Source: an uncultured Thermotogae bacterium (GTDB lineage Bacteria > Bipolaricaulota > Bipolaricaulia > M55B111). Taken from it: a stretch of 54,912 nucleotides of DNA. Position numbers and translations under genes: made by a program. Where the stretch lies: positions 1 to 54,912 of the forward strand of contig CAZTJJ010000006.1 of NCBI GenBank assembly GCA_964614065.1. The letters run 5' to 3'. Below the pieces are notes generated by a model. The model made no database searches and was not told the origin of the DNA. It saw nothing but the letters and a program-made list of their open reading frames with translations. Positions 1 through 54,912 of the stretch are shown one piece after another. Each line of letters opens with the position of its first letter. The stretch's first letter is position 1.

Positions 1-59
1 GCCCAGGATATCGGGTTCTCATCCCGGCGACAGGGGTTCGAATCCCCTCGGGACTACCA
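1..59 (+). tRNA. 3' portion of tRNA-Glu (anticodon CUC), truncated by the window edge
   Basis: Anticodon loop TTCTCAT (U33, CTC, A37) closed by stem TCGGG/CCCGG. A 4-nt variable loop is followed by T-arm AGGGG-TTCGAAT-CCCCT, acceptor 3' strand, discriminator A and an encoded CCA ending at 59. Strong identity to E. coli tRNA-Glu from GCCCAGGA through CAGGGGTTCGAATCCCCT. Confidence 0.6.
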
Positions 60-187
60 GATCAGAGAAATTCGTCAACCACGCAATCTACCCGCCTCCA
101 AACCTGATTTAATTGGTCAGCGCGCCCTCCGAGGTTGAGAAGAACCAATTCCTATCGTAAAATTCCTGAGTTAAGAGGTGAGTATAA

Positions 188-2086
188 TTGAACGAGGACA
201 ATGGCTTCGAACCACAAGATTCACATAATGATAAAGACAATCGGGAAGACGATGAGAGGCAACAGTTCAACCTGCCCAACAACAATAATAACTTCCGCAA
301 TATAGCATTAATTATCGGGGCGGTTGTACTGTCCCTGATCCTTTTCCAAACATTGTTCAATACCCCTACTAACGAAACTGAGATAACGTATAGCCAATTC
401 CTACAGCAAGTTGAACAAGGAAGAATAGTGAAGATAACCATAAAAGGCGGATTGATACAGGGAACCTATGCCAGCGGTGGCAACTTTATTACTAGAGGCC
501 CTACAGATGCAACAAACTATCTGGCTCAATTGAAAGAACAGGGAGTGGAAATCAAGTTCGTAGAAGCTTCTGATGGAAACTGGTTCTTTTCACTGCTGGT
601 CTCTCTGTTACCAGTCCTCTTGATAATTGGATTATGGGTATTCATGATGCGAAGGATGCAAGGGAACAATGCACTGAATTTTGGCAAGAGCCAGGCTAAT
701 CTGGTAAACAAAGAATTTACGGACATATCCTTTGATGACTTTGCCGGGGTTGATGAAGTCAAGGAAGAAGTAAAGGAAATAGTTGAATACTTGCGCAATC
801 CCGAACGGTTTAAAAAATTGGGGGCTCAAGTACCAAAAGGGATGATCCTCGTAGGCCCACCGGGAACAGGAAAAACGCTGCTTTCCAAAGCAATTGCTGG
901 AGAAGCCGAAGTCCCTTTTTATCAAACAAGTGGATCAAACTTCGTCGAGATGTTTGTGGGAGTGGGTGCGTCCCGAGTCCGTAATATGTTCAAACAAGCC
1001 AAGGAAAACGCTCCCTCGATTATATTCATAGATGAAATAGACGCCATTGGCCGCAAGAGAGGCACGGGCCTGGGTGGAGGACATGACGAACGCGAACAAA
1101 CTTTGAACGAACTCCTTTCGGAGATGGACGGTTTTGAAGCCAACGAGGGTGTAATTATCCTCGCTGCAACAAACAGACCAGATGTCTTGGACCCCGCACT
1201 CCTCAGACCTGGAAGATTCGATCGTAAGATAACAGTTCCTGCACCCGACATAAAAGGCCGGGAGGAAATCCTAAAAGTCCATACAAAGAACAAAAAGGCC
1301 GCCGATGACGTAGACCTGTCAGTACTTGCCCGAAGGACCCCTGGTTTTGTGGGAGCGGATCTTGAAAACTTAGCCAACGAAGCCGCACTGTTAGCTGGAA
1401 GGCGGGGAAAGGAAGTTGTAGAGATGACCGATTTCGAAGAATCCATTGACAGGGTGCTTGCAGGGGTTCAAAGAAAAGGCATGGCAATTAGCGATGAAGA
1501 AAAGGAGAAAATCGCTTACCACGAGGGTGGGCACGCAATTATCGGTAAACTTTTACCTAACGCGGACCCAGTACACAAGATTTCGATAATTCCAAGAAGC
1601 AAAGGCGCCCTGGGATTTACTCTACAACTGCCATTAGAAGAGAAATTTTTGGTATCAAAATCTGAACTACTGGATAAGCTCACCACATTACTCGGCGGAA
1701 GAACCGCCGAGGAATTAATCTATAATGAAATCACCACCGGTGCTCAGGACGATTTCAAAAAGGCAACCGACATAGCAAAGCGCATGGTAATGCAGTATGG
1801 AATGAGCGATGAAGTTGGACCAATTAACCTGGGCAGAGAAAATGGTAACGTTTTCCTGGGAGAAGAAATAGTCAAGAGCAACGAACACTCGGAGGAAGTT
1901 TCCTCCTTAGTAGATAGAGAAATCCGCAACATGGTTGAAAGATGTCACAACAAAGCAAGGAAAATACTCGAGAACAACAGGCAGATATTAGATAATCTAA
2001 AGGAAGAATTATTAGAAAAAGAAGAATTAGAGGGAGACAAGCTTGACGAATTACTTGACCAGGCTGCCCTTCCAGCCAGTATATAA
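188..2086 (+). CDS. ftsH: ATP-dependent zinc metalloprotease FtsH
   Basis: AAA+ Walker [14 protein letters not shown] region, HEGGH zinc motif and an N-terminal TM segment. Probable TTG start with RBS AAGAGGTGA upstream. Confidence 0.95.
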
Positions 2087-2101
2087 CACAATCGATAACA
2101 T

Positions 2102-3289
2102 ATGACGACAAATATCACTATCCTTGGTTCCACGGGGTCTATCGGCACGCAAACTTTAGAAGTCATAGGAGATTTAAAATCAACCGGACAAGCCGAGTTT
2201 AACGTAAACGCGTTAACCTGTGGCCAGAATATTGAACTTCTCGCCCGGCAAATAGACGAGTTCCATCCCAAGGTAGTGGGAGTGAAGGACGAGAAGAAAA
2301 AGCGCGAAATCTCCAAACTTATCCCTAATTCAGTCAGAGTAGTATCCGGTCCCGGGGGACTGGTCGAAATAGCAAGCCTACCAGATACCCAGTTACTTGT
2401 GAACGCACTTGTGGGGTTTATCGGTCTAGAACCTACATTGACTGCCATAGAATCCGGCAAAAAGTTGTTACTTGCAAACAAAGAATCCCTGGTGGTTGGC
2501 GGGAAACTGGTAGACAGATCACTTGAAGAAAACCCTACAACGATCCTGCCTATAGACAGCGAGCACAATGCGATTTTTCAAGCCCTTCAAGCTGGAAAGC
2601 CAAAAGAAGTAACACGGCTTATTATTACCGCTTCCGGTGGTCCTTTCCGCGACACGCCGTTGGAAGAAATCGGCAGAGCCACCCCTGACCAGGCCCTTGA
2701 TCACCCTAACTGGAATATGGGACATAGAATCACGTGTGACTCCGCAACTATGGTAAACAAGGGGTTTGAGATTATCGAAGCTCATTGGTTGTTCGGCCTA
2801 GAGTATGAAAGAATAGACGCCGTCATTCATCCTCAATCTTTCGTGCATTCCCTGATAGAATACCAGGATGGATCCATTATAGCAGAGCTAGGGGAACCGG
2901 ACATGAAAGTTCCAATCCAGTATACTCTGACTTACCCCGATCGACTTGCAAATAACTATCATCGGACCAGCCTCATAGAGATCGCCGATCTTGAATTCCG
3001 TCAGCTAGATATAGAGAGGTACCCGGCATTTGAAGTGGTAGTTAGAGCGGGCAAACTGGGTGGCAACAGGCCAGCCGCAATTAATGGGGCCGACGAAGCA
3101 TTAATTGACCAATTTCTCCTAGAAAACATATCATTTGGGGACATTGCAACAGGGTTAAGATATGTATTAGATGAAGTAGAACCAATAGAAGACCCAACAC
3201 TTGAGGATTTAAGAAATACAGATAGTTGGGCTAGAAAAAAAGTGAAGTGTTTAGTGGCGGACAAAGCACTTGGTACCCAATCTAACTGA
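2102..3289 (+). CDS. dxr: 1-deoxy-D-xylulose 5-phosphate reductoisomerase
   Basis: N-terminal ILGSTGSIGTQTLEV NADPH-binding motif; length 395 aa is typical of Dxr. Confidence 0.95.
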   Translation: MTTNITILGSTGSIGTQTLEVIGDLKSTGQAEFNVNALTCGQNIELLARQIDEFHPKVVGVKDEKKKREISKLIPNSVRVVSGPGGLVEIASLPDTQLLVNALVGFIGLEPTLTAIESGKKLLLANKESLVVGGKLVDRSLEENPTTILPIDSEHNAIFQALQAGKPKEVTRLIITASGGPFRDTPLEEIGRATPDQALDHPNWNMGHRITCDSATMVNKGFEIIEAHWLFGLEYERIDAVIHPQSFVHSLIEYQDGSIIAELGEPDMKVPIQYTLTYPDRLANNYHRTSLIEIADLEFRQLDIERYPAFEVVVRAGKLGGNRPAAINGADEALIDQFLLENISFGDIATGLRYVLDEVEPIEDPTLEDLRNTDSWARKKVKCLVADKALGTQSN

Positions 3290-3292
3290 GGA

Positions 3293-3934
3293 GTGACAAT
3301 GGCGGAAAAATGTATCTACTGCGGCAATCGCCCTGGAACAAGAGAGTGTCCTGCTCTCGGCGGCCTAATCTGTAGCGTCTGTTGCGGCGAGCACCGGGGG
3401 GTCGAGATTAACTGTCCTCCGGATTGTCGGTACTTCCAGGAGGGAGAGAAATTCCAGCAAGAAAAACGCGCCGAACCATACCGTGATGCCTGGTTAAACA
3501 GAAATAGAGATCTATTTGAAGACGAAAACTACGACCTTCTTGAAACTTTGAGTATGATAGAAAAAGTTATTTACTTTGAGTATCGCAAGGACAATCTCCT
3601 AACAGATAAACAAATAATCAACGGCTTAATTGAACTAAAAAAACGCTTCAAACCAATTGAGATTCCAAGCAAGTCGCTAGATTTTACCGAGTTCGCCCAC
3701 GAGACTATCTCGCCATTAGTCGAAAAAGGTAGGATATCACCTGAGACCATCGTCAACGCTCTGGACAGATTTGAAGAGCTAGCCAATGAATTCTCCGACG
3801 GATCTCGAGGCCTGGTTCAGGGAGTGGTAGGAAGAGTAGAACAAGATTATGATGTTCCAAAGGAAGAAGGGCTCGAGGAAGCTCAAAACCGGGAATCTTT
3901 GATCATTACTCCGGATCAACTAAAAGATAACTAG
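3293..3934 (+). CDS. Hypothetical protein with an N-terminal 8-Cys zinc-ribbon-like domain
   Basis: C7, C10, C19, C27, C30, C31, C41 and C45 fall in the first 45 residues. Translationally coupled to dxr. The likely true start is the ATG at 3299, with RBS GAGGAG 7 nt upstream. Confidence 0.55.
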   Translation: MTMAEKCIYCGNRPGTRECPALGGLICSVCCGEHRGVEINCPPDCRYFQEGEKFQQEKRAEPYRDAWLNRNRDLFEDENYDLLETLSMIEKVIYFEYRKDNLLTDKQIINGLIELKKRFKPIEIPSKSLDFTEFAHETISPLVEKGRISPETIVNALDRFEELANEFSDGSRGLVQGVVGRVEQDYDVPKEEGLEEAQNRESLIITPDQLKDN

Positions 3935-3944
3935 TCAAGCCTTA

Positions 3945-5465
3945 TCAATCCCCCATTTGTACAAGCTCCTCTATAAGTGTATCTTTCAAACCTAGCACTA
4001 AACCTGCTGCAAGATAACTCAATAAACCCGCAAAAAGGGTAGTCAGGACAAACAAAAACTCACTTTGTAAAGGAAAGTAACCTTTGACCAAAGCCACTGT
4101 TAACCCCATAACTAAAACGGAACCAAAAACCTTGAAAGCAAAGGAGAAATCCGGTGAAAATCCTTTAAGCTTAGTTTTAACCTTGAAGGTCCACACTAAC
4201 AGTCCTCCATTAACTAAACCACTGACCCCTGTGGCCAGAGCAAGCCCGCCTACCTTCATGGGCCCAACAAGTAGTAAATCAAGCCCTACATTCACGCCTA
4301 CAGCAATAATTCCTATTATTACTGGTGTTTTTGTGTCCTCAATAGAATAAAAAGCTCTTGTAAATAGGGTTACAAAACTGTATCCCATCAGGCCCACTAA
4401 ATAAAGATGGAGAACATGGACAGTCCTTAAAGTATCAGAAGGCAGAAAATTCCTATGTTCAAATAGCAACTCGATTATAGGCTTGCCCAATAAGAACAAT
4501 CCCACCGTAGCAGGTACGATCACTAACAATGAGAACTTTACACCTCTGTTCAGCATCTCGGAAAAACCTTCACGGTTACCCTGAACCCACTTTTCGGACA
4601 AGCGGGGCAAAATCGCAGATGATATAGCAATGGCAAACAAACCAAGGGGTAGTTGAAATAACCTGTTAGCATACTGCAGCGCAGAAACCGATCCTGGTAT
4701 AAGATGTGAGGCCAACTTATTGTCGACCAAAACGTTCACTTGCATCGCAATCAAACCAATTACCACGGGAATCATCAATCTCAAAGCCCGTTTCATGCCG
4801 GGATGTAAGGGGAATAACTTCCACTGCCAGGCGAAACCATGTTTTTTCAAATAAGGCACTTGAAACAGCAACTGGCCGAGGCCACCGACAAGTACTCCAA
4901 CAGCTAGCCCGAAGATCGGTCGGGCAAAACAATTCCCAATCAGTAAAGCCCCTACAATGACACCAATATTAAAGAAGACGGGGGCAAAAGATGGAGCAAA
5001 AAACGATTTCCTGGATTTTAAAATCCCCATGACCAAAGCGGCTATACCAATAATACCAATAAATGGAAAGATAACTTGAGTTAATTCAATAGTTAACTTT
5101 TGCTGAGAGGGAGAAAAACCTGAGGCAAGAAACGGAATAAAATACGGTGCAAAAAAGATACCTATCGCTATAATAAATGGAAATGAAAAAAGGGCCAAGT
5201 TTAAGGCGTTCGACGCCATCCTTCTCGCTTCTTGCTTATTGGTTTGCAAATAGCCTGTGTAAACAGGAATAAACGATAAAGCAAGGGCACCTTCACCAAG
5301 TAAGCGTCGGAGGAAGTGGGGAATATAAAACGCAATTAAGTAGGCATCGTAGGCAGGCCCTGCACCGAACCTATCAGCAATCACTATGTCTCTGAACAAA
5401 CCAAATACTCGGGAAGCAGCAGTAGCGGCAGCGATAATTAAGACATCTCTGGCAAACCTTTTCAT
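3945..5465 (-). CDS. murJ: Lipid II flippase MurJ (MviN)
   Basis: N-terminus MKRFARDVLIIAAATAASRVFGLFRD is typical of MurJ; polytopic membrane protein of 506 aa. Confidence 0.9.
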   Translation of the reverse strand: MKRFARDVLIIAAATAASRVFGLFRDIVIADRFGAGPAYDAYLIAFYIPHFLRRLLGEGALALSFIPVYTGYLQTNKQEARRMASNALNLALFSFPFIIAIGIFFAPYFIPFLASGFSPSQQKLTIELTQVIFPFIGIIGIAALVMGILKSRKSFFAPSFAPVFFNIGVIVGALLIGNCFARPIFGLAVGVLVGGLGQLLFQVPYLKKHGFAWQWKLFPLHPGMKRALRLMIPVVIGLIAMQVNVLVDNKLASHLIPGSVSALQYANRLFQLPLGLFAIAISSAILPRLSEKWVQGNREGFSEMLNRGVKFSLLVIVPATVGLFLLGKPIIELLFEHRNFLPSDTLRTVHVLHLYLVGLMGYSFVTLFTRAFYSIEDTKTPVIIGIIAVGVNVGLDLLLVGPMKVGGLALATGVSGLVNGGLLVWTFKVKTKLKGFSPDFSFAFKVFGSVLVMGLTVALVKGYFPLQSEFLFVLTTLFAGLLSYLAAGLVLGLKDTLIEELVQMGD

Positions 5466-7171
5466 TAGGTTTGGGGGACCAGTACCAATCCTACTGGGAT
5501 ACGCCTATTTCCCCCGACTTTCTCGATGGATAGACCATCCCTGTAAGCCAAACCGGAAGAAGACCCTCCATCAAACGCAATAGCATTTTTGATATCAAGC
5601 CCCGACCTTTTCAGCAACTCAGGTAACTTTGGTAAAGAAATTCCAGCTCTAGAGATAACTATAAATAACAAATGACCTTGGGAAGTAGTCGCTAAAACAG
5701 TACGACTGGCCTTAGAAGTCACCAAACCGTCGGTCACGGTAAAGTTTTCCAAATTTAAATCCAGTATAGTTCTACCATCTTGTATTAGCAATGGTCCAGC
5801 GCTAACTGCTCCCCAGAGTAAGGGTACGTAGGGTTCCATCTCCCAATCAAATTCTGCTTCGTCACCTTCGCTAATACCGAATAATTTCGTCCGTTCTCTC
5901 CCCACACCAACTATTACAATCTGATCCCTACCAACGGAGTCCGGTGGCCGAATGGATCTAGAAACCACTCTTCCACCCTGCAATACCACCGAAATCACAG
6001 AACGTCCAGACACTCGAATAGACTTCCCATAGTGATGGGAATAGGCAACCAAATCATGTTCACTTAGCGGTCTATTAAAACCCTGAATTGGGATATTCGT
6101 GGCCTGAATTCTTAAAAACAAATCCACGTCTGGCCTGAAGAATTTTAGTCTACCAAAATAGTCGATGGCAATTGCCGCCCTATTTCCCCAATCACGAGAA
6201 AGCAATTCCCCGTTCTTAACTACTAGACCGATGGGTGTAAGGGAAGCGGGATCAAAGAAATTGGCGTTCAAGCCGGCAACACCTAAATTTCTGCTCACTA
6301 ATTTAGTTAACGTGTCTCGATACCCAACCTTATCGTTTGCAAGAACCGGCGTTAAACGGTAAGCATCCTGCCACTCGGTTATCTCCAGATAATGAATCGT
6401 ATGCCGTTGACCGTCTAGCCACTTCACCATGGTATTAAACGAAAAATTGACGGCCTGAGTAGGCTTTCCCTCAAGAGAGCCGACTTTTCCCTGATCAGAA
6501 AGAAAATCCAATAGAAACTGAAATCCAGACTCTCCTCGTTCAGTGACTACCCTGGTCCTTACATCGTCTCTGAGATCCAATTGAAGTATCAACTGATCTG
6601 GGCCCACGGAAGTCAACTCTACCTCGCTGAAATACGCTCCATCATCCTCAAGAGAATCGGCAAAGCTCCTAGCGTCAATTACGTTGTAAAATCTTATGGA
6701 CAAATCAAATTCATCTGACTGAGTCCGTGTAAAAGACGTAAATTGATCAAAGTTAAGTGACAATGAATCAGCACTCAAGGAGAGCCGGAGGAGCTGGCTT
6801 GGAGGAACCCGTATGTCCACGGATCCGTTGCTCCGGATTACCTTTCCCTCCAAGTTGCGAATCAGATCATGCAAATTGACGAAAACCTGATTGTCAACCT
6901 GTAAAAGCTCATCTTTAGGTAGGTAGAATGACTCTGTCTTGCCCCACTCTACGACGTATCCTCCTAATTTTCCAGGGTCAGCCATGGCCCCCACTACTCG
7001 GGAGGTTTCTTTTAGCGGAACTGCCAAGCCACCAGAAGTTTCAATTACATCTATATCTATCTCGTTTCCATTTAACAACACAACCGGGGGTCCGGCCGTA
7101 AACAAAAGGATAGCTACACCCGCAACAGCGAAAGCAGCTAAAACCAACGCTCTGGTCACATCAGAACTCAT
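5465..7171 (-). CDS. Phosphodiester glycosidase (NAGPA/DUF2233) family protein, membrane-anchored
   Basis: N-terminal signal anchor; C-terminal AFDGGSSSGL motif characteristic of the phosphodiester glycosidase domain. Confidence 0.7.
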   Translation of the reverse strand: MSSDVTRALVLAAFAVAGVAILLFTAGPPVVLLNGNEIDIDVIETSGGLAVPLKETSRVVGAMADPGKLGGYVVEWGKTESFYLPKDELLQVDNQVFVNLHDLIRNLEGKVIRSNGSVDIRVPPSQLLRLSLSADSLSLNFDQFTSFTRTQSDEFDLSIRFYNVIDARSFADSLEDDGAYFSEVELTSVGPDQLILQLDLRDDVRTRVVTERGESGFQFLLDFLSDQGKVGSLEGKPTQAVNFSFNTMVKWLDGQRHTIHYLEITEWQDAYRLTPVLANDKVGYRDTLTKLVSRNLGVAGLNANFFDPASLTPIGLVVKNGELLSRDWGNRAAIAIDYFGRLKFFRPDVDLFLRIQATNIPIQGFNRPLSEHDLVAYSHHYGKSIRVSGRSVISVVLQGGRVVSRSIRPPDSVGRDQIVIVGVGRERTKLFGISEGDEAEFDWEMEPYVPLLWGAVSAGPLLIQDGRTILDLNLENFTVTDGLVTSKASRTVLATTSQGHLLFIVISRAGISLPKLPELLKRSGLDIKNAIAFDGGSSSGLAYRDGLSIEKVGGNRRIPVGLVLVPQT

Positions 7172-7225
7172 TTGCTAGTCCAGTTATTTCACAAGAAGGT
7201 GGGACCTGCCTCCAGTGCAAAATAG

Positions 7226-7711
7226 TCATTCCTCTGTATCTTCCACTTCACCAGATTCTTCTTCCAGCTCTTCAACCACATTTACCCTGATATTCGCATG
7301 GATATCCTCATAGAGCCTAACTTCGACCCCAAACTGACCCAGCTCTTCTATAGGTTCATCAAGTTTGACGCTGCCAGGATCTAGGTCAACACCGGTTTCT
7401 TCTTCCAAAGCGGATACTATATCCCCTTTTCTCACCGATCCGTATAAGTGCTGTTCCTCTTGAGCTTTCCGGGTGAAAGTCACAACCAGTCCATCTAATT
7501 TGTCTGAAAGCTCCTGAGCTCTTTCCCGCCGCTCTTCTTTTTTCTTGCTAATTTCTTTTCTCACTTTTTGATATCTACGCCGATTGCCGACCGTAGGTTC
7601 GACTGCGAGGCCTTTTGGCAATAGGTAATTTCGTCCATATCCGTCTGCAACCTCGACAATTTCTCCCACTTCTCCTAAACTCTCTATGCCTTCTGTTAAA
7701 ATTACTTCCAC
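7226..7711 (-). CDS. rplI: 50S ribosomal protein L9
   Basis: MEVILTEGIESLGEVGEIVEVADGYGRNYLLPKGLA matches the L9 N-domain, followed by an acidic C-terminal tail. RBS AAAGAGGTG upstream. Confidence 0.9.
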   Translation of the reverse strand: MEVILTEGIESLGEVGEIVEVADGYGRNYLLPKGLAVEPTVGNRRRYQKVRKEISKKKEERRERAQELSDKLDGLVVTFTRKAQEEQHLYGSVRKGDIVSALEEETGVDLDPGSVKLDEPIEELGQFGVEVRLYEDIHANIRVNVVEELEEESGEVEDTEE

Positions 7712-8162
7712 TGCTTACACCTCTTTACGTATTAATTTTGAACCTAAAGATTTTCACAACTGTCAAAATTAACCTTGACCAGATAAAAACCGATCACCTA
7801 AGCAACCTGCCGGTACGTTGGCTGATCGAAAAGCTTAATTACTTAATCCGTGCGATTTACTCTCGCGCCTGTAATGTCTAAGTCCGAAGGCTAGGCTACT
7901 TCACCTACGTAACATCACTTATACACCTTACCAAGTGGGTTAAAACTAACTGGATAATCCAACTCCCATTCGCGACATCTACTCAGCACTCAACTCTGGC
8001 TTGCAAAATCTACCTACGGTTTACCTGACCGTTCTATCAACACAGTAGAACCGCTCAGATTAGATACTAATAGTACAGCTCAGGTACAATATGTTCAAGA
8101 TTGGCGAAGTAGGGAGAGAACCGGGTTGTAACTTTACACGGAGGAATAAACCTCCCATTGAC

Positions 8163-8168
8163 TATAAT
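8163..8168 (+). promoter_or_regulatory. Perfect TATAAT hexamer inside the ORF-free region upstream of folP (candidate -10)
   Basis: Seen directly in the sequence. No convincing -35 partner was found. Confidence 0.2.
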
Positions 8169-8351
8169 CCAGCATCCCTACCATACTAAATAAACTAAAC
8201 AATGACTGTGACGGTTGAAACAACCATCAGTTCAGCTGAAGATTAAACGTTTGAAATGCAACCACAAATAGATGGAAGTCAATTATCCCACCTCAAGGGG
8301 TGGAGCTTGTAGAAAAACATTGGAATAGAAGGCTGAATTTGAAAAAAGGGA

Positions 8352-8411
8352 ATTGACCCAGCCGATTCATCCCCAGGGCAAGCCCTGGGGGTTCTCAGCT
8401 ATTATTGGTAA
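8352..8411 (+). repeat. Intergenic modular element, copy A: ATTGACCCAGC, then 8-bp GC hairpin CCCCAGGG-CAAG-CCCTGGGG, then GTTCTCAGCTATTATTGGTAA
   Basis: The hairpin at 8371-8390 and the flanking module resemble the copies at 24439, 35421, 42355 and 53191. Oriented toward folP. Confidence 0.5.
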
Positions 8412-8442
8412 TATCTAATACCAAATCCGGGGAGGAGGAGAA

Positions 8443-9261
8443 ATGAGCATAATGGATAAAATCAGGACGAAAAAGGAAGTCTTAATTATGGGAATCGTCA
8501 ATGTGACACCTGATTCCTTCTCTGACGGAGGAGTCTTTGCTGAGCGTGAAGACGCCGTTTCACATGGATTAGAACTTGAACAACAGGGAGCAGACATCAT
8601 TGATATCGGTGGGGAATCCACCAGACCCGGGGCAGCGGAAGTCCTTCTGGAGGAAGAAATCAGTAGAACTATCCCAGTAATCAAGAGTATTAGAGAGAAG
8701 ACTGACGTCGCAATCTCTATCGACACGTACAAATCGGAAGTAGCGAAACAAGCACTGGATGCGGGAGCAAATTTAATTAACGACATCAGCGCACTCAGGT
8801 TTGATCCCAAGTTAGGCAACGTCGCGGCAAAAAACGAGGTCCCCATCGTATTGATGCATATGCAAGGTACTCCTCAAACAATGCAAAAGAATCCAAAATA
8901 CGAAGATATAATTAGCGACATAATCGCTTTTTTCAAGGAAAGGATTAACGTAGCAACTAAATCGGGGATCGACGCAGAAAACATCATAGTGGACCCCGGG
9001 ATCGGATTTGGAAAGCGAACTGAACACAACTACGAAATATTGAGACGGCTAAACGAATTCCACGTATTAAACAAACCAATTTTACTTGGAACTTCGCGGA
9101 AATCTTTTATCGGCGATATACTTGATCTACCAGCAACAGAAAGATTAGAAGGTACAATCGCTAGTAATGTTGTTGGGATTTTGAAGGGCGCCAATATACT
9201 GAGAGTGCACGACGTACAAGAAGTTTACCGGGCAACTCAAGTAGCAATAAGATGCAAATAG
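8443..9261 (+). CDS. folP: Dihydropteroate synthase
   Basis: Pterin-binding DHPS motifs (DTYKSEVAKQALDAGANLINDISAL); 272 aa; RBS GGAGGAGGAG. Confidence 0.9.
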   Translation: MSIMDKIRTKKEVLIMGIVNVTPDSFSDGGVFAEREDAVSHGLELEQQGADIIDIGGESTRPGAAEVLLEEEISRTIPVIKSIREKTDVAISIDTYKSEVAKQALDAGANLINDISALRFDPKLGNVAAKNEVPIVLMHMQGTPQTMQKNPKYEDIISDIIAFFKERINVATKSGIDAENIIVDPGIGFGKRTEHNYEILRRLNEFHVLNKPILLGTSRKSFIGDILDLPATERLEGTIASNVVGILKGANILRVHDVQEVYRATQVAIRCK

Positions 9262-9404
9262 ACGGCTATTTGAACTTAATATGCGGTATACTTATAATGG
9301 AAACCTAAAAAACTGCAAAACTTACTCACGACACAAGCCGATCAAGAGAAGAACTATCTTCCGGACTCAATTACAAATCAAATATCTGGAAACGCTCTAT
9401 CAGA

Positions 9405-10670
9405 CTACCCATCCAACCTATCTTTGATCTCAGACTTATAGTTATCCAGGGAGACGTTCACCTGTTCACCGGTAACCATATCCCTCAGCGTTAACTCGTT
9501 CTGTTCGACCTCCCTAGGCCCGAGTATGGCTGTGTACGTTGCATCGTACCTGTCCGCGTAGCCTAGCTGGCCCTGAAGACTCTTATCCAAGTAATCTAGC
9601 TCAGTTGTAATATTTAGCTCTCTCAGTTCACGCTGAAGGCTCACCGCTATGCGCTTTGCCTGCTCATCAATAGTGGCTAGGTATAGGTCCAGTCCCTCCG
9701 GAGAATATTTTGACTCATTAAGTTGTTGTAATAATAGAACCAAGCGCTCAATTCCGCCCGCGAAACCCACTGCCGGTGTTGGATCACCACCGAAAAGTTC
9801 AACAAGTTCATCGTAACGACCGCCACCAACCAAAGCGTCCTGAGCTCCCAGATCACTAGAAAATACCTCGTAGACAGTCTTCGTATAATAGTCCAACCCT
9901 CTTACCAGGTTCGGGTTAATGTTGTACTCAAGGTCGAATTCGTCCAGATAAGATTTTACCCGGTCAAAGTGAGATCGACATTCAGAACAAAGATAATCCG
10001 TAATAATGGGACCACCCTGCACTACCTTCTGGCAGGTCTCGTTCTTACAATCAAGTATCCGTAAAGGATTTGTTTTCAATCTGGTTTGACAGTCGACACA
10101 TAACTTGTCTTCTCGAGGTTCTAAATATTCAGCTAACTCCTCCAAATAGTTCTCTCTGTCCGAAGGACAACCAATACTATTGATTGTTAACCCTATATCT
10201 TCCAGGCCCAGAGATTTCAACAAATCAACCGATAAAGCAATTAACTCAGCATCCAGAGCCGGGTCATCGGAACCAATAGCTTCAGCGCCGTATTGGTGAA
10301 ACTGCCTTGACCTCCCTTTCTGTGGCGACTCATATCGAAACATAGGGCCAAGGTAATACCACTTTGATAGCTCCTCTTTTCCGTAGACTTTGTGTTCCAG
10401 GAATGCCCTAACAACCGAGGCAGTATTCTCGGGGCGCAAGGTCATTGAGCGTCCACCTTTATCGTCAAAGGTATACATCTCTTTGGAGACCACATCCGTC
10501 TCTTCACCAACCCCACGAGCGAACACTTCAGTCTTTTCCATTATTGGCGTCCTAATTTCCCGGTAATTGTAAACAGACATAATTGATCTGACTTGTTGCT
10601 CGACAGCGTGCCAATAAGGTATTTCTTCAGGTAAAATATCGTTCAAACCTTTTGGAGCGTAATACTTCAT
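9405..10670 (-). CDS. hisS: Histidine--tRNA ligase
   Basis: Class II aaRS motifs; 421 aa. Overlaps the ribH stop by 4 nt, so co-transcribed with the rib genes. Confidence 0.95.
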   Translation of the reverse strand: MKYYAPKGLNDILPEEIPYWHAVEQQVRSIMSVYNYREIRTPIMEKTEVFARGVGEETDVVSKEMYTFDDKGGRSMTLRPENTASVVRAFLEHKVYGKEELSKWYYLGPMFRYESPQKGRSRQFHQYGAEAIGSDDPALDAELIALSVDLLKSLGLEDIGLTINSIGCPSDRENYLEELAEYLEPREDKLCVDCQTRLKTNPLRILDCKNETCQKVVQGGPIITDYLCSECRSHFDRVKSYLDEFDLEYNINPNLVRGLDYYTKTVYEVFSSDLGAQDALVGGGRYDELVELFGGDPTPAVGFAGGIERLVLLLQQLNESKYSPEGLDLYLATIDEQAKRIAVSLQRELRELNITTELDYLDKSLQGQLGYADRYDATYTAILGPREVEQNELTLRDMVTGEQVNVSLDNYKSEIKDRLDG

Positions 10671-11146
10671 TTGCCTTCCTCAGAAAGGGTCTTTTCCAAG
10701 TTAATCATCTCTATTAAAGACTCGGCCGCCTCATTTCCTTTATTACCCTGTTTCGCCCCAGACCTATCCATGGCTTGCTCCAGAGTATCGGCAGTAATTA
10801 GGCCAAAAGTGATCGGAGTTTCACTATCAAGGTTAAGATTGGCCAAACCCTTGGATGCCTGATTAGCGATATACTCAAAATGAGGGGTCTCACCTCTGAT
10901 GACTGCACCTAATGCAATTATTCCATCTACCTCCCCCAAACTCGCCATTTTCTTAACGCCTCGGGGAATCTCAAAAGCTCCAGGTACATATACAACGATA
11001 ACCTGGTCTGGGTTAACTCCCAACCTGGTCAACTTATCTTTCGCTCCAGACAGCAACTTATCAGTCACCAAACTGTTAAACCTCGCTAAGACTATTCCTA
11101 TCTTTAAGCCCGAACCGTCCAGCTCTCCTTCCAGTTGGTTATACAC
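10667..11146 (-). CDS. ribH: 6,7-dimethyl-8-ribityllumazine synthase
   Basis: 159 aa; the KIGIVLARFN..VPGAFEIP signature of lumazine synthase. Confidence 0.9.
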   Translation of the reverse strand: MYNQLEGELDGSGLKIGIVLARFNSLVTDKLLSGAKDKLTRLGVNPDQVIVVYVPGAFEIPRGVKKMASLGEVDGIIALGAVIRGETPHFEYIANQASKGLANLNLDSETPITFGLITADTLEQAMDRSGAKQGNKGNEAAESLIEMINLEKTLSEEGK

Positions 11147-11164
11147 TATTACCTCCTCATCCCG

Positions 11165-12385
11165 TTAGTTCTCGTGACCATTGTCAAACTGAGCCATCTT
11201 ATGACCCATTTTTTCAACTTTGGTTTGAAGATATTTCTTATTGTGCTCGTTTGACTCTATCTCAATTGGAAGAGTTTCAGTAATATGCAGCCCGTAGCCT
11301 TCAAGGCCAACTACCTTACGAGGATTATTGGTAAGCAATCTAATCGAGCTAAGCCCTAAATCAGATAAAATCTGCGCTCCAAACCCGTAGTCACGAAGGT
11401 CTGCTTCGAACCCGAGTTCCTCGTTGGCTTCCACCGTATCCAGACCCTGATCTTGCAACTCGTAAGCACACACTTTATTACTCAGGCCTATACCTCTACC
11501 CTCCTGTCGCATGTAAACCAGCACGCCCTTCCCAGTATCTTCAATCATTCTCATTGCCTGGTGCAACTGATCTCCGCAGTCACATCTTTTCGAGCCAAAT
11601 ACATCTCCAGTAAGACATTCAGAATGTACTCTAACCAAAACATCCTTCTTTCCTTCGACTTGACCCTTGACCAACGCTACATGCTCGTCTTTATTGATCT
11701 CATCCAAGTAACTATAAATCTGGAAACTCCCGTATTTAGTTGGCAAATCAGCCTGACCAGTTTTCCTCACCAATTTTTCGTTTCTTTTCTTGTACTTAAT
11801 TAGATCCTCAATGGTTACGATCTTTAATCCATGTTCATCGGCAATATGCTTTAACTTCGGCAAACGAGCCATTGTACCGTCTTCATCCATTATCTCACAC
11901 AGAACTGCAGCCGGGTATAAATCAGCTAGTCTTGCTAAGTCAACCCCAGCTTCGGTATGGCCAGCTCTATGTAAAACTCCCCCTTGCTCAGCTTCTAAAG
12001 GAAACACGTGGCCCGGTCTAACCAAATCGCCGGGCCCTTTATCTTCATCGACCATCACTGATATGGTCTTCGCACGGTCATAAGCTGAAATACCCGTGGA
12101 GATACCGTCTTTCGCGTCAACTGAAACCGTAAACTGGGTGCCATGATGAGAGGTATTTTCACTGACCATCGACTCTAATTTCAACTTCTTCAACCTATGG
12201 GCTTCCATAGGCATACAGACAAGGCCCCTACCTTCCTTGGCCATGAAGTTAATATCATCCGGCTGCACCTTCTCCGCTGCCATCACAAAATCCCCTTCGT
12301 TTTCACGGTCTTCGTCGTCTACGACAATGACAATTCGCCCTTCTTTTATCTCTTCTATAGCTCCCTCAATGGAATCGAGGCTCAT
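11165..12385 (-). CDS. ribBA: Bifunctional 3,4-dihydroxy-2-butanone 4-phosphate synthase / GTP cyclohydrolase II
   Basis: An N-terminal DHBP synthase domain plus a C-terminal GTP cyclohydrolase II domain with a CxC..C zinc site; 406 aa. Confidence 0.95.
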
Positions 12386-12407
12386 GTTTATTCACTCCCA
12401 TAAATTT

Positions 12408-13004
12408 CTAACTTGAATCGACGCTCCTGTTTACATATTTGGCCAGGATGTCAAATTCCAGATTAACTTTTGAACCCCCACGAACAAACTGAAGCGTCGT
12501 ATTATTATAAGTATGGGGGATTACCGACACAGTAAATGACCCCCCCGAGACCTGATAGGGGGTCAAGCTAATCCCATCAACTGCTACCGACCCTTTGTCG
12601 ACCAAAAACTTACCGTATTTCCTAGAAGTTACAAGCCGTACCATGTGATTATCTTTTCTTTTTTGAATCTTCGCGATTTTACCCATAGTATCCACGTGCC
12701 CCTGTACGATATGCCCATCCAACCTACCGCTAAACTCGTCAATTTTTAGAGGAAGTTCAAGGTTTACCTTCTTACCGGGACGAAGCAGACCGATGTTTGT
12801 CCTTTTCTTCGTCTCTTCGGAGATGTCTACAGAGAACCGCTGTTCATCGTAATGCAAACTTACGATGGTAAGACAAACCCCATTAACCGACACACTTCCA
12901 CCAATTTCAACTTGCTCTGAGTAGTCATCTGGGAGAGAGAATAAAAATTTGCCGCCCTTGGAGCTAACAAATTCCCCCACGCTGTCGATAATTCCAGTAA
13001 ACAT
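12408..13004 (-). CDS. ribE: Riboflavin synthase alpha subunit
   Basis: MFTGIIDSVGEF start typical of riboflavin synthase, with an internal duplicated lumazine-binding repeat. Best start is the ATG at 13004; the TTG at 13010 gives the longer ORF. Confidence 0.9.
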   Translation of the reverse strand: MFTGIIDSVGEFVSSKGGKFLFSLPDDYSEQVEIGGSVSVNGVCLTIVSLHYDEQRFSVDISEETKKRTNIGLLRPGKKVNLELPLKIDEFSGRLDGHIVQGHVDTMGKIAKIQKRKDNHMVRLVTSRKYGKFLVDKGSVAVDGISLTPYQVSGGSFTVSVIPHTYNNTTLQFVRGGSKVNLEFDILAKYVNRSVDSS

Positions 13005-13235
13005 ATTCAAAGATGGGGCACACTTCTAAGTATGAAATTATTGCAAATCATGAATTATCTAAAACTCTGAAGTCCAACTCTTCGACTTCCAAATTAGTGT
13101 ACCTGACACCTTTCACACTTGCAACTGATTCAAGATTCATTGATGCCACAGAAACTTTCGGAGTAGCCCATCAATTGAAATGAAGGCCCGTTTTAGTTAA
13201 AATCCATTCGACCTTTACCTGCACCAAGAGGAGGA

Positions 13236-14834
13236 GTGTGTTTGAATTTTTTTTCGATAACATATAAATCAGGCAGACATTTTGTTTTTATTTTGGCTTT
13301 GGCGTTGATAATTAGCATAACTTTGACTTTCACTCTCTTCGCAACAGCATCCAGTCAACACAAGAAACCGATCGATGTAATTTTCAGCGAACAACAAGGA
13401 ACGGTAAGAGTAAAAACAGAGCTGGCTGATTATCTATTTTCCACAACCGGCGGAAATCTTCAAAGTATATTTATTCATTTTTCTTCATTCAGAACAAGTA
13501 CGGCGGAAGTGGTACCAGGTATTACGATAAACCCCAACACTCTCAAAACATCTTACCTTCAAGACACTCATTTTCCAGGAGAGCTAAAGATAAAGGGTGA
13601 ATCGGACAAGGATTTCAAGTACAAACCAATAATTCCAGAAGACACTCACTACGATAAACTATCTGTAACTTTTGCCCACGACCAGGATGGGATTACCATC
13701 AGGAAGAGGTACACATTATTCAACGATTCCAATTATACTTTCGGTCTGGACGTCACAATCAATAACCAAACCGGTCAGGAACTAAATCTATCAGAGAACA
13801 CTATCTTGTATCTGGCTTCCAGAGCGAAAGCTCCTGAAAGCGACAAGATCTCTTACTTGACTGATCCTACGGCAAAATTCATATTTGACGGTGCAGTGAG
13901 TAATGGTAAACTTGCAAGAAACTCCTATAGCAAATTTGACGGAGTGGGTCTTGTTGGGAAAAATCTTGTACTATTTCTGAAAACGGGAACCCCATATCAA
14001 CCCCTCGAAAACACTAAGGACTATGATGTTTCTCCTTATGTAGCCCAGGGAAGCGTAGGGGTCAACCTCTTTCATGCACCCTTAGAAGCAGAAAGTTCCA
14101 AGGATTTTTCCTTTTCAGTCTATGGTGGCCGACGTCGACACGTACTTCTCTCAAACGTGGGGCTAGAGGAAATAGACGACACAGGCTTCTTCAGCAAACT
14201 ATTAGTCCCCGTTATACAGTTCTTAAATCAACTCTATAAGCTCACCGGGAATTACGCGTGGGCGATAATTCTGTTTACTGTATTGATCAGGGTCCTGTTA
14301 TACCCATTAATGCGCAATATGTACCGTTCTATGGCCAAAATGCAGGAACTTCAGCCAAAAATCAAGGAAATCCAAAACAAATACGACGACCGCGAGAAGC
14401 AGCAAAAAAAGATGATGGCGCTTTACAAAGAAGAAAATGTAAACCCAATGGGTGGTTGCCTGCCCATGTTTATTCAATTACCTATACTCATTTTACTTTG
14501 GCGAGCGATTATGTACAGCGCCGAAGCAATTCATCTGTCCCCTGGGTTTCTATGGCTAAACGACTTGAGCCTGGCTGACCCGTATTACATCCTGGTCGTA
14601 TTGACAGTGGCTACAATGATAATTCAACAACAAATGATGCAGACGCCGGGAGGTGGAGGGAGCCAGAACAAGATAATGAGCTATGGTTTTCCCTTATTTA
14701 TGGGGATCTTTCTTCGCGATTTTCCTGCCGGCTTATGGTTATATTACTTTCTTACCCAAATATTTATGATAGGCCAACAATCCTTTATTAACTGGGAAAT
14801 GGAGCGGGCAGAGACGGAAAAGAACGAAGGTTAA
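13236..14834 (+). CDS. yidC: Membrane protein insertase YidC (long form with periplasmic domain)
   Basis: C-terminal 60-kDa insertase core (YPLMRNMYRSMAKMQELQPK...). GTG start at 13236, or TTG at 13242 with better RBS spacing. Confidence 0.9.
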   Translation: MCLNFFSITYKSGRHFVFILALALIISITLTFTLFATASSQHKKPIDVIFSEQQGTVRVKTELADYLFSTTGGNLQSIFIHFSSFRTSTAEVVPGITINPNTLKTSYLQDTHFPGELKIKGESDKDFKYKPIIPEDTHYDKLSVTFAHDQDGITIRKRYTLFNDSNYTFGLDVTINNQTGQELNLSENTILYLASRAKAPESDKISYLTDPTAKFIFDGAVSNGKLARNSYSKFDGVGLVGKNLVLFLKTGTPYQPLENTKDYDVSPYVAQGSVGVNLFHAPLEAESSKDFSFSVYGGRRRHVLLSNVGLEEIDDTGFFSKLLVPVIQFLNQLYKLTGNYAWAIILFTVLIRVLLYPLMRNMYRSMAKMQELQPKIKEIQNKYDDREKQQKKMMALYKEENVNPMGGCLPMFIQLPILILLWRAIMYSAEAIHLSPGFLWLNDLSLADPYYILVVLTVATMIIQQQMMQTPGGGGSQNKIMSYGFPLFMGIFLRDFPAGLWLYYFLTQIFMIGQQSFINWEMERAETEKNEG

Positions 14835-15302
14835 TTGATGAGCAAAAGCAATGGCGAAACCGAAACTGCCGTACTCCGGTATATTGAAAGTTTCTTTAAC
14901 ATACTGGGTGAACATCCAACCTTAAAAATAGAATACAAAACAAAGGACGAAATATATTTATACTTGCAGGGTCAATCGAGCTTTTTATCCGAAGACAAAG
15001 AAACTTTGGCAGACGAACTGGGAACGCTGGCTGAAGTCTTTATTAACCGACGATTTCATACGGACAAAGAAGTACAAATTGATATCAATGGCGTCAAGCT
15101 AAGCAAGCGAAAAAAACTCGAGAAATTTGCTCTCGATGCAGCGCAGAAAGCAAAGCAAAGCAAGAGAAAGATACGGTTAAATCCAATGACTCCCGAGGAA
15201 AGGAAATGGATCCATATATCTCTGGCAAATGTAGAGGGGGTTGAAACTTATAGCGTCAACGAGGGCGCAGAGCGTCGGGTCATCATCAAACCAACCGACT
15301 AA
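14835..15302 (+). CDS. jag: Jag/KhpB-like RNA-binding protein (KH + R3H)
   Basis: Conserved yidC-jag-mnmE synteny; basic linker followed by an R3H-like C-terminus. Confidence 0.8.
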   Translation: MMSKSNGETETAVLRYIESFFNILGEHPTLKIEYKTKDEIYLYLQGQSSFLSEDKETLADELGTLAEVFINRRFHTDKEVQIDINGVKLSKRKKLEKFALDAAQKAKQSKRKIRLNPMTPEERKWIHISLANVEGVETYSVNEGAERRVIIKPTD

Positions 15303-15303
15303 C

Positions 15304-16695
15304 ATGTACAAAGGGGACACTATATCCGCGATTTCCACCCCACTGGGAAAAAGCGGTATCGGTATTGTCAGGGTATCCGGTCCGGATTCAATAATGATCG
15401 CAAACAGGTTATTTTCCTCTCCCCACGAGACAGACTTAAGCAAAGTCAAATCTCACACCATCCATTATGGCTTTATCCGCAACCCGGAAAACGGGAAGAA
15501 AGTAGACGAGGTATTGGTCTCCATCATGAAATCTCCCAAAACCTACACTCGCGAAGATATAGCTGAGATCAACTGTCATGGAGGGATCGTCCCACTAAGA
15601 AAAACACTGGAACTTACTTTTGGTCAGGGAGCTCGCCCTGCCGAACCCGGAGAATTCACTAAACGGGCGTTTTTGAACGGGAGGATTACCCTGGATCAGG
15701 CAAAATCGGTCAAAGACCTTATCGACTCGAAAACACAGTTGTCCCTGGAACTGGCAGTCAAAAAGCTGGAAGGAAAATTCTCCAAATTCTTATCCGAGAT
15801 GAGAGACGAACTTACCTCTATCCTGGCGAAAATTGATGTCGCAATTGACTTCCCTGACTACCAGGAATCCGTGTTAAGCGATGAAGAGTTAAGAAAAAAA
15901 CTATCCAATGCAAAAGGCCGAATCAATCGTTTCCTGGATAAAAGCAAGGACGGCAAGATTTTAAAAGAGGGACACAAAACGGCGATAGTCGGTCGTCCTA
16001 ACGTAGGCAAATCTACCTTATTAAACAAGCTCCTTAAGGAAGAACGCGCAATAGTCAGCACCACTCCAGGTACGACCAGAGATGTTATTGAAGAGGAGAT
16101 AGAGATCAACGGCATTCCCCTTTTAGTAACGGATACAGCAGGAATTCGTCACCCAGAAAACGAAGTCGAGAAACTCGGAGTAAGCAGGGCGAAAGAGCAA
16201 GGCAAAAACGCAGACATTTCACTTTTCCTGATTGACATCACCGAGGAGCTGCAGGCGGAGGACTTGGAAATTGCGGATGAACTCGACCCGAACAAAACAA
16301 TTATCATCTTAAACAAGGCAGACCTTGAAGAAAACTTGTCTAAACAGTCTATTGCTGATACAATGGGAAACAACTGGGTTGACATAATTCCCCTCTCGGC
16401 AAAGAAAGGCTCCGGTCTCGATTCCCTGGAAGAAACGATTACCCAGTCAATCTGGGGTGGCCGGGTGAAAAAAGACGAGAGTATCATCTTGCTTGATGTT
16501 AAGGAGAAAAACTTACTTAAGCAAGCCAAAGAGGATCTAGAGGAGGCACTTACTAGCCTGGACGAAGGAAGGCCTGTTGAACTTGTAGAAGTCCATGTTA
16601 GAAGCGCCAGAGAGAAATTGGGTGAATTGCTTGGGGAAGACTTACCCGAGCAAATACTCGACAAAGTCTTCTCGGACTTTTGTGTAGGAAAATGA
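15304..16695 (+). CDS. mnmE: tRNA modification GTPase MnmE
   Basis: G-domain GRPNVGKSTLLN, DTAG and NKAD motifs, and a C-terminal CxGK motif. The ATG at 15304 follows the jag stop; the ORF track extends it to 15241. Confidence 0.93.
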   Translation: MYKGDTISAISTPLGKSGIGIVRVSGPDSIMIANRLFSSPHETDLSKVKSHTIHYGFIRNPENGKKVDEVLVSIMKSPKTYTREDIAEINCHGGIVPLRKTLELTFGQGARPAEPGEFTKRAFLNGRITLDQAKSVKDLIDSKTQLSLELAVKKLEGKFSKFLSEMRDELTSILAKIDVAIDFPDYQESVLSDEELRKKLSNAKGRINRFLDKSKDGKILKEGHKTAIVGRPNVGKSTLLNKLLKEERAIVSTTPGTTRDVIEEEIEINGIPLLVTDTAGIRHPENEVEKLGVSRAKEQGKNADISLFLIDITEELQAEDLEIADELDPNKTIIILNKADLEENLSKQSIADTMGNNWVDIIPLSAKKGSGLDSLEETITQSIWGGRVKKDESIILLDVKEKNLLKQAKEDLEEALTSLDEGRPVELVEVHVRSAREKLGELLGEDLPEQILDKVFSDFCVGK

Positions 16696-16711
16696 TCAAA
16701 GGGGATTACAG

Positions 16712-17491
16712 ATGAAAAAATCCAAACAAACGAACGAAGAAATTCTCAGTGAGATAAACAAACTACAGGACGAAAATAAGGAAGAAGTAGAAGATGTATC
16801 GAATCTAAAAGAGAAACTGATAGAGAAAAACATACCTTTAGTTAAATCTATCGCCGGAGATTTCTCCCATTCCGGCATTGATTACGAGGATTTAACCCAA
16901 GCCGGCTACATAGGGTTATTAAACGCGGTAGAAAACTTCGACCTGGGAAGAAATACCAAGCTCAGTACCTATGCAACACACCTTATTAAAGGAGAGATTC
17001 GCCACTACATAAGAGACAACCAACCGCAGGTACATATACCACAATGGATCAAGCGGCTAAATAGAAAAGTCGCAAAAGCAGAAGAAAAGATTTACAAAGA
17101 TACTGGGGAATTCCCCACCGTCGGCGAGCTCTCGGAAGAGCTCAATATCGAGGAAGATGGAATCAGGGAAGTGCTAAAAGCAAGAGACTCAATGAACTAC
17201 ATCTCGATAGACCGTGAAAGAAGAGAATCCGACCCCCGGCCTGAGTTTATCGACTACGAAAAAATCAAAAGCAAACATAAAGAAAAGTTGCCTCTCGAGT
17301 TCCGTGTACGAATAGCAGAAGCGATCGATAAGCTGACTGAGGTACAAAAACAGGTAGTAAACGGCATATTCTACCAAGAGCACACTCAAGAAGAAGTTGG
17401 TAAGCAAATTGGCACCTCTCAGCGTCAGGTATCGAGAATCAAACAGAGATTACTGGAAGAACTAAAAGGACATCTGGAGGAAGACGATTAA
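16712..17491 (+). CDS. RNA polymerase sigma factor, sigma-70 family group 3 (SigB/FliA-like)
   Basis: Region 2 (DLTQAGYIGLLNAVENFD) and a region 4 HTH (EEVGKQIGTSQRQVSRIKQRLL); 259 aa. Confidence 0.85.
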   Translation: MKKSKQTNEEILSEINKLQDENKEEVEDVSNLKEKLIEKNIPLVKSIAGDFSHSGIDYEDLTQAGYIGLLNAVENFDLGRNTKLSTYATHLIKGEIRHYIRDNQPQVHIPQWIKRLNRKVAKAEEKIYKDTGEFPTVGELSEELNIEEDGIREVLKARDSMNYISIDRERRESDPRPEFIDYEKIKSKHKEKLPLEFRVRIAEAIDKLTEVQKQVVNGIFYQEHTQEEVGKQIGTSQRQVSRIKQRLLEELKGHLEEDD

Positions 17492-17526
17492 CATCCATTC
17501 GAAAGATTGCAACAGGTCATTTCGAA

Positions 17527-17799
17527 ATGAATGAATTACTTGAAAGCATAGAAAAAATCGAGACAATAAATCAACTAATTGAAGAACTCCAAACAAGCCT
17601 GAAGTTACTCGAACGTGGCAAAGCGGTAGATGCCCTCGAGTCTGTAAAGACTACAGAAACAGAAATTCAGGAGCTAATCTCTGACTTCAATCAACTAAAG
17701 CAAAAAGGGGGGAACTCTGTAAATATCGAGAACAATTTATCGCAGGCACTAGATCAACTTAATTGGGTTGAGGAAAATGCAGACCTTTTAGGTAAATAG
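17527..17799 (+). CDS. Hypothetical coiled-coil protein (90 aa) downstream of the sigma factor
   Basis: ORF only. Start codon is embedded in the 14-bp perfect palindrome TCATTTCGAAATGA. Confidence 0.4.
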   Translation: MNELLESIEKIETINQLIEELQTSLKLLERGKAVDALESVKTTETEIQELISDFNQLKQKGGNSVNIENNLSQALDQLNWVEENADLLGK

Positions 17800-17954
17800 T
17801 GGAAATACCCTCAAAATAACTTTCTCAATTTAACCTACTTTATAGACTGGCTCCAACAGCTCTACTATTATTAAAGCAGAATTTTTTATTGTGTGATCAG
17901 TCTAGTTACAACAAAACCGAGTCGTTGATCCAAAAGTTATTAGGGGGAGGTAAA

Positions 17955-18242
17955 ATGATCGTTGAATTTGACACTTATCCCGTCGGGCAAAAGGAAGGAC
18001 TGGGCAAAGAAGTAGCAAAATCAATAAAGATAATCGAGCAAAGCAATTTAGATTATCAGCTTACAGCAATGGGTACTCTTCTAGAAGGTAGCTGGGACGA
18101 AATCATGGATACTATCAAACAATGCCATATGAAATTAAAAGAAAAGCATAACAGAGTAGAAACACATATAAAGATAGATGACCACACCGGAAAAACGGGG
18201 AGACTCACCGGTAAAGTGGAATCCGTGAAGAAAAACCTATAA
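17955..18242 (+). CDS. MTH1187/YkoF family protein (DUF77)
   Basis: MIVEFDTYPVGQKEG...DYQLTAMGT is typical of the family. RBS GGGGGAGG precedes the ATG at 17955; the ORF track extends it to 17889. Confidence 0.75.
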   Translation: MIVEFDTYPVGQKEGLGKEVAKSIKIIEQSNLDYQLTAMGTLLEGSWDEIMDTIKQCHMKLKEKHNRVETHIKIDDHTGKTGRLTGKVESVKKNL

Positions 18243-18315
18243 AACGGCCGACTTACCAGTGTCTGCCTTTTACTATTATCATTCGGGCCAGAATTGTTTA
18301 GCTAAGGACTGAACC

Positions 18316-18996
18316 ATGGTTAGATACTCAATTACTGATTTACCCCCAGATGACAGGCCAAGAGAAAGGTTGAAACAATACGGCCCGAAGTACCTGAGTA
18401 ACTCTGAACTCCTGGCAATTATCATACGATCAGGAACCACAGGGAAAAACGCCTTAGAGCTTTCTCAGGAGATACTAACTGAGCTGAGCCTGGATAAGTT
18501 ATCAAACTCTACCATTAGCCAGTTAAACGACTATAAAGGTATAGGAGAAGTAAAGGCAAGTCAGATAATGGCGGTATTTGAGCTTGCAAAAAGATTCTCT
18601 CGCAGAGAAATCACACCCGGAGAACAAATATTTAGCTTAAACGAGGCAATAGAGTACCTCAACCCGGAAATGAGGCAACTGGAAAGGGAGGAATTTAGAA
18701 TGTTACATCTAAATAACGCAAATGAGCTCATCAACGAGGAAACTATTTTTAAAGGGTCTCTGGATCAGGTTCAGATAACACCACGAGAAATTATCAAAAG
18801 TTGTCTGAAAAACAACACAGGTGCAGTGATATTATCTCACAACCATCCTGGAGGCTCTCCCGAACCCTCAGATGCTGATTTACGGGTAACAGAAAAAGTA
18901 AAGGCTGGGCTGGAAACCGTAGGTGTATCCGTGGTTGATCATATAATCGTTGGTAAGTACGACCACCTGAGTTTCAACAAAGAAGGCTATCTGTAG
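18316..18996 (+). CDS. radC: RadC-like JAB/MPN domain protein
   Basis: DLPPDDRPRERL N-terminal motif and JAMM motif HNHPGGSPEPSDAD. Confidence 0.85.
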   Translation: MVRYSITDLPPDDRPRERLKQYGPKYLSNSELLAIIIRSGTTGKNALELSQEILTELSLDKLSNSTISQLNDYKGIGEVKASQIMAVFELAKRFSRREITPGEQIFSLNEAIEYLNPEMRQLEREEFRMLHLNNANELINEETIFKGSLDQVQITPREIIKSCLKNNTGAVILSHNHPGGSPEPSDADLRVTEKVKAGLETVGVSVVDHIIVGKYDHLSFNKEGYL

Positions 18997-19179
18997 GTAT
19001 TCTCACGAACTCAATTTCTTTTCGTTCGAAATCAGGGAAATCGATACATATACAACGGGAATTATCCTCCTCGCAAGCCCAAACTTCTTACAAAAGACAC
19101 CATCACCCAATATAATTCTGAATAAAAAATACCCCAAACCTGCATTTAAAGGGTGCATAAACCTCAGTATAATTGATCT

Positions 19180-20073
19180 ATGTTTGAACTGAGAAAGATA
19201 GAAAACAACGCTAAGATTTTTCTGTCTGTCATTCCTCTCGCTACGATCCTTTGTATGCCAATTCCAATCCATGCACAAAAATCACAAACACAGCTTCAAC
19301 AGTTAATTCAAAGCGCGGACAAAGCTGCACATAAAGCTCAATTTCAAACTAGAACAGAAAGCCAACTCAGGAAATCACTGAAGATTTACCAACAAGTTAT
19401 CGAACTTGATCCCACCAATAGACACTCTCTTAACAGGCTATCACTTGGATACTTTACGCTGGCAGAAGCTTACCTGAAAGATGGAGAAGAAAAAATCCAA
19501 GTTTATAACAAGGGTTACCGGTATGGTTTAAAAAGCCTCCGGACAAATCCAGATTTTGATAAGTTCTATAACGAAAAAGGTTTCTCTGCATTAAAAGATA
19601 TACCTAAATCAGTCGTAAATATAGAAGGGTTGTTCTGGACCGCGGCGAACTTGGGGAGAACCGCGGAATCGGACGGGGTATTAGAATCACTTAACAAACT
19701 CCCTGCTTTGGTCAGCCCAAACCGTAAAATCCTTGAACTGGACGAAGAGTACCTGGGGGGCGCGGCACATAGGATGCTAGGTTCCATTTCCGCCGAGGTT
19801 TTGAAAAGGATGCCCTTCACTTTACCACAGAAATTGATACACGGTTTCAGCTGGAAAAAAACAAAAGCACATTTCGACAAGGCAATTGAATCAGCGCCCA
19901 ACTGTTTGGAAAATTACTTTTACTACGCCAAATACTACGCACTAAACAAGGGTAAGACAGATGAAGCCAGAAAATTGTTGAAAAAAGTCCTCGAAGAACC
20001 TTTAGGAAATACGTATCCTCTGGTAAACACTATTGCAAAGAAGAAAGCAGTGGAGTTGCTTAAAGAAATTTGA
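19180..20073 (+). CDS. Hypothetical secreted protein
   Basis: N-terminal signal peptide (…IPIHAQ). Helical, TPR-like composition. No recognised catalytic motifs. Confidence 0.5.
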   Translation: MFELRKIENNAKIFLSVIPLATILCMPIPIHAQKSQTQLQQLIQSADKAAHKAQFQTRTESQLRKSLKIYQQVIELDPTNRHSLNRLSLGYFTLAEAYLKDGEEKIQVYNKGYRYGLKSLRTNPDFDKFYNEKGFSALKDIPKSVVNIEGLFWTAANLGRTAESDGVLESLNKLPALVSPNRKILELDEEYLGGAAHRMLGSISAEVLKRMPFTLPQKLIHGFSWKKTKAHFDKAIESAPNCLENYFYYAKYYALNKGKTDEARKLLKKVLEEPLGNTYPLVNTIAKKKAVELLKEI

Positions 20074-20102
20074 ACCGATTATCTCACGACTTACGCAGAA
20101 GG

Positions 20103-20146
20103 CTTGTTATCTTAATTAACGCTCGTGTACGTTCAATAAGATAACA
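20103..20146 (+). promoter_or_regulatory. 11-bp inverted repeat TTGTTATCTTA / TAAGATAACAA with a 22-nt spacer containing the inner palindrome AACG-N8-CGTT, 20 nt upstream of purP-1
   Basis: Seen directly in the sequence. Confidence 0.35.
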
Positions 20147-20166
20147 AAGAGTATAGAACCGCAAAC

Positions 20167-21321
20167 ATGCAGGACAAAAATACAGGTCAATTACAGAGGT
20201 GTCCGATAGTGGCAGTAAACCTAGATTACATAAAACAGCTAGTTAACGATTACAAGAGCCAGAGGACAAATAAACCGACAGTCGGGGTTCTCGGGTCCCA
20301 TTCAGCCTTGGAGATTGGGTACGGAGCAAAACAAGAAAACTTTGACACTGTAGTTGTTTGCGAAAGAGGAAGGGAAAAGACTTACACAGACCACTATGCC
20401 AACTTGTTCGACCATACTATGATACTCGATCGCTTCCAGGACATGGTTAACCAAAAAGTCCAAAACGAACTACGAGAGTTAAACACGATTTTTGTCCCTA
20501 ACAGATCCTTTGCTACCTACGTCGGCTACAACAACATTGAAAAAAAGTTCAAAGTGCCCCTACTTGGTAACCGTAGAATGTTACGAGCAGAGGAACGCTA
20601 CGAAGACAGAAACCAGTACTATCTACTTGATAAAGCGGAGATCAGCCGGCCAAAAGAGCTGGATTCTCCACAACAAATCGATTCCTTATCCATTATCAAA
20701 GTCCAGGAAAAGGAGAGATCCGTGGAACGAGCCTTCTTTTACGCCTCCTCTCCCCAAGAGTTTCAAAAACGAGCCCAAGAACGGATTAAACAAGGAATAA
20801 TTACAGAGGAAGATTTGGCCGAAGCAACAATAGAGAAAGTTGCTCTCGGAGGATTGTTCAACGCAAATTTCTTCTGGTCACCGCTGACTGATACAGTAGA
20901 TTTCCTGGGTTTCGACCGAAGAATCCAAACTGACCTAGATGGAGTGTTAAGGCTTCCCGCCGACGAACAACTTGAAGCAGGGATTGAACACCAAAATATC
21001 GAGGTCGGACATTACGGGTGCACAATGAGAGAATCGCAGTTGCAAAAGATCTTCCGCGCCGGACGAAAGTTCGTAGAAACTTGCAAGGCAGAATATCCGC
21101 CGGGCATAATAGGGCTCTTCGCTCTACAGGGGGTCCTGAACAAAGAGCTTGAATTTGTAGTATTCGATGCCTCACTCCGAGTCCCTGGTTCACCTTGCCT
21201 TGGTTCGACATCTCCATACATGAAGTACAAATATGGCGAGGAGATTGGTTCCGGTGGTAGAACCGCCATCGAAATCGATCACGCTATCGAACAAAAACGT
21301 TTGGAGGATATCGTAACGTGA
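20167..21321 (+). CDS. PurP-like paralog (5-formaminoimidazole-4-carboxamide ribonucleotide synthetase family), divergent copy
   Basis: N-terminal LGSHSALEI..GAKQENF..VVVCERGREK and central FYASS..GLFNANFFWSPL motifs match the archaeal PurP ATP-grasp family. The GAKGGRG loop is not conserved. Confidence 0.75.
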   Translation: MQDKNTGQLQRCPIVAVNLDYIKQLVNDYKSQRTNKPTVGVLGSHSALEIGYGAKQENFDTVVVCERGREKTYTDHYANLFDHTMILDRFQDMVNQKVQNELRELNTIFVPNRSFATYVGYNNIEKKFKVPLLGNRRMLRAEERYEDRNQYYLLDKAEISRPKELDSPQQIDSLSIIKVQEKERSVERAFFYASSPQEFQKRAQERIKQGIITEEDLAEATIEKVALGGLFNANFFWSPLTDTVDFLGFDRRIQTDLDGVLRLPADEQLEAGIEHQNIEVGHYGCTMRESQLQKIFRAGRKFVETCKAEYPPGIIGLFALQGVLNKELEFVVFDASLRVPGSPCLGSTSPYMKYKYGEEIGSGGRTAIEIDHAIEQKRLEDIVT

Positions 21322-22325
21322 TAGCTGACAAAACACCTACAATAGCTACAATCTGTTCACATTCAGCACTACAAATTTTCCATGGGGCCAGAGAAGAAAA
21401 TATGCCTACGCTGGGTATCTGCACTAAAGATAGGCTTGATCTATATAGCTCTTTTCCAAAAGCTGTTCCCGACGACTTTCTGGTAATCGACGAATTCCCT
21501 CAAGTGCTGGAAGCCAACATCCAATCAAAGTTAACTGCACAGAATTCAATAGTTGTTCCTCATGGGTCCTTCGTCGAATACGTGGGCCCACAGAAACTCA
21601 TCAATGATTTTAGTCCCCCGATCTTTGGAAATAAGCATACCCTGGAGTGGGAATCAGATCGAATCAAAGAACGAAAATGGCTTGAACGCTCAGGCATCAG
21701 GATCCCCAAGGAATACGAAAACCCAGCTGATATAGACCGCACCGTGATAGTAAAATTTTCCGGGGCAAAAGGAGGTAGGGGCTTTTTTCTCGCCAATTCC
21801 CAAGAGGAATTTCAGAGTAAAATTTCAGGAAGAGAGAACGAAGAGTACACCATCCAGGAGTGGGCAATGGGAACTAGATACTACCCTCATTACTTCTACT
21901 CACCGCTTCGGGGCAGGCTGGAGATACTTGGTTTCGACCGCCGGGACGAGTCCAACATAGATGAATACTATCGAGTGAATCAAGGAGAAAAAAGTTTCGT
22001 GGTGGTTGGAAACAAACCTCTGGCGGTACGAGAATCATTGCTCCCACAACTTTATAAGATGGGAAATAATCTGATCAAATCTTCTCAACAACTATTTGGT
22101 CCTGGATTATTCGGACCATTTTGCCTGGAGACTGTTTGCACGGACAAGCTTGAATTCATAACATTTGAAATCTCCGGGCGTATCGTGGCAGGAACCAACC
22201 TTTATCCACATGGTTCGCCGTATTCTTTTTACTACTACGATGAGCCCATGAGTACGGGTAAAAGAATAGCTAGAGAAATAAAAACTGCGTTCGAACAGGG
22301 TCAATTAGAGAATATTACCACGTAA
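21318..22325 (+). CDS. purP: 5-formaminoimidazole-4-carboxamide-1-beta-D-ribofuranosyl 5'-monophosphate synthetase (PurP, archaeal type)
   Basis: IATICSHSALQI, VIVKFSGAKGGRGFF, YFYSPL..LGFDRR..SNID and LPQL..GPFCLE..NLYPHGSPYS motifs are canonical PurP. GTG start overlaps the upstream stop. Confidence 0.85.
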   Translation: MIADKTPTIATICSHSALQIFHGAREENMPTLGICTKDRLDLYSSFPKAVPDDFLVIDEFPQVLEANIQSKLTAQNSIVVPHGSFVEYVGPQKLINDFSPPIFGNKHTLEWESDRIKERKWLERSGIRIPKEYENPADIDRTVIVKFSGAKGGRGFFLANSQEEFQSKISGRENEEYTIQEWAMGTRYYPHYFYSPLRGRLEILGFDRRDESNIDEYYRVNQGEKSFVVVGNKPLAVRESLLPQLYKMGNNLIKSSQQLFGPGLFGPFCLETVCTDKLEFITFEISGRIVAGTNLYPHGSPYSFYYYDEPMSTGKRIAREIKTAFEQGQLENITT

Positions 22326-22360
22326 TGCTACGGAACATTTCGTAGGAGGAGCTCAGGTCT

Positions 22361-23890
22361 ATGGACACAATTGCCATAGTTGATTTTGGCGGTCAATATT
22401 CCCATCTTATCGGAAGAAGGATTCGAGACATCGGTGTATTTGCGAAAATTTTTCCCGCAGATGTAACAGCCACAGAACTGCGAGAGGTACAAGCACTGAA
22501 GGGGGTTATCTTTTCAGGCGGAGCAAGCTCTGTTTACGAAGAGAACGCGCCGGATCCTGACCCGGAGCTAGTGAACCTGAACCTCCCTGTACTAGGTATT
22601 TGTTATGGTCACCAGCTTATCGCACAGCTCTGCGGTGGTAGGGTGGATAGCGGGGAAGCGGGAGAATATGGGACAACCGTTTTTTCCATTACTCGAGAAG
22701 CCTCCAAGTTACTTAACGGCTTCAACCCGACTCAGGAAGTTTGGATGAACCATAGTGACACGGTAACAGACATGCCTGCGGACTTCAAAATCATCGGTAA
22801 AACCAAAAACAGCCCAGTGGCAGCTTTTGCCAACACAGAACGCGGGTTATTTGGTGTGCAATTTCATCCCGAAGTCACTCATACAGAACAAGGAAATCTT
22901 GTTCTCAAAAATTTCGCAACAGAGATCTGCAACGCAAGCCGAAAATGGGATCCCAGCAACCTGGTAACAAGTATTATCAACAATGCCAAAAGTTTTATTG
23001 GTGATAGGAAAGCTATAATCGGTTTATCCGGAGGAGTTGACTCCTCCACTGCTGCAAGGATAGTAGCAAAGGCAATTGACAATAACCTAACTGCAGTCTA
23101 CGTAGACACTGGATTAATGCGTAAAGGTGAGACCAGCTCAATAATTAACGGGTTCAGTGAATCCAGACTGAACTTAAAAATCGTAGATGCAAAAGAACGT
23201 TTTTTGAGCAATCTCTCTGGTGTAAAGGATCCTGAAGAAAAACGCAAAATTATAGGAAAAACATTCATCGATTCGTTCACCAAAGTCGCAAGTGACCTGG
23301 GGGCAGAGGTCCTTATTCAAGGTACCATCTATTCAGATAGAATAGAAAGCGGGGTTACCACACACTCGGACACTATCAAATCTCACCATAATGTGGGAGG
23401 TATCCCGGAGAAGATTGATTTAGATATATACGAGCCCCTTCGCGACTTATACAAGGACGAAGTCCGCAGAATAGCCTCCGAACTTAACCTCCCAGACGAA
23501 ATAGTGAACCGCCACGTATTTCCTGGGCCTGGGCTGGCAATTAGAATAGTTGGGGAAGTAACCCCTGAGCGCGTTGAGATCGTCCGAGACGCTAGTTACA
23601 TAGTTGAACAACAGCTCCGAGAGGCAAACTTATACAACGAAGTCTGGATGGCATTTGCTGTATTGCTCCCCATTAAAAGTGTAGGGGTCCAGGGGGATAC
23701 ACGGAGCTATAGGTATCCAGTTGCGGTCAGAGTAGTAGAATCACAAGATGCTATGACCGCAAACTTCGCACAGATTCCCTACCCAGTTCTAGAAGATATC
23801 TCAACCAAGATAACCAACGAAATTCCCGAGGTGAATAGGGTTGTATACGATATCTCCAATAAACCGCCATCAACCATGGAATGGGAATAA
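22361..23890 (+). CDS. guaA: GMP synthase (glutamine-hydrolysing)
   Basis: Class I GATase domain with catalytic Cys (GICYGHQ), an ATP-PPase SGGVDSS motif, and a C-terminal dimerisation domain ending …MEWE. Confidence 0.95.
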   Translation: MDTIAIVDFGGQYSHLIGRRIRDIGVFAKIFPADVTATELREVQALKGVIFSGGASSVYEENAPDPDPELVNLNLPVLGICYGHQLIAQLCGGRVDSGEAGEYGTTVFSITREASKLLNGFNPTQEVWMNHSDTVTDMPADFKIIGKTKNSPVAAFANTERGLFGVQFHPEVTHTEQGNLVLKNFATEICNASRKWDPSNLVTSIINNAKSFIGDRKAIIGLSGGVDSSTAARIVAKAIDNNLTAVYVDTGLMRKGETSSIINGFSESRLNLKIVDAKERFLSNLSGVKDPEEKRKIIGKTFIDSFTKVASDLGAEVLIQGTIYSDRIESGVTTHSDTIKSHHNVGGIPEKIDLDIYEPLRDLYKDEVRRIASELNLPDEIVNRHVFPGPGLAIRIVGEVTPERVEIVRDASYIVEQQLREANLYNEVWMAFAVLLPIKSVGVQGDTRSYRYPVAVRVVESQDAMTANFAQIPYPVLEDISTKITNEIPEVNRVVYDISNKPPSTMEWE

Positions 23891-23973
23891 CTTCTAGAGG
23901 AAAGGACATGGACAATGGCCAATAACCTGTTGCTAACCTTGACAAACCAAGACTATATTGCTATTCTAGATGT

Positions 23974-24423
23974 ATGAAACTAAGAGACAGAGATATAGAG
24001 ATTTTAAAATTCCTAAATCAGGATAGCCGTATGTCTTTGAGACATATTGCAAAGGAACTAGGAGTATCACCAACCACGGTGAGTAACCGAGTCCAAAAGA
24101 TGAGGGACGATGGCGTTATCGATAAGTTTAACCTTAAGGTTGATTTCAACAAACTCGGTTATTCTCTCACCGCAATAATCAAAGTCAAAGCAAAAAGTGA
24201 CGACCTTTCAAAGGTCCTAGAGGAACTTGAAAAATACGACTGTCTTACTCATATTTATGAAACGACGGGGGATTTCGACGTGATCAGCATAGGAAAGTTC
24301 AAAAGTAGAAAGGAAATGACCACTCAACTAGTTGATCTGGTACAATCACCCCATGTAGATACTACAAATACGTCCCTAGTCTTATCGACTATAAGAGAAT
24401 ACAATAACTCCGGTCTAATTTAA
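23974..24423 (+). CDS. Lrp/AsnC family transcriptional regulator
   Basis: N-terminal HTH (LKFLNQDSRMSLRHIAKELGVSPTTVSNRVQKM) plus a RAM domain; 149 aa. Confidence 0.85.
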   Translation: MKLRDRDIEILKFLNQDSRMSLRHIAKELGVSPTTVSNRVQKMRDDGVIDKFNLKVDFNKLGYSLTAIIKVKAKSDDLSKVLEELEKYDCLTHIYETTGDFDVISIGKFKSRKEMTTQLVDLVQSPHVDTTNTSLVLSTIREYNNSGLI

Positions 24424-24438
24424 TTTGCTCCTTAGAAA

Positions 24439-24470
24439 GTCAAGAACCCCGCCCCAAGTGACGGGGCTTG
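24439..24470 (+). repeat. Intergenic modular element, copy B (hairpin module only): AGTCAAGAACCCCGCCCCAAGTGACGGGGCTTG
   Basis: Reverse complement matches the hairpin module of the copies at 42497 and 53205. Lies 16 nt after the lrp stop, oriented with lrp and crp. Confidence 0.5.
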
Positions 24471-24532
24471 AAAAAGACACATGAACAACAGAACCTTTAG
24501 GTTAATAACCGGAAATTGATCCAGGAGTAGTT

Positions 24533-25207
24533 ATGGAAGATCTCGGCAATGTCAAGATTTTTAGTGACCTCGATGAAAGAAGTCTTGGTCAATTACAGGA
24601 CGAAATCAAGTACATTGAATACGGCCCGGAGGAAATAATATTTCAAGAAGGAGCTCCGTCCTTTGGCTTTTATATAATTCATGAGGGGTTAGTAAAGCTG
24701 GTGAAGCGAACATTGAGGGGTAAGAGACAGATCCTGAAAATGGCTGGCCCAGGTGAATTTATCGGCGAAACTACGCTATTCGACAAGGGGGCTCACATTG
24801 CTTTCGCTAAAACACTCATAGATACCAAGGTAGGTTTCATCGAGAGAGGCAACTTTTTCTACTTTTTAGAAAATCACACTGAAATCGTATTTAGAATATT
24901 CGCTAAAATGTCCGAAGAACTGAAGGCATTTCAAAGCAAATTAGCGGAGAGATCGTATAACAGTAGTAAAGAAAGGTTGGCCAGATTTATCCTAAGACTA
25001 GGGAACGAAGGAATAGAACTTTCCCGATCGGAGCTTGCAGAACTAGCTGGGGTGTCCTCTAAAACGGCAATAAGAACCCTCGGTGAACTCGAAGATCGCG
25101 GTTTTATTAACATGAAGGACCGAAAAATTGAGATTCTCGATGAAGAAAGTATTTCCAAACTTGCGACAAAACTCCCTATTAGTCTAGACAAAAATCTTAT
25201 TATCTAA
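24533..25207 (+). CDS. Crp/Fnr family transcriptional regulator
   Basis: cNMP-binding beta-barrel (GEFIGETTLFD) plus a C-terminal HTH; no Fnr Cys cluster. Confidence 0.85.
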   Translation: MEDLGNVKIFSDLDERSLGQLQDEIKYIEYGPEEIIFQEGAPSFGFYIIHEGLVKLVKRTLRGKRQILKMAGPGEFIGETTLFDKGAHIAFAKTLIDTKVGFIERGNFFYFLENHTEIVFRIFAKMSEELKAFQSKLAERSYNSSKERLARFILRLGNEGIELSRSELAELAGVSSKTAIRTLGELEDRGFINMKDRKIEILDEESISKLATKLPISLDKNLII

Positions 25208-25326
25208 TTTTTCCCTCAAGTAAGTGATTATTGTCCTTGTAGTTTAGTAAGTTTTGTGGTATTTTGAGTGATCGATGTACCACTGTAGATTGTGTTGTTA
25301 ATTCTAACCTAAGTGCGTGAGTCCAA

Positions 25327-27057
25327 TTGAAAAAATATATTTCAGTCCTGACTTTAAGCTATATAATATTGGCCATCACGATCCTGGCACTGGAGATTTC
25401 TTCCCCAACGATAATAGGAGTACTTGCAACGATGCCCTTACTGACAATAGGCGTCTTCGGGCTAATTGAGAAGTTTTCCTTTAAATCTTCTAAAGAGTTA
25501 AAGGGATGGGGTGCCCAGAAGTACGCAAAGAAACTGTTCAACAATTCTTCCAATATTATCTACCTCGTTAACAGAGAAGGGAACATTTTACAAGCAAACA
25601 AATCATCGCAGGAAACGATAGGGCATGACCAGAAGAAAAACCTCCACATCGCCGAAATAGTACATCCCGAAGATCTAGAAAAAGTAAAAAACCAGATGAA
25701 GCGTATGTTTCACGTAAGTCGAGTCAGAGGGATCAACGTTCGACTCGTCGAAAAAACACCGACCAGAGCCAACCCTCCAAAAACCATTTCCACCACAATG
25801 CGGGGGGCTAAGGTAACTGAACAAGCTGGAATATTAGAATTCGTCAATAACGAACAGATCAACAAACTCATGAGGAAATTACGAGAAGCTGGAGCAAGAT
25901 ATCGCTATCTCATCGAAGATGCCATTGACACGTTAGACTCAGCAGTAATACTTATAGATAGAAATGGAGAGATAGTCTGGGTAAACAATACCATGGAGGA
26001 TTTTTTCGACCTGAATCGAACGGATCTAATTGGACTCTCGGCAACTAAAGCCATGGGGTATTATGTAAATTCCTTTTCCAATGAAAAAGAATTTTCTGAG
26101 ACGGCAAAAAAAGCCTACCAAGAAAACAAAAGAATTAACAGCTACACTTGCTACATTACAAACTCTTACGGTCATACAGATCGTATACTGGAATACCGAA
26201 GTATACCTATTGAAACGCAAAGGTACAAAGGTGGAAGGATCGAACATTATATAGATATCACGGAAGTAAAACGACTTGAAGAAGACTTAAAAAAGAAGAC
26301 CGAAAGGTTAAAGAAAAGTAACGAAAAACTTGAAGAGTTTTCCAGAAGTATTTCACACGACTTAAAAGCCCCGCTCCAAACGCTGGAAGGTTACAGCCAG
26401 GTCCTTTTCGAAGATTACAGCAACGTAATTGACGAAAGCGGACGAAGAGCATTAACCGCCTTATCTGAGTCCACACAACGACTCAGAAATAGAATAGAGA
26501 GTTTGCTAACTTACTCCAGCATCAAGATGGAAACCAACTCCTTTAAACTCATTGAATCGAGGGAGATACTTTCCGAGATAAAGGAGGATCTAAAATACAC
26601 TCTGGAAGGTGTAAAACTAGAAATAGCCGACGACCTACCGGAAATCTACGGAAATAGAACACTTTTAACCAAATTATTTAGTAATCTGATCACAAACGCG
26701 ATAAAATATAATGATAAAGAAACTACAGTAATCGAAGTAAATTGGCGCGACGAGGGAGAAGAAAACTTATTCTGGGTTAAGGATAACGGAATAGGCATAA
26801 AGGAACAGTATCTAGAAAAAATTTTCAAGGTCTTTGAAAAGTTAAACCCCAGGGATAACCCAGAAGGAACTGGTATCGGTTTGGCAGTTTGTAAAAGCAT
26901 AGTGGAAGAACATCACGGTAAGATATGGGCAGAATCTGAGTTAGGAGAAGGAACGACTTTCTACTTCACTTTACCCGCTAACCAAGAGCAAATTGTGGGT
27001 AATTTTTCCGGTCAACAAGTGAAGAATGGGGTTAACTTTCAACAAATAAAAACCTAA
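25327..27057 (+). CDS. Membrane-anchored PAS-domain sensor histidine kinase
   Basis: TTG start; N-terminal TM segments; PAS repeats; H-box SISHDLKAPL; HATPase G-boxes GTGIGLAVCKSIVEEHHGKIW. Confidence 0.85.
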   Translation: MKKYISVLTLSYIILAITILALEISSPTIIGVLATMPLLTIGVFGLIEKFSFKSSKELKGWGAQKYAKKLFNNSSNIIYLVNREGNILQANKSSQETIGHDQKKNLHIAEIVHPEDLEKVKNQMKRMFHVSRVRGINVRLVEKTPTRANPPKTISTTMRGAKVTEQAGILEFVNNEQINKLMRKLREAGARYRYLIEDAIDTLDSAVILIDRNGEIVWVNNTMEDFFDLNRTDLIGLSATKAMGYYVNSFSNEKEFSETAKKAYQENKRINSYTCYITNSYGHTDRILEYRSIPIETQRYKGGRIEHYIDITEVKRLEEDLKKKTERLKKSNEKLEEFSRSISHDLKAPLQTLEGYSQVLFEDYSNVIDESGRRALTALSESTQRLRNRIESLLTYSSIKMETNSFKLIESREILSEIKEDLKYTLEGVKLEIADDLPEIYGNRTLLTKLFSNLITNAIKYNDKETTVIEVNWRDEGEENLFWVKDNGIGIKEQYLEKIFKVFEKLNPRDNPEGTGIGLAVCKSIVEEHHGKIWAESELGEGTTFYFTLPANQEQIVGNFSGQQVKNGVNFQQIKT

Positions 27058-27088
27058 ACTTGTTAAAATTACTCCTTAGGAGGAAATA

Positions 27089-27529
27089 ATGGGAAATAGC
27101 AAAAGATTGGAAATACTTTTAGTTGAGGATGAAGACTATGACGTTGATTTAACCCAACGGGCTATCTATAAAAGCGACGTAGAGTCCAAACTATTTGTAG
27201 TTAGAGACGGGGAGGAGGCATTAGACTTTCTCTATCACAATGAAGGTTTTGAAGACACCCCGAAGCCTGACCTCATTTTACTTGACTTAAACTTACCAAA
27301 AATTGGTGGCCATGAGGTGCTGGAAAAAATAAAAAAAGATGAGGAATTACAAAATATTCCTGTGATTGTTCTGACCGTCTCAGAACGAGAAGAAGATATG
27401 GTAAAAGCCTACGATAGTGGGGCAAGTAGCTACGTCCACAAACCCGTCAACCCAGCAGAATTTCGCAAGGTTATCCAAACAGTCCAGGAATACTGGGAAA
27501 TCTCCAACTTACCCCCCAAAAACGGGTAA
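27089..27529 (+). CDS. Stand-alone response regulator receiver domain (CheY-like)
   Basis: DD pair, phospho-acceptor D in ILLDLNLP, and T/K residues. No output domain. RBS TTAGGAGG. Confidence 0.9.
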   Translation: MGNSKRLEILLVEDEDYDVDLTQRAIYKSDVESKLFVVRDGEEALDFLYHNEGFEDTPKPDLILLDLNLPKIGGHEVLEKIKKDEELQNIPVIVLTVSEREEDMVKAYDSGASSYVHKPVNPAEFRKVIQTVQEYWEISNLPPKNG

Positions 27530-27832
27530 CCGGGCAAGCTGCTCGATGGGGACAAATTTCACCTCACGAGTAAACATCATTCTGGGTAACTAGTGATAAC
27601 AATGGACAATAATCCCTCCCAAAGTCCTTTCAAAAACTAAGCAAAAAAAGGATCATTAGTACTGGTAGTAAAGGTTAATACTATGAGAAAAGAATACTAC
27701 AATACTACATTGAACAACTAAACTGACTGGGGGAGGCGGGTATATATCCCCCGTTCCACTCACCATCTCGGTAGCTCCTGGATCCAATCCCGCCTTCCTC
27801 CAGCTCTTTGTATCAATAACTTGCTCGGTTGA

Positions 27833-28762
27833 CTATTCTGAAGCTCTGGACTGTAGCTTTTCCCAATCTTCGTCTACTTCCTGTTGTATTTCCTCAATAA
27901 CTCCACTATTTTCCGGTTTGAACAACGCTGCAAATCTTTTCTGGGGCTTCAGCCATTCTTCCACTGGGATTTTCTCTCTTGGCGTATACGTCACGTGGTA
28001 ATCCCCCTCATCAACTTCATATAGCGGCCAGAAACAACTGTCAACGCCTTTGCCTGCAACGTCAACCGCATCGTGCGGTGGCACTCTCCAACCTAGCTGA
28101 CAGGTCGATAGAACGTTTATAAAAGCCGGGCCGTCTTTAGAGACGGCTTTTTCCACTTTGTCGGCCAAATCGATGACATTAGATACTGCAGCCTGACCAA
28201 CAAAGGGAATTCCATGAGCTACCACTATTTCAGTCAGATTCTTACGTTGACGTTCTTTCCCATACGTAACCTTCCCTGCCGGCTCCGTAGTCGTCGAAGC
28301 ACCCTTCGGCGTAGCGCTCGATCTCTGAATACCAGTATTCATGTACGCACCGTTGTCCAGGGTAACGTAAAGAAAGTTATGTCCTCGCTCTAAAGCCCCT
28401 GACAGCGACTGTAATCCGATATCGTAAGTGCCACCATCACCTGCAAAAGCCACGAAATTAACCTCTTTATCCAATTTGCCCTTGCGCTTAAGAGAGCGAT
28501 AGGCACTTTCAACACCACTAATCGTCGCAGCCGCGTTTTCAAATGCATTATGTATCCAGGGAATATTCCAAGCAGTTGTAGGATATCGCGTGGTAGCCAC
28601 CTCGAGACAACCCGTAGCGTTAGAAGCCACCACCGGGCCATCTATCGAGTTGAGAACGGTCCTCACCGCGATGGGCAAACCACAACCCTCGCACAGCGAA
28701 TGTCCACTTTCAAATTTCTTATATTTTTCCTCTTGTTTCGCTAAAGTTTTAAAACTAGCCAT
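27833..28762 (-). CDS. porB: Pyruvate/2-oxoacid:ferredoxin oxidoreductase beta subunit (TPP-binding)
   Basis: GCGxxxA and GDG..D..G TPP-binding motifs; 309 aa. Confidence 0.9.
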   Translation of the reverse strand: MASFKTLAKQEEKYKKFESGHSLCEGCGLPIAVRTVLNSIDGPVVASNATGCLEVATTRYPTTAWNIPWIHNAFENAAATISGVESAYRSLKRKGKLDKEVNFVAFAGDGGTYDIGLQSLSGALERGHNFLYVTLDNGAYMNTGIQRSSATPKGASTTTEPAGKVTYGKERQRKNLTEIVVAHGIPFVGQAAVSNVIDLADKVEKAVSKDGPAFINVLSTCQLGWRVPPHDAVDVAGKGVDSCFWPLYEVDEGDYHVTYTPREKIPVEEWLKPQKRFAALFKPENSGVIEEIQQEVDEDWEKLQSRASE

Positions 28763-28780
28763 AATATTGTTACCCTCCAG

Positions 28781-29956
28781 TTATTGTCTGGCTCCAATGT
28801 AACGCATTTTGTCATCCAAACTCGGTTTCTCGAGATCCTCAAAGACCTCCAGAATGTTTTGTGTCGTGATGTCTCTTCCACCCAACCCATAGGTATAGTT
28901 AAATAATCTGGGCTTTTCCGATTCATCTGATAAAGCAGAGCTGATCTCCAGATAAAGCGGACCTCTCGATCCGAAAGACAGTGACCTATCCAGGATGGCG
29001 ACCGCTTCTGTGTCTTTCAGAGCAGCGCTTATTTCCTCCCGCGGAAAAGGTCTGAACATCCATGGTTTGAGCAATCCCACTTTCTTACCTTCTTCCCTAA
29101 GATCGTCAACCACTACCTTGGCGGTACCAGCAGTAGATCCCAGTAATACGACCGCATAATCCGCGTCTTCAAGGCGGTAAGATTCGAACAGGCCATCGTA
29201 CTCCCGACCCGATATCTTCGAGAACTCCTCCTGGATGTCGAGAAACCGTTCCGGGACGTTCTTCATTGCATCCACTTGCTGAAGTTTGTGCTCAAAGTAA
29301 TAATCCGGCATATCAAATGGGCCCTGTGTAGTCGGATTGTCTACATCCAGAAGTGGGTATAGCGGCTCGTACTCCCCCACGAAGTCGGTCACCGTTTCAT
29401 CTGATAATAGTTCAGCGACCTGAGCGGTGTGGGTAAGAGTAAATCCGTCTAGCGTAACCATCACGGGTAACAGAACGTCATGATTCTCCGCAAGGTTTTG
29501 TGCCATCAAAGTAAAGTCATAAGCTTCTTGGGCGTCCTCGCCATATATTTGAATCGCTCCACTATCTCTGGCCGCCATTGAATCTGAATGATCACAGTGA
29601 ATGTTTATCGGGCCACTCAGTGCACGGTTTGCAACTGTCATCACTATGGGAGTCCTCATCGAAGCAGCAATATATACTATTTCCATCATAAGAGCCAGAC
29701 CCTGAGATGCGGTCGCAGTCATAGTCCTTGCTCCAGCTGTTGAAGACCCTACACAGGCACTCATCGCCGAATGCTCTGACTCAACTGTAATCACTTCAGA
29801 ATCAACTTCCCCATCGGCAACAAACTGAGAGAAATATTGCACTATCTCGGATTGCGGGGTAATCGGATAAGCCGCTACTACGTCAGGTTTCACCTGGCGC
29901 ATTGCATTAGCAACAACTTGATGACCAGTGAGTACTTGTCTATTTCCGTTACTCAT
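28781..29956 (-). CDS. porA: Pyruvate/2-oxoacid:ferredoxin oxidoreductase alpha subunit
   Basis: 391 aa with the N-terminal transketolase-like pyrimidine-binding domain typical of PorA. Confidence 0.9.
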   Translation of the reverse strand: MSNGNRQVLTGHQVVANAMRQVKPDVVAAYPITPQSEIVQYFSQFVADGEVDSEVITVESEHSAMSACVGSSTAGARTMTATASQGLALMMEIVYIAASMRTPIVMTVANRALSGPINIHCDHSDSMAARDSGAIQIYGEDAQEAYDFTLMAQNLAENHDVLLPVMVTLDGFTLTHTAQVAELLSDETVTDFVGEYEPLYPLLDVDNPTTQGPFDMPDYYFEHKLQQVDAMKNVPERFLDIQEEFSKISGREYDGLFESYRLEDADYAVVLLGSTAGTAKVVVDDLREEGKKVGLLKPWMFRPFPREEISAALKDTEAVAILDRSLSFGSRGPLYLEISSALSDESEKPRLFNYTYGLGGRDITTQNILEVFEDLEKPSLDDKMRYIGARQ

Positions 29957-30254
29957 TATCTGCTACCTCCCCCTCAGGAACCATGGTAATGGCGTCAACG
30001 GGGCAAATCGAAGCACATATGCCGCATCCCTTACAGTGATCGTAATCAATTCCTAGTACTTGCTCGTCCTCGATTTGAAAAGAGGCATCGGGACAGTATG
30101 CCCAACACTGTAAACACTGGATACACTTATCTTCATCAAATATCGGGCGTTCTGATCTCCAATCCCCTGTTTTATTCAGCTCCGGAGTTGCTCCGCCAGT
30201 TAATACAGCACCAATCGGAACTTCGTCGTACTTTTTAAGTTCAAATTCAGCCAT
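29949..30254 (-). CDS. porD: Pyruvate:ferredoxin oxidoreductase delta subunit (2x[4Fe-4S] ferredoxin)
   Basis: Two CxxCxxCxxxCP clusters (CIQCLQCWAYCP, CKGCGICASICP). Confidence 0.9.
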   Translation of the reverse strand: MAEFELKKYDEVPIGAVLTGGATPELNKTGDWRSERPIFDEDKCIQCLQCWAYCPDASFQIEDEQVLGIDYDHCKGCGICASICPVDAITMVPEGEVADNE

Positions 30255-30268
30255 AAACCCTCCTGTAA

Positions 30269-30820
30269 TTAATTAGTAATCGCCTCGTAGCCTGCCTTGA
30301 AAGCCCTCAGATTCTTCTCTACGACTTCCTCAGGTAGCTTCTTTGATAGGGCCTTTTTGACCTCAGCTTCAGCGACATCAAAATCAGTGCCTAATACTTT
30401 AATTAACCCCCCAAGTACGGGAATATTGGCATAACCGCTACCAGCCTCTTCTGCCAATCCAGAAGCGTCAAATACTAAGACAGTGCCATCGAATCCTGTC
30501 TCACTTACAATATCTTCAGCGCTCTTTTTAGTATTGACTAACAACACTCCGTCTTCACTAAGCCCTTCCGTAGGATTTGCCGCCGAAAGCAATGTTGGAT
30601 CCACCACTACCACAATCTCAGGCTCATAAACTCCCGAATGAACTTTAATCTTGTCACCTGACACTCGATTATAGGCTTTTATAGGTGCCCCACTGCGTTC
30701 CGGTCCGTATTCAGGAAAAGATTGGACAAATTTACCTTCCTGAAGATGAATGTCAGCAAGAAGTTGAGAAGCGGTCTTTGCTCCTTGACCACCTCTCCCG
30801 TGCCATCGAATCTCCTTCAT
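30269..30820 (-). CDS. porG: Pyruvate:ferredoxin oxidoreductase gamma subunit
   Basis: MKEIRWHGRGGQG is the canonical PorG N-terminus. RBS AAGGGGG precedes the ATG at 30820; the ORF track extends it to 30880. Confidence 0.85.
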   Translation of the reverse strand: MKEIRWHGRGGQGAKTASQLLADIHLQEGKFVQSFPEYGPERSGAPIKAYNRVSGDKIKVHSGVYEPEIVVVVDPTLLSAANPTEGLSEDGVLLVNTKKSAEDIVSETGFDGTVLVFDASGLAEEAGSGYANIPVLGGLIKVLGTDFDVAEAEVKKALSKKLPEEVVEKNLRAFKAGYEAITN

Positions 30821-31013
30821 AGGAACCCCCTTATTAACAAGGAAAATTAGTCTTTCGAAAACGTATTTTAACAAAGTCAAATCTAATGAATTTTACAATA
30901 TCAAGTGATTTTCTGCAATTTAGCACTTCAATCCAACTCCCATGGATACGACATTCCTACCTTAAAAAAAAGACAGGTGTCCTTATGAGAACCTACTTTA
31001 TTCCTTTTCGGAG

Positions 31014-32768
31014 ATGGGGACTGACACTATAATTCGAACTGCTATGTCCATCGGAATCTGTCTAGCGATTTCATTCATATTAACTATTTTGTTTGGCAAA
31101 CTAGCTAACTGGAAAAGATCCAATCAAAGCTGGCTCGGCTATTTTTTAATTATTGCTGTACCCCTGGCCCTCTGGTTTGTCCATGGATACACAATATTGC
31201 TTATTGGAATATCAACTAGCCTGCTACTCATCTCTGTATCAAAAAAACTAGGGCCGAATAGCAAGGTGAAGGAAGCTCTCGGTTTAGGGACTGCCTCAGT
31301 AATTGCATTCATGTTAGGCTTCCGTATTCAATTCATGCAACCCTCGTTTAGCGATCAATATCTCTATTTTACCTGGTTTAGCTTGCCAATAACTGTAGCC
31401 TGGCTCTATACCATATCCAAATCAGTACAGTTTATTCACTTCGAGCTCGGCCGAAGAAAATGGAAACTATTTGTGATAACCCTAATAATCGTCACAGCGT
31501 TTTTCATTACTCTCGTTAAGCTTCAGTACACTCAACAGCTACAATTCTCTTCTTATCTCGGCTACGGGTTCATCGGGGGGTTGCTGGCTATGTTATTCAT
31601 ATCACCATCCAAAAAGGTTCTATCGACGCTATCTCTTCAATTTGGATTTATACTTGCAAGCCTTGCTATCTCTGGAGTGGTAAAATCATTGACGGCTTTC
31701 GTATTGCTCGTACCGATAGCACCACTGATATTGCCAACCGCAACAAAATCACTGGCTTTCGCAAGGATCGCCACCACAGTTGCAGATAGTGACAGTCTAA
31801 TCGAGCATTTAGTTTCCAAGTACATAAGATCCCGATCTATCGGTATATTTCTAACGTACACCAGTTTAAGTTACCTGGGGTTAGTAATCGCCTGGTTCCT
31901 CTGGAATCCTGGCTTCCTTTCGTTTTCGGGTTTGCTCTCTAGTTTGGTCATACTTCCCGTGAACTTTATTCTCGGCAGCAGGATTGTGGCTTACTTTAAC
32001 AGTATGTCACCCTCACTATCCAACGGAGACCATCAGGTGAATATTCTAGGGACCGTTTTCGACCAGACAAACCTGGCACGGACAAGCCAAAGAATGGAAG
32101 CACTCACCAAAGAAGAGGGGACAAATTACGTGGCAACACCTGATGTGACAGCTGTAATCAAGGCAGAAAGTAATAACCTGCTCAGACAATCTTTTTTCAA
32201 AGCCGACATCGTCACCCCTGACGGTTTCGGCCTCGTGTGGGCCTCAAATTTACACGGACTGAACTTATCGGATAGAGTTGCAGGTATAGACTTACTGGAA
32301 AAGTTGTTTGGGTCAAGCAATGGGTTAACGGTTTTTTTACTTGGCTCGGCACCCGGAGTGGCGAAAGAAGCGGCGAAAAACATAGTCAAACGTTACCAGG
32401 GGGTAGACGTAGTGGGCACGCACCACGGCTACGATCCTATAAATGATCAAACAGTACTTGGCGAGATAAATAACCTTGAACCTGACCTACTATTGGTCGG
32501 TATGGGGGTCCCAAAACAGGAAAAATGGATAATGAATAACATCAAACACGTCCAAGCAAATGTAGTGATGGGTGTAGGAGGGAGTTTCGACGTGCTATCT
32601 GAAAACTTGCCTAGAGCCCCACAGGCTATACAAGACAATGGATTAGAGTGGTTGTACAGAATCTGGCTAGAGCCACGAAGATTATGGAAAGCACGATTGA
32701 TTCCCTACTTCATGCTTAGAGTTGTTGGAGAAAAGATAAAAGTTTTGTTACGCAACGAAATCCTCTAG
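31014..32768 (+). CDS. Fusion protein: N-terminal polytopic membrane domain (~330 aa, ~9-10 TM) + C-terminal WecB/TagA/CpsF-family glycosyltransferase
   Basis: The C-terminus (DIVTPDGFGLVWAS...LLGSAPGVA...GMGVPKQEKW...LEWLYRIWLEPRRLWKR) is canonical for TagA/WecG. The N-terminal half is highly hydrophobic. Confidence 0.8.
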   Translation: MGTDTIIRTAMSIGICLAISFILTILFGKLANWKRSNQSWLGYFLIIAVPLALWFVHGYTILLIGISTSLLLISVSKKLGPNSKVKEALGLGTASVIAFMLGFRIQFMQPSFSDQYLYFTWFSLPITVAWLYTISKSVQFIHFELGRRKWKLFVITLIIVTAFFITLVKLQYTQQLQFSSYLGYGFIGGLLAMLFISPSKKVLSTLSLQFGFILASLAISGVVKSLTAFVLLVPIAPLILPTATKSLAFARIATTVADSDSLIEHLVSKYIRSRSIGIFLTYTSLSYLGLVIAWFLWNPGFLSFSGLLSSLVILPVNFILGSRIVAYFNSMSPSLSNGDHQVNILGTVFDQTNLARTSQRMEALTKEEGTNYVATPDVTAVIKAESNNLLRQSFFKADIVTPDGFGLVWASNLHGLNLSDRVAGIDLLEKLFGSSNGLTVFLLGSAPGVAKEAAKNIVKRYQGVDVVGTHHGYDPINDQTVLGEINNLEPDLLLVGMGVPKQEKWIMNNIKHVQANVVMGVGGSFDVLSENLPRAPQAIQDNGLEWLYRIWLEPRRLWKARLIPYFMLRVVGEKIKVLLRNEIL

Positions 32769-34487
32769 ATTTAGCTGCACACTTCTCTCTCCATTCCAAA
32801 CGTTCTCTTCTAGTTTAAATATTGGATTAAGGGTGTTGGCAGATTGAATACGAGAAATGCTATCTCCCAAACCAAAACCAATACAGCTAAATGTCTCGTC
32901 GCGGCTGGCTAAGGTCAACTTTAGATGCTTTTGCGATTTTCCAACCTGTCTGACGTTAATCACGTCCAAATTTTTCATATAAAATCTTGGAGAATGATTG
33001 CCCTCACCAAATGGTTTTAACAATTCCAGCTCCCGAACCAAATTCATAGACGCTCGCTCAGGCCTTAACTCAGCTTCAAAGGAGTTTACTTTTTGTTCTC
33101 TGGCAAGGGGTTTCTCCAGTGACCACTTGTTCAGACAATCCCGTAGAGGATCGAGTTCCCTGGCATATGCGGTAAAACCACCAGCCATTGCATGACCGCC
33201 AAATTGGATCAAATGTTGGGAACATCTGTCGAAACCCTCGACCACCGATACACCCTCCACACTCCTCATAGACCCCCTACATCTCCCTCCCATTCTACTT
33301 ACGGTTACCGCGGGTAGATCGTACTCAGCACAAAGCTTCGACGAAACAAGCCCAATTATTCCGAGATTCCATTTCGACCCTACCACAAACACGACACCTC
33401 TGCTCCGCGGATCAAAACCCTCGAGTTCAAGTTGCTCCTTAGCCTGGCGAATAACCTTTTGCTGTACTCTTGACCTATCCCTATCGTAGTCGATAAGGGT
33501 CTTCACAAGATAATCAGCTCGAGGGGTGTCATTAGTGGCGAGCAACAGAAATCCTACCTTTGGATCCCCCACGCGATTTGCAGAATTCAGTTTCGGCGCC
33601 AATCGATAGCTTATATGTCTTGTCTCCACAGGTTTCTTCCACCAATCCCTGTCACCCAACTCATTGAACAGGGAAACTAACCCTGGGATGGGCTCTTTCT
33701 GTATCTCTTGTAATCCAAGTTTCACCAGCTGTCTATTTTCATCTACCCCGTTCGTCAGCAAGGGAACTAAATCGGCAATCGTCCCCAACGCAACCAACTG
33801 TAGCAAAGAACTACGAACCTGCTCCTTCGAGCCCAACCTTTCGTATAGACCGTCTATTAACTTATAAGCAACGCCGGCGCCAGCGAGGTAAGGATTAGGA
33901 TAGCAAGAAGATGGACGTTTTGGGTCCACAATCGCCAGAGCTGGCGGAAGAACTTCAGGCGGTTGATGATGATCAGTTACTATTACATCTACACCATAAT
34001 CCCGCAAATGAGAGATCTCTTCCCGATCCTTGACTCCGCAATCCGTCGTAATAAGCAAATCGAAATTATTTCTAATTAGCCTTGCGGAGAGTTCCTTATC
34101 CAACCCGTGACCTCTAATTCTGTCCCCGACCCCCACTTTTAGCTTTCCTGGATCAGGTAAGTCCCGAACCCCCTTCAATCCCCGATAAATTATTGCTGCA
34201 CTGCTCAATCCATCCACGTCAAAGTCACCCTGGATGAATATATCCTCTTCGCCTTGTAATGCTTTCTCAATCCTATCCAGAGCCTGGGGTAAATCGGGAA
34301 GATCTTTTGTGGGGTGGAGAGCCTCTTTTGGAGGTCGGCTTACGAGAGAATAGCAGGAACCATAACGATTTGTCACTACCCGGGCAAAGGCTCTCGAACA
34401 ATCCAACTCCTGCTGCGCTTCCGCAATTAAACTTTCAACTCCCTCAGTCTGTTCCCAAATTTGATCATCGTACAGGAGCGAGTTCAT
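32748..34487 (-). CDS. recJ: Single-stranded-DNA-specific exonuclease RecJ
   Basis: DHH motifs (DFDVDGLSS, VIVTDHHQP) and a DHHA1 domain; 579 aa. Confidence 0.9.
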   Translation of the reverse strand: MNSLLYDDQIWEQTEGVESLIAEAQQELDCSRAFARVVTNRYGSCYSLVSRPPKEALHPTKDLPDLPQALDRIEKALQGEEDIFIQGDFDVDGLSSAAIIYRGLKGVRDLPDPGKLKVGVGDRIRGHGLDKELSARLIRNNFDLLITTDCGVKDREEISHLRDYGVDVIVTDHHQPPEVLPPALAIVDPKRPSSCYPNPYLAGAGVAYKLIDGLYERLGSKEQVRSSLLQLVALGTIADLVPLLTNGVDENRQLVKLGLQEIQKEPIPGLVSLFNELGDRDWWKKPVETRHISYRLAPKLNSANRVGDPKVGFLLLATNDTPRADYLVKTLIDYDRDRSRVQQKVIRQAKEQLELEGFDPRSRGVVFVVGSKWNLGIIGLVSSKLCAEYDLPAVTVSRMGGRCRGSMRSVEGVSVVEGFDRCSQHLIQFGGHAMAGGFTAYARELDPLRDCLNKWSLEKPLAREQKVNSFEAELRPERASMNLVRELELLKPFGEGNHSPRFYMKNLDVINVRQVGKSQKHLKLTLASRDETFSCIGFGLGDSISRIQSANTLNPIFKLEENVWNGERSVQLNLEDFVA

Positions 34488-35389
34488 TCACGAGCCAAAT
34501 ATTTATCCCAGAGGTAAACTATAGGAGAAGCAACATAAATTGACGAGTAAGTACCCACAATAACGCCAATTAACAGGGCAAGAGAAAACGCCCTAAGCAC
34601 CGGTCCACCAAAGGCAACCAGAGCTATTACAGGGATGAAAGTGGTAGTTGAGGTGCTTATAGTTCTTGATAAAGATTGATTTATACTCTTGTTGATCAGT
34701 TGAAAAGTTGAACCCTCTCTAGCGATGCGCTTAGTTGAATTTTCCCTGATTCGGTCAAAATAGACTATCGTATCATTCAACGAATAACCGACAATTGTCA
34801 GAAAAGCACCTATTGTCGGAAGGTTAATTTCGACCCGAAAAATGGCAAACAAAGCCATGGCGATCACTACATCATGTACTACAGCAGCCACCGCACCTAC
34901 TGCATAACGCAACCTAAATCGCCAGCTAATGTAAATAAGGATAACCAATAAAGCCAGACCAATTGCCTGCCAACCCTTTGTCTGTAACTCTTGACTGATT
35001 TTCCCGCCCACCGATTTTCTGCTAATGCTTCCCTGAGAAACGTCGAATTTCTGGGTTAACTCCCGTTCCAGCTGGTCCAGTAAATCACTATCACCAGAAA
35101 CATCTAGCTTCGTCGCAATGGATATTTTGTTGCCACCTTGGCTACCTTGAATATTCTGAATTTTGCTTCCTGAAAGCGCAGAAAGTTGCTTAGAATTAGC
35201 GAGAAATGATCTGATTCCTGTAGTAGTTACGTCCTCATTAAAGAGGACCTCAAACTTGGTCCCACCTTTAAAGTCAATCCCTAAATTCATACCTAGAACG
35301 ACAATCAAAACCGCACCAACTATCACAGCTATTAGCGACCCAACTGAAAAATACTTTGCTTTGCCCAGTAGGTCAAAATCGTAACTCAT
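34484..35389 (-). CDS. secF: Protein translocase subunit SecF
   Basis: LGIDFKGGT SecF signature and 6 TM segments. RBS GGGAGG precedes the ATG at 35389; the ORF track extends it to 35401. No adjacent secD. Confidence 0.85.
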   Translation of the reverse strand: MSYDFDLLGKAKYFSVGSLIAVIVGAVLIVVLGMNLGIDFKGGTKFEVLFNEDVTTTGIRSFLANSKQLSALSGSKIQNIQGSQGGNKISIATKLDVSGDSDLLDQLERELTQKFDVSQGSISRKSVGGKISQELQTKGWQAIGLALLVILIYISWRFRLRYAVGAVAAVVHDVVIAMALFAIFRVEINLPTIGAFLTIVGYSLNDTIVYFDRIRENSTKRIAREGSTFQLINKSINQSLSRTISTSTTTFIPVIALVAFGGPVLRAFSLALLIGVIVGTYSSIYVASPIVYLWDKYLARE

Positions 35390-35420
35390 AACGCCTCCCA
35401 ATAAACTAGATTATCGTAAT

Positions 35421-35530
35421 CTACCAAAATTAGCCGAGAGTGCTGGGTCAATCTTTCGTTTTTCAAACCCGAGGTTATTTTTACCATTGTCTCTTTATAT
35501 GCCCCACCCGGTGGGCTGGGTTCTTGAACT
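35421..35530 (-). repeat. Intergenic modular element, copy C: hairpin module, ~48-nt variable region, ATTGACCCAGC, then CTCTCGGCTAATTTTGGTAG (read on minus strand)
   Basis: Lies between the rpsT stop (35536) and the secF start (35389). Shares both the hairpin+TTCTTGA(A)CT module and the CTCGGC-A-TTTTGGTA module with the other copies. Confidence 0.5.
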
Positions 35531-35535
35531 GTAAC

Positions 35536-35814
35536 TTAACTGCCGGATAAAGCTTTTACCCTTCTGGAATATTTGGATTTAATTCTGGCTGCTTTGTTTT
35601 TATGAAAAGGACCTTTGCTAGATGCTTTATCAGCAAGACTTATCAGATCAGGGAGCAGTTCTTCTGCTTCTTCTTTTTTCTCTTCTTCCAAAAGCCTATC
35701 CATCCGCTTGGTTACTTCCTTCAAATCCTTCTTACGCTCTCTATTAAGCTTTGCCCGTTTCTTATTTTGCCTCAACCTTTTCTTAGCAGATTCTATTATT
35801 GGAATGCTAATCAC
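35536..35814 (-). CDS. rpsT: 30S ribosomal protein S20
   Basis: PIIESAKKRLRQNKKRAKLNRERKK and a basic C-terminus. Start is ambiguous: the GTG abuts the RBS AAGAGGTGA, and an ATT start 5 nt further downstream is possible. Confidence 0.8.
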   Translation of the reverse strand: MISIPIIESAKKRLRQNKKRAKLNRERKKDLKEVTKRMDRLLEEEKKEEAEELLPDLISLADKASSKGPFHKNKAARIKSKYSRRVKALSGS

Positions 35815-35943
35815 CTCTTAGTCCACTGCGAACTAGATCGTTTGAGATGGTAATTTACAATTATCTCTAAATCAAGTGACTTCTAACTATACTCACTCGT
35901 AAAAAGGAACTATACACACATTAGAAAACCACTTTCATGCTAC

Positions 35944-37383
35944 TTAAAAAGATCCCAAAAATTCGAGCAAGAAGTTCCAGAAGTTCTCGACAGTCGCTAT
36001 TTTCACGCATTCATCAGGCGAATGCGGAGATTCAATAGTTGGCCCCATTGCAATCATGTCTAAGCCTTCGACCTTTTTTCCTATCACTCCAGTTTCCAAC
36101 CCGCCGTGGGTAGATTTTATCTCAGGTTCACGCCCATACACGCACTCAAACGCATCCTTCGCGTCAGCCAACAGGCGAGAACTGAAATCGGGACTCCACG
36201 CTGGATAAGGCTCATTTTTATCCACCCCAGCACGGTAACAACCCGCAATTATCTCAATTCTACCTCTAACGTCTTCTAATTGCGATTCCAAGCTACTTCT
36301 AGTACTTATAAGGAATTCCAGCGAATTACTGCTTTGTCGAATCGAAGCTAAATTTGTTGAAGTCTCCACTAATGAGGACAACTCCTGGTCGTAACGAATA
36401 ACGCCATTTGGCAATGATCTCAGCAAATCGATAACGTTGCAAGTCGTTCCCTCACTCATCACATTCCCTGAGTTACTGTGAATGGACTCCACAAGCGATA
36501 AATCTAGCTTTTTTTCAGAGTTGCGATACTCTTCCAGAAAAATCGACCTGTACTGTTCAACTATACCCTGATACCCCTCACGAGCCTCAGATGTAGAAAA
36601 AACAGCTGAAGCCTCCCGAGGGATAGCATTATGCTTACCTCCACCTTCGATCTCCACCAGGTTTAAGCCCGGACCTTCTTTCATCTTCTTGAGAACCCTA
36701 GCCAATAACTTCAACGCGTTGGCCCGACCCTCGTCGATATCCTCCCCGGAATGACCGCCGGTCAAACCAGCAACCGATAGCTCCAAGAGGTCACCCTCTT
36801 TTGCCTCACTCCCGCTGAAATCTAGCTGCAGGTTAATGGTTGTAGTTCCGCCACCCGCACAACCAACGGTGAATGTGCCAAACTCTTCACTGTCTAAATT
36901 TATTAACCGATCACTCCTCACTAAATCAGGATCCAACCCGCTAGCCCCCACCAGTCCTGTTTCCTCGTTCACCGTAAACAAAAAATCTAGAGGCCCAGAG
37001 TCGAACTCCCCCCCAGCCAGGGCTAATGCAATAGCCATACCAATCCCGTTATCAGCACCAAGCGTCGTTCCGTTTGCAGTAACCCACCCGTCATCCACGA
37101 CTAACTCTATGGAATCTTTACTGAAATCATGCTCTGCGGTTGAATCTTTCTCGCAGACCATATCCATATGCGACTGAAGGACAGCCAGGGGCTCGTCAGC
37201 ACCCCAACTCTCGACTTGGCTCAACAGAACATTCCCCACGCCGTCAACGCGGGAAGACAAATTATGACGATCCGCCACGCTCAATAAGTACTCTCTGATC
37301 TTCTCCTCATGGCCGGAACAGCGGGGAATAGCGCTAATTTCTTCAAAATAATTCCAGACCTCATTGGGCTTTAGATTTAACAT
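35944..37383 (-). CDS. pepD: Aminoacyl-histidine dipeptidase PepD (M20C family)
   Basis: N-terminal …VWNYFEEISAIPRCSGHEEKIREYL… and HMDMV metal-binding motif; 479 aa. Confidence 0.85.
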   Translation of the reverse strand: MLNLKPNEVWNYFEEISAIPRCSGHEEKIREYLLSVADRHNLSSRVDGVGNVLLSQVESWGADEPLAVLQSHMDMVCEKDSTAEHDFSKDSIELVVDDGWVTANGTTLGADNGIGMAIALALAGGEFDSGPLDFLFTVNEETGLVGASGLDPDLVRSDRLINLDSEEFGTFTVGCAGGGTTTINLQLDFSGSEAKEGDLLELSVAGLTGGHSGEDIDEGRANALKLLARVLKKMKEGPGLNLVEIEGGGKHNAIPREASAVFSTSEAREGYQGIVEQYRSIFLEEYRNSEKKLDLSLVESIHSNSGNVMSEGTTCNVIDLLRSLPNGVIRYDQELSSLVETSTNLASIRQSSNSLEFLISTRSSLESQLEDVRGRIEIIAGCYRAGVDKNEPYPAWSPDFSSRLLADAKDAFECVYGREPEIKSTHGGLETGVIGKKVEGLDMIAMGPTIESPHSPDECVKIATVENFWNFLLEFLGSF

Positions 37384-37561
37384 AATATCTAATAATAAGA
37401 AATTATTCGGGCGTTACAATTAAGCTTCAACTCTTCAATAAGTTAATCATTGCTCCCAAATACCATCCCAAGCCTGTCCCAAATCTATGGTTGAGTTAGT
37501 AAGGTTATAAGGTTATGCTAACAATTGGACCAAATTGAGCCATATCACAGGGAGGTAAAAA

Positions 37562-37918
37562 ATGGACCAATATCACGAACCAATAGAAGATCTAGAATCA
37601 ACCGACAGAGATTTTGTTAGAGCACTAATGAGCCTTAAAGAAGAGGTCGAGGCAGTTAACTGGTATCAACAAAGAGTATCCGCCAGTGACGACGATGAAC
37701 TAAGTGAGATCCTTGCCCACAATAGAGATGAGGAAATAGAGCACGCGTGCATGGCAATTGAATGGCTCCGTCGCAACATGCCTGGCTGGGATGAAGAGTT
37801 GTCTACTTATCTATTCTCAGAAGCTCCGATAACACAAGTTGAAGAGCTGGAAGAAGAGGAAAACGCAACAGATGAAGGGCAAGAATCTCCCGACCTTGGC
37901 ATAGGCGGGTTGAGCTAA
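37562..37918 (+). CDS. Encapsulated ferritin-like protein (EncFtn/Flp cargo) with a C-terminal encapsulin-targeting peptide
   Basis: Ferritin-like ExxH site (DEEIEHACMAIEWL) and C-terminal …SPDLGIGGLS matching the family-1 cargo-loading peptide consensus. Confidence 0.8.
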   Translation: MDQYHEPIEDLESTDRDFVRALMSLKEEVEAVNWYQQRVSASDDDELSEILAHNRDEEIEHACMAIEWLRRNMPGWDEELSTYLFSEAPITQVEELEEEENATDEGQESPDLGIGGLS

Positions 37919-37948
37919 TCATCCCAAATCATTAAAGAGGTGAAAAAA

Positions 37949-38740
37949 ATGGATTATTTAAAACGATCGTTGGCTCCAATAACTGACGCAGGTTGGGACG
38001 AAATAGACGACCAAGCAAGAGAAGTATTAATCAGTCAACTGACAGGAAGGAAATTTGTCGACGTGACAGACCCCCAAGGTTGGTATTTCTCCGCTGTTTC
38101 AGAGGGCAGATTAGACATCAAAGAAGACGATCCAGGAAAAGTAAGATACGGCACCAGGAAAACCTCGCCACTCGTAGAAACAAGAACTTCCTTCAATTTA
38201 AACATCTGGGAACTTGACAACCTAAGCCGAGGTGCAAAGGATTTGGATCTTTCACCTCTAGAGGCTGCAGCCGAGAAAGCGGCTCAATTCGAGGAAGACG
38301 TTATTTACAAAGGACTTAAAGACTCAGAGATAAAAGGCTTAACTCAAGTCTCCGAAACCTCTTTCGATATACCTGAAGGTCCAGAAGGTATCGTTGAGGC
38401 AATATCAAAAGGTGTAATGACTTTGCAGGATACCTCCATCGAAGGTCCCTATTCTATGGTGGCAAATCGAGACCTATGGCAGAAGATCGCCAAGTCCTCG
38501 AAAGGTTACCCACTGAAAAGACATTTAGAAGATCTAATCGATGGATCAATCATTTACAACCCACACCTTGACAACGCCTTACTGTTATCAACAAGAGGCG
38601 GGGATTACGAGTTAATTCTGGGGCAGGATTTCTCAATTGGCTACGAAAACCACGACAGTACAGAAGTCAAGTTATTCCTCACAGAAAGTTTCAGCTTTAG
38701 AATTTTAGAACCCGGGGCGGTTGTTACCTTGACTCAATAA
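37949..38740 (+). CDS. Family 1 encapsulin nanocompartment shell protein (HK97-fold)
   Basis: Clear full-length similarity to the Thermotoga maritima encapsulin (LKRS.AP.T...W.EID..ARE, GRKFVDV, …ELDNL.RG…, GGD..LILGQD.SIGYE). The ATG at 37949 has RBS AAAGAGGTGA; the ORF track extends it to 37940. Confidence 0.9.
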   Translation: MDYLKRSLAPITDAGWDEIDDQAREVLISQLTGRKFVDVTDPQGWYFSAVSEGRLDIKEDDPGKVRYGTRKTSPLVETRTSFNLNIWELDNLSRGAKDLDLSPLEAAAEKAAQFEEDVIYKGLKDSEIKGLTQVSETSFDIPEGPEGIVEAISKGVMTLQDTSIEGPYSMVANRDLWQKIAKSSKGYPLKRHLEDLIDGSIIYNPHLDNALLLSTRGGDYELILGQDFSIGYENHDSTEVKLFLTESFSFRILEPGAVVTLTQ

Positions 38741-38745
38741 TTCTC

Positions 38746-39486
38746 ATGAAAATCGCTAGATTTACCGTTCCTCCCAGTGATAAAGCACTGCAGGGGCGAG
38801 TTTTTGGTGAAGTTATCGAAACCGAGGCCGATTCGTTTCCACTATCGGAAGTAGATCTTTTACCTCCGGTAGAACCGACGAAGATAATCTGTGTTGGGTT
38901 AAACTACAGGAAACACATCGAGGAAACCGAATCGGAACCACCAGAGAGGCCATCATTATTTCTCAAACCCACATCGGCAATTATCGGAGATAACGACCCC
39001 ATTAGAATTACTTCAGAGGATAGATTTGATCCTGAGGGAGAAATCGCAGTAGTTATCGGAAAAAATTGTTACAAAATCCAACAAACTAACGCGGAAAATT
39101 ACATATGGGGTTACACCGGACTCAACGATGTCACAAATAGAAACGCACAATCCTGGGAGCAAAATTGGATACGCGCGAAAGGTTTCGACACTGCTGCTCC
39201 GATCGGTCCATACCTAGTTACACCCGAGGAATTAGACAAGCCAATTCAATTCCAATTAACTGTAAACGGAGAAGTACGCCAGTCTGCTGATACTTCTCAA
39301 CTAATTTTCAATGCTTCTCAACTAATTGAAGAAATAAGTTCTTTTATGACCTTAAATCGGGGAGACGTCATCTCGACAGGAACACCAGAAGGTATAGGTC
39401 CAATTCACAGTGGCGATGAAATCAAACTAGAAATCAAAGGTATAGGGACACTAACAAACCCAGTAGTGGGGATAAACGAGTACTAA
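38746..39486 (+). CDS. Fumarylacetoacetate hydrolase (FAH) family protein
   Basis: KIICVGLNYRKH, the metal-binding E..E..D pattern and a C-terminal …GIGTLTN… motif typical of HpcE/FAH; 246 aa. Confidence 0.85.
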   Translation: MKIARFTVPPSDKALQGRVFGEVIETEADSFPLSEVDLLPPVEPTKIICVGLNYRKHIEETESEPPERPSLFLKPTSAIIGDNDPIRITSEDRFDPEGEIAVVIGKNCYKIQQTNAENYIWGYTGLNDVTNRNAQSWEQNWIRAKGFDTAAPIGPYLVTPEELDKPIQFQLTVNGEVRQSADTSQLIFNASQLIEEISSFMTLNRGDVISTGTPEGIGPIHSGDEIKLEIKGIGTLTNPVVGINEY

Positions 39487-39499
39487 ACGGAGGAAAAGA

Positions 39500-39691
39500 G
39501 TGGCTTTACCACAAGTAGACAGAAAGCTTTGTATAGCATGTGGTCTGTGCTCACAAACTTGCCCAGAAATATTTAAGCTAAACAACGAGGCTGGATACGC
39601 TGAGGTCAAACAGGACGCGGAAAGTTGCGGAAAAGCAGGTTGTTGCACGGACGCAGCAAATCTATGTCCAGTTGATGCGATAGAGCTATAG
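39500..39691 (+). CDS. Small [Fe-S] ferredoxin
   Basis: CIACGLC..C…CP pattern; 63 aa; GTG start. Confidence 0.8.
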   Translation: MALPQVDRKLCIACGLCSQTCPEIFKLNNEAGYAEVKQDAESCGKAGCCTDAANLCPVDAIEL

Positions 39692-39788
39692 TTAAGAGTG
39701 TGAAATTTACGACGAGAGGAGCAATCATGCTTCTCTCGTTTATTTACTAAATACCAAAGTCTGAATATTACTGTCATAAAGTATCGAG

Positions 39789-40535
39789 GTGATCAAGTTG
39801 GAAAACGTAGGTGCAATAATTACTGGAAGTTCACGTGGCATCGGAAAAGCCACAGCTATACGACTTGCCCAAGATGGTTTTCACGTCACCGTCAACTATA
39901 GGCAAGACGAAAAAGGAGCCAAAGAAACCAAGCAAACCGTTATTGACCATGGGGGGGAAGCAATCATAGTCCAGGCAGACGTCACGAAACCACACGAAGT
40001 CCAGAAAATGGTAGAAAAAACGACAGAAGAGTTCGGTGATGTGGGCGTTCTAGTAAACAATGCCGGATTCTCCCATCACGCAACCCTAGACGAACTAAGC
40101 CACCAAGAGTGGCAGAAAGGTTTGAACGTAAACTTAACCGGTGCATTTAACTGTGCAAAGGCGGTTGCGCCTAAAATGAAAACGCTGGGTTGGGGAAGAA
40201 TCGTTAATATCAGTTCTCTAAGAGCTATGACGGGATCTGACCACGGCTCACATTATGCCTCCTCCAAGGCCGGTATCCTTGGATTGACCAAATCCTTAGC
40301 CCTGGAATTAGCACCAGAGATAACTGTAAACGCGATTTCTCCGGGCTACACTCGCACCCCGATGACAAAAGATTCTTTAAAGGAAAAAGAGGAACAAATA
40401 GCTGCCAAGATACCACTCGCCCGAGTAGCCGAATCGCCAGAGATTGCAGGAGTAATAGCATTTTTGGTATCCCACGATGGAAGCTACATAACCGGCGAAA
40501 CGATAAATGCAAACGGTGGCATATATATGCGATAA
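39789..40535 (+). CDS. SDR family oxidoreductase (FabG-like)
   Basis: TGSSRGIG Rossmann motif; catalytic S…YxxxK (YASSKAG); 248 aa. Confidence 0.85.
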   Translation: MIKLENVGAIITGSSRGIGKATAIRLAQDGFHVTVNYRQDEKGAKETKQTVIDHGGEAIIVQADVTKPHEVQKMVEKTTEEFGDVGVLVNNAGFSHHATLDELSHQEWQKGLNVNLTGAFNCAKAVAPKMKTLGWGRIVNISSLRAMTGSDHGSHYASSKAGILGLTKSLALELAPEITVNAISPGYTRTPMTKDSLKEKEEQIAAKIPLARVAESPEIAGVIAFLVSHDGSYITGETINANGGIYMR

Positions 40536-40656
40536 CAAACAAGGGTATCAGGTCAAAAGTTAGTTCATTTTCGGATACAAATCATGAGCCAAAAGCCCGA
40601 CTAAGCTCTTCTTGGCTCCCGGAGTAGCTTAACCAACATAACACTATCAGAAAGAA

Positions 40657-41838
40657 TCACCACTGCTCGATGGCGAGTTTAATTCGATCAACTGCATCCT
40701 CTAGCACGACCACACTCGGCAAATAAGCGATCCTGAGATAACCGGGCATACCAAAAGCACTGCCCGGAATGGTGACCACGCCGCTTTTTTCAAGAAGCAC
40801 TCGAGTAAACTGAGAATCGCCCGACTCATCAAGACCAACCTCCAAAAGCAAATCCCTTACATCAGGGAACAGATAAAAGGCTCCCGGAGGTATCGGGCAA
40901 TCAATCCCCGAGACCTTGTTTAATTCCTGGGCTAGAAGATCGCGTTTTCTTTTAAACTCATGTCGAATGCTTTCCGACAATGACAACTCATGAGCGAATG
41001 CAGCCTGTGCGGCCTTCTGAGAGATAGAAGACGGGCTTGAGGTAAAGTGACTCTGAATTTTCTCCAACTCAGTCATGTACTTGGCTCTACCAATTACGTA
41101 ACCCACTCTCCATCCAGTCATAGCAAAAATCTTGGAAGTGGATCCAACCGTGAAACCCTTTGTATAACCTGATGATACCTGAGTCCAAAATCTATCTTGC
41201 TGATAAGTAAAACCGTCATAACACTCATCACTGATTACGAACAGATCTTCGGACCGCGCCAAATTGATAATTTCTTCACCTTGCTCCGTATTGTAAACTC
41301 CCCCAGTCGGATTTCCCGGGCTGTTAATCAAAATTACCTTGGTCCGAGGAGTCACCTTCTCCTCTATTTCAGAAACAGAAGGCAGATAATGATTTTGGGG
41401 TGCACCTCTTGCAAACACGGGTTCGCCCCTTGATAGCCGAACCTGCGCTGGATAGCTCGGATAGTACGGTCGAGGAAGGATAACCTGATCACCTTCCTCA
41501 AGCAAAAGTTGCATTATCTCAAATAAACCTGCCTTTGCTCCAGCAGTTACTAAAATAGAGTCATCGGAAGGATCGAGCCCAAAGACTTTCTGATACCTTT
41601 GCCCAATGGCCTCACGTAATTTAATAATACCACCGGCTTCAGTATAACCAGTAAAACCAGTTTTTATCGCATCGATTCCTGCAGCTCTAGCGACCTTGGG
41701 TTCCTGGAAACTGGGGTCTCCAGCTCCCAGATCAATTACGTCCTGCCCATCTCTCATCAATTGCTTGGCTCTGTCGTTAATCTCTTGTGTCTCTGACTTT
41801 CTTAAAGATTCTATGCGACCCGCCAGCAAGGAAATCAC
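40657..41838 (-). CDS. Class I/II PLP-dependent aminotransferase (AspC/TyrB-like)
   Basis: PLP-lysine region SKIFAMTGWRVGY. Last gene of the aromatic operon (overlaps the aroQ stop by 4 nt), so a probable aromatic-amino-acid aminotransferase. Confidence 0.85.
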   Translation of the reverse strand: MISLLAGRIESLRKSETQEINDRAKQLMRDGQDVIDLGAGDPSFQEPKVARAAGIDAIKTGFTGYTEAGGIIKLREAIGQRYQKVFGLDPSDDSILVTAGAKAGLFEIMQLLLEEGDQVILPRPYYPSYPAQVRLSRGEPVFARGAPQNHYLPSVSEIEEKVTPRTKVILINSPGNPTGGVYNTEQGEEIINLARSEDLFVISDECYDGFTYQQDRFWTQVSSGYTKGFTVGSTSKIFAMTGWRVGYVIGRAKYMTELEKIQSHFTSSPSSISQKAAQAAFAHELSLSESIRHEFKRKRDLLAQELNKVSGIDCPIPPGAFYLFPDVRDLLLEVGLDESGDSQFTRVLLEKSGVVTIPGSAFGMPGYLRIAYLPSVVVLEDAVDRIKLAIEQW

Positions 41839-42269
41839 TCCTCTGTTATATGTGAAGCCAATCGGCGTAAACCGATAGCATAGCCCTCTAGCCCTTGCCC
41901 GGATATCTGCTGGACAGCAACCGGTTCTACAACTGATTTCCGTCGAAAATCCTCCCGGTTCTCTATATCGGAAATATGTACCTCGATCACCGGCAAGTTT
42001 ATCGCCTCCAGGGCATCCCTTAAACTATAGCTATAGTGAGCCAAAGCGCCAGGATTAATAAGTACACCCTTTGCTACTTTTCTGTGCTCATGTAGAAAAT
42101 CAATTATCTTTCCCTCGTGATTTGACTGAAAGAAAATTAACTGCTCATCAAGTTCTTTCGCCCGTGCGGATAACTTCTTTTCAAGAAAAGAAAGACCCTT
42201 TGACCCATAAATCTCCGGCTTTCTCTCACCTAATAGATTAAGATTGGGTCCGTTAACAACTAAGATCAT
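41835..42269 (-). CDS. aroQ: Type II 3-dehydroquinate dehydratase
   Basis: MILVVNGPNLNLLGERKPEIYG is canonical for AroQ; 144 aa. Confidence 0.9.
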   Translation of the reverse strand: MILVVNGPNLNLLGERKPEIYGSKGLSFLEKKLSARAKELDEQLIFFQSNHEGKIIDFLHEHRKVAKGVLINPGALAHYSYSLRDALEAINLPVIEVHISDIENREDFRRKSVVEPVAVQQISGQGLEGYAIGLRRLASHITEE

Positions 42270-42354
42270 AATCTCACCTCAATGGTGTGATTCCCTTCCT
42301 TATGAACATCTCCTAGGAAAGAATTGTTAATTAAATAAATAGCTTATGCTTCAA

Positions 42355-42530
42355 CCAAAACTTGCCGAGGAAGCCCTCCAGCACCCAATTAGCCCTGCTC
42401 ATATGGTCTAGGAGCACATACAATATTAGTTCCGAATTGACTACTGGGTCTTATTGTTGTAAAAGAACAACGTCCGTGGTTAAATCTGTTTTTCTACAAG
42501 CCCCGTTCCTTGGGGCGGGGCTCTTGACTG
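42355..42530 (-). repeat. Intergenic modular element, copy D, split by a ~120-bp insertion flanked by a duplicated AAGCCC
   Basis: Left module ACCAAAACTTGCCGAGGAAGCCC (42355-42377). Right module CAAGCCCCGTTCCTTGGGGCGGGGCTCTTGACTG (42497-42530). The same two modules are contiguous at 53191-53240. Confidence 0.5.
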
Positions 42531-42579
42531 GATTTGTTCATCAATTGGATTCAGCTCAGTAAGTTAGACAAAACTCTTT

Positions 42580-43677
42580 CTAGAACTGCAAATTCATGAT
42601 GAAATCAAGGGCTCCACCTATTTCAGATCTGTCCACGGGTTCTACAGATACGTCTTCTCCTATCTCGTTTACTATGACCGAATAGATAGTTTCCTCTCGG
42701 CTTTTTTTATCCTGACTTACGTATTCTAACAGGCGTCCTTGGGTAAAATCTTGTGGTATCTTTGGCAAGCTAATGCTCGTCAATGAGTCTACAACTTCCT
42801 GGAGAGTATCCTCAGATAAATTGCCTCTCCGGTAGGAAATCCATAACTCACCCACCATTCCCCAAATTACCGCTTCACCGTGCCGCATACTGCCATAACC
42901 TAGCCCCGCTTCGATCCCGTGACCCAGCGTATGGCCAAAATTGAGTACTTTTCGCAAACCGCGGTCCTTCTCGTCCCGGGTGACTATTTCTGTTTTTATT
43001 CCACAACATCGAGCTATAACTCCCTCCAGCTCTTGACAATCTTTCAATTCTTGGAACACCTGAATATTGCTTACTACCCTATTTAACAAATCCTTATCCC
43101 AAATGATACCGTATTTGAGTATCTCGCCAAGACCTGATCGGACGTCCCTGTCCGATAGCGTAGATAAGATTTCAGGATCGATCAAGACCAACCGGGGTTG
43201 ATAAAATGTGCCCACGAGATTCTTTCCTTCAGATAGATTAACCCCGGTTTTACCTCCTACACTACTGTCCACTTGGGCCAATAGAGTTGTCGGTACCTGC
43301 ACATAGCGGAGACCTCGAAGGAAAGTCGAAGCAACAAAGCCTGCCAAGTCCCCGACGACGCCTCCTCCAAATGCAACAACCACCGAATCGCGACTTAAAT
43401 TCAATTTGGCAAGATCCTGATACAGTTTTTTTGCAACCGAAATAGATTTTGACTCCTCGCCCGGAGATACTACCAATTTCACCATCCCGATATCAGTTAA
43501 CCCCAAAGAGTTGACCAGCTTCTCGCCATACAGATCATCAACATGTTCATCCGTGATAGCGACAACCTGCCTGGCGGATAAATAACTTTCGAGCCTCTCG
43601 CCCACAACAATTAAGGAACCTTCCTCGATTAGAATCGGGTAACTGCATGAATCAAGATCGACTTCAATTTTTTTCAT
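42580..43677 (-). CDS. aroB: 3-dehydroquinate synthase
   Basis: GGGVVGDLAGF NAD-binding motif and metal-binding His residues; 365 aa. Confidence 0.9.
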   Translation of the reverse strand: MKKIEVDLDSCSYPILIEEGSLIVVGERLESYLSARQVVAITDEHVDDLYGEKLVNSLGLTDIGMVKLVVSPGEESKSISVAKKLYQDLAKLNLSRDSVVVAFGGGVVGDLAGFVASTFLRGLRYVQVPTTLLAQVDSSVGGKTGVNLSEGKNLVGTFYQPRLVLIDPEILSTLSDRDVRSGLGEILKYGIIWDKDLLNRVVSNIQVFQELKDCQELEGVIARCCGIKTEIVTRDEKDRGLRKVLNFGHTLGHGIEAGLGYGSMRHGEAVIWGMVGELWISYRRGNLSEDTLQEVVDSLTSISLPKIPQDFTQGRLLEYVSQDKKSREETIYSVIVNEIGEDVSVEPVDRSEIGGALDFIMNLQF

Positions 43678-43777
43678 TCTCTCACCTTGACACTCTCAGT
43701 TAAACGAAAGAATAAGCGGTTCTTGGTTGCACCCAACCTTTCCGATACTCTAACTCTTTCCATCTAGGAGTGTAAAT

Positions 43778-44344
43778 TCACTCAACACTTCCTTCCACCG
43801 AACCTAACAAGTCATCGGGCAAACTTTCAACGACTTTTCTTATCACTTTTTGCGGTTCCGTACTATTACATTTCACCTGTATATCGGCCTGCTGATATAC
43901 AGGATGACGTTTCAATAATAATTGCTTGATTTTAGCCCGGCACTCATCCTCCCCCAAATTGGCAAGTAGTGGACGTGATCCATCAGATCCAATTCTGCTA
44001 TATGCCTCTTCCGGACCTACTTCTAGATAAATGATGATACCCGTTGAGGACATCCGAGACCAATTTTCATTATCCATAGGTGCTCCCCCACCAACTGAGA
44101 CTACTACTGGAGGGTCCTCGCTAACTTCTTTAAGCACTTCCTTCTCTAATTCTCTAAATCTAAGTTCACCATAATAGTCAAAAATCTCCGCAACAGAAAA
44201 ACGAGCTCGCTCCTCAACTATATCATCAATATCGACCCAATCCATATTTAATTTCTCTGCAAGTTTAGGGGCCACTGTGGATTTACCCGCGCCCATAAAT
44301 CCAATCAGATAAATGTTCACCAGTTCTTCCATAGGACTAATCAC
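43778..44344 (-). CDS. aroK: Shikimate kinase
   Basis: P-loop GFMGAGKST; 188 aa. Confidence 0.85.
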   Translation of the reverse strand: MISPMEELVNIYLIGFMGAGKSTVAPKLAEKLNMDWVDIDDIVEERARFSVAEIFDYYGELRFRELEKEVLKEVSEDPPVVVSVGGGAPMDNENWSRMSSTGIIIYLEVGPEEAYSRIGSDGSRPLLANLGEDECRAKIKQLLLKRHPVYQQADIQVKCNSTEPQKVIRKVVESLPDDLLGSVEGSVE

Positions 44345-45506
44345 CCCCGAACCAACTCTCCAATTTACCGATATATTCCTTGTACCGCTCGTTTATTTCT
44401 TGCATAGTGTCTCCTCCAAACTTGTCCAAAAACGCTTTCAAAACGAGGTTAGCGAGAACGGCTTCTCCGACCACCGATGCCGCTGGAACAGCACAAACAT
44501 CGGATCTCTCCTTGGCAGCGCTCTCGCTGGTTCCGGTAATCAAATTGACGGAATTTAGAGGTTTTGTCAGCGTAGGAATCGGCTTCATAGCTGCGGTCAC
44601 CACTATTGCCTGACCATTGCTGACGCCTCCTTCAATTCCACCAGCGTTGTTTGTCTTTCTATAAAACCCCCTATCTTCGTCGTGGTATATCTCATCGTGC
44701 ACTTCCGACCCTCGCTTCTCTCCAACTTCTCTGCCCAGCCCTATCTCGACGGACTTTACGGCAGGGATACTCATGAACCCCGAGGAAATTCGGCTGTCCA
44801 ACCTATCCAAAGGATCCCGATAGGAACCCAATCCCGGGGGCATTCCCGTCACAGCTACTTCAAAAACCCCACCAAGACTATCGCCCTCTTCTTTAGCAGA
44901 ATCGATTTCCCTTATTATTTCATCTTCAATCCCACTATCAATAACTCGCACAGGCGAATTTTCGGTAAGCTCGCTCCAGCTTGAAATACTAACTTTTGAA
45001 TCATCGACTACTCCCCCAATCCGGATTACCCTGCTCAGGATTTTGATCTCAAATTTGCCCAACAATGTTTTAGACAAGCCTCCAACGGCAACCCTTCCGG
45101 CAGTCTCTCGAGCAGAAGACCTCTCTAACACTTTTCTGCAATCACGATACCCCCGTTGCAGTGAACCAGCCAAATCTGCATGTCCAGGTCGTGGAAGATT
45201 CAACTCTCGACCCTCACTACCAGCTTTTTCAGGAGATACCACCTGGCGCCAGTTCTTCCAATCCCTATTTTTAACCCACAAAGTGATCGGCGTTCCCAGG
45301 GTCTTGCCATTGTAAAAACCAGACAGTATCTCCACTTCATCCTGTTCTATGTCCATTCGACTACCTCGTCCGTATCCACCCTGTCTGCGCCTGAGATCCT
45401 CGTGAATCAAATCTTTATCGTACTCGAGACCCGAAGGAAAACCTTTAACTACACTCACAATTCCCTTACCGTGCGATTCCCCAGCAGTAAAACTACTAAA
45501 TTCCAT
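44337..45506 (-). CDS. aroC: Chorismate synthase
   Basis: FTAGESHG N-terminal signature; 389 aa. Confidence 0.95.
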   Translation of the reverse strand: MEFSSFTAGESHGKGIVSVVKGFPSGLEYDKDLIHEDLRRRQGGYGRGSRMDIEQDEVEILSGFYNGKTLGTPITLWVKNRDWKNWRQVVSPEKAGSEGRELNLPRPGHADLAGSLQRGYRDCRKVLERSSARETAGRVAVGGLSKTLLGKFEIKILSRVIRIGGVVDDSKVSISSWSELTENSPVRVIDSGIEDEIIREIDSAKEEGDSLGGVFEVAVTGMPPGLGSYRDPLDRLDSRISSGFMSIPAVKSVEIGLGREVGEKRGSEVHDEIYHDEDRGFYRKTNNAGGIEGGVSNGQAIVVTAAMKPIPTLTKPLNSVNLITGTSESAAKERSDVCAVPAASVVGEAVLANLVLKAFLDKFGGDTMQEINERYKEYIGKLESWFGGD

Positions 45507-45513
45507 CGACCAC

Positions 45514-46380
45514 TCACCTCATAAAAGATTTCACGTCATTTAACATATCAATAGAATCAAATTCCGCATCCGTCCACAGCTTCAATGACTCAAGTCCCTG
45601 TAGAATCAGCATGTCCAAACCACCAATTGTCCTTGCACCCTGACTGGACGCCATCTCTAGGAAACGAGTCGGATAGGGATTATAAATCAGGTCGTAGACC
45701 ATTTGATCTGAACGAAATACGCCAGTACTATCCCATACACTTTTGTCTTCATCGCCCTTCATTCCCACGGACGTTGCATTAACTATTAAGTCCGCCTCTC
45801 GTAGCTTCTCACTCAAACCCACACGTGACAACGATTCACAGGTCAATCCAGTTCCGTTGGAATACGGAGACAATTGATTAACTAAATCCTCGGCGTTCTC
45901 CAGCGTTCTATTGGCAACCAAAATCTGGCCGGTGTTCATATGGAGTAAACCGTACACCACACCTGCAGCAGCGCCCCCGGCCCCAAAGACAAAACATTTT
46001 TTACCTCGAGGCTCAAACTCATTATATTGGAGGGACTTGATGAACCCAAGCCAATCCGTATTCTCGCCCCGCAATTTGCCATTATCCTGGAATACTACGG
46101 TATTTACCGCGGACATTGCCTTAGCGGACTTTGACAAATCGTCCATCTCATTGAGCACAGTTTTCTTATAAGGCACCGTAACGTTGAGACCACCCACGCC
46201 CAGTGCCCGGCACCCTCTAATCGCCTGGAAGACTAATTCCCGCTCGACCGAAAAAGCCAGATAGATATAATTCAGATTCAACCGATCGATAACGTAATTA
46301 TGCAACTCAGGGGATAGAGAACCGCTCACCGGATTTCCAATTAATCCTAGTAGCTGCGTAGTCGAATTAAGCTTATCCAT
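45514..46380 (-). CDS. aroE: Shikimate dehydrogenase
   Basis: LIGNPVSGSLSP N-terminal signature and GAGGAA NADP-binding motif; 288 aa. Confidence 0.9.
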   Translation of the reverse strand: MDKLNSTTQLLGLIGNPVSGSLSPELHNYVIDRLNLNYIYLAFSVERELVFQAIRGCRALGVGGLNVTVPYKKTVLNEMDDLSKSAKAMSAVNTVVFQDNGKLRGENTDWLGFIKSLQYNEFEPRGKKCFVFGAGGAAAGVVYGLLHMNTGQILVANRTLENAEDLVNQLSPYSNGTGLTCESLSRVGLSEKLREADLIVNATSVGMKGDEDKSVWDSTGVFRSDQMVYDLIYNPYPTRFLEMASSQGARTIGGLDMLILQGLESLKLWTDAEFDSIDMLNDVKSFMR

Positions 46381-47671
46381 CTTTTAGCTCCTCTAGCTTA
46401 TCGAAAAAGCCAGGGAAGGAAACCTCCACCCATTTAGGGTCGACAATTGTAGTTTTTCCGTCACTAACCTGAGCAGCAACTGCCATGCTCATAGCTATTC
46501 TATGATCCATGTAACTATCAACAGAGCCACCAGACAATGGTGCTTGACCTTCAACCACAAATCCATCCTGGAGCTCGTGGGCATCGGCTCCCAACCTTCT
46601 CAAATTGTCAACTGTTGCCTTAATCCTATCCGTCTCCTTCACTCTCAATTCCTCGGCGTCGGTTACTGTAGTAGTCCCCCGTGCCTGAGTGGCGAGAACC
46701 CCGAGCAAAGGCAATTCGTCTATAGCCTTTACCACGTCAGAGCCTGATAGCTCAACGCTCTTCAAATCGGAATAAGTAACGAAAATATCGCCCACAGGCT
46801 CCTCACTTTCCGTTCGTCGATTTTCAACTGAAACAGAGGCACCCATTTTGTTTATCAAGTCCAAAAAACCTGTCCTGGTACTATTGAGACCCACCTTCCT
46901 GATCAGTATTTCCGAACCTTCGAGAATGAGGGCGGCCGCAATGAAGTAACTGGCGGAAGAAAAATCGCCCGGAACCGTGCTGTCAATCGGACTTAATTGC
47001 TGTGGCCCATCTACCTCTATCACATTTTCCTCCACCTTTACTGGATAATCCATGGCCTTTAGCATTCGCTCGGTATGATCACGAGAAGGACCAGGCTCTA
47101 CCACTACGGTGCGACCCTCCGCAGCAAGACCTGCCAATAGCACACATGACTTTACCTGAGCACTGGCCACTTTCGGCCTGTAAACAATTCCTTTAAGGCC
47201 CCCGCCTTCTATTTTCAAAGGCGCGTGTCCGTCTTCCGAGATCACTTCCGCTTCCATCTTCTTCAAGGGAACAACAATCCGCTTCATGGGACGAGAACGT
47301 AAAGATTCGTCACCGGTAATTACGGAGGTGAAATTCTGCCCGCACAAAACCCCCGTTAACAGTCTGATTAAAGTCCCAGAATTGCCAGCATCTAAAGCAG
47401 AACCGGGCGGCGTATAGTTCATTAGACCTTTTCCTAAGACAGAAATTCCGTCATTACCATCCTGAATTTCCACTCCAAGCTGACTTAGACAACTGACCAT
47501 GCTTCTAAGATCTTCACCAGGTGCGATGTTTCTAACAAAGCTTTCGCCGGTCGCCAAACTACCTAACAATAGAGCTCTATGTGATATCGATTTGTCTCCG
47601 GGTACAGTTATCTCACCCTTCAAAGGCTTCCCACCGGTTAGTTCCAGCTGATTACTCCCACTTCCGGTCAT
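46373..47671 (-). CDS. aroA: 3-phosphoshikimate 1-carboxyvinyltransferase (EPSP synthase)
   Basis: GEITVPGDKSISHRALLLGSLA N-terminal signature; 432 aa. Confidence 0.95.
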   Translation of the reverse strand: MTGSGSNQLELTGGKPLKGEITVPGDKSISHRALLLGSLATGESFVRNIAPGEDLRSMVSCLSQLGVEIQDGNDGISVLGKGLMNYTPPGSALDAGNSGTLIRLLTGVLCGQNFTSVITGDESLRSRPMKRIVVPLKKMEAEVISEDGHAPLKIEGGGLKGIVYRPKVASAQVKSCVLLAGLAAEGRTVVVEPGPSRDHTERMLKAMDYPVKVEENVIEVDGPQQLSPIDSTVPGDFSSASYFIAAALILEGSEILIRKVGLNSTRTGFLDLINKMGASVSVENRRTESEEPVGDIFVTYSDLKSVELSGSDVVKAIDELPLLGVLATQARGTTTVTDAEELRVKETDRIKATVDNLRRLGADAHELQDGFVVEGQAPLSGGSVDSYMDHRIAMSMAVAAQVSDGKTTIVDPKWVEVSFPGFFDKLEELKDG

Positions 47672-48801
47672 TACTCAATCACCCTCGCCTGGAAACCGCT
47701 GTTAAGCATAATTTTGTTGGCCTTTTCCGCCTCAGAATGCGTCTCGAAGTAGAGGTGAAAGGTACCTCCGTAATCCTCTCGTACCTTTTGTAATTCCAAA
47801 TCTTTGAGATTGATTCCTTCGTCTGCAATTATAGAAGTTAACTCAGCCAGTGCTCCCGGCTTATCAGGGATCATAACTGCGACCTTAAAAGTTTGAGAGG
47901 AGATACCTTTGGTCGAGGCGGGCAAATTTTTTCTCAACTCCGAAACCTCGACAAACTTTTCTTCCATTTCATCATTGCCAACCAGTTCGCGGAGATCTTC
48001 CATAATATCGACAAACCTGTCAATTTCATCAGAAATCAGCTCGCCGTTAGTGGAGAAAATATCCGACCAAACGTCAAACGGTGAGCTAGCGATTCTGGTC
48101 ATATCTTTAAACCCACCACCAGCAAACTGCAGATAGTCGCAGTCTATTTGGGTCTCTCCAATACCAGTTTCTTCTTGAACCGCCTTCATCAAACCAATAG
48201 ACACTATCTGGGGCAAATGACTAATTCTTGCCACTATCCTATCGTGAGAAAAAGGAGAAAGATGCCGAGGTTCGGTCCCTAAGCCAGTCAGAAAACTTGC
48301 CAGCTTCTTGGATGATGCCGTGGGTTGTCCGTCACGAGTACATAAGACAAACACACTATTCTCGTAAAGCAGCGGATGTGCTCCCGCCATTCCTTTAATC
48401 TCTGCTCCCGTCATAGGATGGCCACCAATAAAACTACCTTGAGAACGATCAAAGTAATCCCAGCCTGTACGACAAATTTCCAACTTTGTCGATCCCAGAT
48501 CCATAACTACAGTACCTCTTTCTACCAAATCAGAAAGCTTCTTTACGTTTTGTAATACCTGATCAACTGGTGTAGCTAACACCACTAAATCCGATCCGTC
48601 TATTGACTCCTTTAAATCCTCCGGCTGATAGGCTTTGTCAAGTGTCTCCCGTCGCAAAGCAATTTTCAATTGCTTTTGAAAATCGACACCGACCACCTTG
48701 GTAGCCGGATAGAAATCCTTGACTGCTAACCCAAAAGAGCCACCCATTAGTCCCAAACCAACTATAGTTATCTGTGAAAAGTTAGTTTCCGACCTCATCA
48801 A
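47671..48801 (-). CDS. tyrA: Prephenate dehydrogenase with C-terminal ACT domain
   Basis: ITIVGLGLMGGSFG Rossmann motif; C-terminal ACT-like regulatory domain; 376 aa. Confidence 0.85.
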   Translation of the reverse strand: MMRSETNFSQITIVGLGLMGGSFGLAVKDFYPATKVVGVDFQKQLKIALRRETLDKAYQPEDLKESIDGSDLVVLATPVDQVLQNVKKLSDLVERGTVVMDLGSTKLEICRTGWDYFDRSQGSFIGGHPMTGAEIKGMAGAHPLLYENSVFVLCTRDGQPTASSKKLASFLTGLGTEPRHLSPFSHDRIVARISHLPQIVSIGLMKAVQEETGIGETQIDCDYLQFAGGGFKDMTRIASSPFDVWSDIFSTNGELISDEIDRFVDIMEDLRELVGNDEMEEKFVEVSELRKNLPASTKGISSQTFKVAVMIPDKPGALAELTSIIADEGINLKDLELQKVREDYGGTFHLYFETHSEAEKANKIMLNSGFQARVIE

Positions 48802-49823
48802 GCTTTTACCATATTGTCATGAAGAGTTTGTGAAATCTGCGCTACTTGATCCATCAAGCTGCTGAATTGTTCAAATCGCAAGGATTGAGGACCATCGCTT
48901 TTAGCTTTCTCCGGTTCGTTGTGAACCTCCACGATCATGCCGTCCGCGCCGGCGGCAATACCCGCCCGGGCCATCGGTATCACTTTGTCCCTAACCCCTG
49001 TGCTGTGACTTGGATCAATAATAATTGGCAAATGGCTCAACTCCTTAATAACCGGTACCACGGACAGATCCAGGGTAAACCGCGTTTCATCAGAAAACGT
49101 CCTAATTCCGCGTTCACATAAGATAACTCTCTCGTTTCCTTCCGACATTACGTATTCCGCAGCCATTAAAAACTCCTCAACCGTTGAAGAAAACCCCCGT
49201 TTCAGCAAAACAGGCGTACTGGTTCTCCCTACCTCTCTTAATAAATTGTAATTTTGCATGTTTCTAGCACCAATTTGCAGAATATCTGCGTATTCGTTTA
49301 CTAACTTAACCTGAGTTCTGTCCATTACTTCCGTCACCACACCCAAGCCGTTGTTATCCGCAGCCTGCCTCATATACTTGAGTCCCTCTTCGCCAAGACC
49401 CTGAAAGCTATAGGGTGAAGTCCTCGGCTTAAACGCCCCACCTCGCAGCACAGTAGCTCCATGCGATGCGACGTATTTAGCTATGGTTTCAATTTGTGTT
49501 CTTGATTCGATTGCGCAGGGACCACCCATAGTCACCGTTTCCCCACCGCCAATTTGGACACCATTTACCTCAATTACAGTATCCATCGGATGAAAATCTC
49601 TACCAGCGAGCTTGTAGGGTTCACTAACTTCAGTCACTTTTAACACCCCTTCATTCAATACCTCCAGTTCCCGGGCATCAATTCCACTTTTATCACCAAT
49701 TGCGCCCAGAGTCATATAATCGACTCCCTGAGAAAAGTGAACACTAAAACCCATTTCAACTAACTTTTCCTCGACTTGAGTAACCTGGTCTTTCGTTGCA
49801 TCTGGTTTCATCACCACAATCAT
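48798..49823 (-). CDS. 3-deoxy-7-phosphoheptulonate (DAHP) synthase, type I-beta with N-terminal regulatory domain
   Basis: N-terminal ferredoxin-like/ACT-type domain (MIVVMKPDATKDQV…) fused to a KDO8PS-like TIM barrel (GPCAIES…KPRTSPY). RBS GGGAGG precedes the ATG at 49823, which lies 1 nt after the chorismate mutase stop. Confidence 0.9.
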   Translation of the reverse strand: MIVVMKPDATKDQVTQVEEKLVEMGFSVHFSQGVDYMTLGAIGDKSGIDARELEVLNEGVLKVTEVSEPYKLAGRDFHPMDTVIEVNGVQIGGGETVTMGGPCAIESRTQIETIAKYVASHGATVLRGGAFKPRTSPYSFQGLGEEGLKYMRQAADNNGLGVVTEVMDRTQVKLVNEYADILQIGARNMQNYNLLREVGRTSTPVLLKRGFSSTVEEFLMAAEYVMSEGNERVILCERGIRTFSDETRFTLDLSVVPVIKELSHLPIIIDPSHSTGVRDKVIPMARAGIAAGADGMIVEVHNEPEKAKSDGPQSLRFEQFSSLMDQVAQISQTLHDNMVKA

Positions 49824-49824
49824 T

Positions 49825-50085
49825 TTAGCAAACCTCCCGTTCAAGATTCTTTGTTTCTGCAATAATCTTTCTATAAATCTCCGTGATCTGCTCGTCACTA
49901 AAAGGTCCTCCGTTCATTTTTTTCACGCCTGTAATGACCTCCTCTTCCCGAGAACTGTCAACGATATCGAGATCAAATCGCTTTTTCTGATCTCCTATTT
50001 CCAACGCAACTTTAGCCCGATTGTTTAACAACCCGACTATTTTTCTGTCGATTTTGTCTATCTGTCTCCGCAAATCTTCTATCAT
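49825..50085 (-). CDS. Chorismate mutase (AroQ class)
   Basis: IEDLRRQIDKIDRKIVGLLNNRAKVALEIGDQKK matches the AroQ CM helix-1 signature. RBS GGAGGAGG precedes the ATG at 50085; the ORF track extends it to 50112. Confidence 0.8.
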   Translation of the reverse strand: MIEDLRRQIDKIDRKIVGLLNNRAKVALEIGDQKKRFDLDIVDSSREEEVITGVKKMNGGPFSDEQITEIYRKIIAETKNLEREVC

Positions 50086-50100
50086 ATCCTCCTCCACAAC

Positions 50101-50128
50101 AAAAAAGACCACAGGAAACCTGCAGTCT
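50101..50128 (-). terminator. Intrinsic terminator/attenuator in the aromatic-operon leader: AGACUGCAGG-UUUC-CCUGUGGUCU followed by UUUUUU
   Basis: 10-bp stem (two G·U pairs) plus a T6 tract, ending 3 nt before the RBS GGAGGAGG of chorismate mutase. Seen directly in the sequence. Confidence 0.7.
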
Positions 50129-50168
50129 AGTTACGATCTAAAGCCTAACTTGGAGGAAGGGCCTTAGA

Positions 50169-50294
50169 TCAACTTACAAAATAAAAATAGCCAAAAAAAT
50201 GAGTAATTGTGTTAGTGAGTGAGGTAGAAAGGGCGGGTGCCAAAGACGTAGGCTTGCTTCTGTATAGGTTTAATTCCAACTCTTTCTCACTCAT
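50169..50294 (-). CDS. Putative Phe/Tyr-rich leader peptide of the aromatic operon (MSEKELELNLYRSKPTSLAPALSTSLTNTITHFFGYFYFVS)
   Basis: A 41-codon ORF starting 9 nt after the TATAAT -10, so near-leaderless. Its last 9 codons include 4 Phe and 2 Tyr. Its stop overlaps the 5' arm of an 11-bp hairpin (GATCTAAGGCC…GGCTTTAGATC), with the terminator ~40 nt downstream. Confidence 0.55.
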   Translation of the reverse strand: MSEKELELNLYRSKPTSLAPALSTSLTNTITHFFGYFYFVS

Positions 50295-50303
50295 AATATA
50301 GTG

Positions 50304-50332
50304 ATTATATCAAGGGTATCCTGAAGGGTCAA
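50304..50332 (-). promoter_or_regulatory. Sigma-70-type promoter of the aromatic operon: TTGACC, 17-nt spacer, TATAAT
   Basis: Near-consensus -35 and perfect -10 with a 17-nt spacer on the minus strand, ~220 nt upstream of the chorismate mutase start. Confidence 0.65.
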
Positions 50333-50505
50333 CCCTATCAAGAAGGTTAAGGTTAAATTCTTGCCTAAACTGAACTAAGTTCGGCTTATCAGGTGACTCT
50401 AACCCATGGCAACAAAGAGCCTACCCGGCCTACAAACGTAGAACCATCAACCTGTCTTACCTCTACCTCCATATCTCTCTTCAAATCGAATTCTGATTTC
50501 TATAA

Positions 50506-50988
50506 TCAGTCCACCCTCTCTTCAACAGCAGCAATAGCCTGACCCCCTACACCATCTCCACTACCAATAAATCCCATTTTCTCAGGCGTTGTGGCTTTAA
50601 TGTTTACCGGAGCACTCACAATTCTTTCGATATTCTCCACCATCTCCTCCCGTCGCGAGCTAATATTAGGCTCCTGTAACACAAGCGTAGAGTCAACGTT
50701 CCTCACCTTATATCCTGCCCCCGCAATCTTTTTTACCACCTTGCTCAGCAGCTTTAGACTGGATATATTATGATACGCAGGGTCGTTGTCGGGAAAGTGA
50801 ACACCGATATCACCCAGTCCAGCAGCTCCTAGTATTGCATCGCAAATGGCATGAATCAAAACGTCACCGTCGGAGAAAGCAACGGTTCCCTTGGGAAAAT
50901 CGTACTCAACACCTCCCAGGATAAGGCTTTCGCCACGCTTTAGTTTATGGAAATCAAGGCCCAGACCGACCCTTATCGGATTAGCCAT
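50506..50988 (-). CDS. ispF: 2-C-methyl-D-erythritol 2,4-cyclodiphosphate synthase
   Basis: RVGLGLDFHKL…DGDVLIHAICDAILGA signature; 160 aa. Confidence 0.9.
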   Translation of the reverse strand: MANPIRVGLGLDFHKLKRGESLILGGVEYDFPKGTVAFSDGDVLIHAICDAILGAAGLGDIGVHFPDNDPAYHNISSLKLLSKVVKKIAGAGYKVRNVDSTLVLQEPNISSRREEMVENIERIVSAPVNIKATTPEKMGFIGSGDGVGGQAIAAVEERVD

Positions 50989-51502
50989 CGTTAAATAAAA
51001 TCTCCTTCAAAACCTGTTTCACTTCCCCCTTCGAGAACCCACGACGGATTAAAAACGAAGAAGTTTTTCTGTACTTGGCCTTTACGTCCTCGCCTTCATA
51101 ACGTTTCACCCGCTTTTTAGCAAGATCTCTGCATGCTTTTAACCCATCCAAATCCGATAGCTTCCGATCCAACACCTCTTTGGCCGTCCGGGGATTCACG
51201 CCATGATCAAGTAATTGTTTGTAGAGGCCAGAACGGCCAGTTGGCTTATTTTGAAGGCGATCCTCGACAAAATATTGTGCGAACAACTCATCATCAAGGT
51301 TTCCAGTTCTTTTAGCCCAGTCAATCAATCTGGAAATAACCTCTTCAGAAAAGTCTTTGTCTTTAAGTCGATTTTTGGCTTCTTCTTCCGTCCTAGGGCG
51401 GTATTTTAGCAGTAGCCGCAAGTAGGATCGGGCCCGCTCGAACTCTTCGATGTTCGAAGAACCCTCTTGATTATTCGTCCGATTCTTCTTCTGTGGATTC
51501 AT
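50981..51502 (-). CDS. recX: Recombination regulator RecX
   Basis: Immediately downstream of, and overlapping, recA; RecX three-helix repeats (…RARSYLRLLLKYRPRTEEEAKNRL…); 173 aa. Confidence 0.8.
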   Translation of the reverse strand: MNPQKKNRTNNQEGSSNIEEFERARSYLRLLLKYRPRTEEEAKNRLKDKDFSEEVISRLIDWAKRTGNLDDELFAQYFVEDRLQNKPTGRSGLYKQLLDHGVNPRTAKEVLDRKLSDLDGLKACRDLAKKRVKRYEGEDVKAKYRKTSSFLIRRGFSKGEVKQVLKEILFNDG

Positions 51503-52517
51503 CGTCAGACGAGTCCGAATCCGAATCGCCTACACGCAAACCTGCAGTTTTTCTAATCTTCCTCTCTATTTCCTCGGCAATTTGCTCGTTTTCTTCGAGA
51601 AACTCTTGACAATTATCCATACCTTGACCCAGCTTGGTATCTCCATAGGAGTACCATGAACCATTTCGTTCCACTATATCGTACTCCTCGCCAAGATCAA
51701 CCAATTCCCGAGCTCGTGATATTCCCTTGCCGTAAATGATGTCAAAGCTTGCCTCTTTAAACGGGGGTGCAACTTTATTCTTGACCACTCGTACAGTAGT
51801 GGAATTACCGATCTTTTCGTTATTCCTTTCCAGGGTTTTGGTGATGTAAATATTCAAACGTAACGAACTGTAAAATTTGAGGGCTCTGCCACCGGAAGTA
51901 GTAGTAGATGGCCCCCAAGGCGAGTTGCTAATACGCGATCTAATTTGATTGGTGAATACCACCGTAGTTCGAGACTGAGATATCGCACCCGCAAGTTTCC
52001 GCATGGCCTGAGACATTAACCTAGCCTGCAAGCCAACTTGAGAATCGCCCATATCGCCCTCAAGCTCAGCCTGAGGCACAAGAGCTGCAACCGAATCAAT
52101 GGCGACCATGTCCAGGGCACCACTACGAATAAGCTTTTCAGTAATTTCCAGAGCCTCTTCCCCAGAGTTCGGTTGGCTAAGCAATAACCTATCTAGCTTT
52201 ACACCTATTGCTTTAGAGTACTTTGGATCCAGTGCGTGTTCGGCGTCAACAAATGCTGCAGCTCCATCCTTTTTGTGGACTTCGGCCAGCATGTGCAAGG
52301 CCAGCGTTGTTTTACCACTGGATTCTTTTCCAAATATCTCCACAATCCTTCCCCTGGGCACTCCTCCGGCACCAAGCGCTATGTCAAGAGCCAGAGAACC
52401 ACTTGGAGTTACATCAACTTCCAACGCTTGCTCGTCTCCCATCCACATTATCGAACCTTCACCGTGATCCTTCTTGATCTTATCTAAAGTACTGTTTAGA
52501 ACTTCTTCTCTACCCAT
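51471..52517 (-). CDS. recA: Recombinase RecA
   Basis: Walker A GKESSGKTTLAL, L1/L2 loops and an acidic C-terminal tail; 348 aa. Confidence 0.95.
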   Translation of the reverse strand: MGREEVLNSTLDKIKKDHGEGSIMWMGDEQALEVDVTPSGSLALDIALGAGGVPRGRIVEIFGKESSGKTTLALHMLAEVHKKDGAAAFVDAEHALDPKYSKAIGVKLDRLLLSQPNSGEEALEITEKLIRSGALDMVAIDSVAALVPQAELEGDMGDSQVGLQARLMSQAMRKLAGAISQSRTTVVFTNQIRSRISNSPWGPSTTTSGGRALKFYSSLRLNIYITKTLERNNEKIGNSTTVRVVKNKVAPPFKEASFDIIYGKGISRARELVDLGEEYDIVERNGSWYSYGDTKLGQGMDNCQEFLEENEQIAEEIERKIRKTAGLRVGDSDSDSSDDESTEEESDE

Positions 52518-52601
52518 AGAACCACCTTTTGTTATTGATCAAATTGTATAAACGACTTTCAACAAAGATTAAAACTCAGAAAACAAGTTACAATTTCCAC
52601 T

Positions 52602-53045
52602 TCAGTGCCATTGTCCCACGGTTAGATCGTAACTCAGCAGTTCTTCAGCGGTAAAGAAAAGGCCTATCTCTCTTTCCGCCGACTCTTTTGAATCCGAACC
52701 GTGAATTAAATTTTTGGTAAGGTCCAACCCGTAATCTCCCCGAATTGTCCCTGGATCGGCTTCGAAAGGATTGGTTGCCCCCATCATCTTTCTCAACACG
52801 CTTATCGCTTGTTTACCTTCAACAACCATGGCAACAATCGGGCTGGACGTAATAAAACGAAACAGATCGGAAAAGAACTCTTTATCCAAATGCTCCGCGT
52901 AATGTTCCCTGGCTAGTTCTTCCTCCACCTCCATCATCTTCATGCCCACTATCTTTAGACCCTTTTTTTCAATTCTATCTATCAATTGCCCCACCAACCC
53001 TCGTTGTATCGCATCAGGTTTCAACAATACCAAACTGCGTTCCAT
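52602..53045 (-). CDS. ndk: Nucleoside diphosphate kinase
   Basis: MERSLVLLKPDAIQRGLVG and the active-site NxxHGSD (LIHGSDS); 147 aa. Confidence 0.95.
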   Translation of the reverse strand: MERSLVLLKPDAIQRGLVGQLIDRIEKKGLKIVGMKMMEVEEELAREHYAEHLDKEFFSDLFRFITSSPIVAMVVEGKQAISVLRKMMGATNPFEADPGTIRGDYGLDLTKNLIHGSDSKESAEREIGLFFTAEELLSYDLTVGQWH

Positions 53046-53190
53046 CGATGAAAAACCTCCATTTCAAGTTATGTAACTCTCTGAATTGAGACTAACATCT
53101 AATACAGAAGTCAAGACAAATTTGCTAATAATGATTCTTCTCAATATTTTCATCCAACGAATCTTGTTAGCGAAAAAAACAAACTTTTTA

Positions 53191-53240
53191 CCAAAACTTG
53201 CCGAGAAAGCCCCGTCCCTTGGGGCGGGGTTCTTGACTCA
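53191..53240 (-). repeat. Intergenic modular element, copy E (archetype, contiguous): AGTCAAGAA-[GC hairpin CCCCGCCCCAAGGGACGGGGC]-TTTCTCGGCAAGTTTTGG (read on minus strand)
   Basis: Lies between the dprA stop (53248) and the ndk start (53045). Hairpin is 10 bp with a CTTG tetraloop. Both modules match the other four copies. Confidence 0.55.
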
Positions 53241-53247
53241 ATCCAAT

Positions 53248-54348
53248 TTATTTTACTTTTGCCCACAAATTACCTTCCAATCTTTCCACTAAGTCGTTCA
53301 TCTCTAACTGAAAAATTATATGGGATAACCTAGCCGGTGGAAAGTCAGCTTGCTCCACGATATCGTTGAAATGTATTGGATCGTAATCGAGAAGGGAGTA
53401 AACCTTACTTTGTTCCTCACCAAGATCACCTACCCTCTCCTGGTGATCCTCCTCCTCAAGCGGCAGGGCCAATTGCAAATCGCGAAACTCTTCGATAACG
53501 TCAGAAGAATCTTCTACAAGCTTCGCTCCATCTTTAATCAGTTGATGGGTTCCTTTCATAGACGGACGTCTGACATCCCCGGGGACAGCGAACACCTCTC
53601 TTCCTTGTTCTAAGCCATTTCTTGCAGTGATTAGCGCACCGCTCTTCTCGGGTGCTTCAACGACGATCACACCGCGGGAAAGTCCACTTATAATTCGATT
53701 TCTTTGCGGAAAGGACCACCTAGTAGGTCCTTGATCAAGGGGGAACTCAGTAAACACGGCTCCCTGCTCAGCTATTCGTCGCATCAAATTCGCATTACTC
53801 TGCGGGTATGGATTTCCAAAACCGGTCCCCATTACAGCCACGGTTCTTCCCCCAGCGTTAATTGCAGCCTGGTGGCTAAAAGTGTCGATACCCAAAGCCA
53901 TACCGCTAACCACTGTAAATCCGGCCTTCACTAACTCGCTGGACAGTTTTTCAGCCACTCGTTTCCCGTAGTTAGAATACTTTCTGGTACCCACCATGGC
54001 AATACTCAATTGATCAAGATTTTCGTATTCTCCTTTACAGTAAAGAAGAGGTGGGGGTTTATCGATAGCCCTTAAAGACTCAGGATAACCGTCATCTTCC
54101 AGGCTGAGGAATTGTAGGCCAAGATCCTCAGACCGACGAAGTTCTTTGTCAACTTCATCAGGGTCCCTAGCTTCACAGAATTCAGCCGCTACATCTTCAA
54201 ACCCGTTGATATTTCTGATATCCGACTCAGAGGCTTTCCAGATTGACTCCACATTTGGAAAGCAACTCAACAAAATATGAAATCGGCGTGGAGTTATTGC
54301 CGAATTCATATTGATTCCAACCCAGTACCTCCTTGTGCTTCCATCCAT
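53248..54348 (-). CDS. dprA: DNA-processing protein DprA (Smf)
   Basis: Rossmann-like DprA core (VVSGMALGIDTFSHQAAINAGGRTVAVMGTG) plus C-terminal winged-helix region; 366 aa. Confidence 0.9.
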   Translation of the reverse strand: MDGSTRRYWVGINMNSAITPRRFHILLSCFPNVESIWKASESDIRNINGFEDVAAEFCEARDPDEVDKELRRSEDLGLQFLSLEDDGYPESLRAIDKPPPLLYCKGEYENLDQLSIAMVGTRKYSNYGKRVAEKLSSELVKAGFTVVSGMALGIDTFSHQAAINAGGRTVAVMGTGFGNPYPQSNANLMRRIAEQGAVFTEFPLDQGPTRWSFPQRNRIISGLSRGVIVVEAPEKSGALITARNGLEQGREVFAVPGDVRRPSMKGTHQLIKDGAKLVEDSSDVIEEFRDLQLALPLEEEDHQERVGDLGEEQSKVYSLLDYDPIHFNDIVEQADFPPARLSHIIFQLEMNDLVERLEGNLWAKVK

Positions 54349-54424
54349 TTTTTTTCACCTTACTATTTAAATAAAAATTGTTACGGGTAGTCAAACGATT
54401 TTCAACGTAAAATGGCAAGAGAAT

Positions 54425-54703
54425 CTAAAAATAATAATGAAAACCGCTTCCAAATGTCATGCCAAAGTCGTCTATCGCCCTACCTTGAACCCCAAATTCA
54501 AGGTTCACCTGAAATATCTGGAAGAATATATTGAAACTGATGCCTCCTGTACCAATAACGGAGATATACCCTGGTGAGTCACCGTAGCTATCAAAATTGT
54601 ACGCCGCACCTCCAGCCAAGTAAAAGTTCACCACTTTAGCGTTAGTAAGACTGGTAAGAACGCGTCCCGCCCCTCCACGACCCAATCTATCTTGACAATG
54701 CAA
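54425..54703 (-). CDS. Hypothetical small Gly-rich protein with an OMP-like C-terminal aromatic motif (…GSGFHYYF)
   Basis: ORF only. Apparent TTG start with no signal peptide, so it may be the remnant of, or the C-terminus of, a beta-barrel OMP gene. Confidence 0.3.
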   Translation of the reverse strand: MHCQDRLGRGGAGRVLTSLTNAKVVNFYLAGGAAYNFDSYGDSPGYISVIGTGGISFNIFFQIFQVNLEFGVQGRAIDDFGMTFGSGFHYYF

Positions 54704-54874
54704 CTAAATTGTGATATCATAATGAAAATTGTTTAGTTTACTGGCATTATTGATACATAAATCGTATAGTAACCGGCTAGGAATAAGGGAATTGTCAGAA
54801 AACAAATACAAACTAGTTGCAAGTGTCACACGAACATAAATAAAGATGCTCACACCCCCTCGGCGGAGCATTCA

Positions 54875-54908
54875 GGCAAGTTCGACCTCCCCTCCGGTCG
54901 AACTTGCC
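54875..54908. repeat. Perfect 13-bp inverted repeat GGCAAGTTCGACC-TCCCCTCC-GGTCGAACTTGCC at the window edge
   Basis: Seen directly in the sequence. Contains the GGCAAGTT string that also occurs in the CTCGGCAAGTTTTGG module. Confidence 0.4.
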
Positions 54909-54912
54909 TACC

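Follow-up and report, generated by a model that had tools for sequence, protein, structure and literature searches.

The question raised by this locus is why a bacterium that makes folate should carry, side by side, two genes of the PurP family, and what the upstream one does without the glycine-rich loop of its neighbour. PurP is treated as an archaeal signature, and no bacterial case came up when 1,403 complete genomes were surveyed (PMC6486802). The stretch of DNA that was analysed, 54,912 nucleotides in length and called the window here, was first described as holding a tandem pair of archaeal-type formate-dependent FAICAR synthetases, the upstream copy being degenerate.

The upstream gene, termed A, lies on the forward strand. 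Its longest open reading frame begins with an ATG at 20167 and ends at 21321 (384 aa), and comparison with relatives suggests that the start is most likely the GTG at 20209, so that the gene would span 20209 to 21321 and encode 370 aa. In the 87%-identical relative L018, there is no ATG equivalent to that at 20167, a 1-nt indel disrupts the frame between the positions of the two candidate starts, and gene A begins at the site equivalent to 20209. A Shine-Dalgarno-like GAGGTG (20196 to 20201, forward strand) stands 7 nt before this GTG; GAGGTGT is kept 5' of the start codon in L018, L101, L001, L002 and L010, and most of the homologues listed are 365-370 aa long. The downstream gene, B (21318 to 22325, forward strand), also starts with GTG and encodes 335 aa. 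Direct reading of the sequence places its Shine-Dalgarno GGAGGA at 21303 to 21308 on the same strand, inside the 3' end of gene A and 9 nt before the GTG at 21318. The stop of A and the start of B overlap by 4 nt (GTGA), and 35 nt separate B from guaA (22361 to 23890, forward strand), a glutamine-hydrolysing GMP synthase gene recognised by NF000848 (695 bits, cut-off 400). Translational coupling of the two copies directly upstream of guaA, as first proposed, is supported. A terminator scan found no terminator-like site between B and guaA, and guaA as called in L018 abuts the stop codon of gene B; guaA is probably co-transcribed with A and B.

The genes of the contig are bacterial and include those for FtsH, MurJ, YidC, MnmE, a sigma-70-family factor, RecA and DprA. 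The possibility of an archaeal contig mis-binned as bacterial was rejected, the bacterial core genes sharing the same 55-kb window. The nearest relatives of the contig are Candidatus Bipolaricaulota (Acetothermia). The pair is thus not restricted to Archaea, its host contig being bacterial. A search of the literature on PurP in Bipolaricaulota returned nothing relevant. The window also holds folP (8443-9261; TIGR01496, 340 bits).

Both open reading frames give full-length matches to the Pfam models DUF1246 and DUF1297 (E 1e-42 to 1e-64), with 148.8 and 215.6 bits for gene A and 142.8 and 207.8 bits for gene B, the cut-offs being 25 and 23.8. The profile searches, named at the outset as a possible refutation, leave the PurP assignment standing. 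Together with the bacterial core genes and folP, they uphold the original prediction of an archaeal-type PurP-family ATP-grasp pair in a bacterial, folate-making genome. All NCBIfam PurP models match A and B as well, every score lying under the equivalog cut-off. The PurP I equivalogs (formate--AICAR ligase, NF009778-NF009783) are not reached by A, with a best score of 302 against a cut-off of 556, or by B, with best scores of 388 against 603 and 363 against 556. Calling both genes formate-dependent FAICAR synthetases was right as to the family and overstated the activity, which has been demonstrated only for MJ0136, the PurP I of M. jannaschii (PMC3261824, PMC6486802).

The motifs separate the two genes further. 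Gene B carries ICSHSAL, GAKGGRG, YFYSPL and LGFDRR, and gene A carries LGSHSAL, FFWSPL and LGFDRR. Of the central block first ascribed to both, LGFDRR is indeed common to them, whereas YFYSPL is found in B only, A having FFWSPL in its place. The lid loop reads KVQEKERSVERAFF in A and KFSGAKGGRGFF in B, and the motif comparison agrees with the earlier reading that the downstream copy has GAKGGRG and the upstream copy has no glycine-rich loop. In PurP II, or cluster Ib, residues 161-165 of the M. jannaschii numbering form a (K/R)GG(K/R)G lid and residue 258 is Asn (PMC3261824). Both features are found in gene B (KGGRG and Asn258) and in each of the 132 B-type sequences; where these are at least 95% conserved, gene B almost always carries the consensus residue of the group. 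PurP III, or cluster II, is recognised by His258 in the M. jannaschii numbering and by a lid loop that is two residues longer, lacking the glycines and rich in charged residues. Gene A has these features, with His282 at the place of M. jannaschii Asn258. The same loop replacement and the change of Asn258 to His occur in 130 of 130 A-type homologues and in 42 diverse representatives of A-type clusters formed at 50%, and they are the published hallmark of cluster II or PurP III (Brown et al. 2011, PMC3261824; Cruz et al. 2019, PMC6486802). The replacement is an ancient trait that defines the class; neither degeneration nor subfunctionalisation within this genome accounts for it.

With residue roles taken from Brown et al. 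2011 (PMC3261824; M. jannaschii numbering), the AICAR-phosphate contacts Ser94 and Ser266 and the formyl contacts His27 and Arg314 are invariant in A-type and B-type sequences and present in both A and B. Lys156 and Arg264-Glu265 are likewise conserved in the two genes. Sequence searches of a structure database match B to PF1517 (289 bits) and MJ0136 (318 bits), and A to MJ0136 (253 bits). An AlphaFold model of A (pLDDT 82) gives TM values of 0.78-0.85 against PurP structures, those for 2R7L being 0.78-0.84, and its predicted fold is that of MJ0136 (2R7K-2R7N). The split between A-type and B-type sequences has 100% bootstrap in a neighbour-joining (NJ) tree. Gene B clusters with PF1517-type proteins and M. 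jannaschii PurP I falls outside that group, in an NJ tree whose resolution inside the B-type group is weak.

A and B share 33% identity and, judging by their sequences, are ancient paralogues that did not arise by recent tandem duplication. A local duplication followed by decay of one of the genes was rejected on this identity, on the ancient separate clades and on the stronger conservation of A. It could still be held that A is a decaying or non-functional duplicate, a pseudo-enzyme relic of gene transfer beside which B alone matters. The missing glycine-rich ATP-grasp lid would fit such a relic, as would the inactivity in vitro of PF0421, a PurP III protein (PMC3261824). Against it, dN/dS relative to L018 is 0.10 for A, against 0.093 for guaA and 0.085 for B. 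Of 55 locus pairs, 46 show stronger conservation in A than in B, and between the bacteria and most archaea the identity is 61-68% for A and 42-58% for B. Within the replacement lid, E181, R184, E187, R188, A189, F190 and F191 are invariant. Every sampled lineage with B also keeps the A class (also PMC6486802). Gene A is under purifying selection and is not degenerate, contrary to the first description. The idea of a relic is hardly credible and has effectively been refuted already by the conservation data. Since its Glu/Arg-rich lid is different yet invariant and His replaces Asn258, A would rather be a specialised partner than a dead copy.

A partnership is also suggested by the gene order. 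The window and loci L001-L011, L013, L016, L018 and L101 have one member of each class, and the order A to B is seen in every Bipolaricaulota locus that extends downstream of A. It is likewise seen in loci of Bathyarchaeia, Methanocellaceae and Altiarchaeota, those of the first two sharing the 4-nt overlap of the window too. In 68 of the 76 metagenome loci that could be assessed, the start of B lies at most 200 nt from A, and the overlap is exactly 4 nt in 49 of 55 A-B pairs with called open reading frames. In Archaea, PurP II and PurP III occur together in all 61 genomes having them (PMC6486802, PMC3261824). Some observations count against an obligate pair: no B lies downstream of A in five metagenome loci, and in one archaeal lineage (L015/L016/L083) the distance between A and B is 3.4 kb. 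The lack of any A-B fusion protein among the homologue matches listed counts against a complex.

How the pair entered these bacteria can be approached from its relatives. The non-bacterial loci among those retrieved are of Bathyarchaeia and Methanocellaceae only, and the named homologues from outside Bipolaricaulota, among the matches listed, are archaeal. In NJ trees, the Bipolaricaulota clades nest within archaeal sequences, in favour of horizontal transfer from archaea. Archaea and Bipolaricaulota share both the A to B order and the 4-nt overlap, so the two genes have probably passed from one domain to the other together; an ancestor of Bipolaricaulota would have acquired PurP III and PurP II from archaea as one two-gene block. 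The trees of A and B, both made by NJ, are not fully congruent. In the B tree, L016 is placed as sister to Bipolaricaulota clade 1 (84% bootstrap); in the A tree, it falls outside the clade that unites Bipolaricaulota with the other archaeal A-type sequences, those of Altiarchaeota excepted (72% bootstrap). The pair matches the genome background in GC and GC3, and it has become an ordinary component of the genome, fully ameliorated. Two clades of the pair exist in Bipolaricaulota, with 60-88% identity between members. These clades and the genome-matching GC indicate that a phylum-level bacterial lineage, Bipolaricaulota, has kept the PurP III and II pair stably and under selection.

Certain database labels had to be set aside in this comparison. 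The labels on L012, L002 and L011 would place PurP in "Caulobacter" or "Thermotogae", which was rejected: the contig of L012 is chimeric, L002 is syntenic with the window, and in L011 the pair adjoins a bacterial dnaA and groups with the clade-2 loci of Acetothermia.

The surroundings of the pair point to purine synthesis. In clade 2 of Bipolaricaulota, the order is a possible purF (weak match), purL-purQ-purM-purN/C-purB-A-B. Here, the pair occupies the purH slot after purB in a complete-looking pur operon without purH. In 44 of 80 metagenome loci purC lies directly 5' of the pair, and L089 reads purE-purC-A-B. The gene guaA adjoins the pair in the window, in L002, L003 and L018, and in the archaeal L028; guaA linkage of PurP III has been reported for A. 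fulgidus AF0256 (PMC3261824). No blastp match with E. coli PurH was obtained in the 80 metagenome loci, and no PurH domain was present among the open reading frames scanned in Bipolaricaulota loci, the clade-2 pur operon included. These searches were directed at PurH alone and reached ±10 kb from the matched gene, which is little of any genome.

The presence of folP, and the Formyl_trans_N (PurN-like) domain encoded within the pur operon of the clade-2 relatives, make a folate-dependent PurH elsewhere in the genome possible, the pair then being redundant or otherwise employed. PurH would in that case be the main enzyme of step 9, and the PurP pair would be accessory or conditional or would act on another acyl substrate; it might, for example, recycle the AICAR released by histidine synthesis under abundant formate or scarce folate. 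PurH does accompany PurP II and III in ten archaeal genomes (PMC6486802), Korarchaeum has the pair but lacks the remaining steps of the pathway (PMC3261824), and the linkage seen in the window is to guaA, not to pur genes. Such an accessory role appears quite improbable: the clade-2 pair sits in the purH slot of an operon without purH, selection on A and B is as strong as on guaA, and nothing points to an alternative substrate.

With moderate confidence, we favour a different answer, namely that A and B form an obligate two-subunit system for the formate- and ATP-dependent formylation of AICAR, the archaeal PurP III and II pair in a bacterium. The transcription unit would be purP3-purP2-guaA. 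Its first two products would formylate AICAR to FAICAR with ATP and formate, which is step 9 of de novo purine synthesis, and this route would feed IMP to GuaA. B is expected to supply the canonical ATP-grasp chemistry with its glycine-rich lid, its Asn258 and all of the conserved residues that it shares with the characterised M. jannaschii enzyme. A may act as the specialised partner, with the invariant Glu/Arg-rich lid and with His where B has Asn258, since it keeps the AICAR-phosphate and formyl contacts His27, Ser94, Ser266 and Arg314 and the ATP-grasp residues Lys156 and Asp310. We infer that A and B form a hetero-oligomer and that formate donates the C1 unit, and the precise task assigned to A is likewise inferred. 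A heterohexamer of PurP II and III has been proposed already (PMC6486802, PMC3261824), and the idea is plausible. [quoted passage not shown] As PF1517 binds ATP and AICAR and is inactive, another formyl donor or cofactor is also possible. The joint crossing between domains with order and overlap kept, along with the purH slot in one clade, would be independent evidence of a mutual need and of the AICAR step.

The two proteins may also be considered as sequential enzymes, with B as the formate- and ATP-dependent FAICAR synthetase and A as the missing IMP cyclohydrolase, perhaps in a channelling complex with B. The cyclohydrolase idea was raised by Brown et al. because Crenarchaeota and Pyrococcus, which have PurP II and III, have no known IMP cyclohydrolase (PMC3261824). 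The features of A would suit this role: it retains the contacts to the AICAR 5'-phosphate and formyl group (His27, Ser94, Ser266, Arg314), it is without the glycine-rich ATP lid, and the carboxamide-contacting Asn258 has become an invariant His, a plausible general base. The lack of an E. coli PurH-like protein in the clade-2 pur operon and in the 80 metagenome loci agrees with it too. We nevertheless think it unlikely. The phyletic pattern is imperfect, as Archaeoglobus has PurJ, Methanosaeta has PurO and ten archaeal genomes have PurH alongside II and III (PMC6486802). PF1517, the PurP II that would have to act by itself, has no FAICAR synthetase activity alone, and the retention of the ATP-grasp residues Lys156, the Glu199-Glu200 pair and Asp310 in A, across very diverse members, is unexpected for an ATP-independent cyclase. 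It is possible, and put forward tentatively, that PurP III is a catalytic partner that activates PurP II, either as the other trimer of a heterohexamer or as the long-missing IMP cyclohydrolase of organisms without PurH, PurO and PurJ. The unit that moved into Bipolaricaulota would then be a self-contained, two-gene replacement of PurH.

Among known systems, the closest is the archaeal PurP II and III pair (PF1517 and PF0421 in P. furiosus; adjacent genes in Sulfolobales, Pyrobaculum and Korarchaeum), which consists of the same two subclasses by diagnostic residues and has the same linkage to purC, purB and guaA. The host is archaeal there and bacterial, of the Bipolaricaulota, here, and the host of the window, unlike those of the archaeal pair, also has folate biosynthesis. 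B is shorter in the clade of the window (333-335 aa) than in the archaeal pair (about 346-360 aa). The M. jannaschii PurP I is instead a single-gene homohexamer, alone in its genomes, whereas the window has two genes, of which A has a remodelled lid and His258. PurH, the AICAR transformylase and IMP cyclohydrolase usual in bacteria, is presumed to share with the pair the step from AICAR to FAICAR (and on to IMP) and the slot after purB; its fold and chemistry are unrelated, the formyl group coming from 10-formyl-tetrahydrofolate without ATP. PurT (the formate-dependent GAR transformylase), PurK and PurD have the ATP-grasp fold in common with the pair and are distant structural matches to the predicted model of A. 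PurT further shares the logic of formate and ATP (formyl phosphate), but these three enzymes show 8-14% identity in structural alignments, have different substrates and are single subunits. In systems of the HisZ-HisG type, a catalytically altered paralogue is the obligate partner of an enzyme and is encoded beside it. The likeness of the PurP pair to them is one of concept only, with no homology, and the PurP complex is itself putative.

What is new here is the bacterial members of a pair previously described only in archaea; the event is otherwise a well-understood one, the horizontal transfer of a known gene pair that is annotated as PurP family in public databases. It bears on a long-standing gap, which concerns what PurP II and III do and the IMP cyclohydrolase missing from archaea. 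Should PurP III prove to be the catalytic partner, the bacterial, non-thermophilic pair would be the most tractable system for the PurP II/III question, posed since at least 2008. Bacterial proteins should also be easier to express and test.

The regulation of the cluster remains to be considered. The inverted repeat first noted upstream of A is real and unique in the window, though it lies at 20104 to 20147 and not at 20103-20146, with arms of 18 nt in place of 11 bp. It is an imperfect palindrome, TTGTTATCTTAATTAACG-N8-CGTTCAATAAGATAACAA, located 62 nt before the GTG at which gene A probably starts, and the repeat search gave its arms as 89% complementary and 8 nt apart. The pattern TTGTTAT-N(0-30)-ATAACAA occurs once in the window and in none of 100 shuffles. 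The half-sites TTGTTAT/ATAACAA recur 5' of the gene in L018 and TGTTA-N6-TAACA in L101, so that these two closest relatives share the TGTTA/TAACA half-sites only; none was found in L001, L002, L003 and L010. An RNA hairpin or terminator found no support, given a fold z of -0.33, no T-run after the repeat and no call by the terminator scan. Beyond its position, nothing spoke for the purine-responsive operator that had been suggested: no E. coli PurR box was matched even with up to 3 mismatches, and B. subtilis PurBox-like matches were at chance level, none of them near 20100. The palindrome is a candidate protein-binding site. Downstream of guaA lies a gene for an Lrp/AsnC-family regulator (23974 to 24423, forward strand), with NCBIfam Lrp-type matches all below cut-off. 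Its position is syntenic in L002, L003 and L018, and this conserved position hints that the protein could be a regulator of the cluster.

The original observation of two PurP-family genes 5' of guaA stands with small corrections, and its interpretation is right in part. The family assignment is borne out by Pfam profile searches, in which DUF1246 and DUF1297 cover the full length of both products. The longest open reading frame of the upstream gene, A, spans 20167-21321 of the forward strand (384 aa); the downstream gene, B, spans 21318-22325 of the same strand (335 aa, GTG start). The sequence motifs first pointed out are present, except that A reads FFWSPL and not YFYSPL. The proposed coupling of the two genes also holds. 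Their reading frames share 4 nt (GTGA, with the B start and the A stop), and GGAGGA lies 9 nt 5' of the B start. Further, guaA (22361-23890, forward strand; NF000848, 695 bits against a cut-off of 400) follows B after 35 nt. Both proteins match all the NCBIfam 'formate--phosphoribosylaminoimidazolecarboxamide ligase' models, always well under the equivalog cut-off (302 against 556 for A, 388 against 603 for B), and they are 33% identical to each other. Among solved structures, M. jannaschii PurP (2R7K) is matched with 253 bits by A and 318 bits by B, and P. furiosus PF1517 (2R84) with 158 and about 290 bits, respectively.

PurP proteins have been sorted into clusters Ia, Ib and II (Brown et al. 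2011, PMC3261824) and into PurP I, II, III and IV (Cruz et al. 2019, PMC6486802). Cluster II, or PurP III, is marked by His in place of Asn at M. jannaschii position 258. Compared with the (K/R)GG(K/R)G loop at 161-165, its lid has two extra residues, and charged residues replace the glycines; His27 and Arg314, which contact the formyl group, are conserved across all PurP classes (PMC3261824, PMC6486802). An alignment of 262 sequences was built from the best matches to A and to B, the ORFs of the retrieved homologous loci, MJ0136 (M. jannaschii PurP I) and PF1517. In it, His258 and the loop K-V-x-E-(K/Q/R)-x-R-x-x-E-R-A-F-F are shared by all 130 A-type sequences, and Asn258 and G-A-(K/R)-G-G-(K/R)-G by all 132 B-type sequences. 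The same dichotomy was observed in 65 full-length representatives of 50%-identity clusters, at identities down to ~30%. In a neighbour-joining tree (100 bootstraps), the two types separate with 100% support, and B clusters with PF1517-type proteins; M. jannaschii PurP I and a third Methanocella copy fall outside. Since the diagnostic residues and the tree placement agree, A is assigned to PurP III (cluster II) and B to PurP II (cluster Ib). The loop of the upstream copy, earlier read as degenerate, is thus a known hallmark of its class, found in every A-type sequence aligned, and not a local degeneration. A Methanocellaceae MAG (L008:3964-5061) encodes a third PurP copy 5 kb upstream of its III-II pair, with Asn258 and a GARGGRG lid. 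In the tree this copy is placed close to M. jannaschii PurP I, and the arrangement matches the three-copy case reported for Methanocella paludicola.

Sequence comparison shows that A is strongly constrained. Against L018, a fully syntenic Bipolaricaulota locus, the dN/dS values of the window genes are 0.10 (A), 0.085 (B) and 0.093 (guaA). Among 11 loci with both genes, the A proteins of two loci are more alike than their B proteins in 46 of 55 comparisons (mean identities 0.615 against 0.53). A is 61-68% identical to the A proteins of Bathyarchaeia and Methanocellaceae, and B only 42-45% to their B partners; with the closest archaeal B proteins (Altiarchaeota, ANME-1) it shares 53-58%. The lid residues E181, R184, E187, R188, A189, F190 and F191 are invariant in a 48-sequence A-type alignment. 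That A is a decaying copy is effectively ruled out.

Common to both classes are His27, Ser94, Lys156, Asp226, Arg228, Arg264-Glu265-Ser266, Ser312, Arg314, Arg342 and Glu346. The A-specific switches are His92-Gly93 to Asn-Arg, Gly159 to Glu, Gly162 to Arg, Glu230 to Gln, Asn258 to His, Pro260 to Gly, Glu310 to Asp and Asn320 to Pro. The invariant change at Asn258 and the missing ATP lid are in line with the main rival explanation, in which A is an IMP cyclohydrolase acting after B. However, A retains Lys156, Glu199-Glu200 and Asp310, and the phyletic pattern in archaea is imperfect for such an enzyme; this role is considered unlikely. An AlphaFold2 model of A (pLDDT 82, pTM 0.82) has the PurP fold, with a TM of 0.78-0.85 to 2R7L, 2R7M and 2R7K, and confidence is low precisely in the lid (183-187), the His282 loop (277-284) and 341-345. 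MJ0136, the PurP I enzyme, is the closest PDB sequence to A. In the PDB copy searched with A and B, only entries for MJ0136, PF1517 (PurP II) and the T. kodakarensis TK0431 protein (2PBZ) were matched, so that it apparently holds no PurP III structure.

The A-B tandem is present in every Bipolaricaulota locus with sequence 3' of A (L001, L002, L003, L007, L009, L010, L011, L018, L101), as well as in Bathyarchaeia (L004, L005), Methanocellaceae (L008) and Altiarchaeota (L013). In a census of 80 metagenome loci retrieved by an A-type profile, 76 could be assessed, and in 68 of these B starts within 200 nt of where A ends; the overlap is exactly 4 nt in 49 of 55 ORF-called pairs. Five metagenome loci (L026, L029, L049, L074, L080) are exceptions to this near-universal adjacency, with no B in the 0.7-4.6 kb available downstream. 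In the lineage of L015, L016 and L083, which is probably archaeal (mevalonate kinase, archaeal-type MoeA), A and B lie 3.4 kb apart.

The purine context of the pair is strong. In one of the two Bipolaricaulota clades (clade 2; L006, L007, L009, L011), the order is purL-purQ-purM-(Formyl_trans_N+SAICAR_synt fusion)-purB-A-B, with a possible purF before purL (weak GATase match). purC lies directly 5' of A in 44 of the 80 metagenome loci, and L089 reads purE-purC-A-B. An archaeal GMP-synthase subunit directly 5' of the pair in L028 parallels the guaA linkage of the window and a report from A. fulgidus (PMC3261824). The clade-2 Acetothermia fusion is itself unusual. It is a 624-662 aa protein that joins a PurN-like Formyl_trans_N domain (weak match) to SAICAR synthetase, just 5' of purB and the PurP pair (L007:6593-8467, L006:5958-7946, L009:469-2358, L011:125-1999); its domains were scanned in L007 and L006, and the other two were assigned by like size and position. 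In L011, a bacterial dnaA follows the pair.

M. jannaschii PurP I converts AICAR, formate and ATP to FAICAR. P. furiosus PurP II binds ATP and AICAR, but the PurP II and PurP III of this species are each inactive alone; PurP III is present in every archaeon with PurP II. Extracts of S. solfataricus, which has only these two, incorporate formate into IMP from AICAR, and a PurP II/III heterohexamer has already been proposed (PMC3261824, PMC6486802). The present comparison adds that, after crossing between domains, the pair keeps its order and 4-nt overlap, A and B are under selection as strong as guaA, and in one bacterial clade the pair occupies the slot after purB. Taken together with the literature, these features suggest that A and B probably form an obligate two-subunit, ATP- and formate-dependent AICAR-formylating system. 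In it, B would supply the canonical ATP-grasp catalysis, and A would be a specialised partner retaining the nucleotide and formyl pocket. The organism makes folate, which would be compatible with an accessory role for the pair beside an unseen PurH; this role is rated slightly less likely than the cyclohydrolase. Blastp with E. coli PurH, confined to the retrieved loci, detected no PurH-like ORF in any of them. The window holds no further pur gene.

The host is a bacterium. The window also encodes FtsH, Dxr, MurJ, ribosomal protein L9, FolP (8443-9261), HisS, a riboflavin operon, YidC, Jag, MnmE, a SigB/F/G-type sigma factor, RadC, pyruvate:ferredoxin oxidoreductase, RecJ, SecF, encapsulin, a shikimate operon, RecA, RecX and DprA. 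L018 (87-88% amino-acid identity) is syntenic with it from the riboflavin genes through a response regulator. The closest homologues of A and B (66-88% identity) are from Candidatus Bipolaricaulota/Acetothermia; beyond this group, the named homologues among the matches listed are archaeal, and the superfamily is small (560 representatives at E <= 1e-3 among 1.84 billion). The suggested archaeal origin is upheld. Bipolaricaulota sequences fall into two clades in the neighbour-joining trees. Clade 1, which includes the window, has bootstraps of 94% for A and 83% for B, and clade 2, in which the pair lies in a pur operon, reaches 100% with either gene; the trees do not recover the two as a single group (25% for A, 2% for B), and clade-1 B groups with the archaeal L016 set (84%). 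The simplest reading of these sequences is a transfer of both genes as a unit from archaea to bacteria, whether once in ancient times or twice. In GC and GC3, A and B match the average of the window, which indicates that the transfer is old.

Some database labels are questionable. The 'Thermotogae' labels of L002, which is syntenic with the window, and of L011, which groups with clade-2 Acetothermia loci, are doubtful. The 'uncultured Caulobacter sp.' label of L012 (CAZRPD010000021.1) is unreliable, as the contig is chimeric: L012:1-760 holds a Bipolaricaulota-type PurP III 3' end and the first ~25 PurP II codons (79% identical to B of the window), followed abruptly by unrelated GC-rich DNA.

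What is new is the bacterial membership of a known archaeal PurP II/III gene pair. It contradicts the published distribution, as a 2019 survey of complete genomes found PurP in Archaea only (PMC6486802). Public databases already annotate the bacterial pair as PurP family, and no discussion of it was found in the literature searched. The pair adds evidence from a second domain for a joint function of PurP II and III. It does not by itself amount to a new kind of system, but is a tractable one for a question of long standing.

The start of A is most likely 20209, giving 370 aa, because L018, L101 and homologue lengths agree. L018 has no ATG equivalent to 20167 and carries a 1-nt indel between that site and the downstream start; its gene begins at the position of the window GTG 20209, after the conserved AGAGGTGTCCGATA. 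L101 agrees, and the homologues listed are mostly 365-370 aa. The 14 codons that the longest ORF adds at its 5' end (20167-20208) probably belong to the 5' untranslated region. This stretch is conserved at the nucleotide level in relatives, with the frame-breaking indel (AAAAATACAGGT ... AGAGGTGTCCGATA), and could be a conserved leader element.

The inverted repeat described upstream of A exists, its position and arms being corrected to 20104-20147 and 18 nt (89% complementary, 8 nt between them). It occurs once in the window, and its predicted RNA fold is no more stable than that of shuffled sequence (z = -0.33). Its outer half-sites TTGTTAT/ATAACAA are found again upstream of the gene in L018, along with a perfect TTGTTATAACAA, and L101 has TGTTA-N6-TAACA there; more distant relatives lack the half-sites. 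The palindrome is a reasonable candidate for a protein-binding site. Its designation as a purine-responsive operator is speculative and unsupported, with no resemblance to the E. coli PurR box or the B. subtilis PurBox. One candidate binder is an Lrp/AsnC-family regulator (23974-24423) directly 3' of guaA, a position kept in L002, L003 and L018. Among NCBIfam models it scores best with the haloarchaeal Lrp model NF041396 (133 bits against a cut-off of 190). It could act as a regulator of the cluster and could be one more gene with archaeal affinity.

Elsewhere in the window, a tRNA gene is truncated at the edge, with its 3' part at positions 1-56 (Rfam tRNA, 31.6 bits), and ARAGORN found no complete tRNA. 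The encapsulin is a family-1 shell protein (37940-38740; Linocin_M18, 280 bits), and a 118-aa ORF just 5' of it (37562-37918) could be its cargo.

Follow-up and report, generated by a model that had tools for sequence, protein, structure and literature searches.

The spacer between aroB and aroQ in the window (the whole stretch of DNA analysed here, 54,912 nucleotides) contains two short sequence modules held apart by some 120 bp of other DNA, with the hexamer AAGCCC on both sides of the break. In the spacer between dprA and ndk, the same two modules form one uninterrupted string. The first-pass annotation proposed that the split arrangement had arisen through a miniature insertion with a 6-bp target-site duplication or, alternatively, that the contiguous copy had been produced by a deletion between short repeats. 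It also suggested that the additional DNA may act as an internal promoter or a regulatory RNA for aroQ and the aminotransferase gene that follows. The locus raises the question of which of the two arrangements is the derived one, and of what kind of element the modules are part.

Results

The two arrangements and their neighbouring genes

The strings and coordinates given for the split and contiguous copies were confirmed. On the plus strand of the aroB-aroQ spacer, ACCAAAACTTGCCGAGGAAGCCC is found at 42354-42376 and CAAGCCCCGTTCCTTGGGGCGGGGCTCTTGACT at 42497-42529, and AAGCCC occurs at 42371-42376 and again at 42498-42503, with 121 nt (42377-42497) separating the two hexamers. The contiguous string occupies 53190-53238, in the dprA-ndk spacer. 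The resemblance between the modules is not due to chance, given that the 16-mer ACCAAAACTTGCCGAG has two exact occurrences in the window and a further one with two mismatches at 35423, against 0.04 expected. The flanking genes, assigned with Pfam, are the following.

40657-41838, minus strand: aminotransferase gene
41835-42269, minus strand: aroQ
42580-43677, minus strand: aroB
52602-53045, minus strand: ndk
53248-54348, minus strand: dprA

Since all of these genes lie on the minus strand, the element is best read on that strand, where the aroB-aroQ copy begins with AGTCAAGAG, continues with a hairpin (CCCCG..CGGGG) and CTTG, and ends in CTCGGCAAGTTTTGGT. The segment between the hexamers has no other occurrence in the window and, in agreement with the earlier description, shows no obvious terminal inverted repeats. 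The statement that it contains no ORF holds as far as coding is concerned, since no coding support was found for the one candidate, but mechanically a 66-aa ORF with a TTG start (42362-42562, plus strand) does overlap it.

The modules are the ends of a multi-copy repeat

One genome per species was scanned with the hairpin 19-mer GTCAAGARCCCCGCCCCAA as query. The scan returned 61 loci, nearly all of them in MAGs of Candidatus Bipolaricaulota / Acetothermia recovered from hypersaline sites, some under the label "uncultured Thermotogae"; a few matches, in other phyla, are due to chance. A single MAG, JAIPHJ01, carries at least 17 copies. In most complete copies, a second module, either CTCGGCAAGTTTTGGT or the variant CTCAGCTATTATTGGT, is located 230-250 nt downstream of the first. 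The modules form the two termini of an intergenic repeat, structured and multi-copy, that measures ~245-265 nt and is found in halophilic Candidatus Bipolaricaulota. Contigs often end inside the element, among them contigs of the window species that stop in the aroB-aroQ spacer. The lengths of the 31 distinct complete copies are distributed as follows.

~48 nt: 2 distinct copies, in the window (dprA-ndk) and at locus L058; the contiguous form
130 nt and 147 nt: 1 distinct copy each
~175 nt: 3 distinct copies, all at the aroB-aroQ site (window/L003, L001 and L002)
225-265 nt: 21 distinct copies; the modal, full-size form
312-373 nt: 3 distinct copies

A length of 225-373 nt is thus found in 24 of the 31, and the split arrangement in 29 of them, with the contiguous form confined to two. 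On the sense strand, the element opens with (A)GTCAAGAA, followed by the 5' hairpin (CCCCG..CGGGG, closed by CAAG/CTTG) and a second hairpin; next come a long stem in the centre, variable at its apex, and the 3' hairpin domain, of the form GCCGA-TTCCT-CCCC[hairpin]GGGG-CTTCC-TCGGC, and the element closes with AAGTTTTGGT.

Conserved structure

An alignment of the 21 full-size copies, analysed with RNAalifold, yielded three helices.

Helix 1: the 5' hairpin, CAAG..CCCCG/CGGGG..CTTG
Helix 2: the long central stem, CCAGCAG.TCAATCG/CGATTGA.CTGCTGG, with a hypervariable apex
Helix 3: the 3' hairpin domain, GCCGA-TTCCT-CCCCAGGGC/GCCCTGGGG-CTTCC-TCGGC

The outer pairs of the 3' domain change in a compensatory manner from GCCGA/TCGGC to GCTGA/TCAGC in six sequences, and several further swaps are present in the central and 3' stems. 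When the minimum-free-energy fold of one copy was projected onto the same alignment, 86.8% of the cells were paired, compared with 32-45% in slid-partner controls. Double-sided changes affected 39 cells, against 18 +/- 3 in shuffles, and none of the 500 shuffles reached 39. A full copy folds at -92.1 kcal/mol (z = -6.4), and the fold of the 176-nt window copy is no better than that of shuffled sequence (z = -0.8).

The hairpins at the two ends both covary: the 5' one, CCCCG..CGGGGCTT, begins 8 nt from one end of the element, and the 3' one, CCCC..GGGGCTT, stops 20 nt from the other. In the family, GGGGCTT follows both end hairpins, and its position 3' of the 3' hairpin is conserved in the 21 full-size copies. 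The GUC/GAC pairs are invariant (21/21 sequences). G-U and C-A counts are roughly equal and do not tell which strand is functional.

The copies in the window are deletion derivatives

Searches with an nhmmer profile of the family found five copies in the window. Every one of them has lost internal sequence, and no two have the same junction. These copies, with the parts of the aroB-aroQ copy listed separately, are the following.

8278-8409, plus strand: 132-nt copy upstream of folP; end hairpins kept, central stem deleted between CCAGC repeats
24438-24528, plus strand: ~90-nt fragment, 5' part only, between AsnC/Lrp-type and Crp-type genes
35423-35529, minus strand: 107-nt copy in the rpsT-secF spacer; the 5' ~92 nt, as far as GACCCAGCACTC, joined to TCGGCTAATTTTGGT
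42354-42529, minus strand (sense, as aroB and aroQ): 176-nt copy; linker and 3' hairpin deleted
42354-42376, minus strand: 3' tail, GGGCTTCCTCGGCAAGTTTTGGT, without the 3' hairpin usually found ahead of it, which is deleted
42371-42376: first AAGCCC, the reverse complement of the GGGCTT that comes after the (deleted) 3' hairpin
42377-42496, minus strand: the supposed 120-bp insertion, consisting of the second hairpin region and both central-stem arms with the apex
42497-42529, minus strand: 5' end of the element, AGTCAAGAG and then the hairpin CCCCG..CGGGG with its CAAG/CTTG closing; a consensus helix
42498-42503: second AAGCCC; reverse-complemented, it gives the GGGCTT on the 3' side of the 5' hairpin; conserved columns
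53190-53238, minus strand: 49-nt contiguous copy; 5' hairpin and 3' tail fused at GGGGCTT, whole interior deleted

The copies lying outside the aroB-aroQ and dprA-ndk spacers, three in number, had been overlooked in the first-pass annotation. In the nhmmer searches, 42434-42528 corresponds to profile positions 1-94 (82 bits) and 24438-24528 to positions 1-88 (37.7 bits). The 132-nt copy, also found by nhmmer, scores 61 bits at 8347-8409 against R1, a covariance model of the 3' domain, and the same model aligns the 49-nt copy as a hairpin chimera with 30.5 bits. At the junction of the 107-nt copy, ..CAGCACTC is joined to TCGGC...

The window copies that retain both ends, three in number, can be aligned with the 21 full-size copies as variants with deletions. 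For the 176-nt copy, the match begins at the first base and continues over the second hairpin and the two arms of the central stem, and 42377-42496 aligns column by column with the interiors of copies of the L030, L044 and L015 type. With the 226-nt copy at L030, it is collinear except for a single gap of 53 nt, which comprises the linker as well as, from the 3' hairpin, the loop and the 5' strand; the supposed insertion is therefore retained interior. The junction left by this deletion is GCTGGA/GGGCTT (here and below, junctions are marked by a slash), where the sequence jumps from ..GCTGGA to GGGCTTCCTCGGC. The 49-nt copy is made up of the first 31 nt and the last 17 nt of the element, joined at the GGGGCTT common to both, as the deletion alternative of the first-pass annotation had anticipated. 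It is more heavily deleted than the 176-nt copy, an ordinary instance of decay in a repeat. The AAGCCC direct repeat is a motif of the family, not a target-site duplication. The split copy, in turn, is itself a deletion derivative.

The five copies in the window are independent relics of internal deletion. The aroB-aroQ copy is the element minus 53 nt, and the dprA-ndk copy has lost everything between the GGGGCTT of the 5' hairpin and that of the 3' hairpin. Such deletions may have occurred by slippage or recombination at the short repeats that adjoin the hairpins.

The insertion in the aro operon and its effect

Orthologous loci were obtained through homologs of AroQ, Ndk and FolP and the contigs that encode them; a chorismate synthase query, used in a metagenome scan for orthologous aro loci, gave only distant relatives (32-68% identity). 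A sister species is represented at this locus by contigs L089 and L090, with AroQ 83% identical, and two more distant MAGs by L091 and L092. The aro operon is syntenic in all four, and the relatives have no spacer, since aroB and aroQ either overlap by 4 nt or lie 1 nt apart. By blastn, window positions 42280-42586 have no counterpart in the sister-species contigs. Given this absence and the abutting or overlapping genes of the relatives, the whole 307-nt spacer is a lineage-specific insertion.

42280-42586, minus strand: lineage-specific insertion, composed of ~55 nt of unique DNA, the 176-nt element and 84 nt of unique DNA; includes a new aroB stop codon

The unique flanks of 55 and 84 nt match nothing in any of the fetched DNA, and this extra DNA is not explained by simple transposition. 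The insertion changes the C-terminus of AroB from ..QQEKL to ..QF (each followed by the stop codon), and the 84-nt stretch carries a new ribosome-binding site for aroQ (GAGGTGAGATT-ATG). No sigma-70-like promoter and no intrinsic terminator were predicted on the sense strand of the spacer. The aroB-aroQ copy appears to be inert at present, a dead relic, because one of its end hairpins is gone and it retains no stable fold. Expression of aroQ would be achieved by read-through transcription, using the new ribosome-binding site in the inserted DNA. A mobile-element-associated insertion has split a translationally coupled aroB-aroQ pair, and the operon has not been destroyed.

Other orthologous sites and the edges of the element

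At dprA-ndk, the sister species (L093-L095) has a spacer of 153 nt that does not contain the 49-nt copy; its sequence reads ..GGACTC/GGTAGAAAG, and that of the window ..GGATTG/AGTCAAG...AAGTTTT/GGTAAAAAG. At rplI-folP, the 132-nt copy is missing from sister locus L177, where ..GACGTGAT/AATATCTAA corresponds to ..TTATTGGT/AATATCTAA in the window and AATATC comes directly after ..GACGTGAT. At rpsT-secF, the end of the sister contig L089 falls at this very site and within the same hairpin, which indicates that this copy is common to both species. In summary, of these four sites only rpsT-secF has a copy in the sister species; aroB-aroQ, dprA-ndk and rplI-folP have none there. The three copies that the sister species lacks are nevertheless already shortened in the window, so that either they decayed fast or they entered in short form.

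Neither target-site duplications, among ~30 pairs of flanks, nor inverted repeats were found. The base preceding GTCAAG is A in 55 of 72 flanks, and at the 3' edge TTGGT is followed by R (34/38) and then by A (31/38). These flanks, along with the two sister-species sites, one of them imperfect, suggest that the element inserts beside G(G/A)T-R-A (sense strand); its boundaries are defined by two partly clean empty sites only. Relative to the upstream gene, 22 copies have the same orientation and 21 the opposite one. This amounts to no bias, and the co-orientation observed in the window is not general. An ORF that interrupts the hairpin in locus L040 has no match in Pfam, which leaves the guess of an IS110 element unconfirmed.

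Resemblance to HEARO RNAs

At Rfam gathering thresholds, the region has no match. With permissive thresholds, HEARO (RF02033) is the only family matched, with 21.5 bits for the window copy and 24.7-29.7 bits for full-size copies, against a gathering score of 83, which none of them reaches; in a search of 321 nt, the lowest E-value was 1.4e-4. In 5/5 matches, position 1 of the HEARO model coincides with the first base of the element. Rfam found nothing in the rplI-folP intergenic region. A recent study accepted degraded HEAROs from a liberal threshold of 15 bits upwards, and noted that the omega-RNA of IscB is bounded by a transposon end, that RF02033 does not include the downstream structure, and that gene-less PATEs often carry omega-RNAs (bioRxiv 10.1101/2023.03.14.532601). 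RF02033 is matched by only 65% of IscB 5' UTRs (PMC9755519).

For calibration, two real HEARO loci on plasmids were fetched by BLAST with the model consensus. The first, from Oceanisphaera pA (L179), reaches 153.8 bits and has an annotated iscB after it; the second, from Planktothrix agardhii p1 (L180), is an ORF-less HEARO with 151 bits. Both begin with GTCAA-NNN-CCC[hairpin]GGGCTTG and carry TTGACCAG ahead of a stem, features that they share with the Bipolaricaulota family. The arrangement at the 5' boundary of a HEARO, that is GUCAA, an outer helix around a GC-rich hairpin, UGACCAG and a long stem, is present in the family. In addition, both loci contain a second hairpin domain built like the 3' domain of the family; it directly follows the iscB stop codon in Oceanisphaera and lies at the 3' end of the ORF-less Planktothrix element.

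Oceanisphaera: GCGGA-TTCCT-CCCTGCCC..CAAGG-TATCC-TCCGC-CAAAAAGTGATGA
Planktothrix: CTCCA-TTCCT-CCCACCGCTAAAGCGGGGG-TATCC-TGGAG-GGCGGACAGATGA
Bipolaricaulota family: GCCGA-TTCCT-CCCC[hairpin]GGGG-CTTCC-TCGGC-AAGTTTTGGT(GA)

The tails of the real second ends terminate in G(A/G)TGA. In Planktothrix, the hairpins at the two ends are identical, and in the Bipolaricaulota family CCCC..GGGGCTT is common to both. The covariance model of the family 3' domain marks exactly this second domain in the two real loci, though weakly (13.6 bits at E = 0.59 and 8.8 bits at E = 9.3, over 65 kb searched), and the sequence-only nhmmer profile of the family has no match in the real HEARO loci.

No iscB, isrB or tnpA was found beside any of the ~45 copies or in the fetched Bipolaricaulota DNA. 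The ORFs downstream of the copies are unrelated housekeeping genes, and tblastn with a real IscB gave no match in any of the fetched loci. An IS200 TnpA probe (an approximate query) produced a single lead in ~0.7 Mb of fetched loci, at L030, which turned out to be a HAD-type hydrolase. Given that ORF-less HEAROs such as that of Planktothrix exist, the missing iscB alone does not exclude relatedness. In viral contigs, the hairpin pattern had no matches, and the 3' motif had 78 chance matches, none of which fitted the family profile.

Discussion

What the two arrangements represent

The shared end motifs and HEARO matches, together with published observations on PATEs and omega-RNAs, lead us to read the family as an IscB-type IS200/IS605 derivative. 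The family is probably a gene-less relative of the IscB/HEARO guide-RNA transposons, judging from its sequence motifs and model matches, and it seems likely, taking the reading as a whole, that the window copies are deletion relics of a divergent, ORF-less derivative of this type in the Bipolaricaulota. Such an element would consist of a HEARO-like omega-RNA scaffold between two transposon-end hairpins, with the iscB gene missing. It may have been mobilised in single-stranded form, with a Y1 transposase (TnpA) acting in trans, and would insert without target duplication adjoining a short motif, apparently G(G/A)T-R-A on the sense strand.

The lead reading of the first-pass annotation, in which a miniature mobile element of ~120 bp entered a 49-nt element that had been contiguous, AAGCCC being duplicated as the target site, has in its favour that AAGCCC flanks a 121-nt segment and that the contiguous string does exist in the dprA-ndk spacer. 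However, at dozens of loci full-size copies have an interior collinear with this segment, which has neither inverted repeats nor an independent occurrence in the window, GGGCTT is a conserved motif after both hairpins, and the contiguous form is rare. We regard such an insertion as extremely improbable. The suggestion that the spacer element is a functional cis-regulatory RNA, an internal promoter or a terminator for aroQ and the aminotransferase gene draws on the position of the element between aroB and aroQ on the sense strand and on the ribosome-binding site that the inserted DNA gives to aroQ. It is very unlikely, as the sense strand has no predicted promoter- or terminator-like sites, the 176-nt copy does not fold better than shuffled sequence, there are no riboswitch matches, the same element adjoins unrelated genes elsewhere, and the spacer is absent from all the relatives examined.

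More serious competition comes from two other views of the family itself. It may be a lineage-specific structured repeat (REP-, BIME- or ERIC-like) or a multi-copy small-RNA gene unrelated to IscB and IS200/IS605, perhaps propagated by a different transposase or through recombination, with the likeness to HEARO ends due to convergence of GC-rich hairpins. The HEARO scores of 21-30 bits, far below the gathering score, the lack of iscB or tnpA among the fetched Bipolaricaulota loci, the failure of the sequence profile to reach real HEAROs and the absence of orientation bias are all in keeping with this idea; IscB elements are reported to be orientation-biased. Yet HEARO is the only Rfam family matched and is always aligned from the first base of the element, the motifs at both ends (GTCAA..GGGCTTG, TTGACCAG and GATTCCTCCC..TCCTC) are common to the family and the two real HEAROs, and a unit of ~245 nt with three helices does not resemble the 20-40-nt units of REP sequences. 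An unrelated repeat is thus an unlikely explanation, although it deserves more weight than any other alternative. Somewhat less probable still is the view that the copies are highly divergent, stand-alone omega-RNA genes that are still mobile, their 5' flank serving as a guide for an IscB or IsrB encoded elsewhere, and that size variants retaining both ends are mobilisable in trans. Mini-elements mobilised in this way, the 132-nt copy at 8278-8409 for instance, would explain why insertions that arose after divergence from the sister species are short already. Of all these, a gene-less IscB-type IS200/IS605 derivative, decayed by deletion, is the reading that we prefer.

Several implications follow for the annotation of such regions. 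Where a repeat occurs in long and short copies with common ends, it may be the short form that is derived, and a duplicated 6-mer can be a family motif instead of the footprint of an insertion. The family adds a structured ~245-nt repeat, present in many copies per genome and previously unannotated, to the description of an uncultured phylum, and its copies are markers for assembly breaks and for strain typing in hypersaline Bipolaricaulota. If the relationship with IscB elements is confirmed, both omega-RNA scaffolds and gene-less guide-RNA elements would prove more diverse than known so far.

Comparison with known systems

The closest parallel is with the HEARO/IscB omega-RNAs (RF02033), the ORF-less Planktothrix element included. 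Like them, the family begins with GTCAA, a CCC..GGG hairpin and CTTG, carries a closing TTGACC(C)AG motif before a long stem, and has a second end of the form GCNGA-TTCCT-CCC[hairpin]GG-YWTCC-TCNGC with a short tail, the two end hairpins resembling each other; both are multi-copy and intergenic, have ORF-less forms and leave no target duplication. In contrast, the family reaches 21-30 bits where real HEAROs score ~150, and its middle is different: the second hairpin is larger, and a single, very long central stem bears a hypervariable apex. Its copies, moreover, have no adjoining iscB and no orientation bias, and its hosts belong to an uncultured halophilic clade of Bipolaricaulota.

The PATEs, which are gene-less derivatives of IS200/IS605 mobilised in trans by TnpA, resemble the family in being short and without ORFs, with subterminal hairpins at both ends, no inverted repeats, no target duplication and a conserved short motif at one edge, and in differing by presence or absence between sister species. 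The comparison differs in that the cleavage sites and target motif of the family are deduced from only two sister-species comparisons. ERIC and Correia elements, intergenic repeats of enterobacteria and Neisseria, respectively, also occur in long and short forms that differ by internal segments. As in the Bipolaricaulota family, their internal blocks vary while both ends are kept, and a long copy can be misread as an insertion into the short form. ERIC and Correia elements, however, possess terminal inverted repeats, and Correia elements target duplications as well, whereas the Bipolaricaulota family has neither.

Insertions within and beside the element

The arrangement that the first-pass annotation proposed for the aroB-aroQ spacer, an insert between copies of a duplicated short motif, has its true example in another genome. 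Two element copies of different subfamilies within one MAG (L035, 967-1279, and L037, 3862-4200) carry the same additional stem-loop of ~75 nt, CAGCACTTACTTGG...CCAGTAAGTGCTG. This stem-loop lies near the 3' end of each copy, between GGGGCTTC and AGGGCTTCC, and is therefore flanked by a duplicated GGGCTTC. Its occurrence in both copies suggests either exchange among copies or a nested insertion.

The 5' hairpin of the element is broken in two different MAGs (loci L040, 2701-3086, and L063, 7140-7194), at an identical point within the hairpin loop, CCCCAAG|TCTGCTATG... The interrupting DNA is unrelated to the element and opens an ORF, MKLGNYSS..GLDVAKKK.., a 77-aa fragment of which had no match in Pfam. 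The interruption looks like the work of a different insertion sequence that targets the hairpin of the repeat.

In the window, the rplI-folP spacer contains a second lineage-specific insertion, a segment of ~229 nt (7841-8069) which is missing from the same spacer of the sister species (L177) and is bordered by TAA on either side. The segment gave no match in an Rfam search, and no second occurrence was found across all the DNA collected for comparison. An element copy (8278-8409, + strand, upstream of folP) lies close to it. On either side of this segment, the window's spacer sequences at 7750-7840 and 8070-8115, which include TTCACAACTGTCAAAATTAACCTTGACCAGATAAAAACCGATCACCTAA and TAATAGTACAGCTCAGGTACAATATGTTCAAGATTGGCGAAG, have near-identical counterparts in the sister species, a conservation beyond that of the coding DNA nearby, which is only ~83-86% identical. 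These blocks may represent an unannotated small RNA or leader, and a permissive Rfam scan of them returned no match.

Reduced copies of the element

A 49-nt fusion of hairpin and tail is present in the window (53190-53238, - strand), and a second one of 49 nt was found in another MAG (L058, 6090-6138), with the same junction, GGGGCTTTCTCGGC, and different flanks. The presence of this fusion in two genomes reflects either a recurrent identical deletion or a mobile mini-form.

The 5' element fragment at 24438-24532 of the window terminates at GATCCAGGAGTAGTT-ATG, and the diverged GACCCAGCAC motif of the fragment has there taken the form of an AGGAG, the putative ribosome-binding site of the adjoining Crp-family gene (24533-25207). 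This may be a case of co-option or a coincidence.

Other RNA and mobile-element matches

The window itself opens on part of an RNA gene:

1-56, 3' part of a tRNA gene that the left edge of the window truncates (31.6 bits against the Rfam tRNA model)

At one comparison locus, L048, tandem matches to c-di-GMP-I-type riboswitch models (1263-1393, - strand; 53.9 and 34.8 bits, slightly below the gathering scores) lie ~140 nt away from an element copy. In the Oceanisphaera plasmid locus used as a control (L179), a group II intron domain match and a maturase fragment (2351-2426 and 4037-4312) flank the bona fide HEARO-iscB element, and together these pieces could constitute a pile-up of mobile elements.

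Follow-up and report, generated by a model that had tools for sequence, protein, structure and literature searches.

The window analysed here, that is, the whole 54.9-kb stretch of DNA from a member of the Bipolaricaulota, carries on its minus strand a set of aromatic biosynthesis genes (40657-50085). According to Pfam and to gene calls on identical contigs, their order is CM, DAHPS (DAHP synthase), tyrA, aroA, aroE, aroC, aroK, aroB, aroQ and an aminotransferase gene, with the Pfam contents CM_2, DAHP_synth_1 plus FXD, PDH plus ACT, EPSP synthase, shikimate dehydrogenase, chorismate synthase, shikimate kinase, DHQ synthase, DHQase II and class I/II aminotransferase, respectively. No prephenate dehydratase was found by Pfam among these ten downstream genes. 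A previous sequence-only reading had described them as a 10-gene operon without pheA; the gene content holds, but since a gap of 310 nt was measured between aroB and aroQ, the single 10-gene transcript is only putative. The leader elements that it had listed, namely a promoter with a 17-nt spacer, a 41-codon ORF starting 9 nt past the -10 element and ending in Phe- and Tyr-rich codons, a stop codon overlapping an 11-bp hairpin, and an intrinsic terminator of a 10-bp stem plus U6 ahead of the CM RBS, were all found on the minus strand where it had placed them.

The promoter (50304-50332) is of the sigma-70 type, with TTGACC at 50332-50327 and TATAAT at 50309-50304, the latter directly preceded by TG. 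It is the sole 11/12 sigma-70 match in the window. Among the aligned relatives TATAAT is invariant and the -35 element reads TTGAC or TTGAAG (16/16). Transcription is predicted to start at an A (50297), 7 nt past the -10 element, which would give a 5' UTR of 3 nt; indeed, a purine (A or G) occupies the predicted start position in 16/16 sequences. The ATG (50294-50292) is not preceded by an SD in the window sequence. Since this ATG lies only 9 nt past TATAAT, the ORF is effectively leaderless, and as the spacing is the same in 16/16 sequences, the leader has, at the sequence level, the form of a leaderless sensory sORF placed as first cistron.

The leader ORF (50169-50294) comprises 41 codons plus UGA, MSEKELELNLYRSKPTSLAPALSTSLTNTITHFFGYFYFVS. 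In relatives its length ranges from 39 to 43 codons and its N-terminus is variable, but all five lengths observed preserve the frame from the fixed ATG to the fixed C-terminal motif. Frame 0 is free of stops in 16/16 relatives, whereas the other two frames contain 54 and 38 stops; when the variable part of the ORF is shuffled, the probability that it stays open is about 0.16-0.32 per sequence. The N-terminal three quarters show no codon-position bias, as expected for a leader peptide. Gene finders miss this ORF, with L108 as the sole exception. The C-terminal consensus across the leaders is [Y/H/C/F][F/I/Y]F[G/N]YFY[F/S][V/L][S/T/N], and it includes the regulatory codon block F33 F34 G35 Y36 F37 Y38 F39 (50178-50198). 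Six of the nine final sense codons specify Phe or Tyr, and this enrichment in end-product codons is kept in all 18 leaders, the changes within the block being synonymous (TTT/TTC), F->Y at position -9, or restricted to the non-aromatic residue (G->N). Since TTT and TAT are common codons in the genome, as seen from codon usage, rare codons are not in play. The stop codon is UGA in 18/18 leaders, whereas the genes of the genome use TAA, TGA and TAG. Recoding by UGA read-through, SECIS or U-run frameshift was considered and rejected: the downstream frames end after 8-13 codons, and loop lengths are not divisible by three. In the folds, the 5' half of the ORF also contains a long-range stem, P0 (50217-50292), in which GAGUGAG (50292-50286) pairs with CUCACUC (50223-50217). 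A P0-like stem with lineage-specific sequences is present in most relatives, and its energy by itself is not significant.

The stop codon leads into a hairpin, HP1 (50135-50170), identified by folds and by conserved pairing. It consists of 11 bp between the 5' arm GAUCUAAGGCC (50170-50160) and the 3' arm GGCUUUAGAUC (50145-50135), closed by the loop CUUCCUCCAAGUUA (50159-50146). The G and A of the UGA (50171-50169) are the first two bases of its 5' arm, and the hairpin is wholly downstream of the regulatory codons. All HP1 positions pair in the 17 sequences compared (100%); two pairs have exchanged both bases in a compensatory manner, and three show wobble changes. Its loop contains an anti-SD, CUUCCUCCA (50151-50159), complementary to the CM RBS UGGAGGAGG (50096-50088), which together with the CM ATG (50085) occupies 50083-50096; GGAGG is conserved upstream of CM in the relatives, with GGGGG in L102. 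The sequence-only reading had already pointed to this complementarity as a hint of a translational layer, which remains a possible one. The loop:RBS duplex reaches -15.6 kcal/mol in the window versus -9.1 kcal/mol for shuffled loops, and the corresponding duplexes of 7-9 nt (-9 to -16 kcal/mol) are below shuffled loops in 16/17 lineages, the complementarity extending beyond CCUCC on differing sides by lineage. Masking the 5' arm of HP1 leads to a paired SD in every MFE fold (16/16). The HP1 and SD-sequestered states of the window are nearly isoenergetic (-32.2 vs -30.0 kcal/mol). L105 deviates: its anti-SD is gone (-1.3 kcal/mol) and its U tract is poor, yet the ORF and HP1 are retained. As the 16S anti-SD is the same as that of the loop, independent covariation of anti-SD and SD cannot be observed. 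A candidate second anti-SD in the middle of the ORF, CCCUUUCU, was discarded, its duplexes with the RBS having no better energies than those of shuffles. The Phe/Tyr tract itself pairs with the RBS solely in the MFE of L105; the leader therefore differs from the poly-Cys arrangement, in which the regulatory codon tract pairs with the RBS without a terminator, by having its anti-SD in the HP1 loop and a terminator.

This terminator (50101-50128) was identified by its fold and conservation. Its stem, AGACUGCAGG-UUU-CCUGUGGUCU, pairs 50128-50119 with 50115-50106 around a UUU loop, and the U run extends to 50101. It ranks first among the hairpin-plus-U-run matches of the window, although terminator-like matches overall are at shuffle level. 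In the relatives, its local energy is -13 to -17 kcal/mol and the top 7 pairs are 98% kept, with one pair seen as GU, AU or GC. The quality of the U tract differs among them, and a terminator is predicted between ORF and CM. The 226-nt leader as a whole folds no better than shuffles (z = -0.65); the structural signal sits in the local elements and their conservation, not in the whole-leader fold.

How this terminator could be prevented from forming is less evident. The sequence-only reading had found no clean 2:3 antiterminator by eye, and our folds and alignment agree, yielding one weak candidate, AT1. Its 5' strand is the ORF tail UUUGUA (50175-50180; codons F39 and V40), which could pair with 50124-50119; more generally, the two sense codons UUU GUR at the end of the ORF and the 5' arm of the terminator would extend HP1. 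In the alignment 97% of cells pair, the pair 50175:50124 being A-U, G-U or G-C by lineage and never A-C; this covariation, with its one compensatory change, reflects about two evolutionary events. Of all ORF 6-mers, only the one at the tail can pair fully with the terminator arm in 13/16 sequences. AT1 appears in the MFE of 11/18 transcripts cut before the 3' arm of the terminator and is missing from 7/18; in L105 its central G-C pair is disrupted. It requires a modelled ribosome at or before about codon -7 and is gone at codons -6 to -3. The 6-bp helix alone is worth about 0 kcal/mol and, with neighbouring pairs, -2.6 to -7.4 kcal/mol, as compared with -13 to -17 kcal/mol for the terminator, which persists at every modelled ribosome position in equilibrium folds. 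AT1 is the only conserved antiterminator candidate, and a weak one.

Several other pairings were considered and discarded. A strong classical 2:3 antiterminator was rejected, since folds with a ribosome masked at F-9, Y-6, F-3 or the stop always retain the terminator. The C:E helix, a 12-bp antiterminator between GAUCU of the HP1 5' arm and AGGUC of the terminator base, forms when forced, 7-10 kcal/mol worse than HP1 plus AT1, and its partner is absent in L100. A his-like domino of GGCUUUA (HP1 3' arm) with UAAGGUC is seen, on inspection of the alignment by eye, in the L002-type clade only and is absent in the clade of the window; moreover, it would produce read-through when a ribosome occupies the stop, the wrong outcome for this type of control. 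Pairing of CCUCC from the HP1 loop with the run of G in the 5' arm of the terminator is limited to 3 bp in the window, and that of GGCU in the Phe/Tyr tract with AGCC in the HP1 5' arm is lost where GGC is replaced by AAC (L100, L103). Furthermore, no 1:2 hairpin including the regulatory codons was found, the Phe/Tyr tract having no conserved partner in the leaders.

Conservation in close relatives was one of the checks which the sequence-only reading had proposed, and the Phe/Tyr ORF, the stop-codon hairpin, the terminator and the anti-SD loop are all conserved in orthologous leaders. In total, 18 distinct leader versions were collected from Candidatus Bipolaricaulota/Acetothermia, located upstream of every orthologous CM-DAHPS operon examined, and the full arrangement of promoter, ORF, HP1, second hairpin with U-rich tail and CM RBS recurs in 18 distinct relatives. 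A single-sequence CM search reached two clusters only, so that an alignment search was needed, and a metagenome pattern scan added only two true new loci together with two chance matches. In the loci examined, the leader is strictly associated with CM-DAHPS. None of the 77 DAHPS loci from more distant relatives, most of them in other phyla, has the motif, and no second copy of it was found elsewhere in the window. Rfam gave no gathering-score match in the window apart from a tRNA fragment, and only chance-level matches at E <= 10 over 49900-50520; no T-box sequence was seen by eye in the leader.

Collectively, this conservation supports the central proposal of the sequence-only reading, a leader ORF through which a ribosome would sense Phe and Tyr, followed by a terminator before an aromatic operon. 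We consider it probable that the leader is a ribosome-mediated Phe/Tyr leader-peptide attenuator on a leaderless ORF. From its elements, whose positions, conservation and pairing potential are directly observed, we infer translation of the ORF, the start of transcription, termination and both switching steps as follows. Transcription would begin some 3 nt ahead of the ATG; a ribosome would then load at the 5' end and translate the 41-codon ORF. The Phe/Tyr block would end where this ribosome starts unwinding HP1, the stop codon lying within the HP1 base. If charged tRNA-Phe or tRNA-Tyr were scarce, the ribosome would wait in the block and HP1 would form behind RNA polymerase; UUU GUR could then pair with the 5' arm of the terminator and extend HP1, favouring read-through, and HP1 would hold the anti-SD within its loop, so that the CM RBS stays accessible. 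If Phe and Tyr were plentiful, the ribosome would reach the UGA, cover the ORF tail and melt HP1; the terminator hairpin would form and most transcripts would stop at about 50101, whereas in the escaping ones the released anti-SD could pair with the CM RBS.

This specific HP1-centred switch with two layers, transcription and translation, is put forward tentatively, as a possibility that falls somewhat short of being probable. Likewise speculative is the design that it would represent, in which, without classical 1:2 / 2:3 logic, one hairpin unwound only by a ribosome finishing a leaderless ORF would set two outputs: when intact, it would nucleate a weak antiterminator and cage the anti-SD, and when melted, it would allow termination and release the anti-SD to pair with the first-gene RBS. 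Several considerations speak against the model. The usual footprint of a ribosome at Y-6 to F-3 would mask AT1, so that conservation of these codons is only partly explained. AT1 could also form without any ribosome, and in folds a ribosome at the stop frees the 3' side of HP1 to pair with the 5' arm of the terminator, which would run counter to the model. As part of the same speculative design, leader RNA released by termination, whose CCUCC loop is exposed, might also act in trans on SDs, by analogy with Sinorhizobium rnTrpL, which acts in trans (PMC6614838).

The strength of the loop:RBS pairing, far above that of AT1, raises the question of whether control could be purely translational. 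Initiation at the CM RBS would then be regulated through HP1 versus anti-SD:SD pairing, and the second hairpin would be a constitutive or leaky terminator, or a structural spacer joining anti-SD and SD. The SD pairing in every fold with a masked HP1 5' arm fits this explanation, as do the near-isoenergetic states, found in L088 as well as in the window, the short U tracts of several relatives (for instance, CCCUUUGC in L083 and ACUUUGCC in L105) and the translation-only leaderless sORFs documented in mycobacteria (bioRxiv 10.1101/834739). We nevertheless regard it as unlikely, since the second hairpin of the window, 10 bp plus six U, is a textbook terminator, and an unregulated terminator before a biosynthetic operon makes little sense. 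Furthermore, in most lineages the sequestered state lies 7-12 kcal/mol above HP1, so that the OFF state would be transient, and L105 keeps the ORF and HP1 without the anti-SD. It is very improbable that the leader is instead a nascent-peptide sensor of the TnaC/SpeFL type, with the C-terminal YFFGYFYFV(N/S/T) stalling the ribosome at the UGA on a free ligand such as Phe or Tyr and the stalled ribosome setting the RNA fold. Although the last ten residues are conserved next to a free N-terminus, those nearest the peptidyl-transferase centre vary (S/T/N at -1, V/L at -2, F/S at -3), and the conserved ones are exactly the end products of the pathway. A ribosome held at the UGA would keep HP1 melted, and the UGA is indeed invariant despite genome-wide use of all three stops; however, this invariance has another explanation, as its G and A are paired in HP1, and nothing in the leader requires a ligand.

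The coding evidence bears on two further alternatives. A structured non-coding leader, be it a riboswitch, a protein-binding RNA or an inverted-repeat DNA operator, with an incidental ORF, would account for the near-invariant HP1 arms and hairpin-2 3' arm across lineages whose CM proteins are about 50% identical, and for CCCUUUCU, which is conserved in nucleotides though read in different frames. Yet the frame that stays open in all 16 sequences while the other two contain 92 stops, the exclusively in-frame indels, and the persistence of Phe/Tyr identity through synonymous and F->Y changes make this scarcely credible. Moreover, the HP1 changes are all compatible with RNA (G-U wobble or compensatory) and would not be tolerated by a symmetric DNA operator, and no Rfam family matches even at E <= 10. 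Equally hard to credit is an independent small gene for a functional hydrophobic micropeptide with its own terminator, the operon having another promoter. Its N-terminal three quarters would hardly evolve without codon-position bias, and the roughly 15 nt from the terminator to the CM ATG are filled by the RBS and contain no other promoter-like site; the strict association with CM-DAHPS also disfavours such a gene, for which a strong promoter, a strong terminator and a conserved peptide C-terminus would otherwise speak.

The control principle of the preferred Phe/Tyr attenuator is well known (aroR-aroF, uORFC-13-1, mycobacterial leaderless sORFs), and since analogues exist in C. glutamicum, Acholeplasma and mycobacteria, the Bipolaricaulota leader is a variant of it. 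In C. glutamicum, leader ORFs of the aroR kind are carried on leaderless transcripts. The sequence-only reading had assigned the leader to the pheL/trpL type, while noting the lack of a clean antiterminator; given the missing 1:2 hairpin and the weak antiterminator candidate, it does not have that architecture. Like E. coli pheL-pheA and trpL, the leader has end-product codons in its ORF and an intrinsic terminator ahead of the first gene, and the 5' strand of the antiterminator would be covered by a ribosome that has reached the stop; unlike them, it lacks SD-led initiation and a 1:2 hairpin over the regulatory codons, and its candidate antiterminator is weak, rich in G-U pairs and formed by extending a nested hairpin. 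Rfam includes leader-peptide families, and, again unlike pheL/trpL, the Bipolaricaulota leader has no match there at E <= 10. In the B. subtilis trp operon, TRAP-driven transcription attenuation is combined with an SD-blocking hairpin for trpE. The likeness lies in two layers on one leader, a terminator and sequestration of the first-gene SD in read-through transcripts, with the difference that the sensor there is a Trp-binding protein (TRAP) and not a translating ribosome.

Described precedents are Phe/Tyr leader peptides upstream of DAHPS (PMC11802643, PMC8632094) and leaderless attenuator sORFs (bioRxiv 10.1101/834739). The aroR leader peptide of C. glutamicum, located upstream of aroF (DAHP synthase; Neshat et al. 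2014, as summarised in PMC11802643), is likewise encoded by a short ORF with Phe and Tyr codons (F-Y-F in aroR) before a DAHP-synthase operon; there, a stalled ribosome raises operon transcription, an effect seen with Phe limitation only (PMC11802643). The parallel, drawn from PMC11802643, is functional only; the phyla differ and no sequence relationship is expected. In contrast to aroR, the Bipolaricaulota ORF has 39-43 codons with six or seven aromatic ones, its stop codon is embedded in a conserved hairpin whose loop carries an anti-SD, and its operon also includes CM, tyrA and the whole common pathway. In Acholeplasma, uORFC-13-1 upstream of aroF is a Phe-codon uORF beside a terminator stem, predicted by comparative genomics only (PMC8632094). 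It shares with our leader the Phe-codon uORF and terminator stem upstream of DAHP synthase; by its description, it is set apart by its own RBS, a U run coding at least one Phe, another lineage and another structure (PMC8632094). In mycobacterial polycysteine sORFs, too, a leaderless sensory sORF is the first cistron and an RNA segment can hide the downstream RBS depending on ribosome position; there, the SD pairs directly with the codon tract, a terminator is lacking and regulation acts on translation alone (bioRxiv 10.1101/834739), whereas the Bipolaricaulota leader has a terminator and carries its anti-SD 20-45 nt past the codon tract, in the loop of a hairpin.

If true, the nested hairpin with its anti-SD loop would be a compact two-layer design reusable in synthetic biology. 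Such elements are under-counted, because gene callers miss the ORF and Rfam misses the RNA. Our search of the literature found no description of an attenuator for Bipolaricaulota/Acetothermia, a deep-branching phylum known almost wholly via metagenomes, with a first isolate reported in a 2025 preprint (bioRxiv 10.1101/2025.11.21.689855); the leader provides a concrete, testable regulatory element for it. Furthermore, it suggests that leaderless translation occurs in Bipolaricaulota and that Phe and Tyr may be sensed jointly by tRNA charging, which would set the expression of the common shikimate pathway together with the Tyr branch.

On the minus strand of the window, a -35 element TTGACC (50332-50327) is separated by a 17-nt spacer from the -10 element TG-TATAAT (50309-50304), and 9 nt past the latter an ATG (50294) opens the 41-codon leader ORF MSEKELELNLYRSKPTSLAPALSTSLTNTITHFFGYFYFVS, with its UGA at 50171-50169. 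The G and A of this stop codon open the 5' arm of an 11-bp hairpin, HP1 (5' arm 50170-50160, loop CUUCCUCCAAGUUA, 3' arm 50145-50135). A second, terminator-like hairpin of 10 bp (50128-50106, U run to 50101) precedes the RBS (SD) of the chorismate mutase (CM) gene, UGGAGGAGG (50096-50088), and its ATG (50085). All these elements, described in the sequence-only reading, were found in place; moreover, Pfam bears out the ten aromatic amino-acid products downstream and the lack of pheA, prephenate dehydratase being absent among them. The leader promoter is the sole 11/12 match in the whole 54.9-kb window, and the terminator is its best hairpin-plus-U-run and the only terminator-like site within 49500-51200, terminator-like matches being overall at shuffle level in the window. 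The whole leader folds no better than shuffled sequence (z = -0.65). Further along the operon, the aroK-aroB gap is 100 nt and the aroB-aroQ gap (42270-42579, minus) is a non-coding 310 nt with a GCCCCG...CGGGGC hairpin lacking a U tract; the ten genes may form two or more transcription units. Positions 1-56 (+) contain the 3' portion of a tRNA gene that is truncated at the edge of the window.

Among species-representative genomes, the nearest DAHP synthases (DAHPS) come from three Candidatus Bipolaricaulota MAGs (79-80% identity; two are labelled Thermotogae), the next-best reaching at most 64%, and all three relatives possess the leader. Identical CM proteins occur on three metagenome/SRA contigs with the same upstream neighbours, ndk, recA, recX and ispF. 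Additional loci were obtained from JGI metagenomes, where a DNA-pattern scan added two true ones, from a profile search with aligned CM proteins, in which about 33 CM clusters stood out as a discrete clade (E <= 6e-30, with the next matches only from 9e-22), and from look-ups of eleven of these clusters. The leader was present at every locus reaching far enough upstream, in 18 distinct versions, so that the peptide and terminator do recur in related genomes, as the earlier reading had proposed to check. The core motif TAYTTYTAYTTYGT was found at 0 of 77 DAHPS loci from more distant relatives, mostly of other phyla, and Rfam gave no match for the leader; gene callers skipped the ORF in every locus except L108. 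In the window clade, CM has 85-86 aa and ends 1 nt before DAHPS, without OsmC; in the larger clade (L002-type loci), its length is 94-101 aa, its end runs 32 nt into DAHPS, and ispF and the leader are separated by an OsmC gene. One leader, L096 (Logan SRR21542051), has a 5' half of L097 type and a 3' half identical to L095 from the Phe/Tyr block onward; it arose by natural recombination or is an assembly chimera.

The ORF carries a coding signature. In the 16 aligned leaders, frame 0 contains no internal stop and the other two frames contain 54 and 38; when the variable part was shuffled, just 16-32% of trials left the frame open in a given sequence, and the leaders include five or six independent variants of the N-terminus. 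Since the ATG and the C-terminal motif are fixed and lengths of 39, 40, 41, 42 and 43 codons all keep frame, every indel between these two anchors is in-frame. Close pairs show no codon-position bias of substitutions in the N-terminal part, which fits a leader peptide whose sequence would be irrelevant except for its regulatory codons. The C-terminal sequence is [Y/H/C/F][F/I/Y]-F-[G/N]-Y-F-Y-[F/S]-[V/L]-[S/T/N]-UGA. Counting codons back from the stop, Phe at -5 and -8 is TTT or TTC, Phe at -9 becomes Tyr in L108, and the sole non-aromatic position within the block changes from Gly to Asn; these exchanges point to selection on aromatic codon identity. No rare-codon effect is involved, since TTT and TAT are the usual codons of this genome. 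In 16/16 aligned leaders, an invariant TATAAT precedes the ATG by exactly 9 nt and a purine lies 7 nt past the -10; the predicted mRNA therefore starts R-Y-U-AUG and is effectively leaderless, and no SD lies upstream of the ATG. Two ordinary genes, at 19180 (+) and 37383 (-) (297 and 479 aa), likewise carry a hexamer resembling TATAAT 6-8 nt ahead of the ATG, and leaderless mRNAs may be common in this organism.

Two further elements lie within the ORF. A long-range stem in its 5' half (50217-50292, minus), starting at the G of the ATG, is also found in relatives with lineage-specific sequences (GAGUGAG/CUCACUC, GCGAGUG/CACUCGC, GAGAGCGCAG/CUGCGC..CUC, GGUGCU/GGCACC). This stem, whose energies alone are not significant, could restrict leaderless initiation to transcripts still being made. 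The mid-ORF element CCCUUUCU (50226-50233, minus) is conserved at the nucleotide level and read in different frames by lineage (GCC CTT TCT vs CCC TTT CTA), which implies an RNA- or DNA-level constraint. Its pairing with the RBS is no better than that of shuffles.

HP1 is paired in 100% of cells (pair positions x sequences) over 17 sequences. Three pairs show one-sided, wobble-compatible changes and two pairs in L105 show both-sided ones (U-A to C-G and C-G to U-A); judged by sequence, HP1 is an RNA helix and not a DNA operator. The second hairpin, kept in 98% of cells with one pair seen as G-U, A-U and G-C, has a stability of -13 to -17 kcal/mol, and its U tract varies, being UUUUUU in the window, CCCUUUGC in L083 and ACUUUGCC in L105. 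The HP1 loop contains CCUCC in 14/16 leaders of the first alignment (exceptions: CCUCA in L094, CUCC in L100) and likewise in L108. The complementarity of this anti-SD to the CM RBS, first noticed by eye, spans 7-9 nt (-9 to -16 kcal/mol) and has lower duplex energy than shuffled loops in 16/17 lineages, with p <= 0.03 in most. The window clade has its extra pairs 5' of CCUCC (CUUCCUCCA:UGGAGGAGG), the other clade 3' of it (CCUCCAA:UUGGAGG); in L105 the complementarity is lost altogether (-1.3 kcal/mol). The L105-L107 leaders (CM cluster P0029) keep the ORF and HP1, with two compensatory pairs, and have lost the CCUCC loop; Leu (CUG) replaces Val at -2, the U tract is poor, and in the minimum-energy fold (MFE) the U-rich Phe/Tyr tract pairs instead with the purine-rich RBS region.

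In agreement with the earlier inspection by eye, folding yields no strong classical antiterminator: wherever a ribosome is masked, the equilibrium MFE retains the terminator. Folds of transcripts truncated before the terminator 3' arm revealed a candidate, AT1, a recurrent extension of HP1 in which UUU GUR (50180-50175), the final two sense codons of the ORF, base-pairs with 50124-50119 in the terminator 5' arm. In 13/16 leaders no other 6-mer of the ORF is capable of this pairing, and AT1 is intact in 97% of cells. Covariation is seen between the Val third base and its partner: three sequences have A-U, one or two have G-U, all others have G-C, and A-C never occurs. AT1 would explain the conservation of Val -2 and Phe -3. 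The helix is G-U rich, is worth 0 to -7 kcal/mol, is missing from the MFE in 7/18 and has its central pair broken in L105. Assuming a footprint 12 nt past the A-site codon, only a stall at codon -7 or earlier leaves AT1 available; a footprint of 8 nt extends this to about codon -6.

The leader geometry is more telling than the fold energies. Since a ribosome would begin unwinding HP1 exactly at the end of the aromatic block and the stop codon lies inside the HP1 stem, a stalled ribosome would leave HP1 intact and a completing one would have to melt it. Masking the HP1 5' arm frees the loop anti-SD for the CM SD: their pairing, which encloses the terminator hairpin, appears in 16/16 leader MFEs, and just 2 kcal/mol separate the two states in the window. 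From this geometry and pairing we propose a two-layer attenuator centred on HP1. Intact HP1 would be the ON state, the antiterminator extension being able to form and the anti-SD being caged in the loop; melting would switch it OFF, the terminator forming and the anti-SD being released. Several points complicate this switch: with a ribosome at the stop, the HP1 3' side, once freed, can in the folds also take up the terminator 5' arm; RNA that is not translated would be ON by default; and L105, if functional at all, works without an anti-SD. Collectively, the data support the original reading of a ribosome-mediated Phe/Tyr attenuator ahead of the aromatic operon and partly resolve its mechanism: the leader is quite probably a Phe/Tyr leader-peptide attenuator, and the specific HP1-centred switch is put forward tentatively, as a model that may well prove wrong.

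Other candidate leaders were seen upstream of DAHPS. In a Thermoanaerobaculia MAG (DASYJF010000072; L057, 2460-2640), an independent 16-codon ORF, MNHTAPRYAYYYGYFT, lies 10 nt past TTGACA-17-TATCCT and is followed by GC-rich hairpins; a strong terminator, AACCUCUUCCCGCGCGGGAAGAGG + U6, then leads straight into a CM-DAHPS pair. The fold has z = -3.98; the leader looks like a classical Tyr/Phe attenuator in Acidobacteriota and is possibly leaderless as well. A MAG labelled Thermotogae (L004, 2809-2930; DAHPS 58% identical) has a 39-codon ORF with an SD, ending ...VFSFSFRFFVPPFWTPQGS, and a GACCCCUCAGGGGUC hairpin at its stop codon; it is possibly a further Phe-rich leader, built differently. Two unrelated MAGs, from Clostridia and Gastranaerophilales (L041, ~1730; L048, ~2320), contain comparable open-frame peptides upstream of DAHPS, ...YNYFFAFFRHTHCK and ...YNNFFTFFRLAHSK.

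Our literature search found no attenuator report for Bipolaricaulota, and a 2005 survey noted no RNA regulation of Phe/Tyr genes in Actinobacteria (PMC1262725). The principle is common to several known systems: the classical pheL-pheA case (PMC3082878); C. glutamicum aroR (F-Y-F codons), established experimentally upstream of DAHP synthase and responding to Phe only (PMC11802643); the Acholeplasma uORFC-13-1 motif, a predicted Phe/Tyr-type leader peptide upstream of DAHP synthase with its own RBS (PMC8632094); and mycobacterial leaderless sensory sORFs, in which the codon tract itself pairs with the SD in translational control (bioRxiv 10.1101/834739). Unlike all of these, the Bipolaricaulota leader combines predicted leaderless initiation with a terminator, embeds its stop codon in a conserved hairpin and carries an anti-SD in the loop of that hairpin. 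The pheL/trpL-type architecture initially assigned to it does not hold: the 1:2 hairpin, one of the defining features of this design, is missing and the gated antiterminator is a weak candidate, which places the leader outside that family. It is predicted to represent an attenuator family that is well conserved and unannotated, in a phylum with hardly any cultured members; its layout is unusual, its principle familiar.

Follow-up and report, generated by a model that had tools for sequence, protein, structure and literature searches.

The dprA-ndk spacer, at positions 53191 to 53240 of a 54,912-nt stretch of DNA from an uncultured Thermotogae bacterium (GCA_964614065.1 CAZTJJ010000006.1:1-54912, the whole of which is called the window here), carries a hairpin and a box that recur in other spacers of the same stretch, and the question is whether this repeat regulates the adjacent genes or is a relic of a mobile element. 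A first-pass annotation of the window had favoured a conserved regulatory function and had judged selfish spread less likely. Its description of a repeat in five spacers is sound: both motifs were found where they had been reported, far above chance, and the neighbour genes are those that it named, i.e. rplI/folP, lrp/crp, rpsT/secF, aroB/aroQ, and dprA/ndk. With up to three mismatches allowed, CTCGGCAAGTTTTGGTA occurs three times in the window (0.07 expected); AGTCAAGAACCCCGCCCC also occurs three times (0.02 expected), and ATTGACCCAGC has two exact matches, at 8352 and 35442. The ORFs flanking the copies are housekeeping genes, and the skew of the window tracks the gene strand. The interpretation has to be reversed: the repeat is a selfish non-autonomous element and not a regulatory cassette, and the window copies are decaying relics. 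The five copies are very probably gene-less, non-autonomous elements of the IS200/IS605 type, of the kind known as palindrome-associated transposable elements (PATEs); their family is specific to halophilic Candidatus Bipolaricaulota (Acetothermia) and derives from an IscB-carrying insertion sequence.

Anatomy of the element and its distribution

In full copies from related genomes of Candidatus Bipolaricaulota (Acetothermia) from salt lakes, a single sharply bounded element of ~260 nt has one module at each end. Module 1 consists of AGTCAAGAA, a GC hairpin and CTTG; module 2 consists of a hairpin and CTTTCTCGGCAAGTTTTG. On the gene strand the complete order is AGTCAAGAA, hairpin 1, CTTG, a linker of one of three types, ATTGACCCAGCACTCAATTGAGG, ~90 variable nt, CCTCAATTGAGTGCTGGAC, AAAACCAGCCGATTCA, hairpin 2, and CTTTCTCGGCAAGTTTTG. 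The two hairpins lie on the same strand in direct orientation, and the element ends are not inverted repeats. The hairpin stems keep their pairing through compensatory changes in the alignment of copies; the earlier description as one orientation-biased, structured, repeated element is right. The window copies align to the full element as deletion derivatives, so that the variable spacing between two modules, as first described, is internal deletion of a single ~260-nt unit.

The five copies differ in what they have kept. Copy A (8277-8407, plus strand, 131 nt, upstream of folP) begins with the right-end tail and hairpin at 8277-8319, detected in an inverted-repeat search, followed by the linker, GAATTGACCC at 8350-8359, AGCCGATTCA, the left-end hairpin at 8371-8390, and the degenerate tail GTTCTCAGCTATTATTG; the central palindrome is missing, and the flanking motif GTAA lies at 8408-8411. 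The hairpin formerly taken for module 1 of this copy (8371-8390) is thus the second, left-end one, and the true module 1, AGTCAATTAT-CCCACC..GGTGG-AGCTTGTAGAAAAACA at 8277-8319, had been missed. Copy B (24438-24527, plus strand, lrp-crp spacer) is a truncated 5' half without the left end, made up of the right end and a type I linker through ATTGA (nhmmer model positions 1-86, E=1.5e-11); it had been called hairpin-only, and the conserved linker carries it on to about 24527. Copy C (35425-35530, minus strand, 106 nt, rpsT-secF spacer) has the right end (AGTTCAAGAA plus hairpin), a type II linker, and then ATTGACCCAGCAC joined directly to TCTCGGCTAATTTTG, with neither central palindrome nor hairpin 2; the flanking motif CTAC is at 35421-35424 (plus strand). 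Copy D (42356-42529, minus strand, 174 nt, aroB-aroQ spacer; nhmmer E=1e-16) retains the right-end tail and hairpin, the type III linker CTTGTAGAAAAACAG, a shortened central palindrome, and the left-end tail, and lacks the left-end hairpin (hairpin 2).

Copy E (53192-53238, minus strand, dprA-ndk spacer) is the minimal form of 47 nt. It has one hairpin only and reads, on the gene strand, AGTCAAGAA (right-end tail), the hairpin CCCCGCCCCAAGGGACGGGG, CTTT (guide), and CTCGGCAAGTTTTG (left-end spacer). The target-adjacent motif TTAC (53188-53191, plus strand; GTAA on the gene strand) is flanking DNA directly 5' of the left end. Two elements of the regulatory proposal find another identity here: the box CTCGGCAAGTTTTG, taken as a promoter or operator, is the left-end spacer, which separates the guide tetranucleotide from the cleavage site, and the conserved TTCTTGACT, described as -35-like, is the 9-nt right-end tail bearing the cleavage site.

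Single-hairpin forms of 47-50 nt are found at unrelated loci (L009, L022, L059, L117, L135, L149, L157, L184, and window 53192-53238), with a hairpin of the right-end type in some and of the left-end type in others, which suggests repeated collapse between the two similar hairpins, like solo-LTR formation. Since such 47-nt forms do not fit as substrates of a two-hairpin transpososome, they would be collapses that followed insertion. Among full copies (e.g. L021, L044, L047, L066) the arms of the long central stem vary (CACTCAATTGAG, CAGTCAATCGAG, CACTCAAATGAG); within each copy they pair almost without mismatch and with few wobble pairs, and the stem is equally stable on the two strands. A ~350-nt insertion in a ~90% relative (L124 2000-2530, orthologous to window 37383-37562, where the window has none) contains a stem resembling the central palindrome (ACCAGCACTCAGATGAG...CTCATCTGAGTGCTG) alone, with neither element end, and the palindrome module may be independent of the element.

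An nhmmer model built from ten full copies recovered 82 unique copies, all of them in Bipolaricaulota-type DNA among the DNA searched. A module-2 pattern scan with one genome per species matched at least 114 stretches; among the matches listed, about 32 fall in a handful of salt-lake Candidatus Bipolaricaulota/Acetothermia assemblies and the remainder are single chance matches in unrelated taxa. The element is cut by a contig end at no fewer than 9 of these 32 loci (again among the matches listed), suggesting a high copy number; it explains assembly breaks, as many contigs end inside it. Homologues of DprA, encapsulin, and MnmE confirm that the host of the window belongs to the Bipolaricaulota/Acetothermia lineage. 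The element also occurs in several assemblies labelled 'uncultured Thermotogae' (loci L009, L013, L030, L035, L047, L059, L060, L074, and L116), which are probably mislabelled members of the same lineage, because they carry this Bipolaricaulota-specific family. Scans of viral contigs with lineage-specific end patterns found no family member, and the literature yielded nothing relevant on Bipolaricaulota or Acetothermia in combination with IS200, IS605, IscB, or TnpB. Annotators of such genomes should mask the repeats as mobile-element relics and not enter them as terminators, promoters, or small RNAs.

Empty sites and guide-directed targeting

Spread of the element is documented by precise absence from orthologous spacers. 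At copy E, a relative whose DprA is 90% identical (L121) misses exactly those 47 nt and reads ...GGACTCG/GTAGAAAG (slashes mark the junctions). From the dprA stop codon onwards L121 has TAA ATCGGACTCG/GTAGAAAG, and the window has TAA ATTGGATTG/AGTCAAG...TTTTG/GTAAAAAG; the empty site retains GTAG at the target position of copy E. In the more distant relatives L122 and L123 the dprA-ndk spacer measures 19 nt and 28 nt, respectively. At copy A, the relative L189 reads ...catcagacgt/GATAATATCTAAC versus ...aaatagatgga/131 nt/GTAATATCTAATAC in the window. In both comparisons the relative is ~90% identical at the protein level. Neither copy A nor copy E is accompanied by a target duplication, and comparison of occupied with empty sites places the final GTA of the second module 'TTTTGGTA' in the flank; the module was rightly recognised as a repeated box, and its last three bases are target DNA outside the element. 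Copy B is old: L189 has a shorter relic at the same place and L190 has none. The precise absence of copies A and E from a relative and the different decay of copy B in two lineages contradict the earlier judgement that selfish spread is less likely. Insertion differences of this kind make the copies usable as polymorphism markers between closely related populations.

Copy D offers no clean empty site, since the orthologous aroB and aroQ genes overlap by 4 nt (L124) or lie 8 nt apart (L126); the element accounts for 174 nt of the 310-nt aroB-aroQ spacer in the window. A twin of copy D, identical over at least 137 nt and set in other flanks, lies ~2 kb past the window end in the same species (L170/L136) and suggests recent copying. 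A joined-flank search of all DNA searched gave no further empty sites. The element leaves unaccounted for two stretches of unique DNA beside copy D, 42270-42355 and 42530-42579 (84 and 50 nt). Elsewhere in the window, in the rplI-folP spacer, ~210 nt of extra non-coding DNA (7850-8060) is missing from the ~90% relative L189; it has no ORF, no Rfam match, and no second copy in the DNA searched, and may be another small insertion.

Seen on the strand opposite the genes, every insertion lies 3' of one of the tetranucleotides TTAC, CTAC, and TCAC. Among the family copies, the flank after the left end has the consensus GT(A/G)(A/G) on the gene strand (YYAC on the top strand), and the 5' flank has no motif. 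Written on the top strand, the arrangement is TTAC/CAAAACTTGCCGAG-AAAG-hairpin ... long palindrome ... hairpin-TTCTTGACT/. The tetranucleotide before the left hairpin covaries with the flank. On the gene strand, guide and flank are paired as CTTT/GTAA in 17 copies, CACT/GTAG in 11, and CTTC/GTGA in 3, which correspond to guide/target pairs AAAG/TTAC, AGTG/CTAC, and GAAG/TCAC on the top strand. Of 46 copies, 32 have the flank that the guide rule predicts and 14 depart from it; shuffling gives a mean of 14.2, and none of 10,000 permutations reached 32. The pattern used in the genome scan fixed G-G-T-W only and left the covarying positions free. Two separate Watson-Crick covariations are thus seen across independent insertions. 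Both window copies C and E conform, in that the guide CACT of copy C pairs with its flank GTAG and the flank of copy E is that predicted from its guide CTTT.

The same arrangement is known from IS608 of Helicobacter pylori, the structural paradigm of single-strand transposition in the IS200/IS605 group. IS608 inserts seamlessly 3' of TTAC, as directed by the guide AAAG at the foot of its left hairpin, and its left cleavage site precedes the left hairpin by 19 nt, its right one following the right hairpin by 10 nt (PMC3201880). In the present family the principal target and guide are identical, insertion is equally seamless, and the corresponding distances are 18 nt on the left (CAAAACTTGCCGAGAAAG) and 9 nt on the right (TTCTTGACT). 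The pairing scheme also matches the solved guide-target contacts A+16:T-3 and A+17:T-4 of IS608 (PMC5934647). Unlike the present elements, IS608 bears tnpA and tnpB; its right cleavage site is TCAA with the guide GAAT, whereas the right end here reads ...CTTGACT and doubles on the other strand as the start of an IscB-type RNA. With three guide/target pairs in one lineage that follow the IS608 pairing rule, the family provides a natural case of target reprogramming in the IS200/IS605 group.

The active 'top' strand is the strand opposite the neighbouring genes, with a left end composed of the target motif, an 18-nt spacer ending in the 4-nt guide, and a hairpin, and a right end composed of a hairpin and a 9-nt tail. 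A Y1 HUH transposase (TnpA), encoded elsewhere, would bind both hairpins in single-stranded DNA and excise the top strand as a circle, which would then be pasted 3' of a tetranucleotide picked by base pairing with the guide, with nothing duplicated or lost. The window copies are decay products, shortened by internal deletions bounded by short repeats and, putatively, by collapse of the two similar hairpins into one. Regarding the strand on which the hairpins are selected, the strand opposite the genes gives the better fold of the right-end hairpin in ~14 of 22 copies; folding of the left-end hairpin and of the central palindrome is symmetric between the strands, and for that reason the asymmetry test does not separate DNA-level from RNA-level selection.

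No TnpA or IscB gene was found beside any copy, and none of the copies is followed directly by iscB or isrB (RRXRR with or without HNH). A tblastn search with IS608 TnpA, a query verified against PDB 2A6M, detected no TnpA in 1.4 Mb (~0.45 Mb of it lineage DNA), and a tblastn search with nine IscB proteins detected none in the ~0.45 Mb of lineage DNA. From these results we infer that the elements are mobilised in trans.

Homology of the ends to IscB elements and HEARO RNA

On the gene strand, the sequence of the right end matches HEARO, the scaffold of the IscB guide RNA, over its first 50-90 nt. In the 5' domain of HEARO, a GUCAA...UUGAC helix encloses two hairpins, CCCC/GGGG and CUUG-GAAA-CAAG, and CAG follows. 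Copies with the type I linker align at all invariant positions of this domain; those of type III are without UUGAC, one strand of helix P1. In place of the conserved 3' half of HEARO the copies have a near-perfect palindrome, the folding energy of which is symmetric between the strands. In E-value mode the full copies L021 and L044 score 18-19 bits against Rfam HEARO (RF02033), whose gathering threshold is 83; window copy B gives no match to the HEARO model.

Real IscB loci show the same ends. In viral contigs, a scan for GTCAA-N3-CCCC-N8-16-GGGGCTTG matched at 120 loci, and almost every one has the form GTCAAyTACCCC..TAAAG..GGGGCTTG...TTGAC. Among ten downstream ORFs at such loci, eight encode RRXRR plus HNH (IscB), one RRXRR only, and one TnpB. 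The Rfam HEARO model reaches 103-146 bits at the viral IscB loci, and its position 1 falls on GTCAA. The viral elements end past the iscB stop codon with a hairpin and then TTTCTCGCGCAAGACTG/ATGA, resembling CTTTCTCGGCAAGTTTTG/GTAA of the present family, and these ends obey the same guide-flank rule. Because both ends match IscB elements, module 1 is the right end and at the same time the omega-RNA start, and module 2 the left end, of an IscB-type insertion sequence; the right end preserves an RNA heritage in its surviving 50-90 nt. On one viral contig, L269 (IMGVR_UViG_2914811602_000004), a 7-kb stretch (262-6776) has three HEARO+IscB elements that all point the same way, with single genes between them and its own flank for each element.

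Among known systems the closest are PATEs, such as the relatives of ISGst1 and ISGst5 in Geobacillus stearothermophilus (bioRxiv 10.1101/2023.03.14.532601). Like these, the present elements lack coding capacity and keep both subterminal hairpins of the parent IS, have no inverted terminal repeats and no target duplication, insert beside a short target motif, carry part of a guide-RNA scaffold, and occur in many copies per genome, presumably moved in trans. They differ in their host, which belongs to an uncultured candidate phylum, in having a long near-perfect palindrome as interior where those have a full omega-RNA, in the coexistence of three target variants, TTAC, CTAC, and TCAC, with matching guides, and in that neither parent IS nor transposase was found in the 1.4 Mb searched. 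With IscB insertion sequences and HEARO they share the 5' motif GUCAA-N3-CCCC hairpin-GGGGCUUG-(GAAA)-CAGG ... [quoted passage not shown] The iscB ORF and the conserved 3' half of HEARO are absent from the present family, and their score of 18 bits falls short of the gathering threshold of 83. Pneumococcal BOX and enterobacterial BIME/REP sequences are similarly modular in appearance, intergenic, subject to frequent internal deletions, and co-transcribed with their neighbours; unlike the elements described here, those families are without a demonstrated guide-directed tetranucleotide target or IscB-homologous ends. The present copies extend the relics of IscB-type elements to the candidate phylum Bipolaricaulota, and the two ends provide a search handle for the transposase and for any compact IscB/IsrB nuclease in halophilic members.

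Orientation relative to genes and competing explanations

All five window copies follow the direction of their neighbours, as the first-pass annotation had noted, with the reservation that rplI, upstream of the folP copy at a distance of 565 nt, is divergent. The 'strict' orientation that had been claimed does not hold in the family. For those of the 82 copies that have a called gene no more than 300 nt away, 27 upstream genes share the orientation of the element and 9 oppose it (p=0.004); for downstream genes the split is 22 to 11 (p=0.08). The bias is thus real without being strict. As to replication, the IS200/IS605 family characteristically has its top strand on the lagging-strand template; the assemblies analysed here are fragmented metagenome assemblies, in which neither origin nor terminus is placed. 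Position is biased as well: 14 of the 27 co-oriented upstream genes stop 0-26 nt from the element. In the window, four copies start 7-50 nt past a stop codon, in agreement with the reported placement of the hairpin shortly after the upstream stop, from which the folP copy is excepted, having no co-directional upstream gene. The distance to downstream start codons ranges over the family from 10 to >500 nt. These biases are most likely retention effects: an insertion right past a stop codon would spare the control region of the next gene and would therefore be retained.

The same biases can be read differently. If the copies were working guide-RNA genes, read-through from the upstream gene would produce an omega-RNA that takes its 5' guide from the final 16-20 nt ahead of AGTCAAG, and an IscB or IsrB encoded elsewhere would cut emptied donor sites or other targets, so that RNA-guided homing would retain the elements alongside transposition. 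IscB elements are reported to favour upstream-gene orientation just as the 27:9 ratio here does, their guide lies outside the element, and gene-less PATEs are reported to often encode omega-RNAs, on which a nuclease from a separate IS would act in trans (bioRxiv 10.1101/2023.03.14.532601); the fit of the 5' 50-90 nt to the invariant positions of the HEARO consensus and to real IscB-linked HEAROs agrees with this. The score of 18 bits against a threshold of 83, the replacement of the 3' half of the scaffold by a palindrome, the loss of one P1 strand in type III copies, the complete loss of the interior in most window copies, and the negative IscB/IsrB search in ~0.45 Mb of lineage DNA all speak against it, and we regard it as rather unlikely. 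A broader version, in which the element strand is read through from the upstream gene and used as RNA, either as a minimal IscB/IsrB-like guide library or as exapted 3'-UTR or intra-operon structures, is likewise unlikely. Were it true, dispersed guides would be drawn from the 3' ends of housekeeping genes for a nuclease encoded elsewhere, and the enrichment past stop codons, the 27:9 bias, and the upkeep of a perfectly paired, sequence-variable central stem would be explained.

A cis-regulatory cassette kept by selection at gene boundaries, with the hairpin as terminator or stabiliser of the upstream transcript and the CTCGGCAAGTTTTGGTA box as a promoter, operator, or processing site for the downstream gene, would account for the co-orientation of all window copies, for the frequent placement just past stop codons in the window and in 14 of 27 family copies, for the compensatory changes that maintain the stems, and for the position of copy B, which adjoins the crp ribosome-binding site. 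It is nevertheless very unlikely. The element is missing from the same spacers in close relatives, 9 of 36 upstream and 11 of 33 downstream genes are in the opposite orientation, and start-codon distances vary from 10 to >500 nt; the box ends in target DNA, and the promoter model leaves the covariation of the flank with the internal tetranucleotide unexplained. On either strand of copies E and D there is no sigma-70-like promoter (-35/-10 with 16-18 nt spacing) and no hairpin followed by a T-tract, the latter confirming that the hairpins are not intrinsic terminators. The empty sites, the 27:9 orientation, and the lack of promoter and terminator matches together contradict the conserved regulatory function that had been favoured. 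Promoter readings of module 2, i.e. as a Bacteroidetes-type -7 motif (TAnnTTTG), as an extended -10 (TGGTA...), and as a sigma-54, sigma-32, or sigma-28 site, were rejected in view of empty consensus scans, strong Shine-Dalgarno sites, and the highly variable distance to start codons.

That the copies are REP/REPIN-type elements, i.e. short extragenic palindromes spread and kept by a domesticated RAYT (TnpA-REP) transposase, is an extremely remote prospect: they are GC-rich imperfect palindromes in intergenic DNA and in many copies, and REP hairpins are reportedly related to the end hairpins of IS200/IS605, Y1 HUH enzymes being said to bind both, but the unit is ~260 nt with two hairpins in direct orientation and not an inverted doublet of 20-40 nt, no conserved GTAG precedes the palindrome on its 5' side, both ends (the HEARO start included) are homologous to IscB-carrying IS elements, the asymmetric 18-nt/9-nt ends and guide-directed targeting are IS features, and no Y1 gene was seen in the 1.4 Mb searched. 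The REP-like protein-binding element listed among the original options is thus right as to the kinship of the hairpins and wrong as to the class.

The non-autonomous IS200/IS605-type element remains the reading that we adopt. With regard to other RNA or DNA features, the copies gave no Rfam match at gathering thresholds and nothing tRNA-like. Weak matches to CRISPR repeats and microRNAs in E-value mode were dismissed as palindrome artefacts, and an integron attC site and a group II intron were rejected by reasoning on size and context. Two further features of the window were recorded: the 3' part of a tRNA gene at 1-56, cut by the window start (Rfam tRNA 31.6 bits), and an encapsulin operon at 37562-38740, in which an EncFtn-like cargo gene is followed by a Linocin_M18 shell protein and which is conserved across Bipolaricaulota relatives.
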